32,000 nt of DNA from Hyperthermus butylicus DSM 5456 (GCF_000015145.1 NC_008818.1:840001-872000); one strand, 5' to 3'. Shown: positions 1-32,000, numbered from the stretch's first letter. Translations and numbers: made by a program. Notes: generated by a model from the sequence alone, not told the origin.

Positions 1-70
1 GATTTCGTCTACATGCTTGACACGCATACCCTACTAACACCCGGTGAAGGGGCGAGTAACGGTCCCCGGG

Positions 71-78
71 TTATAAAG
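71..78 (-). promoter_or_regulatory. TATA-box candidate (CTTTATAA on minus strand) upstream of an ATG at 27-25 whose ORF (MRVKHVDEI...) runs off the left window edge
   Basis: A perfect TTTATAA-type box lies about 47 nt upstream of a minus-strand ATG that is open to position 1. Only 9 codons of the putative gene are visible. Confidence 0.3.
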
Positions 79-137
79 TACTGGGCTCTCTCTTGTTGCC
101 CCACCCGGCTCCCGCTCCATGGGCGTCAGGATTGCTG

Positions 138-836
138 CTACTCCCGCTCTGCTTTGGAAGACGTATATGGAGCATGTATTACGCGGTACACCTTTACGGC
201 TCTCTCATAGCCAAGAACCTTCTCAAGCTCAACTATTGATGCTCTGCATATAGCCTCTATACTGCCGAATTTTTCAAGGAGCCTCTCCGCGAGCCTAGGC
301 CCTATGCCGGGCAGGCTCTGGACAACATATAGCTGCTGCATCCACAGCTTCTCGAGCCTCGGCTTCCTATGTATAACCACGGGCCTCTGCTTCAGAGCCT
401 GCTCACGACACGCAACACTATAGATTATTTTTGCTGACTCTTCCGGACCACTGCTCCAGACGATCCTTACACTATAGTCGAGGCTTATCGCCAATAGGGC
501 AAGCTTAACCTGCAATGCACGCGAGGTAACCCTTTCCAGCTCTGCTGGGTCACCCTCAACGAGTATTATTGGGACTTCATAGTGCTCGCTCAGCCTTCTA
601 GCCTGGTCGTAGAGCCTGCCATCGAAAAGGCTTGCTGCAAGGTCGTGCATGGTCTTCCTCTCGAATGCAACCCTATCCGAAACAATGTAATCGCCGACAC
701 CTGCAACAGTGTAGATTACGGCTGCACCCATCTCCCTCAATAAGCGGGGAATGGGGCTAGCCTTCTCCCTCTCGTCAACGTAGACCCGCGGCCTACTACA
801 CTCGGGCAAGAGCTGTACCCCGTTTAGCTGCTGCAC
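138..836 (-). CDS. xpf: XPF/ERCC4-family structure-specific endonuclease, short crenarchaeal form (nuclease domain + HhH2, no helicase domain)
   Basis: ERCC4 signature GDYIVSDRVAFERKTMHDL (GDX..ERK...D). C-terminal helix-hairpin-helix LPGIGPRLAERLLEKFGS. The 232 aa length matches the Sulfolobus-type short XPF. The longest ORF starts at GTG 836, and TTG at 809 is an alternative start. Confidence 0.9.
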   Translation of the reverse strand: MQQLNGVQLLPECSRPRVYVDEREKASPIPRLLREMGAAVIYTVAGVGDYIVSDRVAFERKTMHDLAASLFDGRLYDQARRLSEHYEVPIILVEGDPAELERVTSRALQVKLALLAISLDYSVRIVWSSGPEESAKIIYSVACREQALKQRPVVIHRKPRLEKLWMQQLYVVQSLPGIGPRLAERLLEKFGSIEAICRASIVELEKVLGYERAVKVYRVIHAPYTSSKAERE

Positions 837-841
837 AACCC

Positions 842-850
842 GTTAATAGC
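842..850 (+). promoter_or_regulatory. TATA-like box (GTTAATAGC) for sRNA at 871-959
   Basis: Its centre lies about 26 nt upstream of AUGCCC at 871. The same geometry and a similar (A/T)TA(A/T)TAG core occur upstream of the sRNAs at 12719 and 27210. Confidence 0.45.
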
Positions 851-870
851 TTGTAAACCATGGAGCTAGG

Positions 871-959
871 ATGCCCTGGAGGGGCTGTGAGGAATACGCT
901 AGAGGCCGACACGAAACCCCGGGAGAGTCGCGTGAGGATAGTCCGGCGCACCGAGCCCT
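871..959 (+). ncRNA. Box C/D-architecture sRNA with non-canonical boxes (C and C' = GUGAGGA, D' and D = CCGA)
   Basis: GGGGC(881-885)-UGU-GAGGA(889-893)-12 nt-CCGA(906-909)-23 nt-U-GAGGA(934-938)-12 nt-CCGA(951-954)-GCCCU(955-959). GGGGC/GCCCU can form the terminal stem abutting the D box. The 5' end is inferred from TATA spacing. A hairpin plus TTTT at 967-996 follows. Confidence 0.6.
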
Positions 960-1063
960 TCAAGCATTGCTTGGACCTGCTGTGGCAGCAAGTTTTAGGG
1001 GTTCAGCACCGGGTACCCCGGGCCTGGGGTAGGACTTAGACTAGGGCTGCGAGGGGGGATGCC

Positions 1064-1582
1064 TTGGCTAAGACTAGTGGGCGTAAGAAAAAGGAGCCCG
1101 TGAGCGGCACGAAGAAGGAGCTTGTCATACAGACTAGACCCGCCATAACAAGGGACCAGGTCGAGAAGGATGAGAGGAAGCGTCGCCTCCTCCTAGTGTT
1201 AAAGGCTATGGAGGACCAGGGCGGCATATATGAGAGGAGTCTAGCCCACCTAGTCTACTGGCTACAGAAGGAGAAGGACTTCGACCTAGGCTACAACTTC
1301 TACCTTGTAGGCGACGTACCAATATCTAAGGAGCTACACGAGGACATTGTGGCACTACTCTATGTGGGCCTCGCCGAGACCGACCCCAAGACCAAGAAGC
1401 TTAGGCTTACAAGCGACGGGAAGGAGTTCCTAGAAACCAAGGGTTACGACAAGGAGTTCTATGATAAACTACAAGCAGCCATAGACGAGTATAAACCGAA
1501 GATAGCAGCTATAGATGCACAGATAGAACTCACAACGATACTCTCCAGGCCACGTGCAGCCCGGAGAAGGAGGCTCTTCTAG
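1064..1582 (+). CDS. Hypothetical protein with a Lys/Arg-rich N-terminal tail and a possible winged-helix-like core
   Basis: 172-aa ORF with a TTG start, preceded by GAGGGGGG. No recognised catalytic motif. The start codon is uncertain. Confidence 0.5.
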   Translation: MAKTSGRKKKEPVSGTKKELVIQTRPAITRDQVEKDERKRRLLLVLKAMEDQGGIYERSLAHLVYWLQKEKDFDLGYNFYLVGDVPISKELHEDIVALLYVGLAETDPKTKKLRLTSDGKEFLETKGYDKEFYDKLQAAIDEYKPKIAAIDAQIELTTILSRPRAARRRRLF

Positions 1583-1791
1583 CCTTCCCACATCCGCACC
1601 TTTTCCATCCTCCCCGCCTAATCCTGCCTCCCGCTGTACTGCTGCGCCGCGTTAGCGATAACCCCCTCCCCAAAGACACTCCTACCATATCTCTACACGG
1701 CGGGGGGTCAGGGCCCCGGCGACGCCGCCGCTGGCGGCTGGGTGAGCCGGGAGACGAATTGCACGTCGCCCACCATTCCTCCATTACCGTC

Positions 1792-3093
1792 CTAGGGTTC
1801 TAGGAGTGATATGAAGAAGCCCTGGGTCTGGTGCAGGCTTGGCAGGAACCTTGCCGTCTTGCGGGCTACATCACCGTAAACAGCATAGCCATGGGCGGCG
1901 GGGATTCTTGGTCTCCGTAGGCTTGCTGCGCCACGCTCAATAATCTTTACTACCTGCTCCTCACCCTCCATGGGTAGGATGCTGCAGACAGCATAGACTG
2001 CTGGAGCCCGGTACTTTAGCGCTGTTTCCAGCATCGCAGCTTGGAGTGGGGGGAACCTTGCAACCCAGTTGAGATCGTCTAGGTGGAGCTTTATTGCTGG
2101 ATCCTTGCCCACTGCACCACTGCTTGTACATGGAGCATCTAGCATTACTTTTGACGGTTTTAGCCTTAGGTGTAGTGTTGTAGAGTCTGCTTGTACTACC
2201 TCGATACGGCTAATATCAACACCATACATGCGTAGTAGGCGCTTTGTCCTCTGGAGACGCGCCCAGGAGACGTCTACAGCTATTATCCTCGCCCTGTTCT
2301 CAGTGAGCTGCATCACCAGCGTATCCTTTACGCCGGGGGCCGCAGCCAAGTCCAATATCACGTCTCCAGGCTCCGGCTCTAGGGCCTCGACAACCATTGC
2401 TGAGGCCTTGTCCTGGAACACTATTTCGCCACGCCACATCTCCTCAAGATGGTGTAGTGGTTCACTAAAGTCTACAACCTCCAGCATGTAGGGTAGATCC
2501 CGGTCTCTGCGCACTATGACGCCTTTCTCCTCTAGCCGGGCTGCAACACGATCCGGATCAGCCTTGAGCGTATTGACCCTTATCCACCACTTCTCCTCGT
2601 TGAGAGACGCCAAGAGCCTTTCAGCACTGTAAGGGCCGAGAAGTTGGAGTATCAGTTTGGTAAACCAGGTGGGAAAAGAGTATTTTATTGCAAGTTTCTC
2701 AGCTTCAGAGCCTGCTGTCTCAATAACGTCCTCTATACTCTCCACATGGCGTGGCAGTGTCTTCAGCAGTTTCCTCCGCAGCCTCTCTACTCCATCGATG
2801 TAGGGCTGGAGGTACTCCTTCTCCGGGCCTAGGAGGGCTAGCCATAGCCTTGCAGCCCTCTTGGAGCCGCCCGTAGCGCCATAGACGTACTTTTCTATGT
2901 GCCTTACCGTGTGGTAGTCCGATACTATATCATGAGAGACCTTGTAGAGCACCCTTGGCGGTACAATGTTCAATGCTTTACGGTACTCTCTCGCTGCAGC
3001 TTGGTAGGCCCTATCATGGCTTACATGCCTTGTCAGTACATGGTAGAGGACACGAGCACTAAAGTCTACTATGACCTTTACTTGTCTCTCCAT
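1792..3093 (-). CDS. NOL1/NOP2/Sun-family RNA (cytosine-C5)-methyltransferase (RsmB/Nop2-like)
   Basis: SAM motif DLAAAPGVKDT. Catalytic motif IV MLDAPCTSSG. Motif VI YAVCSILPMEGEE. 433 aa with an N-terminal helical extension. Confidence 0.85.
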   Translation of the reverse strand: MERQVKVIVDFSARVLYHVLTRHVSHDRAYQAAAREYRKALNIVPPRVLYKVSHDIVSDYHTVRHIEKYVYGATGGSKRAARLWLALLGPEKEYLQPYIDGVERLRRKLLKTLPRHVESIEDVIETAGSEAEKLAIKYSFPTWFTKLILQLLGPYSAERLLASLNEEKWWIRVNTLKADPDRVAARLEEKGVIVRRDRDLPYMLEVVDFSEPLHHLEEMWRGEIVFQDKASAMVVEALEPEPGDVILDLAAAPGVKDTLVMQLTENRARIIAVDVSWARLQRTKRLLRMYGVDISRIEVVQADSTTLHLRLKPSKVMLDAPCTSSGAVGKDPAIKLHLDDLNWVARFPPLQAAMLETALKYRAPAVYAVCSILPMEGEEQVVKIIERGAASLRRPRIPAAHGYAVYGDVARKTARFLPSLHQTQGFFISLLEP

Positions 3094-3159
3094 AGCCTAT
3101 ATACGCACCCGAGAACTACCAGGGTTACCGGGATACAGCCAATATTGTATCATGAGCCA

Positions 3160-3223
3160 GTGATGATAGGTGGGCTTACCAGAGCCCGCAAAAGGGGGCC
3201 GTGAAGAGTGTGGCCGTATCTGA
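3160..3223 (+). ncRNA. Box C/D sRNA (canonical C and D boxes)
   Basis: C GUGAUGA 3160-3166. A 12-13 nt spacer. D' CAGA 3180-3183. Hairpin GCCC(3184-87)/GGGC(3196-99). 3-nt bulge CGU. C' GAAGA 3203-3207. 12-nt spacer 3208-3219. D CUGA 3220-3223. It lies in the spacer between two minus-strand genes. No obvious terminal stem. Confidence 0.65.
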
Positions 3224-3254
3224 GGAGCCGGCACAACCCCAGAATCTTTACAGG

Positions 3255-3998
3255 CTAGCTCTGCTTTTCTCCGAGGAGGTAGTCGAGGAGCGACCTCTGC
3301 CCCCGTGGAGGTTGCGTCGTAGCCTGCTTCTCCACGTACCAGCCCGGAGCTATACGCTTCAGTGTGGACCATGTTCTCCGTACGAACCACGGCGGGTTTG
3401 CAGGGTTCCGCCTATACTCTTCTGCAAGCCATGCTATGGTCTCGGGATCTGTTGGATAGCCAGAGCCCCTTACACCGTAGAGCCTGCGTAGCATCCTTAT
3501 CTCCGCGTCACGCACAACCTTAGCAACAATACTCGCCGCAGAGACTATGGGATACGTTTTATCAGCACCCGGCTCGGCTATGACGCGTACGCCTAGCCTA
3601 CCAGAGAGTCTTGCAGCCAGCTTCTCGGGGCTACCCACAGCATCGACGTAGACTGCCTCGGGGCTATCGTGGACACCAGCTATCCTTGACGCTATGTACT
3701 CGAAGGTCTCGACTTCTAGCTGGTTTAGGTTTACAGCATCTAGGAGCGCTGGAGGCAGCTTCACTATAACACTGTGTAGTGCTACGCGGAGAATCTCGCC
3801 GTAGAGCTTTGCACGGACAACCGGTGTGAGTTGTTTACTATCCCTAACCCCTAGTGCTACAAGCTTGTCGATATCATTGCTGCACACAGCAACTCCTACA
3901 ACGACCATTGGCCCTATAACTGGCCCTCTACCAGCCTCGTCGATGCCGATAGCATAGCGGCATCTTCTCCGTTGCACCATTCTACACGCCCCTTCCAA
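3255..3998 (-). CDS. rnhB: Ribonuclease HII
   Basis: N-terminal IGIDEAGRGPVIGPMVV and DSKQLTP motifs typical of RNase HII. The longest ORF starts at TTG 3998, and ATG at 3980 is the likelier start. Confidence 0.9.
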   Translation of the reverse strand: MEGACRMVQRRRCRYAIGIDEAGRGPVIGPMVVVGVAVCSNDIDKLVALGVRDSKQLTPVVRAKLYGEILRVALHSVIVKLPPALLDAVNLNQLEVETFEYIASRIAGVHDSPEAVYVDAVGSPEKLAARLSGRLGVRVIAEPGADKTYPIVSAASIVAKVVRDAEIRMLRRLYGVRGSGYPTDPETIAWLAEEYRRNPANPPWFVRRTWSTLKRIAPGWYVEKQATTQPPRGQRSLLDYLLGEKQS

Positions 3999-4001
3999 CT
4001 G

Positions 4002-4892
4002 TTAGCCACAAGTATAGCCTGCTAGCCCCTCATATGCTATGCATGCTGCCTCCTCTGGGTCGACCAGCTCAACCCCCTTAAGCTCTAGGCCCCAGCGCTC
4101 CACGAGTTCCCGAAGCAGTGGCTCAGCAGCTTCGAGTTCCGGCATGCAACTGTTATCGTGCAGGAGCAGCTTACAACCCACATAGGCTTTAACCTCGTTG
4201 CCGCTTCTAGCTATGCTCACCGTTTTCACTGCGCCAACGCCCTCTACGTCCAGTCTCTCAGCCAGCCTCGCCACGAGGCTGCACTCGCCGCTACCCGTAA
4301 CCGGCTGGCCCGACATGGCTGCCCGGTATACCCTCGCTAGGCACGCCAGCTCCTCGCCTAGCCCGAGCCGAGCCTTCTGAACAACAATGTCAGCCGCATG
4401 CTCTACTAGGCTAGCTCTATAGGCGTCCCCTCCAGTAAATGCTGCATTGATATGCCTCTTAGCCTCAGCTGCCAGGTTCACGCCGCTACGGGCCAGGGCA
4501 TCAAGTACTACTAGCGTGCGGAGGTGCAGCGGAGACTGCAACCGTGCAATCAACTGTACTGGTAGCTCTGAGAGATTGTATCCAGACACGACCATGTAGG
4601 CTGCTTCTACGAGCTTTTCACCACCATACCCTTCAACTACTACCGTTGCACTAACTGCTTGCTCGCGGAGCCAGCCAACGAGGCCAAGTATGGAAAATAG
4701 TGTTGGCGAGTCCCGTGGCGACAGCGGGTAAACCTGCACTTCTACCCCAAGCTCACGGTAGCGGCTGGCCCTCACTAGCGCTTCAACACCATCGCCCACG
4801 ACGAGAACAAGATCCGCTGTTGCTGCACGACGCAGTAGCTCCCTACCCTCGCCAATCTCGGCAAAGATGAGGTTAGTAATTAGCCCCGTCAA
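4002..4892 (-). CDS. Hypothetical protein (296 aa), function not recognised
   Basis: Long ORF with a TTG start. Its stop lies 3 nt upstream of the rnhB ORF, which suggests co-transcription. No motif recognised. Confidence 0.55.
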   Translation of the reverse strand: MTGLITNLIFAEIGEGRELLRRAATADLVLVVGDGVEALVRASRYRELGVEVQVYPLSPRDSPTLFSILGLVGWLREQAVSATVVVEGYGGEKLVEAAYMVVSGYNLSELPVQLIARLQSPLHLRTLVVLDALARSGVNLAAEAKRHINAAFTGGDAYRASLVEHAADIVVQKARLGLGEELACLARVYRAAMSGQPVTGSGECSLVARLAERLDVEGVGAVKTVSIARSGNEVKAYVGCKLLLHDNSCMPELEAAEPLLRELVERWGLELKGVELVDPEEAACIAYEGLAGYTCG

Positions 4893-5046
4893 GCCTTTAC
4901 TACACCCTTGGCGCTGGAGGAGGCTCAGCCTAGTATGCGGTCTTCACAGCACAGCTGGGAGCTACGCTCCCGGATTCCACATCACAGCCTCCACCTATGA
5001 GGAAGGATGTGTACGGGTTTATGACTTCAACCTTGCCTATCTAGCT

Positions 5047-6970
5047 CTACCAGTCTCTTCCGACTTCTCGGTGCGACGTTCGCTTACCTCTACGCGCTGC
5101 CTCGAGTATTGATGGAAAGAGCGCATCGGTAATGTCTTCGAGTAGTATCACGCCTGCATACTTGTAGCCGGGGCCTGCAACAACCCACGTAGTCAGCACC
5201 ATATATCACCATTTCCTCTAGCGCTCTAACAATACAGTCATCAATGTAGACTATTGGTGGCTGTGTTAGGGAGACCTCGGCGACAAGCTCTTCCGAGCGT
5301 AAGGCATAGCGGAGATCAAGCCCTATGTAGCCAGGGTCTAGTACACCTACAATTCTCCCGTAGTCATCTACGACCGGCATTATGCGGAGCTTCTGTCTTA
5401 TCATCCTCTTAACGACGTCTCTGAGTTTTTCGTTCCAGTTTGCAGCAGTTATGTGCCTTATCGGGAACTCTCTAACCTTTATACATGTCTTCTGGCCACG
5501 GAGGATCTCAAGGAGAGACTCCACGGTAAATATAGCGGGGGGCACCTTGTGGGGTAGCTGTGACTCAACAATGCTGACGTTGCCAAGGGCAAGCGACGCC
5601 GTTAGGGAGGATATGAGGGCTGGCACGACTAGTGCTGGTGTACCACCTATCTCTGCCACGAAGAATGAGAGGCCAACAGATACCTTTGAAGCTGCACCAA
5701 AGAGGCTCGCCATGCCGAGGTAGGCATAGACCCCTGGGGGTATCCCGGTGTAGTCGTGGACTATGAGGCCAAAAACTTCACCTATCATAGCCCCGGCGAA
5801 TAGGCCTGGTGCTAGCAGCCCACCACTACCACCACTACCGACTGTCAAGGACGTAACTACTATCTTTAGAATAGCCAGCAGCAGCGCAGTCAAGAGTAGG
5901 CTATCGCCGAATAACCTTACTAGACCCGGCATTTCGCCTTGCTGAAATCCTTCGAGCATCAACGAGAGTAACTCCTCACCAGTACCGAGCACATGGGGCA
6001 CAAAAGCGCCTATGACACCAACGAGCAACGCACCAATGACGGGGCCAATCCATTGGGGGATACGATGTTCTCTATGGAGCTTCTCGAAGACCCTCCTGGT
6101 TCTCGTGAACACGTAGACATACATATAGGCAAAGGGTGCAGTGAAAAGACCTAGCAATATGTAGGATGCTAGCACATCCAAGCTATACATCCTCGATAAA
6201 CTGTCAATTGCGAGTGATGGCAGCTTATACCCTGGGCCCAGGATGTGTAGGGATAGGGAGTACGAGATTATCGACGCGAAAAGGGCTGGTATCAAAGCAT
6301 TTAGCTCCATATCCCTCATGTAGAGTACTTCCACGGCGAATATTGCTGATCCTACGGGGCTCTGAAAGATGAATGATAGAGCCGCAGCCATGCCGGCTAC
6401 AAGCATTATCTTTCTCTCCACAACACCCATGCCAAGGTATTTTGCTATTGAGGAGCCTGCAGCACCACCAATCTGTATTGAGGGACCCTCTGGCCCTGCA
6501 CTACCGCCGGTGCCTAGCAGTATAGCCGATGCCACCGCCTTTACTATGGCTACCCTCGGCCTCATTATACCGGCCCTATGGTGGTACGCGTATACCGCCG
6601 CGTCTGTACCGCCACCAGCCGCCTCGGGCTCAAACTTGTAGACTATCAAGCTTGCAGCTAGCGCGCCGACACCGAGTATAACGGGTATCAGTGGTTTGTG
6701 TCGAGCTAGGAGCGCAACTATGGAGTAGTCTGATATCTTCATAACTATTTCCGGCCCAGCTACGCCATGAATGTAGGCTGCGCCCGCAAGAACAAGCCTT
6801 AGAAGCACATAGAACAAGCCTATGGCGAGTGATGAAACTACAGCAGCAACAATGCTTATGAGGAGCCAGCGTTCAACATAGCCCAGGTGTTTTAGCACAG
6901 CCCGTACAGCTTCGTCAAGCTTCCTAGCCAGAATCGCTATTACCGCCATGACTCTACGCGTCCCCATCAA
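5047..6970 (-). CDS. ClC-family chloride channel/antiporter with a C-terminal CBS pair, with the 3' end disrupted by an apparent 1-nt frameshift
   Basis: ClC motifs GGSAGPEGPSIQIGG and GGLLAPGLFAGAM. CBS-like IMPVVDDYGRIVGVLD. The called ORF ends at 5090 with an implausible Cys/Arg-rich tail. Skipping one G at 5184-5186 restores a CBS-like tail (VVAGPGYKYAGVILLEDITDALFPSILEAAR...) that ends at stop 5047-5049. Confidence 0.85.
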
Positions 6971-7051
6971 TGCTAGCTGGAGCGGTGAGTTGAATAAGAG
7001 GAGTATTCTCCTTAAGCCCCCGCGCCACTGGGAGGGCTGGGTGGCCAGGGT

Positions 7052-7642
7052 ATGGCGGCGAGCCAGCCCCTCGTGGATCTTGCGCAGGTAGCAAACGGTG
7101 CCCTCGAAGAGGCGCGAAAGGCAATTGAGTCTGGAACCTTCCTAGTACGAGTCTATGCGCTGCCACGCCCCAGGCTGAAGATTAGAGCTTCGAAGAGACT
7201 GATTGAGGTCGACGAGGGCCGCATGGCCAGACTAGAGTACGCATTATTCCGCGCGGTATCGGAGGCTAAGGCGAAAAACGCGAAGCCAACGTTTAAGGAG
7301 TATGCCGAACTCGTTGGCGACTACAAAGCTGCAGCAGCCTATCTTGCCACACTATGGCGTATGGGTTACGTGGTCTTCGACGATAATGAAAAGGCCCTCA
7401 AGATATACGAGGCTGCTGTATCGCTAAGCCAGAAGGGCTATGAGAGAAGGATCGCCAAGGCTCTAGATGCCACATTCGACCTAAACCTTGAGGTCCTACA
7501 GAAGCTACCACATGACGACATACTATGCGTATACCGGGAAGGCGAGTACATGTGCCGCTACATTGTTGCTAACTGCGAGCGCAGCCAGGCTAAGGCCCAG
7601 GTACGCGCCCTAATGGATACCGTCAAGGCACCGAAGAGCTAA
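7052..7642 (+). CDS. Hypothetical protein (196 aa)
   Basis: ATG-initiated ORF, divergent from the ClC gene across an 81-nt spacer. No motif recognised. Confidence 0.55.
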   Translation: MAASQPLVDLAQVANGALEEARKAIESGTFLVRVYALPRPRLKIRASKRLIEVDEGRMARLEYALFRAVSEAKAKNAKPTFKEYAELVGDYKAAAAYLATLWRMGYVVFDDNEKALKIYEAAVSLSQKGYERRIAKALDATFDLNLEVLQKLPHDDILCVYREGEYMCRYIVANCERSQAKAQVRALMDTVKAPKS

Positions 7643-7658
7643 AAAGGCAACACTACTG

Positions 7659-7663
7659 TTTTT
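7659..7663 (+). terminator. Oligo-T tract (TTTTT) 17 nt downstream of the stop of ORF 7052-7642
   Basis: Archaeal termination commonly uses short oligo-T runs, and this is the only T5 run in this spacer. Confidence 0.35.
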
Positions 7664-7763
7664 AGACATTAGGCCCAGCGGTAGGTCACCTGCTACTTTA
7701 TCTAGAGCCCCGGCACCCCATACGCATCAGCGCACGGCCCAACCAGCTCCTGGTGGTGACGGT

Positions 7764-8450
7764 TTGGTGCTCACTATTCGCTGGTGGCTTCATGCATGTT
7801 TTGAGATAGAGTATGAGGGGAAAAAACTAGTTATTGACCCCCACGATGGCGGCAGTCTTGGTGTCGGGCTCAACCCTCCAGCAACAAGGGCAGACTATGT
7901 TCTTATAACACACGACCATTACGATCATAATGCCGACAGCGTAGTAGCTGGCGATAGGACCTTAGTCGTAAAGTGGAGGACCGGCGAGTTTAGCCTGGGC
8001 CCATTCCGTATTAAGGGCGTGAAACTTCCCCACGACGAGTATGAGGGGAGGCTCCGCGGCTTCGTTGTAGCATACCGCATTGAGGCCGGCAACATTAGCA
8101 TTGTACACTTGTCTGACCTGGGTAGACCTTTACGCCCGGAGGAGGCTGAGGAACTAAAGCCTGTTCACATCGTGATGCTGCCTGCAGGTAATGTGTACAC
8201 GCTGCATCCGCGCCAGGCTCTCGATTCTGCAGCGCTTCTTGACGTAAAGATTGTTATCCCGATGCACTACTGGATTCCAGGTATGCAGCTACCCTTAGAG
8301 CCCCTGGATACCTTGCTACGCTACGCTAAGAAGTGGCGTGTGGTTCGCTACGACTCTAACGAGATTAGTCTAGGCCTTGAGGACATCCCTGAGCAGCGTA
8401 CGCTGCTAGTGCTGGCACCACCAGGCCAGGGTGCAGGTCGACATGGTTGA
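7764..8450 (+). CDS. Metallo-beta-lactamase-fold hydrolase
   Basis: HxHxDH motif ITHDHYDHNAD. GGTGGTGA SD-like element just upstream. TTG 7764 or GTG 7767 as start. Confidence 0.8.
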   Translation: MVLTIRWWLHACFEIEYEGKKLVIDPHDGGSLGVGLNPPATRADYVLITHDHYDHNADSVVAGDRTLVVKWRTGEFSLGPFRIKGVKLPHDEYEGRLRGFVVAYRIEAGNISIVHLSDLGRPLRPEEAEELKPVHIVMLPAGNVYTLHPRQALDSAALLDVKIVIPMHYWIPGMQLPLEPLDTLLRYAKKWRVVRYDSNEISLGLEDIPEQRTLLVLAPPGQGAGRHG

Positions 8451-9186
8451 TTGCGGCGAGACTGTGCTCGAGCTGCATGGGACGGTTAAGAGGTTTAAAC
8501 ATGGCCCTACAATAGGCCCCATATCGTTTACCGTGCGTCGGGGAGAGGTCTTTGCGCTTATAGGCCCGAATGGCGCGGGGAAAACAACCACCATAAGAAT
8601 GGTGCTTGGCATCTATAGGCCTGATGAGGGTTCTGTTCTTCTCTGCGGCTCGCCCCCGGAAAGGCTGAAGCTTTACAGTCTTGCAGCTTACGTGCCTGAG
8701 GAGACAGCTGTATACCCTAAGCTTACTGGGTGGGAGCACCTAGTATTCTACGCCACACTATATACCGGTGATAGGACCAGAGCTGTCAAGGTTGCAGAGA
8801 GGGCTGCAGAAGTCTCTGGGCTTGGAGACGCCCTTGGCAGGCTCGTGGAGGGATATAGTAAGGGTATGAAGAGGAGGCTCATACTGTCTCTAGCTCTTGC
8901 ACTTGAAACACCGCTCCTCGTATTAGACGAGCCCACGTCCGGACTCGACGTTCATAGTGCTGTTAGGATGAGAAGGCTTATCCGGAAAGCAGCAGACGAG
9001 GGGCGGGCTGTCCTCCTTTCGAGCCACAACATGTTTGAGGTGGAGTACCTGGCTGACAGGGTTGCCTTCATAGCTTCTGGCAAGATAATTGCCATAGGCA
9101 CTCCGGCAAGTCTTAAGCAGAGATACGCCGCGGAAAATCTTGAAGAGGCGTTTGTGAAGGCTGTAGAGGCTGCAGCTACGGTGTAG
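8443..9186 (+). CDS. ABC transporter ATP-binding protein (ABC-2 exporter type)
   Basis: Walker A GPNGAGKTT. Signature YSKGMKRRL. Walker B LLVLDEPTSGLD. H-loop SSHNM. ATG 8443 overlaps the upstream stop (ATGgtTGA). The longest ORF starts at GTG 8431. Confidence 0.9.
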   Translation: MVDCGETVLELHGTVKRFKHGPTIGPISFTVRRGEVFALIGPNGAGKTTTIRMVLGIYRPDEGSVLLCGSPPERLKLYSLAAYVPEETAVYPKLTGWEHLVFYATLYTGDRTRAVKVAERAAEVSGLGDALGRLVEGYSKGMKRRLILSLALALETPLLVLDEPTSGLDVHSAVRMRRLIRKAADEGRAVLLSSHNMFEVEYLADRVAFIASGKIIAIGTPASLKQRYAAENLEEAFVKAVEAAATV

Positions 9187-9191
9187 CGGCG

Positions 9192-10397
9192 TTGAAGCTG
9201 CTACGTGTGCGCATACTTGCAAGGAAGGAGTATCTAGAGTTTATACGCGATCGACGCACAATAGTGTTAATGGCTGTTTCAGCGTTCCTCCTACCGCTCC
9301 TAGGCGTGCTTGTAACAGGACTTAAAACACAACAGGAAGCACTCGTAGCGATAGTTGACTGCGATAATGGCAGTTATTCTCTACAGTTAACAAGCCTTCT
9401 TGTCAAGACCTTCAACTCCACGCCTGGCTTTAGGGTTGAACGCATACTCGGTAACGGTTCATGTAGTCCTGTAGAGGGGGCAGTGTTAACCATAATTGTG
9501 CCGCGAGGGTTCACAGAGAATATGTCATCCATCGACAAGCCGGGCTACGTGTTTCTCTATAAGCTCGTTGGCAGTACAGCTGCAGAAGATGCTACCTCCA
9601 TAGCCAGGTACGTGGTATACCAGTTTTCGAGGCTCGTTGCTGAGCATCGTGTAGAGCTACTGGCGGAACAGGCAGGTATAAGCGTAGATCCCAAATATGT
9701 ACTTGATCCGGTGCGCGTCGCCTCCAAGACCGTGACTGTCGAGGGTAGGCCAGCAACTGAGGCTCAGGAGAGACAGGCTATGGTTGCTCGGTTCTTGGCA
9801 TTCTCTGTCTTCTTCGTGCTGAATCCGGCTGCCGTTGCAGTTGCAGACTCTATTGCTAGGGAGCGAGAGCTGGGCACCGGGGAGCTGTTAGCTGTCTCTC
9901 CCATAACAAGGTGGGAGCTCGTACTTGGAAAGACCGTTGGAGGGCTAGTTGTTGCAAGTATTGCTGCTGGCCTCGACCTGGCAGCTGCACTAGCCTACAT
10001 AGAGTTCTCCGGAGCACTAGTAGGATTTGAAATGGCTTGGTTCCACGCGCTACAGGTTGTGCTGGCCGTACTGGTTACAGCCGCTATAACAATGCTTGTC
10101 ACGCTACTAATACCTGGACGGCGCGCCGCCACCATGGTTGCTAGCCTCGTAACCGGTGCCGCGACACTAATCTTCTTTGCAACCCTCTTCGTAGACCTTA
10201 CCTCACTTCCCCCCATTATCAAGGTCGCACTCTACGCGATACCCTACACTCATACAGCACTAGCAATACTATCATACGCGCTAGGCGACACTATTACGGC
10301 ATTCCTTCACACAATGCTCATCACTGGATTAACAGTCGTCGCCATCTATGCCGCAGCGTCGCTATATAGGCCAGATAGGCTTGTTAAGAGATGGTAG
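9192..10397 (+). CDS. ABC-2 family transporter permease
   Basis: 401 aa. N-terminal KEYLEFIRDRRT motif followed by a TM helix, a large loop and then multiple hydrophobic helices. Immediately downstream of the ATPase gene. TTG start. Confidence 0.8.
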   Translation: MKLLRVRILARKEYLEFIRDRRTIVLMAVSAFLLPLLGVLVTGLKTQQEALVAIVDCDNGSYSLQLTSLLVKTFNSTPGFRVERILGNGSCSPVEGAVLTIIVPRGFTENMSSIDKPGYVFLYKLVGSTAAEDATSIARYVVYQFSRLVAEHRVELLAEQAGISVDPKYVLDPVRVASKTVTVEGRPATEAQERQAMVARFLAFSVFFVLNPAAVAVADSIARERELGTGELLAVSPITRWELVLGKTVGGLVVASIAAGLDLAAALAYIEFSGALVGFEMAWFHALQVVLAVLVTAAITMLVTLLIPGRRAATMVASLVTGAATLIFFATLFVDLTSLPPIIKVALYAIPYTHTALAILSYALGDTITAFLHTMLITGLTVVAIYAAASLYRPDRLVKRW

Positions 10398-10444
10398 ACA
10401 TGTGCAGGGATGATGTCTGCGCCGCCGCAGACGAACCCCCGGCG

Positions 10445-10517
10445 AGCCCCAGGCAAGGAAAGACCGGAGGGGGCGATGAGCGGGGAGGCCGCACTGACCC
10501 CGCTAAATCTGGCTACA
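10445..10517 (+). ncRNA. Candidate structured RNA: K-turn hairpin (GAUGA/CUGA) with an ACA 14 nt 3' of its base (H/ACA-like or other L7Ae-binding RNA)
   Basis: GGG(10469-71)-GGC-GAUGA(10475-79)-[GCGG-loop-CCGC]-A-CUGA(10494-97)-CCC(10498-500). A possible lower stem AGCC..AGG (10445-53) pairs with UCUGGCU (10508-14), followed by ACA 10515-17. Strand and extent are uncertain. Confidence 0.3.
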
Positions 10518-10917
10518 CCCAGTACGTTAAACAACCTGGCAAGCAGCGCCAGACGATACCGCGAAAACAAGTATATGAAACTCGCTGGCGGCAGCCTATA
10601 CCTTGAGAATCCTTGAACCCCATCTAGAGTTATTGGAGGCTAAAACTTCAAGTTATTGTTGCATCCCACGGCCAGACCATGTTCATGACGTCTTCCCTTC
10701 TATTGTTAGTAAACTCCAAACCACCTACGTTATACTACGATATATTACGTGATCGGTGCCACTCACTGCACATGCTAAGCTATACCACTGCTATTATTCC
10801 ACATGCTATGCATCAGCCTATCACGTTCATTGCCTCAGCGGGTTACACATAAACACTCATAAACGCTGGTCCGTTGACCAAGATGATAGGTGAAGAGTTA
10901 GAGATTACACCCTCTCT

Positions 10918-11208
10918 TTACCTACTATCCACATTATTTCTTTTTTCACTAAACACACTCTCATAGTCCAATATACGGCCAAGGGTTCTCCTACATTCCG
11001 TCACGCCTTTAACGTATTTTGTAACCTCCCCTTCCCGGAAAGAGACCAGCGCGAGCCTTTTATCAGCATCGTATTCCATATACTTTACGTTGCTAGCATT
11101 TACTGCCAGACTTTCAAAGAAGCGGCGCGGGTTCTCTACTGCACACAGGCTATCGGTGCTAAACACGCCTTTATCTGCATGCAATACCACCCTCCCATTC
11201 ATGAGCAC
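10918..11208 (-). CDS. Hypothetical small protein (about 94-96 aa) in the low-GC island
   Basis: ORF with GTG 11208 or ATG 11202 as start. No motif recognised. Confidence 0.4.
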   Translation of the reverse strand: MLMNGRVVLHADKGVFSTDSLCAVENPRRFFESLAVNASNVKYMEYDADKRLALVSFREGEVTKYVKGVTECRRTLGRILDYESVFSEKRNNVDSR

Positions 11209-11805
11209 TGTTACCGTATCGGCTTCCAGAATTGCTGGCGTAACGACATGATATGCTCTAATGTATTATTTGATTCTAGTTACCTTAAGGTATAACTCGC
11301 AGCTAGAAGCTCTGACATGCAGGCAGTTTTACACTCTTGCTGCAACGCTCATTGCTGTGCCGATGCCGGCGTAGTAGAACTCGATAACCGTTATCTTGCC
11401 GCTCGGGAAAGCTGATGCCTCTGCGAGCTATGTTAGCTTTGCTGACTAGAGATAATGTTATTGAATTCTGGATGAAACAACAAATAAAAAGTTCGTTCTT
11501 TATGATATTGAACCTTGTCACTGATTGTATTTGCCGTAAGGCCATGCCATAGATAGGGCTGTAGTATACATAGGGGCTACTTTCATGGTTTAGCTTAATG
11601 ACTATGCAAAAACTAAGATTAGTATGAATGAAAAGCTAGATCTATAACTATTGCGGATAAAAGGTAAGCTTGACGGGCTGTATAAAGGTGCAAGCAGGTA
11701 GCTGCCGTTGCTCTTGTTAGCGCAGCGACAATCTGGTATTTATATTGGAATAACGACGAATGATGGCTACATGGATAGTACGTTGCTCTGGTGCTGTATT
11801 GATCG

Positions 11806-12654
11806 CTACTTTGGCATTGCTATTACAATTTCTTGCAGTGAATTGTATTGGGATAAGCTGATTATGTGTGTTTCATAGTCGCTGTTTGCTAGTATTGCTT
11901 CTATTTTCTCAGCTATTTTCCTACCATGTACCTCTACTACAATCTGTTTAATTAGTTCAGGATTTAGTATTCCCATTTTTGCAGCATCCTGAATTATTTT
12001 CTCTTCATGGCCTTCAACATCAATCTTCATTAGGTCAATCTGGCTTAGCCCATGTTCCCTGAGTAGAGTCGCCAGACGTACTGTTCTCGTTGAAATGATG
12101 TATGACGGACTGCTCCATCCTAGCTGTTTCAGATAGCTTGTTTCAAGCGATGCATTTGCCCAGTATGGGGGAACGTAAAGGCGTGCTAGGCATCCATCGC
12201 AGATTGATACTGCTCTAGGATCTACGCGGGCCACGCTCTGGAGCTGGTTGAACTGGAGATTTCGGTATAGTATGCTGCGCGCGTGGTGGTTTGGCTCAAC
12301 CACTATAAACAGACCTTGCCTGTTTACGAGTTGAGCTGCACGAATAGTGAAGAAGCCTAGATATGCGCCTATGTCCACTATGGTGGAGCCAGGTTTTATT
12401 TTAACCGTTGTCCCGAGCTGGTAGTCGTTAAAGCAGAATATGTGGAGTATATTTGCCCAGGCCTCGGGGAGCTGGCTGCATGGTACTGCAAGCCTGGCAC
12501 CCTTCACTATTACCGTCAGCTCAGTGCAGCATATCCCGCCGGCCTCTACTGCCTCAATGAGCTGAGCTATACTGTGCTCGTCTATGCATCCTTTAGAGTT
12601 TTCTGCGAGCCAGGCAATGTATTCCCTGTCACTCATAGGTTCTGTTTGGCTCAA
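11806..12654 (-). CDS. FkbM-family SAM-dependent methyltransferase
   Basis: The TIVDIGAYLGFFT motif resembles the FkbM D(V/I)GANxG SAM-binding loop. About 280 aa. ATG 12636 is the likely true start, and the longest ORF starts at TTG 12654. Confidence 0.7.
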   Translation of the reverse strand: MSQTEPMSDREYIAWLAENSKGCIDEHSIAQLIEAVEAGGICCTELTVIVKGARLAVPCSQLPEAWANILHIFCFNDYQLGTTVKIKPGSTIVDIGAYLGFFTIRAAQLVNRQGLFIVVEPNHHARSILYRNLQFNQLQSVARVDPRAVSICDGCLARLYVPPYWANASLETSYLKQLGWSSPSYIISTRTVRLATLLREHGLSQIDLMKIDVEGHEEKIIQDAAKMGILNPELIKQIVVEVHGRKIAEKIEAILANSDYETHIISLSQYNSLQEIVIAMPK

Positions 12655-12685
12655 AAGGTTCCCCCAGAAATGACGTCATGCTACA

Positions 12686-12695
12686 CGATATTAGG
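12686..12695 (+). promoter_or_regulatory. TATA-like box (CGATATTAGG) for sRNA at 12719-12790
   Basis: Centred about 27 nt upstream of AUGGGG at 12719. It shares the ATATTAG core with the box at 27181-27189. Confidence 0.5.
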
Positions 12696-12718
12696 CTTAG
12701 CCAGCTAGACTAGATAGG

Positions 12719-12790
12719 ATGGGGATGAGGCTCTGGGGGCTCCACGAGCCCCAGGAGGGGCTGTGAAGAATAGTCCCATCACCGACCCAT
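12719..12790 (+). ncRNA. Box C/D-architecture sRNA with non-canonical boxes (C AUGAGGC, D' ACGA, C' GUGAAGA, D CCGA)
   Basis: AUGGG(12719-23)-GAU-GAGGC(12727-31)-12 nt-ACGA(12744-47)-[GCCCC-AGGA-GGGGC 12748-61]-UGU-GAAGA(12765-69)-12 nt-CCGA(12782-85)-CCCAU(12786-90). A 5-bp terminal stem abuts the D box. A 3-nt bulge precedes both GA dinucleotides. Confidence 0.7.
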
Positions 12791-12845
12791 GACTTGGGAG
12801 TTAAGGTATTAGGGCTCTACAGCGTCAAGCTCCTGCCTCTGGCGG

Positions 12846-12914
12846 GTGATGAGCTGGGTCCTTCCGGTTGCCCGCGGAGGCTGCCAAGCCGATGTCGATG
12901 GTTTCGCGCACTGA
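12846..12914 (+). ncRNA. Weak candidate box C/D sRNA (canonical C and D boxes, no convincing C'/D')
   Basis: GUGAUGA 12846-52 and CUGA 12911-14 lie 58 nt apart. There is no terminal stem and the internal boxes are degenerate. It could instead be the 5' leader of ORF 12940. Confidence 0.3.
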
Positions 12915-12939
12915 CGTTCAATAAGGGGGTGAGCAATGG

Positions 12940-14244
12940 TTGCGGCTTAAGGTTCTAGGATGTAGCGGTGTTGGAGGCATTGTCGATGCTCCGGCATCAC
13001 TCTGGGATGCCTTGGTAAAGCTAGCACTCGTAGCCATTAAGGGGGAAGGCAGAGTCGAAGGTGTTCCTGCTTCAAGCAGGTGTATCCGGAGCCTACTTGA
13101 CCTAATGCGTGGACTTGGCTTTGACGTACGGCTCGCTGCTGGAGTTGTAGAAGCTAAACATGTAAGTGAGCCGAGACGCAGCATTAGCGTTAATATCGAC
13201 TGTGGACTCTTCCTCGGAGCTATCGCCCTAGCAGTAGCATCTCAGTACCTGGAGCCTGGTGTAACACTTGTACTGAGGGCCCGAAACGAGAGACTGTTAA
13301 AGGCTGATCTGCGGGGCCTGCTTGAGTTTGCTACTGCTCTTGGCTTGCGGGCATGGCCAGGTGGATCGCTTTCACGCCTAGTTATCGTTGAAGCTACGAG
13401 TGTTGGACCACTTGCAAGACCAATTAAGCTCTATACGGGGCAAGGCTACATTGCTGCTGCAGCTCTTCTAGCCCTGGCAGGGAGAGGCGGTACACTCTAC
13501 CTGCCACCTTGGAAGCCTCTTCGGGGGAGAAGAAGGCTAGAACACGTAGCAGCAATATTATCCGCTTTGGGTTACCTAGTCGAAACCACCACAATAATCC
13601 GGGTCAAACCCAGCGAGGGTAAGGCAGAGCTTAGGGTAGCGCAGGGCTATGCTGAAACCCTCCTGTTAGCTGCTCTTGTTGCTCCCTGTGCCAGGGGAGG
13701 CATCATAGAGGTTCAAGGACTCCCCGAGCAACAGTGGGGCGATGAGAAGGATGTTGAGTATCTACTAGCAGCCATGGGATACAACATTGAACGTAACTGC
13801 AGCAGAGGAGTATGCAGCTTGAAACTGCGCTGGGAGGAGCCCAGGAGCCTTACATTCAGTGTAGAGGAGTCCCCAAGCCTCGCCTATGGCGTTACAGCGC
13901 ATGCAGCAGCTTGGGGTAACACTGTAGTGTCAGGACTTGCCACACTTGCTAATGAAGTACCTGGAGTCGAGACTGTTGAAAAGGCTCTCCAAATGCTCGG
14001 CGTGGAGGCCTATCTTGAGGAGGCTGGCGACCGCCTATACGTTGGGGAAATACCATTAGAGCTACAGGAAGGCTACATACCTGTTTTAGAGTGCTTAGGG
14101 AGTCCGCTAGCATGTTCAGCTGCTATAGCGTTGCTTCACCGGCTTGGCAAGGGAGCAGTAAACGGCGTCGAAAGCCTCGACGACCATGCTCCCGGCGTAC
14201 TTGAAGCAGCCCTAAAGCTCGGCATGGCGATCGACATAGCCTAG
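12940..14244 (+). CDS. EPSP-synthase/MurA/RtcA-fold (enolpyruvyl-transferase-like) protein, divergent, with canonical AroA catalytic motifs not conserved
   Basis: At 434 aa it is AroA-sized. The N-terminal pattern GGIVDAPASLWDALVKLALVAIKGEGRVEGVP...LMRGLGFDV parallels AroA G.I..PGSKS.S.RAL.LAALA.G...I.N......D.......L..LG. TTG start 8 nt after GGGGGTGAG. Confidence 0.45.
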   Translation: MRLKVLGCSGVGGIVDAPASLWDALVKLALVAIKGEGRVEGVPASSRCIRSLLDLMRGLGFDVRLAAGVVEAKHVSEPRRSISVNIDCGLFLGAIALAVASQYLEPGVTLVLRARNERLLKADLRGLLEFATALGLRAWPGGSLSRLVIVEATSVGPLARPIKLYTGQGYIAAAALLALAGRGGTLYLPPWKPLRGRRRLEHVAAILSALGYLVETTTIIRVKPSEGKAELRVAQGYAETLLLAALVAPCARGGIIEVQGLPEQQWGDEKDVEYLLAAMGYNIERNCSRGVCSLKLRWEEPRSLTFSVEESPSLAYGVTAHAAAWGNTVVSGLATLANEVPGVETVEKALQMLGVEAYLEEAGDRLYVGEIPLELQEGYIPVLECLGSPLACSAAIALLHRLGKGAVNGVESLDDHAPGVLEAALKLGMAIDIA

Positions 14245-14248
14245 CAGA

Positions 14249-14518
14249 ATGCTAAACCTTTATTTCCAAGAACCCGCTCTTCCCGGCAGCTTCTCTGGGG
14301 AGCTAGGCATGCCCGTAGGCCGCAAGTACACAGCATACCGTAAAGCACTAGAGCAGTTGAAGCTTAAGCAGCTAGACGTATACCGCTACAAGGATCACGA
14401 CGAGATCCGCCTACTCACACCCGACAACCGTGTCGTACTCGTTAAGCTGCCCAAGCACCGTGAAGAGATGACGGTTGAAGAGTTCATCGAGACTATTAAG
14501 AAAGAGCTAAGGCTCTAG
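14249..14518 (+). CDS. Hypothetical small protein (69-89 aa)
   Basis: ORF immediately downstream of the EPT-fold gene. The internal ATG at 14309 (MPVGRKY...) is plausible as the start. Its 3' end overlaps the convergent thyX by 12 nt. Confidence 0.45.
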   Translation: MLNLYFQEPALPGSFSGELGMPVGRKYTAYRKALEQLKLKQLDVYRYKDHDEIRLLTPDNRVVLVKLPKHREEMTVEEFIETIKKELRL

Positions 14519-15454
14519 CCCACCCCCGGTTTTTGCTGCATGCCTAAGGCATGACGGTATACCTTCGCGCGGCACCATCTCTGGACATCGCTGTATTGCG
14601 AAGCCACATCTTCTCTCTAGGAAGTCTACTAGTCTGCATGGCTGGTCGCGTACCCGGTTTTCCATGTAGACACAGCGTGGCCCAGCATAGGCGAATATCT
14701 CTGGGTGTATCCGGACTAGCTCTTTCCAGGCGCGCCATGCCAGCATCCTTATCTCCCATTGTGCATGGCTACACATGCGGAGCGGTAGGAAGCTCTCTAG
14801 GAGCTCTCTAGCATTCATAGTGAACACAATACGTGTACGGACAGCTTGGGGCAACAAGAATCTAGCATCCTCCCTCGGCACGCCAAGGCTTAGTAACCGA
14901 TAATACTTTGCAGCAGCTAGAAGATACGCTTCGACAGCCCCCCGGAGAGTTACATTATCGCCCGTAAGGCTTGGCGGGATGACAAATCCTTTAGATGCTA
15001 TGGACGCTAACGTAGCCGTATCAAGCACTGATACAGCTTTCTCCAGTACCAAAGCATAGGCTTCGTAGTCGCTGCGACCCCGCGGCTTCTCCGCACACTC
15101 CACGCCTAGAGCCTTACAGAGCTCTAGAGCCATGTTGCGTAGGAAGCCCTCTGTATACCTCATACTCTGCTGGGTATAGCTCGCAATACGGTGACGGACA
15201 AGCTGATGACTACACACACGGCTACACTCAGCCTCGAACGTGTACACGGCATGCTCCAAGGGAGAACCATGACCACGTCTTATAAGCTCCATAATCCATC
15301 GTTCAACCCCAGCCTCATCCATCTCCCAGGCTTTCTCGACTGGCTTCTTTGACACCGTGATCCGGGCAGCTGCCGCCACAAGCCGAGGAGCATCCTTGGT
15401 ATACCTTAGCAACCTAAGCCGAACAGGAGGTTCAAGTACCACTGTGGATTGCAA
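14507..15454 (-). CDS. thyX: FAD-dependent thymidylate synthase ThyX
   Basis: ThyX signature LVRHRIASYTQQSMRY (RHRxxSxxxxSxRY). 315 aa. TTG start. Confidence 0.9.
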   Translation of the reverse strand: MQSTVVLEPPVRLRLLRYTKDAPRLVAAAARITVSKKPVEKAWEMDEAGVERWIMELIRRGHGSPLEHAVYTFEAECSRVCSHQLVRHRIASYTQQSMRYTEGFLRNMALELCKALGVECAEKPRGRSDYEAYALVLEKAVSVLDTATLASIASKGFVIPPSLTGDNVTLRGAVEAYLLAAAKYYRLLSLGVPREDARFLLPQAVRTRIVFTMNARELLESFLPLRMCSHAQWEIRMLAWRAWKELVRIHPEIFAYAGPRCVYMENRVRDQPCRLVDFLERRCGFAIQRCPEMVPREGIPSCLRHAAKTGGGLEP

Positions 15455-15470
15455 TACTACCCTCAGAGAG

Positions 15471-15479
15471 ACATATAGT
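15471..15479 (-). promoter_or_regulatory. TATA box candidate (CACTATATG on minus strand) for thyX
   Basis: TATA lies about 17-24 nt upstream of the TTG start at 15454, consistent with a leaderless or short-leader transcript. Confidence 0.4.
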
Positions 15480-15548
15480 GACGAGACTACAGGGAATGAG
15501 CTGTGGCCAGATAATACTTCACTTCATTAGGAAAAGGATATCCCAGGA

Positions 15549-18530
15549 CTAGAGTTCACAATGTTTACATGTGCTATTCTCTGTTAGCTCTACTACTACC
15601 TCGTCACCATTTGTCTCTGTTTGTTTAGTCTCGAATAGCTCTGTTGCGCGCTTGTCTTTTTCTAGCTCGGATAGCTTCATACGCTTTTTGAGGTGTATCA
15701 TCCTCATGGCTTTACGGTCTTTCTGCTGGCTAGGCTGCCATGCCTTCCCCCTTATAGGTGATTGTGGTATCTCTTTATGTTCGCCGCCAAAGTAGATTAC
15801 TTGGACTCCCTTGCTCTCGTCGCGATACACTGTTACTCCCTTGAGGCCTCCTAGCCATGCCACGAGGTATGCTGTGTAAACCTCGTCTTTTGTAGCATCC
15901 TTTCTCAAGTTTATGGTCTTGCTTATTGCTTGATCTACGTAGAGCTGGGCTGCTATCTGGTGTGCTAGGTGGTACCATAGGTCAAAATCCATACTCATTG
16001 TGAAGAGCCTAGCTAGCTTCTCTACCTCTGCAAGGAAGCCATTCATTATACCCATTTGTATAAGCTTCTCTCTTACCTCCCCTAGGGCCCAGCGTAAACT
16101 ACCCTTATGCCTGCCTATAGTCTCGTAGACCACTTTTACAGCATCTAGTGGCACATTGTATCTCCTTGCAGCCTCCAAGAGCTTCTCGCGGAAAGGCTTC
16201 ACGACCTCCAGGAACTCACCTATTGCTACTACACGCCTATATACGAGGGCGAAGTACGGTTCTATGCCACTACTGGTACCAGCTATGATGCTTATCGTGC
16301 CTGTAGGTGCAACTGTTGTCATAACAGTGTTTCTCGGCGCCCTGGCCCCAAGGCTCCTACCGTAAGCTTTCAATACCTTCCAGGCCGCCTCGGGATTATA
16401 GACTGCAAGCGCTAGTAGCAGCTTGGGGCTATTGACAACTATGACTGGACTGCTCCGGAGAGCCCTCTCATAATCCTCCCTCGTAACTCCGAAGACCTCG
16501 CGGAGCACCTTCTCCACAGCTTCCCAGCGCACTAGCTTGACCGTACCGTTAGGCTCTATGCGGCTTTTAGCTTCGCCTACAAGTCTTTCCAGCATATCCT
16601 CGGGTATCTCAACTGCGTGATAGCATACTTTGAGCCAGCCATCCTCTACACGGGAGATCCTAGAGGCCTTTAGTAGTGCCGGCGTGTGCAGCTCCACTAG
16701 CTCCTCTGGCTCAGCCTTCTCCACGCATCTCATACTCTTCCAGTCGTACCTCCTACACTCGAATGCAGGGGCATGGCCTAGCTTGGCGCCTAGCTCCCAG
16801 CTACGCTTCCAGCTATACACCTCCAATGCTGCCATGACTATGAGTGTAAATGCTACTGCCTCCTCGCTATCGTAGGGATAGCCTAGCTTTGCAAGAGCAT
16901 CGGCTAGGCCCATTATGCCTAGGCCTATCTTCCTAGTAAACTTGTTTGCAACTGTCTGCCTCGGGTCAGGGTGCTTGTTAAAGTCTATTACGGCATCCAT
17001 GGAGTCAACAGCTAGTTGTATGTCGCTCATAAACTGGGCCAGGTCAAACTTTCCATCGGAGATGTACTTGTCTATGCTCATGCTGCCAAGATTGCATGAC
17101 TCGAAGGGGTATAGGGGCTGCTCGCCGCATGGATTGGTGGCATAGACTGCTCCTAGCCATGGTGTTGGGTTCCACTTGTTGTGGTTGTCTGGGAAGAATA
17201 GGCCGGGGTCTCCGCTTGCCCAAGCGTTCTCGACTATCTTCTCCCAAAGCTTGCGCGCAGGATACTTCCAGGCATATGGATTCTTTTGTTCCGGACTAGT
17301 TTCCCAACCTGTGTATCTTGCTTGCTCTTTGAGCGCCTCCAATGCTTTTGTCTTTGCCTCCTCTAGAACGTCTTCAAAGATGTTTAGGTACGGGTTTTCT
17401 AGTAGCCAAGGATACCTCTCCAATAGCTCTCCAAGTCTACCCAGGCCGGTTGCCCTTGAAACACTATAGTGTAGCCGGTAGACCCCGTCGCCGCTATCGC
17501 TGTAGCGGGGGTTTACCATCCACCAGTCTTCGCCCCGGAGTATTGCCTGCATGAATGCATCGTTTGCTGCTACACTTATGTTGAAGTTTGTAAGGTTAGC
17601 ATCCTGCAATGGCGGCTCTTTGGCTTGTATAAAGCCGGCATCTTCAACTGTTTCCCAACCCTCCTCACTAAGCCTCATTACTATCTCTTTGTAGACCGGG
17701 TCTATCTCATAGCCCTCCCTCTCTAGATGCTCGATTAACCGTTTAGTCGTGTCTATCAATGCCTTCAGCTGTGGCGGGAGCATGTTGCGGAGGGCATGCC
17801 AGGGATTGAAGTGAGGGTTATATATGTCAGGATGCCAGGCATGCATTATGCCCATGTTTGCTCCGCGCCGCTTACCACCCTGCTTCACAGTCTCAGTAAC
17901 CATGTCGTAGATTTGCATGAAGCTTAGTGGACCGGAGGCTTGGCCACCAGTACTCCTCACAATATCCCATCTTGGTCTTAGCTCGCTAAAGCTGAAGCCT
18001 TGACCCCCACCCCACTTGAACGTCATAGCCTGTACAGTGGCAGCATCCATAATGGCTTTCATGTCGTCATATACCGGTGTTACATAGCATGCTGAAAGAG
18101 TACCATAGGCACCATCAACATACATGTTGAATAGGGTAGGAGAGTTAAACATGAACTTGCGAGCTATAAGTAAACGGTAAAGCTTGACTGGGTCAACCCT
18201 CGTGGAGAACCCCCATGCAACTCTAGCCATAACCATTGAAGGTGTTTCCATCGGTACTCCATACTCGTTACGTACCATGTATCTTGCTAGAAGGACTCGT
18301 ATAGCATTGTATGTGAAGCCCTTGTCCTCGGGGCAAATTTCATCCTTTTCAACACATTCCGGTAATCCTACCAGCCTGCCGCCATTGGGGGCAAGCTCAC
18401 GATATGCCTTACGGACAAATGCATAGATTTCGCGTAGTAGCAGCTCCTTTGCCTTCTCTTCGGCCTCTGGCTTGTATAGACTTTCCCTTATCAGCTCAAG
18501 TTGTTCTCGGTCGCTACTAGTCATTAGCAC
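15549..18530 (-). CDS. nrdJ: Class II (adenosylcobalamin-dependent) ribonucleotide reductase
   Basis: Active-site motif TNPCGEQPLYPFESCNLGSM. About 990 aa. C-terminal CKHC redox tail. No ATP-cone and no obvious intein. ATG at 18524 is the likely start (the longest ORF starts at GTG 18530). Confidence 0.9.
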   Translation of the reverse strand: MLMTSSDREQLELIRESLYKPEAEEKAKELLLREIYAFVRKAYRELAPNGGRLVGLPECVEKDEICPEDKGFTYNAIRVLLARYMVRNEYGVPMETPSMVMARVAWGFSTRVDPVKLYRLLIARKFMFNSPTLFNMYVDGAYGTLSACYVTPVYDDMKAIMDAATVQAMTFKWGGGQGFSFSELRPRWDIVRSTGGQASGPLSFMQIYDMVTETVKQGGKRRGANMGIMHAWHPDIYNPHFNPWHALRNMLPPQLKALIDTTKRLIEHLEREGYEIDPVYKEIVMRLSEEGWETVEDAGFIQAKEPPLQDANLTNFNISVAANDAFMQAILRGEDWWMVNPRYSDSGDGVYRLHYSVSRATGLGRLGELLERYPWLLENPYLNIFEDVLEEAKTKALEALKEQARYTGWETSPEQKNPYAWKYPARKLWEKIVENAWASGDPGLFFPDNHNKWNPTPWLGAVYATNPCGEQPLYPFESCNLGSMSIDKYISDGKFDLAQFMSDIQLAVDSMDAVIDFNKHPDPRQTVANKFTRKIGLGIMGLADALAKLGYPYDSEEAVAFTLIVMAALEVYSWKRSWELGAKLGHAPAFECRRYDWKSMRCVEKAEPEELVELHTPALLKASRISRVEDGWLKVCYHAVEIPEDMLERLVGEAKSRIEPNGTVKLVRWEAVEKVLREVFGVTREDYERALRSSPVIVVNSPKLLLALAVYNPEAAWKVLKAYGRSLGARAPRNTVMTTVAPTGTISIIAGTSSGIEPYFALVYRRVVAIGEFLEVVKPFREKLLEAARRYNVPLDAVKVVYETIGRHKGSLRWALGEVREKLIQMGIMNGFLAEVEKLARLFTMSMDFDLWYHLAHQIAAQLYVDQAISKTINLRKDATKDEVYTAYLVAWLGGLKGVTVYRDESKGVQVIYFGGEHKEIPQSPIRGKAWQPSQQKDRKAMRMIHLKKRMKLSELEKDKRATELFETKQTETNGDEVVVELTENSTCKHCEL

Positions 18531-18798
18531 TGCGGACCCCTAAGAGTAGGATCTATCCGCCGCCCTTTCGCTACCTGGTTAATGACGCGAGAGTAGTACC
18601 TTATGAGTATAAGGCCTAGCTGATAGCTGCCACCATATACCCCAATATCAACACGTGATGCTTAGCTAGGGCTTGTCTGCAGGCTTAGCGGTAATATCCG
18701 TGATACCTCCAGTTCACATTTGGGAGTTATGCTGCCTGTCAGGCCTGACTGAAGTGAGGCTAGGTAATGCTTATAGCTGGTAATACTTTGGGATTGAG

Positions 18799-19239
18799 TT
18801 ACGCTATGTAGATTATGATCTTGTCGTAGGGCTCTTCTTCGAAGTATACCTTACGTTTTGCCTGCATATAGAGCATCAAATCTCTCGATGTTATAACGAA
18901 GTAGTCGTAAAGAAAACTTGCTGGAGTTATTACCGTAAGGTAATGCTCAAACTCAAGGTCCGTGTAGATTACCTCAAAATTTCCAACATAATTTCGGCCG
19001 ACGATGTCTACACGTGGAGGGCTTAGCGGCTTTAGCTCGTCTGCAAACCCTATGAATACTGTGCGGCGGTTACGATCCTCCACATTGCGCTTGTATGTAT
19101 AGCCTCCCTCTACGATTACACTGCGGGGCTCAAAGTATAGTGTCATGTTTTCACCACGTATCGTCATAGTATCTCCGGCTACGACGAGTCCAAGTGCGCC
19201 ACCATTCCAGCGTATGTAGTAGCTTGCACGTCTTGTCAA
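18799..19239 (-). CDS. Hypothetical protein (146 aa, beta-rich by composition)
   Basis: ORF 76 nt downstream of the KaiC-like gene on the same strand. TTG start, and internal ATGs are possible. No motif recognised. Confidence 0.45.
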   Translation of the reverse strand: MTRRASYYIRWNGGALGLVVAGDTMTIRGENMTLYFEPRSVIVEGGYTYKRNVEDRNRRTVFIGFADELKPLSPPRVDIVGRNYVGNFEVIYTDLEFEHYLTVITPASFLYDYFVITSRDLMLYMQAKRKVYFEEEPYDKIIIYIA

Positions 19240-19315
19240 CCGTGCACACCTAGGGTTTCATGGCTGTAGCGGTAGGAGTTAAAGACTGTCCCTCCCTGTG
19301 AACCTTGTGAGCAAG

Positions 19316-20140
19316 CTACTCTTCATCGCCCAGCGGGACTTCGAGGAGTTTTTGTAGCTCGGCTGCTAGCATTTTTGCTGCAACAGACTGTGGAAGCGCT
19401 GTATCCTCTTTGCGTAGCTGTGTTGGCGCTTTGACCCGCATGCCTACACCGTCGCGTATCTCTATCTCGTGCATCCGTAGGCTGTGTTCGGTCTGTCTCA
19501 TCTTCTCGATTATAACGTATCTCCGGAGCTCTCCTCTCACTACGGCTTTGCGAAATCTTATAATGCCATCAGCTACGTGTTCTATGCCGAAGCCAAAGCC
19601 TAGACTTGTTGTTACAGCATACTGGCTTGTTAGTAGTGCTGTGAAGTCCCAGCGCGCCAGTATCCTCTTAACATAGTAGCTGTATCTCCTGGCCATTGCT
19701 GGCTTGTCGAGCCAGAAGGCCGACATGGAGTCTATTACTAGGCGTGCCCTGCCATAGCCTAGGTAGCGTTTAGCCTCTATGATCTTGTTTACAAGCGTCT
19801 CCACATCTAGCTCGGTTAGGGACCATGGATCGTCGTGTCGTCCCATAAGCGCGTCTATTATGACTAGCTTTCCATCATCTATCGCCTTCTCGAAGTCAAA
19901 ACCGAACATTGCCGCTTGCTTTATTATACTTTCCCTTGTCTCCTCCGTTGTCACATATATGTTCTTGTCTCCCTGCCTAATACCTTCGGCTATGAAGTGT
20001 ATTGAGAATATCGTCTTGCCCGTACCCGGCTCTCCCACAACAGCTACAAAGAAGCCCCGAGGGATACCTCCCTGTATCAGCTTATCAAATCCTGGCACGC
20101 CAGTCGGCAATCTCTCTATAGATGGCTTGGTCGAAGCCAT
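19316..20140 (-). CDS. KaiC/RadA-like RecA-superfamily ATPase (archaeal aRadC-type paralogue)
   Basis: GVPGFDKLIQGGIPRG followed by Walker A GEPGTGKT. Walker B RLVIDSMSAF. 274 aa with an ATG start. Confidence 0.8.
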   Translation of the reverse strand: MASTKPSIERLPTGVPGFDKLIQGGIPRGFFVAVVGEPGTGKTIFSIHFIAEGIRQGDKNIYVTTEETRESIIKQAAMFGFDFEKAIDDGKLVIIDALMGRHDDPWSLTELDVETLVNKIIEAKRYLGYGRARLVIDSMSAFWLDKPAMARRYSYYVKRILARWDFTALLTSQYAVTTSLGFGFGIEHVADGIIRFRKAVVRGELRRYVIIEKMRQTEHSLRMHEIEIRDGVGMRVKAPTQLRKEDTALPQSVAAKMLAAELQKLLEVPLGDEE

Positions 20141-20213
20141 AGGTTCTACCGCACCCAGATACGTTTAGTTGTACTTGTTTCCGCCCTAATTTCCCCTTGG
20201 GACTAGTCACAGT

Positions 20214-20639
20214 TTATGGTGTAAGGTATGCGCAGAACCCGGTAGGTGTACATGCTTCGAGTCTTGAGAGCCGCAGATTTTTACTCTCTAGCTCACGTTG
20301 CAGACACCGATAGAGGTCAACAAGCATTATCTCCGCTGAGGCATCCTTTAATCCAAGTACATCGTTTAACTTTTTATGATCATACCGCGAGAGGCATCCC
20401 TCCAGAACCCTGCTAAGCCAAAAGTAGTCAACCACGACATTTCCTTGACCAAGGCTACCTTCAACACAGACCGTTACGCGATAGTCGTGGCCATGAAGCG
20501 ACGCTGACTTACCACCTAGACTCTGAAGCTGAAGGGCAAGGGAGACCCAGGAGGAGGCACAGACGCCTAGCTTTACACCGCACAATACCCCGGCCACCCC
20601 AGCATTCGCAAGCCCTCTGTGCTTGTTTAGGCCTTGCAA
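20214..20639 (-). CDS. 6-pyruvoyl-tetrahydropterin synthase / QueD family (COG0720-type) protein, variant active site
   Basis: KSASLHGHDYRV aligns with QueD KCGRLHGHSF. YDHKKLND aligns with LDHHYLND. C-terminal LEACTPTGFCAY aligns with KETCTAGCIY. The true start is probably internal (GTG/TTG). Confidence 0.75.
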   Translation of the reverse strand: MQGLNKHRGLANAGVAGVLCGVKLGVCASSWVSLALQLQSLGGKSASLHGHDYRVTVCVEGSLGQGNVVVDYFWLSRVLEGCLSRYDHKKLNDVLGLKDASAEIMLVDLYRCLQRELESKNLRLSRLEACTPTGFCAYLTP

Positions 20640-20697
20640 CCTCCAAGGCTTTAAGACGAGTGTTCATCCAGACCGTTCCCAGCGGTGGCGCCTCTCC

Positions 20698-21180
20698 ATG
20701 GCTCTACCAGGCATCTATGCTGCTTTAACGCTCCTCGGCAGAGTTGATGATGTGCAAGTGCAGCCGGCTGGTGTGGATCTCCGTGTTGGAGAGATACACC
20801 GCTTCTTGTCCGAAGGAATGTTGGCTCCCAAGCGTGTGCTGCCAGAGACCGAGCCCGTTGAAGCTAGGGATGGCTTCTGGTTTTTGGAGCCGGGCTTCTA
20901 CAAGGTTGTCTTTGCCGATGCTGTCTACGTGCCACCCAGTGCTGTGGGTATCTGTCTCCCACGTAGTAGTCTCCTCAGGATGGGAGCCACGCTGTCTTGC
21001 GCTGTATGGGATCCAGGGTATATGGGACGCGGTGAAGCACTGCTTATAGTTGGTAATCCTCACGGTATCAGAATAGCTGTCGGAGAGAGGATTGCACAGA
21101 TGCTATATATCCGTGTTGAGCCGCCACCAGCTAGCCTCTATGCTGGATTCTATCAAGGGGAAAGGCTGGGTACACGCTAG
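20698..21180 (+). CDS. dut: dUTPase/dCTP-deaminase-family protein (probable archaeal dUTP diphosphatase, about 160 aa)
   Basis: VQPAGVDLRVGE, PRSSLLRMG and VWDPGYMGRGEALL motifs typical of the trimeric Dcd/Dut family. ATG at 20698 (the longest ORF starts at 20623). Confidence 0.7.
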   Translation: MALPGIYAALTLLGRVDDVQVQPAGVDLRVGEIHRFLSEGMLAPKRVLPETEPVEARDGFWFLEPGFYKVVFADAVYVPPSAVGICLPRSSLLRMGATLSCAVWDPGYMGRGEALLIVGNPHGIRIAVGERIAQMLYIRVEPPPASLYAGFYQGERLGTR

Positions 21181-21216
21181 TGTTTTATTAGCTGGCTCCC
21201 CGGTGAAGCGGAATGG

Positions 21217-21765
21217 GTGGTACATGTAATGGTGCTTGAACGCCTTGAGGAAGCTGCAGCTACCCTCGACTCTATAGCCTCCAGTATCCGGCGCGGTATA
21301 CGGCCCGCAGAGACGATAGCTGAGAATAGGGCTAACACTGCAATATACACTATATCCGAGGCCTTCGAGGAGCTGGCTCTAGCGCTGCGTAGGCTCAAAT
21401 GTATAGCTGACGCTAAGGGCATCAAGGACTCTTCTGTAGTCGGGCTCTGTACTACCTGGAGGCTTTACGAGTCCGACGGTGGCCTCGTACTGTTGAGGAT
21501 TAAGCCAGAGACCGTAATAGCGATACGGGATGGACATGTAACGTTCCACCGGGACGTCTACAAGCTAGAAGCTGAGGGCGCCACGGTAAAGCTCTGCAAG
21601 TGGAACTACTGCAAGACCATTAATCCGCTCGACAGGGAAAAGATCATGAAGGAGCTGCCCCAGATATTCTACCTGCTGCGTAGCATCTCAAACATGGTTC
21701 GGAAGACTGCTGAAAGCATACAGCTCTGCGCTCGCCGGGAGGCAGCGGAATGCGCGAGGCTCTAG
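21217..21765 (+). CDS. Hypothetical protein (about 180 aa), helical N-terminus
   Basis: This ORF overlaps the downstream nucleotidyltransferase gene by 16 nt, which suggests translational coupling. No motif recognised. Confidence 0.5.
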   Translation: MVHVMVLERLEEAAATLDSIASSIRRGIRPAETIAENRANTAIYTISEAFEELALALRRLKCIADAKGIKDSSVVGLCTTWRLYESDGGLVLLRIKPETVIAIRDGHVTFHRDVYKLEAEGATVKLCKWNYCKTINPLDREKIMKELPQIFYLLRSISNMVRKTAESIQLCARREAAECARL

Positions 21766-22685
21766 GCCCAGTCGAGGCATGGCTCATCAGAACTAGGTAC
21801 ACCATAGGCTTTGTGAAGGGGTGTTTTCATCCCCTCCCAAGACTCTTCTATGTACCCCGCATCGTGGAAGGCTCAAAAACATGGAGGGAACCCTGGCGCC
21901 TAGCCCTTAAAGATCCCGATGTCATGGTTGGGTCTGAGCCCTGCCTTGGAGGCAGAGCTGTCCCCACAGCGGATCCACTCCATGTGAAGATGGTCTCCCC
22001 CGTAGATGCTGTCAGGAGCCTGACTGTCTGCGAGAGGCCACTATGTAGGGCTGCTCTCGAGCTGCTAGAGTACCTTGAGAGCGGGGGCGCTGACTATGTA
22101 GGAGTTACTGGCGGACTCGCCTACAACCCCGACTCTGCCAGCGACATAGACCTTGTTGTCTACGGCGCGAAGAACACTGAAAAGGCATACCGTATCCTCG
22201 AAGAGCTTAGGGCTGAGGGTGTAACAGCCCCTCTCCACGGCCTCGGCCATGGATGGACACATGATGACTGGGTACTCCACCAGAAGCTCGCCCCTCAGCG
22301 GCTGCTAATGGGTCTCTTCAGAGGCTATGAGTATAATGTGAGACTTGTAGACTGCACAACCCCGGCTCCCTGTAAGCCGCTAATAGTTCGCGGGCGGCTC
22401 CGGGTTACCGGCAGAATAATCGGTGGAAGTCCTACTACAACCCCCGCCATCTACATTCTATCCCTATTCAAACCGGTGCAGTGCGGCAAGGTCCTAGCAA
22501 GAGTGTTGCATGTCGAGACTTTCAGACTTAGGTACACAGAGATACCAGTGAAAGCTGTTATTGAGGCTTGGGGCGTCCTCGAGGAACGTGAGCCTGGCTT
22601 CTGTGTACTTGTGCCAGACTGGAGAGGGGGAATAAAGCTGGTCAGCGGCCTTAGCACCGTGTTGCACGGAAGCCTGGAGGCCTAA
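21750..22685 (+). CDS. Pol-beta-superfamily nucleotidyltransferase-domain protein with a C-terminal beta-rich extension
   Basis: NTase motif [22 protein letters not shown] (G[GS]...DxD). 311 aa with an ATG start. Confidence 0.6.
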
Positions 22686-23683
22686 CCCGTATTACGTCGG
22701 GATTTACAAGGTTTGGTGGTATCTTTCCGTCGCGGAAGGCGAGCAGGTTCTCTAGAACCGCACAAGTCATTGCTTGTCTTGCTTCTCGTGTAGCACTACC
22801 AATGTGCGGGGTTAGAACCACATTCTTAAGGCTTGTGAGAGGATGGTCTGGTGGTAGTGGCTCTTCCTCAAACACGTCGAGACCCGCGCCAGCTATCCAG
22901 CCCTCCCGGAGGGCGCGTATGAGCGCATTGGTGTCTATGACTGCCCCTCGCGCCGTATTTATCAGTATAGCCGTTGGCTTCATGAGTCTTAGCTCTCGCT
23001 CCCCGATCATCCCCCGGGTCTCAGGGGTTAATGGCACATGTATCGTTACTATGTCGGCCCTTTTCAACAGCTCCTCGAGGGACACATACTCGGCGTTCAG
23101 CTCTCTTTCCACATGCTGTGGCGCACGCCTCCTACTATAGTAGAGCACCTTCATGTTGAATGCGCGAGCACCAATCCTGGCTACAGCTCTGCCAATTCTC
23201 CCAAACCCTATTACACCGAGGGTTTTGCCGTAAAGCTCCATGCCAAGCATTAGCTCTGGATGCCAGCCAGTGCGCCCACGGTACCACTCGCCACTCCGGA
23301 CATAGCTGTCTGCCTCCACTATGCGACGCGCAACAGCGAATATGAGAGCCCATGTGAGCTCAGCTGTCGCCTCTGTAAGCACGTCCGGGGTATTAGTTAC
23401 GTACACTCCGAGCCTAGTAGCACACTCCACGTCAATGTTGTCGTAGCCCACAGCGTACTGGGATACTATGCTAAGCCTACCACGAGTACCAGCCTCGAGA
23501 ACGGCACAGTCTATACGGTCTGTAACAACGATACAATACCATCAACCTCGCCAGCCTTTCGACTAGAACCTCGTGAGGTGGATGATGCCACTCCGGCCAG
23601 ACTTCAGCATTAAATTCTGAAAGCAACCTTTCAAAGCAAGGGCCCGGCAGTCTACGTGTAATAAAAAGCTTTGCCTTCAACAT
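22651..23683 (-). pseudogene. Glyoxylate/hydroxypyruvate reductase (D-2-hydroxyacid dehydrogenase, GyaR-like) split by two 1-nt frame disruptions
   Basis: The N-terminal piece MLKAKLFITRRLPGP...EVWPEWHHPPHEVLVERLA is in frame A. The 12-codon stretch [11 protein letters not shown] is in frame B. The remainder, [11 protein letters not shown]...[30 protein letters not shown] and TPHIGSAT, is in frame C. Junctions are near 23547-23550 and 23521-23523. Confidence 0.8.
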
Positions 23684-23959
23684 CAGCACCCCACATTCTG
23701 CAGAAAGAGACCTCCGAACAACAAAAATCCTACACACTCCTTTAAGAACATAATCTTCTCTTCCTTAGCGCCCGGGTACAGACCGTACACATAGACTCCA
23801 TGGAAGGGTATAGAGCAAAGGGGCAGAGTAGCCTCTTGGGATGGTTTTGGACGTGCCCAACAGCTAGTCTATCACATACAAATCATATCAAATTATGCTA
23901 TATAGGATGGGTACGAGCAGTAGTAAAGTTATGGAGAAAAACAGACTGGTTTGTGTGGG

Positions 23960-25228
23960 TTAGAGGAGACCACGTAGCTTCATAGCCTCAATTACACGCT
24001 TTACTGCTAAGGCGTAGGCAGCATCCCTCATTGGATGCTTCTGTGTGTCGAACTCCTTGTGCCAGAAGTCCCAGACTGCTAATGTGTTGTGGACCATCTT
24101 GTTTTCTAGTGCCCTCTTGGCCTCCTCCTCTGTTATCCAGCCACCCATCCTGTTGTTGACCCACTCAATGTGGCTCATTATTACACCACCAGCATTGGCT
24201 AGAATGTCCGGTATTACTATGATGCCGCGCTGTGCAAGGATCTTGTCGGCTTCCGCTGTGGTTGGGCCGTTGGCTGCCTCGGCAATTATCTTAGCCTTGA
24301 TCCTCGAAGCGTTCTCCTCGGTTATCACATTCTCGATTGCTGCGGGTACTAGTATGTCTACATCTAGCTCTAATAGCTCCTCATTAGTTATCTTCCTCTC
24401 TGCCTTCTCATAGTTGATTACCGAGCCGGTCTTGCTCTTAACCTCCTTAACCTCGTCTGGGTTGAGGCCCTTGCTGCTGTAAATGCCGCCCTTGCTGTCG
24501 CTTACAGCTACTATTATCGCGCCCATCTCGTGGAGGAACTTAGCCGCGTAGTAGCCAGCATTGCCATAGCCTTGTACAGCCACCCTCTTGCCCTCAACGC
24601 TGCCCCAAACTTTCTTGGCAACCTCTCTAGCAGCAACAGCTGTACCGAAACCTGTGGCTATTACACGGGTCTCGAGGCCGCCTAGTATCTTTGGCTTGCC
24701 AGTTATGACGCCAAAGTGGTGCTGACCAGTCACTCTGTAGTACTCGTCCATCATCCAGGCCATTATCTGTGGGTTTGTATAGACATCTGGTGCTGGTATG
24801 TCGTGGTCTGGGCCAATGTACTTGTATATCATCCTTATGTAGCCACGGGATAGCTGCTCAAGCTCGCGTGCCGAGAGCTTGTGCGGGTCTACGCGAATGC
24901 CACCTTTACCACCGCCATATGGTAGGCCCGCCAACGCGTTCTTCCAGGTCATCATCATGCTTAGAGCTATTACCTCCTCCTTGGTAGTCTCTGGGTGGTA
25001 ACGTATACCGCCCTTGTATGGGCCTAGAGCGCTATTGTGCTGGCTCCTCCAACCAATAAAGACCTTAACTGTACCATCATCCATACGTACGGGGATCTTA
25101 ACCTGGATAACCCTCTCAGGATGCCTTAGAGCCTCATAAACATCCTCGCCGTAACCTAGAAGCTCGACAACCGCACGGTGTAGGATCTTCTCGGCCTCTT
25201 CGAGGAGGCGGCGGGAGTCTGTAGCCAT
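23960..25228 (-). CDS. gdhA: Glutamate dehydrogenase
   Basis: [16 protein letters not shown] and dinucleotide loop GYGNAGYY. 422 aa with an ATG start. An oligo-T run (plus-strand AAAAA 23937-41) follows the stop. Confidence 0.95.
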
Positions 25229-25457
25229 GATTGAGCCCCCGCTGCTCCAGTTTGTATAGACAGTTCTCTGAGCTATTTATCGTGCACGTTCTCTTTTCAC
25301 AGTGTTTATTTAGAGGGAGCGATTCAATGATAAACGTAGTATACGGTTGGTCATCCCAACAATTTTAGTTTTAGTCTGCTCCAACATCCACTCGTCACAA
25401 CCGCTAGCTACATGAGCCACAGCAGGGGTTAGTAAGATTACCGTACGCTGCTATGAT

Positions 25458-25946
25458 ATGTTCTGCGGTGGATTCATGACTCGGCCTAGGAGGGAGCGCG
25501 GCAGGGAAACAGGACACCCTGGCGTTGAGGGTACTATAGTGATTCTGGATCTCGACAAATTTGGCGAGGTTGTAGCCGAGAGGGGGTGGAGTGAGTACGA
25601 ACCTAACCCGGCAACGGGGTTGCTGACGAACCTTGTTGAGAGGTTTGCCCGGAAATGGCAGGCTGTCGTTATATATGGGCTCGACGAGGAGAGGGGGACT
25701 GAGGAGGCTGTACTCGAGATACCCTACGTGGAGCCAGAGGAGGTTAGGGAGGACCTAGAGGCTATAAGGAGGGAGGTTAACCGGCTCGGAGTAGGCGTGA
25801 CTATTGTCGCAGTGAAGGGCATTGTTACGGGACAGCCAGCTATGGATAGGAGGGAGGCCTACTATGGCACACCATTTAGGAGGTATGCGAGAAGCCTACT
25901 TGAGAAGCTTAAGCGCCGTGGCGGAAACGCCGTGTTCATCGGCTAG
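25458..25946 (+). CDS. Small GGDEF/nucleotide-cyclase-palm-like protein (resembles the N-terminal domain of archaeal GTP cyclohydrolase III)
   Basis: IVILDLDKFGEVV...EPNP... then YGLDEERGTEEAVL parallels the GCH-III pattern I.IDNYGPWT..PNP and the GGDEF-type beta-hairpin. 156-162 aa (ATG at 25458 or 25476). Confidence 0.35.
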   Translation: MFCGGFMTRPRRERGRETGHPGVEGTIVILDLDKFGEVVAERGWSEYEPNPATGLLTNLVERFARKWQAVVIYGLDEERGTEEAVLEIPYVEPEEVREDLEAIRREVNRLGVGVTIVAVKGIVTGQPAMDRREAYYGTPFRRYARSLLEKLKRRGGNAVFIG

Positions 25947-27082
25947 TAGTCGATAGCTGCTCGTATGCTTGTAGGCTCTGTTGTGGGTAGCACGTTAGCT
26001 TCAAACTCTACCCTTACAGTCTTCTCTTCCCGTCTTCCAGCCACCACGCCTTCGTAAAGTATCCTTCTCAGCTCCTCCTCGATTTCGGCCTCTTCGAGCT
26101 TCATGTAGTGTTTTGCTAGCTCGTATAGCCTCGCAAAGGGCCTACTTGCACCATTGTATCCAAGCCTGTTGTTTGCAACCTCAACAAGCATCCACGCGTT
26201 GAAGAGGGCTCTGGCCTCGAAACTTTCAACAAGCATTTCATGGGTTAAATTGAGATGCTTTGAAGCCTTTTCCAACAATGCATGGTAAATCTTTATTTCT
26301 TCACCCTTCAGCTTGGCTGGACCGAAACGCACCTGCTGCTTGCTAATATGTCTCTCGCCAGCACCTGGAATGATTATCTTACCATAGCCCGCCTTGTGCC
26401 GCCAAGTCTGTGTATCACCGCTATCCACTCCTATCAGTTTAAGCAGGGGGATTACTGCCGCTGATGCGATGCCTAGCGCGTGAAGCTTACCCCTCCAGAG
26501 CTTACGCATCAAAATAAGAAACAAGAGGGCCTTGAGCCTGGAGAATTTGCCGGCCCGCTGCATAAAGTATGGTATTAGCCCTCCCACAGCCGCTATACAC
26601 GCGTTAGACGTGTACTCCACGAGCTGTATGCGAAGTGACTCGCCAATAGCCAGGTGGAAGACCGGTATAAGGCGCCCCTCCTCAACCTTGCCACGAAGCA
26701 TCGACTTTAGAGTCATGAACGTACTAACGGTCTTAGCTATCTTCAACGCTCTAATATCATCACTATCCCGTGGCGATGGAGGGTAGTCGAGGCTCACATA
26801 GTAGTCCGCATCTATTTCACGGTAGATCTTTGCTATCCTGTACGCTCCTGGATCAATACCCTCTCGGAGGAACTGGTAACCACCACTATCAAGCCACAGC
26901 TCAACGTCATCTGTTAACCCTAAAAGCTTACGTAGACCTCGGCCCCTCATGCTGCTCAGCTTCCGGCTCTTGAGGATGCTATACGCGTTAACCATGACAC
27001 CGCGGATTGGAAGTATACGCCACGGGTATATCGTTGTCTCAATCGGCGTTCCCAGGATCAGCTTAAAACCGTTACCAGCCAT
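25943..27082 (-). CDS. tRNA-guanine-transglycosylase-fold protein, DpdA/TgtA5-like, lacking the TGT zinc site and PUA domain
   Basis: LWLDSGGYQFL matches the TGT DSGGFQ motif. Further matches are SLDYPP, AAVGGLIPY, LHALGIAS and GVDSGDTQTW in TGT motif order. The N-terminal FKLILGT...W...VMVNAYSI resembles DpdA-type N-termini. There is only one Cys in 379 aa. Confidence 0.55.
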   Translation of the reverse strand: MAGNGFKLILGTPIETTIYPWRILPIRGVMVNAYSILKSRKLSSMRGRGLRKLLGLTDDVELWLDSGGYQFLREGIDPGAYRIAKIYREIDADYYVSLDYPPSPRDSDDIRALKIAKTVSTFMTLKSMLRGKVEEGRLIPVFHLAIGESLRIQLVEYTSNACIAAVGGLIPYFMQRAGKFSRLKALLFLILMRKLWRGKLHALGIASAAVIPLLKLIGVDSGDTQTWRHKAGYGKIIIPGAGERHISKQQVRFGPAKLKGEEIKIYHALLEKASKHLNLTHEMLVESFEARALFNAWMLVEVANNRLGYNGASRPFARLYELAKHYMKLEEAEIEEELRRILYEGVVAGRREEKTVRVEFEANVLPTTEPTSIRAAIDY

Positions 27083-27180
27083 GATGCCGCGCCACTGATG
27101 TTAATACCCTTGATGTAGGGACTAAAGGTGTTATCCAAGAGCGGGAAACCAGATACATAAACACATGTTGAAGCATACTC

Positions 27181-27189
27181 CTATATTAG
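27181..27189 (+). promoter_or_regulatory. TATA box (CTATATTAG) for the sRNA pair at 27210-27373
   Basis: Centred 25-26 nt upstream of AUGGGG at 27210, which is ideal archaeal promoter geometry. Confidence 0.55.
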
Positions 27190-27209
27190 CCTTGACCCCC
27201 TACAACAAT

Positions 27210-27298
27210 ATGGGGTGTGAGGAAGCTCGAAAGGGCTGAAGCCCCCAGGAGCATAACTCCTGGGGGAGCTGTGAAGACCCGCGCAGCACCGACCCCAT
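27210..27298 (+). ncRNA. Box C/D-architecture sRNA with non-canonical boxes (C GUGAGGA, D' CUGA, C' GUGAAGA, D CCGA) and a 10-bp hairpin inserted between D' and C'
   Basis: AUGGGG(27210-15)-UGU-GAGGA(27219-23)-12 nt-CUGA(27236-39)-AG-[CCCCCAGGAG-CAUAA-CUCCUGGGGG 27242-66]-AGC-UGU-GAAGA(27273-77)-11 nt-CCGA(27289-92)-CCCCAU(27293-98). A perfect 6-bp terminal stem abuts the D box. Confidence 0.7.
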
Positions 27299-27308
27299 AA
27301 CCTCCTGA

Positions 27309-27373
27309 CGGCTGTGATGAAGTTACGCACTCGGGGAGCCCACGCTATGACCGAGTCCACCTCGCTGATGCCG
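27309..27373 (+). ncRNA. Box C/D sRNA (canonical C and D boxes with a terminal stem)
   Basis: CGGC(27309-12)-U-GUGAUGA(27314-20)...CUGA(27365-68)-U-GCCG(27370-73). 44 nt lie between the boxes. C'/D' are degenerate. It lies 10 nt downstream of the variant sRNA and overlaps the 3' end of the convergent ORF 27345-27752. Confidence 0.65.
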
Positions 27374-27752
27374 CTTTAGCCGGAGTAATGCTACACATGT
27401 AACTAATCCCGCAGCCCTCTACACGGACTAGCAGCTGGTCTTCAGCTGTCTCCACGGACAGGCTAGGCGTTGAGCAGCCAGGCTTAGCGATGACCGGAAC
27501 TACAGTTCTCCCATACCGCACCTCGATAACTACTATACCTCTTAGCCCAGCCCCAGTGTAAGCCGCATAGGTTTCAAGAAGCAGGTTTCTAGCAGCCCTA
27601 AAGCCAGCTAGAAACCCAACCCATGCATGAGCTATTGCTAGGCAAGATAGCCTAACCATTGTCTCAACAGGCTCGCCGTACGGGTCTATTGAGATTGCCC
27701 AACCCATCTCCACATCTTCAGTGCTAACATTGTAGCGGGCCTCCCTAATCAA
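27345..27752 (-). CDS. Hypothetical protein (135 aa) downstream of the radical-SAM gene
   Basis: ORF starting 14 nt after the radical-SAM stop. TTG start with GGTG upstream. No motif recognised. Confidence 0.5.
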   Translation of the reverse strand: MIREARYNVSTEDVEMGWAISIDPYGEPVETMVRLSCLAIAHAWVGFLAGFRAARNLLLETYAAYTGAGLRGIVVIEVRYGRTVVPVIAKPGCSTPSLSVETAEDQLLVRVEGCGISYMCSITPAKAASARWTRS

Positions 27753-27766
27753 GGCACTACACCGTT

Positions 27767-28519
27767 CTAGGGCTCGTAGTATATCCTGGGTTTTAGGCCG
27801 AGCTTCTCTAGTGCGTGTAGCCTACGCTTAACACTTGGGTATAGAACCATGTACTCAACCTCTAAACCCTCCACGACCTCAGCACCTGCGAACTCTGCAA
27901 TTCTCGAGACAAAGTTTGCCCAACACCGTTCATTCCCGAATGAAGCGAAGACAGCTACGTGGAAGTCTACACCACAATCTGCAAGGTTTTTCACAGCGTA
28001 GAGCTGATAGTTAAAGGCCTCTGGCTTTGCGGCTGTGAGCTTGCTAAATAGCTCCGCACTACAAGCCTTTATGGAGACTCTCACATGGAGATTACGGTAC
28101 TCCGCTAACTGGCATGCCTTCGACCGATCATAGCCTAGTATAATACCATTCGTTTCAAGGACGAAGATTAGGCCGCGCTCCCTCGAGAAGTAGTCTAGCA
28201 GTTCTGTTAGGTGGCTCCATCCTATTGTCGGCTCGCCGCCGGAGAGCCTTACGATTCTATATCCCCTACTCCTAGCGATACCGCGCAGCCTACGGTAGGC
28301 CTCGTGAGCAGTAACCCAGAAACCTATTGTAGGGTCATCTCTAGCTCTTCCGGACCAGCAAAAGACGCAGCGAAGGTTGCAGCCAACCACATCGCCTACT
28401 GCACTGCCGCCGTAGAACCTACTGCCCCTAAACCTAGAGTACTTGCGCTTGCTATTCTCAGCAACTCTCTTCTCTAATTCCAATCCAAGCTTTACCGGGT
28501 CAAACCCCCTAATCCTCAC
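27767..28519 (-). CDS. Small radical-SAM protein (activase/QueE-like size class)
   Basis: CX3CX2C cluster motif GCNLRCVFCW, preceded by RFYGGSAVGD. 250 aa with a GTG start after GAGGAG. Confidence 0.75.
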   Translation of the reverse strand: MRIRGFDPVKLGLELEKRVAENSKRKYSRFRGSRFYGGSAVGDVVGCNLRCVFCWSGRARDDPTIGFWVTAHEAYRRLRGIARSRGYRIVRLSGGEPTIGWSHLTELLDYFSRERGLIFVLETNGIILGYDRSKACQLAEYRNLHVRVSIKACSAELFSKLTAAKPEAFNYQLYAVKNLADCGVDFHVAVFASFGNERCWANFVSRIAEFAGAEVVEGLEVEYMVLYPSVKRRLHALEKLGLKPRIYYEP

Positions 28520-28671
28520 GGCGCCATACTCCTCTATGCTACCAGTATAACTTTCTAAGCCCTTATTTTGCCGCTAGTACCGAATATTGTATGCTGGATG
28601 AGTGATAGAACCCCGGCTGACCGCGAGCTGGGCTGCAGAGGGGTGACGAGGTCCTATCCTGACTGACGCCT

Positions 28672-29568
28672 CTACACTAATACTATGTTCACGCTTCTTC
28701 TCGGTACGTTGAACGCCATAGATAGTACTGGGCAGACAGCAGTGAACAGCATTAGTGTTGGTGCTTCAAGAGGATTATTGTAGAAGTATAGGGTTTGCAA
28801 ACATCCCTTAACTATTACTAGTGAGGACTTTGATATCTGTTCGTATATGTGTTCATGTTCCTCCCTTATCACTGTTGCTGCATCACTTCCAATGTCTATA
28901 AGGTCTGTAAGGAGGCTTCCGAGGCCCAGCTCCTCCACATCGTTTACTGCTGCATAATCTTCAAAGCGTTTATTGCGTGCTACACCGATAACGTCTAAGC
29001 CATAGTCTTCGCGCAATATCTTGACCACTATGGCGTCATAGGGTAGCTCGAATACGGATGCAAACAGATAGTATACCACACCGCCAACCCTTGATATCTC
29101 CTTAAGCTTTTCAAGCACAGCCTCTGTGTCGTTACCGCCTATTCTAAAAGCAGAGCTAGCCGTAGCCAAATCCACAGCTGATGGTGGCTCCTCGAATACC
29201 TTGTCGGGGATGTTTAACGGCCTATATCCCGTTGCAAGTGCGGATATGAGTAGTGCTTTTGCAAGCTTTTCCTCGACGGGCTTCTCTGCAAGCGTCTCCT
29301 CCACAGATCTTGCCCTGGCCACTGCCTTGTCTATTGCAGCCTCTATTATCGCCTTATAGGGATCCAAGCCGTTGAGCAGTGTGCGGAGCCTGCGGTAGAG
29401 AACCGTTGCGAGAACAGCAGCCTCTATGTCAGGACCTATGTAGAGGTTTGCCGATTCAATAATCTCACGGAATATTGCTAGCCTCCTAACGTTATCCGAC
29501 TCTGCATGCTCAAGTTCTATAGCCCTCTTCATGAGATTGCATGCAACACAGTAGGGAACAATACGCAA
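28672..29568 (-). CDS. DUF89 (ARMT1-like damage-control phosphatase) family protein, CxxC-containing archaeal subtype
   Basis: N-terminal YCVACNLMKR. Later RIGGNDTE, IVKGCLQTLY and LFTAVCPVLS segments occur in DUF89 order. The usual DNxGE metal motif is not evident (LFASVFE). Confidence 0.5.
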   Translation of the reverse strand: MRIVPYCVACNLMKRAIELEHAESDNVRRLAIFREIIESANLYIGPDIEAAVLATVLYRRLRTLLNGLDPYKAIIEAAIDKAVARARSVEETLAEKPVEEKLAKALLISALATGYRPLNIPDKVFEEPPSAVDLATASSAFRIGGNDTEAVLEKLKEISRVGGVVYYLFASVFELPYDAIVVKILREDYGLDVIGVARNKRFEDYAAVNDVEELGLGSLLTDLIDIGSDAATVIREEHEHIYEQISKSSLVIVKGCLQTLYFYNNPLEAPTLMLFTAVCPVLSMAFNVPRRSVNIVLV

Positions 29569-29765
29569 ACCACTTACACCCTTCCACCCTCCCGGTGATC
29601 CTCCAAAACCTGTACAAAAACACTGAAGAGCACTAAATCAACGTCACTCCGGAGAGTTTCTATCCTGGTACCCCCTTCCTCCCCTCCGGGCCTACGCCAC
29701 CCAGCTAAGCTCATGGGAAAAATATTCTTCGGGAAGGTATTTCGGAGACCATCACAATGCGGAGA

Positions 29766-30311
29766 CTAGCCCTCTGACTTGGATTTCTTAAACCTCTCTA
29801 TGGCCTCTGCTATCTTCCTCTTAGCCTCCTCAGGCCCCCTCCACTCCCTAACCTTAACCCACTTGCCTGGCTCTAGCTCCTTATAGTGCTCGAAGAAGTG
29901 CTTGATCTTCTCGCGGAGTATTTCTGGTAGATCTTCAACACTCTTTATGTTCTTGAAGCTTGGGTCCAGCTTATCCTTTGGCACTGCTATAACCTTGCTG
30001 TCCGGCCCCTCCTCATCCTCCATTACTAGGAGCCCTATTGGCCTAACCTCTATAATAGTACCCGGTAGCACCGGCTGGTTCGATATGACTAGCACATCTA
30101 CAGGATCACCATCCTCCTCCAAGGTGCCCGGTATGAAGCCATAGTTGAACGGGTAGACCATTGAGGTGTAGAGGAACCTATCTACACGAATAACCTCGGC
30201 CTCCTCGTCAAACTCGTACTTTACATTGCTACCCATGGGTATCTCTACTAGGACGTTGACTATATCGGGAGCCTTCTCACCAGGGCCTATTCTCTCGTGT
30301 ATGGAGGCCAT
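29766..30311 (-). CDS. ppa: Inorganic pyrophosphatase (family I)
   Basis: [16 protein letters not shown] and KVIAVP motifs. 181 aa with an ATG start. Confidence 0.95.
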
Positions 30312-30419
30312 TGTGTACCAGCCATGGTGTCTGGGCTCTATGCGCTAGTATAAATATATTAGTTCTTGGCTTTGTTGTGCTCCAAGGGGCTGTAAGGAGA
30401 CATTACAGGGCCTAGTGGG

Positions 30420-31010
30420 GTGGCAGGCTTGCCCATCGATAAGGCTAAGATAGAGAAGGCTGTGAGAATGATCCTTGAGGCTATCGGGGAGGATCCAGAG
30501 CGTGAAGGGCTCCGTGAGACGCCGCGACGAGTTGCCGACATGTTTGAGGAGCTGCTTGAGGGCTATGACTTCACCGAAGAATACACATGGTTTACCGAGG
30601 CTACCGACCTGGTTGTGGTTAGCGGTATAAGGTTCTATAGTCTCTGCGAGCATCACCTGCTACCATTCTTCGGTGTAGCCCATGTAGCTTATCTTCCTCG
30701 CGGCAAGGTTATCGGTTTGAGTAAGATTGTGCGTATAGTTAACAAGTATTCTAGAAGGCTACAAATCCAGGAGCGTATGACTAAACAGATAGCTGATGAA
30801 ATCTCCAAGGCTACAGGCTCACCCGACGTGATGGTTATAACTGAGGCTGTACACCTCTGCATGGCTATGAGGGGTGTACGTAATGGGGCGCCAACTGTCG
30901 TAGCTGCAGTGCGGGGCGAATTTGAGCGCGACCAGAGCCTAAAGGAGGAGGTTTACAGGATTATAGAGCCACATAGACTGTCAAGGGTTATCGCGCTTAG
31001 CTTCTTCTAG
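30420..31010 (+). CDS. folE: GTP cyclohydrolase I (FolE type)
   Basis: [29 protein letters not shown] and QIQERMT motifs. 196 aa with a GTG start. Confidence 0.9.
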
Positions 31011-31461
31011 CCCGCTTTTCTCTTCCATTTCCACGTTTTAGCTCATACAATGCCATTACAAGACTTGCAACCACGTTATAGCTCATTCCTTCAACTCCAA
31101 CTGGTATGACGACCAAGTCACGTGGCTCTGGTATCTTCTCAAGAACCGTTCGGGGTATGCCGTAGTCCTCCGCGCCTATAATTAATGCTGTCTTCTCTGC
31201 AGGCTCTACCTCGGATAGCAGCTTGTCGCCGTAAACCTCCAGTACTATGTACTTGTCGGCGCTAGCTAGTTTTACAACCTCCTCAACAGAGTCTACAAAG
31301 ACCATATTGCTTCTTACATAGTCTGGCAAAGACTCTAGCCTGTAGTCGGTGCCTGGCCTACGCACAACGTAGAGTCTAGCGTTAGCACTATAAGCTATCA
31401 CTGCCACGTCCTGCAGGTTCTGGGGGTTTTTGGGATGGTAGAAGATGATGCTGAGTTCCAT
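30997..31461 (-). CDS. SPOUT-superfamily (TrmH/SpoU-like) RNA methyltransferase, small form
   Basis: C-terminal knot-region pattern [12 protein letters not shown]...[25 protein letters not shown]. 154 aa. Overlaps the folE 3' end by 14 nt (convergent). Confidence 0.6.
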
Positions 31462-31500
31462 TTCGTCATCTACACCCCGCCATCACTATTTGACGCTGCA

Positions 31501-31509
31501 GTTATAGCC
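31501..31509 (-). promoter_or_regulatory. TATA box candidate (GGCTATAAC on minus strand) for the SPOUT methyltransferase gene
   Basis: About 43 nt upstream of ATG 31461, with GGGGTG SD-like sequence in between. Confidence 0.35.
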
Positions 31510-31602
31510 AGGACTATCTATGCAGGGCTAGGCGTTAAGCGTAACTGGCGTATACACATAGTGGGTGTTGGGAGCCGCATACCCATCAAGCTCCTCCTCG
31601 AG

Positions 31603-32000
31603 TCACGTATACCCATAGGTCTTGCACTTGAAAGAATCCGTACCAAGGAACCCCACATAGTGAGCGGCGAGGATGTTTACATAGTTGATAGCCGTGGCAG
31701 GCCCGCCTGGGAGTTCGGCAGAGAGCCTAGAGTTCTCGTAGTAGACTATAGCGGCGTATATGCTAGTCAGCTTGAGGATAAGAGAGCAGTACGTGTTCGC
31801 GGCTTGGGGCTTCAGAGCATAACCTATGAGGCTATCTCTGTCATCTACGAGTTCTTCATTAGGAGGATGTATGGAAAGAGGGGTGTCAAGCACATTACTG
31901 GCGACATACGGAGTGCTGTCTACCTTGCACGAAAACTTGTAGAGATAATGAGCAATTTTGACAATTACGTGCTGGTTGAACCGAATGCCGTCGTCTACGT
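31603..32000 (-). CDS. Hypothetical protein, 5'-truncated by the window edge
   Basis: The reading frame of the listed ORF 31603-31893 stays open with no stop up to position 32000 (...YVDDGIRFNQHVIVKIAHYLYKFSCKVDSTPYVASNVLDTPLS...). No motif recognised. Confidence 0.5.
   Translation of the reverse strand, partial: VDDGIRFNQHVIVKIAHYLYKFSCKVDSTPYVASNVLDTPLSIHPPNEELVDDRDSLIGYALKPQAANTYCSLILKLTSIYAAIVYYENSRLSAELPGGPATAINYVNILAAHYVGFLGTDSFKCKTYGYT

Follow-up and report, generated by a model that had tools for sequence, protein, structure and literature searches.

A published counterpart of the RNA described here is Sac-sR114 of Sulfolobus acidocaldarius, which reads GAGC-AUGAAGA-GGCUCGAAAGGU-CUGA-AAUU-AUGAUGA-UCCCGCGCAGGU-CGGA (Dennis et al. 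2015, PMC4644070, Additional file 1). It was detected by RNA-seq with 24,853 reads (Dennis et al. 2015, PMC4644070) and accumulates as a 58-nt species (PMC4644070). The authors assigned an rRNA target to neither of its guides (recorded as NP/NP) and noted that many guides of this sort match tRNAs (PMC4644070). The same work lists sRNAs of I. hospitalis and M. kandleri with the box variant GAGGA/CCGA among the ordinary C/D sRNAs (Dennis et al. 2015, PMC4644070).

Concerning the k-turn formed by boxes C and D, position 5 of box C is k-turn position 3b and position 2 of box D is 3n (PMC6009581). A survey of archaeal box C/D RNAs in an older Lowe-lab database reported a 'strong propensity to U:U' at 3b:3n (PMC5689011), and the variability of base pairs 1b1n to 4b4n has been tabulated for Pyrobaculum and Pyrococcus (Lui et al. 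2018, PMC6009581). The k-turn of U4 snRNA has G-C at 3b:3n; k-turns with a Watson-Crick pair at this position do not fold in Mg2+ alone and fold on binding of L7Ae or 15.5K (PMC4382518). In Pyrobaculum, C/D sRNAs are known to target the wobble position (34) of tRNAs (PMC6009581).

The window analyzed here is a stretch of 32,000 nt of Hyperthermus butylicus DNA, in which a previous inspection (the sequence-only reading) had described, at 27210-27298, a double-guide box C/D architecture with unusual boxes. This layout was borne out, as the stem, the boxes, the 12- and 11-nt spacers and the TATA element can all be read from the sequence (Table 1). The plus strand runs AUGGGG-U-GUGAGGA-AGCUCGAAAGGG-CUGA-AG-[CCCCCAGGAG-CAUAA-CUCCUGGGGG]-AGCU-GUGAAGA-CCCGCGCAGCA-CCGA-CCCCAU, which is a full double-guide box C/D layout. 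The features by which an archaeal box C/D sRNA is recognized in sequence were all found: C and D boxes, a terminal stem with the 3-nt bulge, a C'/D' motif, spacers, a guide and orthology. Our main reading, to which we assign a probability of roughly 0.88, is that 27210-27298 is an independently transcribed gene for a double-guide box C/D sRNA of the ordinary kind, a guide of ribose methylation, in which the G-C form of the k-turn is no marker of a class.

Table 1. Coordinates of the features discussed, counted from the first nucleotide of the window.
Feature	Position	Strand	Remarks
TATA-like element TATATTA, putative promoter	27182..27188	+	about 25 nt before the terminal stem begins
Terminal (C) stem, 5' strand, AUGGGG	27210..27215	+	pairs with 27293-27298
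L1, U	27216	+	read from sequence
Box C, GUGAGGA	27217..27223	+	G at position 5 is k-turn 3b
D' guide, AGCUCGAAAGGG	27224..27235	+	12 nt
Box D', CUGA	27236..27239	+	
D'-C' hairpin	27242..27266	+	10 bp; CCCCCAGGAG 27242-27251 / CUCCUGGGGG 27257-27266, loop CAUAA
Box C', GUGAAGA	27271..27277	+	
D guide, CCCGCGCAGCA	27278..27288	+	11 nt
Box D, CCGA	27289..27292	+	C at position 2 is 3n, pairs with G27221
Terminal stem, 3' strand, CCCCAU	27293..27298	+	
Flanking gene	25943-27082	-	no Pfam family
Flanking gene	27767-28519	-	radical SAM
ERCC4 nuclease gene	138-836		
Adjacent canonical box C/D sRNA	27310..27372	+	C GUGAUGA 27314-27320; D CUGA 27365-27368
Second G:C-type box C/D sRNA	880..960	+	stem 880-885 / 955-960; 12-nt guides; TATA 843-848
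Boxes of the second G:C-type sRNA		+	C GUGAGGA 887-893; D' CCGA 906-909; C' GUGAGGA 932-938; D CCGA 951-954
Third G:C-type box C/D sRNA	12719..12790	+	stem 12719-12723 / 12786-12790
Boxes of the third G:C-type sRNA		+	C AUGAGGC 12725-12731; D' ACGA; C' GUGAAGA 12763-12769; D CCGA 12782-12785

Compared to consensus sequences, box C matches a RUGAUGA-like motif at 6 of 7 positions and box D a CUGA-like motif at 3 of 4, a G-C pair replacing the usual U.U at 3b:3n. The D'-C' hairpin is present in the minimum free energy (MFE) fold with z = -4.8, in a procedure that does not model k-turns and by which several of the orthologues fold no better than shuffles. As modelled, this hairpin is predicted to make the inner C'/D' motif a true k-turn and not a k-loop. 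The RNA occupies the intergenic gap between two minus-strand genes. An H/ACA sRNA was rejected: the terminal stem is followed by AACC and not by an ACA box, C/D-type boxes at 12/11-nt spacing bound the conserved single strands, and there is no pocket geometry.

The occurrence of such a layout by chance was controlled in the window. Taken by itself, the short motif GAGGN-N10-13-CCGA shows no enrichment (6 found versus 3.4 expected). The complete architecture, defined as boxes C, D', C' and D, two spacers of 10-13 nt each and no fewer than 4 bp in the terminal stem, was met with three times, versus 0.3 in shuffles (maximum 1 in 40 shuffles), and the three matches all have G:C at C5/D2.

The corresponding loci of relatives were retrieved by search with the neighbouring 379-aa protein, which gave 15 related loci. 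Six of them (L002, L004 and L006-L009), belonging to Pyrodictium, Hyperthermus and Pyrodictiaceae MAGs, carry the sRNA syntenically, upstream of the gene for the 379-aa protein. The ERCC4 nuclease encoded at 138-836 of the window is 100% identical to an H. butylicus protein, and H. butylicus is itself a member of the family Pyrodictiaceae. A/T-rich boxes stand at a similar upstream distance in four of the six orthologues (L002, L004, L006 and L007), and none is evident in L008 and L009. The start with AUG, which had been pointed out for the RNAs of the window, is absent as a conserved feature among these orthologues.

An alignment of eight sequences (the 27210 RNA of the window, the six Pyrodictiaceae orthologues and Sac-sR114) was used to follow conservation and covariation. 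Its most conserved parts are the two spacers, not the flanks. The core GCUCGAAAGG of the D' guide is invariant in the seven Pyrodictiaceae orthologues and Sac-sR114, while the D guide is invariantly CCGCGCAGCA in Pyrodictiaceae and CCCGCGCAGG in Sac-sR114; the spacer lengths of 12 and 11 nt are identical in all the Pyrodictiaceae members. The G-A dinucleotides of boxes C and D are invariant in 8/8 sequences. Within box C, U-G-A and G6 are invariant or nearly so, and position 5 is G in five sequences, A in two and U in one; position 2 of box D' varies among U, G, A and C.

The terminal stem differs in sequence from genome to genome with its complementarity kept (AUGGGG/CCCCAU, GGCG/CGCC, CGGCGG/CCGCU, UGG/CCA), and in the alignment both sides have changed at 5 of the 6 pairs. 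Paired cells amount to 72.7%, versus 31-49% when the partners are slid, and the covariation score of 0.282 was reached by one of 500 shuffles, the slid controls giving 0.04-0.15. The D'-C' hairpin recurs with unrelated sequences in five of the six Pyrodictiaceae orthologues (L002, CCCGGCU/AGCCGGG; L006, GCAAGC/GCUUGC; L008, GCCCUC/GAGGGC; and others), and the segment is merely a short loop in L004 (2 nt) and in Sac-sR114. So, it can be said that covariation from eight sequences lends the structure a support that is consistent throughout, with modest statistics.

Sac-sR114 and the 27210 RNA align box for box and guide for guide, with the same two guides (GGCUCGAAAGGU and CCCGCGCAGG in Sac-sR114), the same box order and the same spacing. 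Judged from this alignment, the 27210 RNA is an orthologue of Sac-sR114, and since both guides are common to the two RNAs the family spans Sulfolobales and Desulfurococcales. The differences lie in the boxes, which are C AUGAAGA / D CGGA (A.G at 3b:3n) and C' AUGAUGA / D' CUGA (U.U) in Sac-sR114, in the D'-C' segment, a 4-nt loop there versus the 10-bp hairpin here, and in the final three nucleotides of the D guide, GGU in Sac-sR114 versus GCA in the 27210 RNA.

The box variant itself is found in I. hospitalis and M. kandleri (IHOsR31, IHOsR203, IHOsR302, MKAsR61 and MKAsR117), at C/D and/or C'/D', and there too G at C5 goes with C at D2; the guides of these sRNAs differ from those of the 27210 RNA and hence they are not its orthologues. 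A GAGGA/CCGA sRNA occurs also in Pyrolobus fumarii (L189). The likeness to U4 snRNA, which the sequence-only reading had proposed for the GA-GG/CC-GA core, is correct as far as the core goes, with a 3-nt bulge, tandem G.A/A.G pairs and then G-C at 3b:3n (PMC4382518). U4 differs in having a loop-capped non-canonical stem, in pairing with U6 and in binding Prp31, whereas the non-canonical side of the 27210 RNA leads on into the two guide spacers, of 12 and 11 nt, and then into another k-turn; no homology is implied. Membership in U4 snRNA, which calls for a non-canonical stem capped by a short loop, U6-pairing regions and an Sm site, was rejected on account of this continuation. No match of the 27210 RNA to U4 or to any Rfam entry was found.

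The sequence-only reading had gone further and seen in the G-C pair, with its k-turn of the U4 snRNA type, the mark of a class of archaeal sRNAs not yet described. Such a class might have its own protein partner or function. The identity of the core with that of U4 favours this view, as does the propensity to U:U reported by the older database survey; in addition, a limited literature check, which took in the texts by Dennis et al. 2015, Lui et al. 2018 and Su et al. 2013, came upon no discussion of the G-C/U.U pairing. The comparison of orthologues argues strongly against it. The geometry in which C5 faces D2 is right (PMC6009581), and the search of relatives for paired changes at C5 and D2, proposed together with the claim, confirmed the coupling, G going with C. 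Nevertheless, one and the same guide RNA may have U.U in one genome and G-C in another, and this was seen in three families.

In the 27210 family, the C/D pair is G-C in the window and in L006-L009, U.U in L004, A.C in L002 and A.G in Sac-sR114; the C'/D' pair is G-C in L004 (GAGGA/CCGA), A with U, G or A in the window, L002 and L006-L009, and U.U in Sac-sR114. The A-U pair read at C'/D' of the H. butylicus RNA is therefore not a conserved trait, its place being taken by A.G, A.A or G-C in orthologues. In the family of the sRNA at 3160-3222, with guides GGUGGGCUUAC and GUGUGGCCGUA(U/G), the pair is G-C in L005 (GUGAGGA/CCGA) and U.U in the window (GUGAUGA/CUGA), L188 and L191. In the family of the 871 sRNA, the C'/D' pair is G-C in H. 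butylicus (GAGGA/CCGA) and U.U in Pyrodictium abyssi (GAUGA/CUGA). Because orthologues switch at the same k-turn in three families, U.U and G-C belong to one kind of RNA. Moreover, single RNAs combine both motifs, as in L010 (12478-12429) and several MKAsR entries.

The distribution of the two forms was also counted in the RNA-seq-derived sequences of Additional file 1 of Dennis et al. 2015. In an automatic, spacing-based parse in which some boxes may be mis-assigned, C5:D2 was G:C in 23 and U:U in 18 of the M. kandleri sRNAs (80 of 90 parsed), G:C in 23 and U:U in 5 of those of I. hospitalis (39 parsed of the first 48 listed), G:C in none and U:U in 23 of those of T. tenax (31 parsed, with six G:C at C'/D'), and G:C in none and U:U in 15 of those of N. 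equitans (25 parsed). G:C is thus the commonest combination in M. kandleri and the majority in I. hospitalis, in lists where these RNAs pass for ordinary C/D sRNAs. The coupling is tight: D2 is C in 23 of the 25 M. kandleri sRNAs with C5 = G, and Fisher's exact test (G or U versus C or U) gave 1e-7 for C/D and 1e-6 for C'/D' in M. kandleri, and 6e-4 and 3e-5, respectively, in I. hospitalis. Other coupled combinations (A:G, A:A and C:C) recur as well.

Taking together the orthology to Sac-sR114, the three families that switch between U.U and G-C and the bulk of such RNAs in the published I. hospitalis and M. kandleri lists, the claim of an undescribed class does not hold, and we consider it very improbable. 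The guides of the 27210 and 12719 RNAs also point to ordinary C/D targets, namely a tRNA and 16S rRNA. On this comparative evidence, the ordinary box C/D k-turn of Desulfurococcales and Methanopyrus has two forms that can replace each other, and the one with G-C at 3b:3n is typical of these lineages.

It is possible, and we put it forward only tentatively, that the change from U.U to G-C is systematic and lineage-specific in Desulfurococcales (Hyperthermus, Pyrodictium, Pyrolobus and Ignicoccus) and Methanopyrus, with strict covariation and repeated switches driven by selection, and that it has perhaps gone unanalyzed in the literature. I. hospitalis is placed here on the assumption that it belongs to the order Desulfurococcales, the same as Hyperthermus. 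If true, the selection could be, for instance, for thermostabilization of the non-canonical stem near 100 °C or for co-adaptation with L7Ae/Nop5. A benefit of the G-C pair for thermostability near 100 °C may exist; phylogeny or co-adaptation with proteins is at least as likely, because U.U is retained in Pyrobaculum and Thermoproteus, whose growth temperature (about 86-95 °C) and GC content (about 55%) are comparable. Temperature or GC content as a simple explanation is thereby made less likely.

A different interpretation would take the 27210 element as a k-turn acting in cis in an mRNA leader, such as an L7Ae-responsive translational operator, or as part of a longer transcript. L7Ae-binding k-turns are known in archaeal 5' untranslated regions (PMC5539422, PMC6298567), and the unfolded state of k-turns with Watson-Crick 3b:3n until protein binds is a switch-like property (PMC4382518). 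Nevertheless, the two k-turns with exact 12- and 11-nt spacers, better conserved than the flanks, argue against it, as does the accumulation of the S. acidocaldarius counterpart as a 58-nt species. The sequence-only reading had itself named membership in an mRNA leader as a finding that would speak against it; no plus-strand ORF follows the RNA, the genes on both sides being on the minus strand. This interpretation is hardly credible.

That the RNA is a repeat or mobile (MITE-like) element resembling a C/D sRNA and duplicated in the genome is scarcely tenable, for although the three G:C sRNAs of H. butylicus share CCCC(A/G)GGAG in their D'-C' spacers and MITE-like look-alikes of sRNAs exist in Pyrobaculum (PMC6009581), synteny and conservation across genera hold for every one of the loci, each of which has invariant guides of its own, CCCC(A/G)GGAG is absent from the orthologues and present in the window at chance frequency (10 found, 9.3 expected), and flanking inverted repeats or target-site duplications were not seen at the loci.

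Returning to the reading of the 27210 RNA as an ordinary methylation guide, its two guides fared differently in the search for complements that had been suggested from the sequence: the D' guide led to tRNA-Glu(UUC), and the D guide, without an rRNA match in seven archaea, led only to a tRNA-Leu candidate. The complement of the D' guide, CCUUUCGAGC(C), corresponds to positions 31-41 of tRNA-Glu(UUC) and reads C31-C32-U33-U34-U35-C36-G37-A38-G39-C40-C41, with anticodon UUC. With tRNA-Glu(UUC) genes from other genomes, the guide forms 10-11 contiguous pairs, the N+5 position being A:U34. By the N+5 rule, the methylation is placed on U34, and it seems reasonable to interpret that the D' guide most likely directs 2'-O-methylation of the wobble U34 of tRNA-Glu(UUC). 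A guide shared by Sulfolobus and the Pyrodictiaceae would thereby receive a probable function. The Pyrobaculum sRNAs sR26, sR27, sR45, sR46 and sR51 (Lui et al. 2018, PMC6009581) are similar in that the guide pairs with the anticodon loop of one tRNA with N+5 at position 34, and differ in concerning other tRNAs and another genus.

No tRNA-Glu gene is present in the window or in the Pyrodictiaceae loci examined. The 5'-most base of the D' guide is A in the window versus G in the relatives, so either U41 or a terminal mismatch is predicted in the tRNA-Glu of H. butylicus. Viral contigs were scanned for CCTTTCGAGC plus a T-loop, an anchor that builds a tRNA into the search, and of the 13 loci retrieved 10 had a tRNA-Glu(ttc) called by ARAGORN at the match. 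The other three (L139, L140 and L145) gave no ARAGORN gene call and end in ...GGCCUUUCGAGCC...GGUUCAAAUCCCGGCCG(C/G)(G/A)GCAC; they are read, from their sequences, as archaeal partial copies of the 3' part of tRNA-Glu, as left at integration sites. L143 (...UGCGGGCCUUUCGAGCCCGUGACCCGGGUUCAAAUCCCGGCCGCGGCAC), called by ARAGORN, nevertheless looks like these partial copies. For the hypothesis that the two guides pair with neighbouring sites of tRNA-Glu, a metagenome scan (CTGCGCGG-N0-8-CCTTTCGAGC) gave at least 120 matches, and those listed were chance matches in bacterial coding DNA, none of them a tRNA. A literature search with the guide and box sequence strings returned nothing relevant.

Concerning the D guide, its complement is UGCUGCGCGG in H. 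butylicus and ACCUGCGCGGGA in the Sulfolobus version. The 16S/23S rows of Dennis 2015 for seven archaea contain no match to it, CUGCGCG(G) occurring only in E. coli 23S. A target in an anticodon loop (C32-U33-G34-C35-G36) was rejected, as position 37 would be C. Scans of viral contigs for the D guide target with the T-loop anchor gave bacterial or phage tRNAs and, in addition, L193, in which the junction GCCUGCGCGGGUUC can form 11 uninterrupted pairs with the guide in its Sac-sR114 version. L193 has no tRNA gene called by ARAGORN and was recognized by eye as a partial archaeal-type tRNA-Leu(GAG)-like copy, the pairing falling at the junction of the variable arm and the T-stem. The D guide probably targets a class II tRNA, the best candidate being the variable-arm/T-stem junction of tRNA-Leu. 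The lineage variation ACC/UGC in the complement of the D guide would fit a covarying variable arm in this candidate.

The way in which such an RNA could work can be outlined. The terminal stem would juxtapose box C (GUGAGGA) and box D (CCGA) in a k-turn with a 3-nt bulge, tandem sheared G.A/A.G pairs, G-C and G-C, and the inner hairpin would likewise join C' (GUGAAGA) and D' (CUGA). L7Ae would bind and fold each k-turn, and Nop5 and fibrillarin would complete the sRNP, in which each guide would direct fibrillarin to one target nucleotide, the partner of the guide base five positions upstream of D' or D. The 12-nt D' guide would pair with the tRNA-Glu(UUC) anticodon stem-loop for a methyl on the wobble U34, and the 11-nt D guide with a second candidate target, most likely a class II tRNA. 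Transcription, protein binding and methylation itself are predictions for the H. butylicus RNA, drawn from sequence comparison. By analogy, the L7Ae-dependent folding of a k-turn with Watson-Crick 3b:3n would suit this protein-dependent assembly. The RNA-seq abundance in Ignicoccus and Methanopyrus shows that GAGGA/CCGA RNAs accumulate. For the biophysics of k-turns they amount to a natural experiment: a Watson-Crick pair at 3b:3n is evidently compatible with C/D sRNA accumulation, and presumably with sRNP assembly, in organisms growing near 100 °C. In practice, search models based on RUGAUGA/CUGA will miss a part of the C/D sRNAs of Desulfurococcales and Methanopyrus, in which GAGGA/CCGA is equally common or commoner.

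The same substitution had been claimed at 871-959 and 12719-12790, and the boxes there read as described, with the correction that 871-879 is a leader and the stem begins at 880. All three G:C RNAs (27210, 871 and 12719) are conserved in relatives, with guides invariant and terminal stems and inner hairpins varying in a compensatory manner. The 871 family, with the same guides, includes Pyrodictium abyssi (L188) and two MAGs (L190 and L191). The 12719 family was found in L209 and L210, two distant contigs whose neighbouring protein is just 39-42% identical; AUGAGGC/CCGA, the D' box ACGA and both guides are invariant in it, and the D'-C' hairpin differs in sequence in each member (GCCCC-AGGA-GGGGC, GCCUA-GA-UAGGC and GCCC-CGUGGA-GGGC). 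Because these hairpin sequences differ, the apparent pairing between D' guide and spacer that the MFE fold gives for H. butylicus is not conserved, and the segment is a true guide. This D' guide, UCUGGGGGCUCC, is complementary at 12 of 12 positions to the 16S sequence GGAGCCCCCAGA given for I. hospitalis and N. equitans in Additional file 1 of Dennis et al. 2015, which makes the 12719 RNA an rRNA guide. [quoted passage not shown]

Canonical sRNAs were said to coexist in the window with these variants, at 3160 and 27309, and GUGAUGA/CUGA boxes were indeed read at 3160-3222 and 27310-27372. The D' guide of the latter, GUUACGCACU, is kept in L002, L004, L006-L009 and L011; its complement occurs in 23S rRNA as GAGUGCGUAAC. 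Rfam, at gathering and permissive thresholds, assigned no family to any of these RNAs. They add unannotated but ordinary methylation-guide RNA genes to H. butylicus, at least seven of which were counted in the 32-kb window.

The G:C-type sRNAs, in which G at C-box position 5 faces C at D-box position 2 of the k-turn, showed a further variation outside the window. GUGUGGA boxes, where U replaces A at 2b, in the second sheared pair, were present in orthologues from both the 871 and the 27210 family, and the box opposite was CCGA every time. Two alternatives might account for these boxes: tolerance of U.G by the k-turn at position 2b:2n, or a displacement of the G-A register by some 3 nt (GGA-GG). 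In L010, a locus from a Pyrodictiaceae MAG, a single-guide version encoded on the opposite strand took the place of the 27210 family; it reads GGGG-U-AUGUGGA-GGCUCGAAAGGG-CCGA-CCCACCC and retained the tRNA-Glu guide alone. Concerning the canonical sRNA 3160-3222, its orthologue in the related locus L005 (782-713, minus strand) carried GUGAGGA/CCGA instead of the boxes found in the window.

Features of the window and of related loci (window positions unless a locus is named)
Feature	Positions	Strand	Remarks
Canonical C/D sRNA	3160-3222	+	GUGAUGA/CUGA; inner hairpin; RsmB-like gene on one side, RNase HII gene on the other
C/D sRNA	4925-4985	-	GUGAUGU...CUGA; 6-bp terminal stem; inner hairpin GGGAGC/GCUCCC
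Canonical C/D sRNA	12846-12914	+	tandem with 12719 sRNA
Canonical C/D sRNA	27310-27372	+	GUGAUGA...CUGA; immediately downstream of 27210 sRNA
ORF, putative gene	27345-27752	-	135 aa; TTG start; without Pfam family
CCCC(A/G)GGAG motif	917-925; 12749-12757; 27243-27251; 27257-27265		D'-C' spacers
GUGUGGA-type box	L188 (Pyrodictium abyssi), about 9900	-	
GUGUGGA-type box	L190, 2073-2021	-	
GUGUGGA-type box	L191, 9903-9838	-	
GUGUGGA-type box	L010, 3207-3253	+	single-guide version

The D'-C' spacers of all three H. butylicus G:C-type sRNAs had the motif CCCC(A/G)GGAG in common, while it was absent from their orthologues in other genera, which hints at a recent duplication or gene conversion among the three genes inside H. 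butylicus.

The D guide of the 12846 sRNA, GGUUUCGCGC, is complementary to GCGCGAAACC of 16S rRNA, in the same region as the D'-guide target of its tandem partner 12719, so the pair, judged by these complementarities, may act on a single 16S stretch. The 12846 sRNA was kept in the related loci L209 and L210. For the D guide of the 12719 sRNA (12770-12781, +), the predicted target is UGAUGGGACUAU, a near match to I. hospitalis 16S AGAUGGGCACUGA, immediately 3' of the D'-guide target, the difference being one extra C; the candidate site in H. butylicus 16S would be GAUGGGACU.

In the 871 sRNA, the predicted 5' leader (AUGCCCUGG; 871-885 region, +) includes GCCCU, which repeats the terminal stem's 3' strand. 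This GCCCU can pair with GGGGC at 881-885, and the alternative hairpin so formed would be in competition with the terminal stem until 5' trimming.

The D' guide GUUACGCACU of the 27310 sRNA, complementary to GAGUGCGUAAC of 23S rRNA (around 1090 in E. coli), was kept in L002, L004, L006-L009 and L011, and is identical to a guide of M. kandleri MKAsR34. The D guide GUGUGGCCGUAU is common to the 3160 sRNA and M. kandleri MKAsR76, and the D guide CCGCAUACUAGG of the 4925 sRNA was kept in P. abyssi and L191. The 135-aa ORF, a putative gene, overlaps the 27310 sRNA by about 28 nt and occupies most of the gap before the radical SAM gene.
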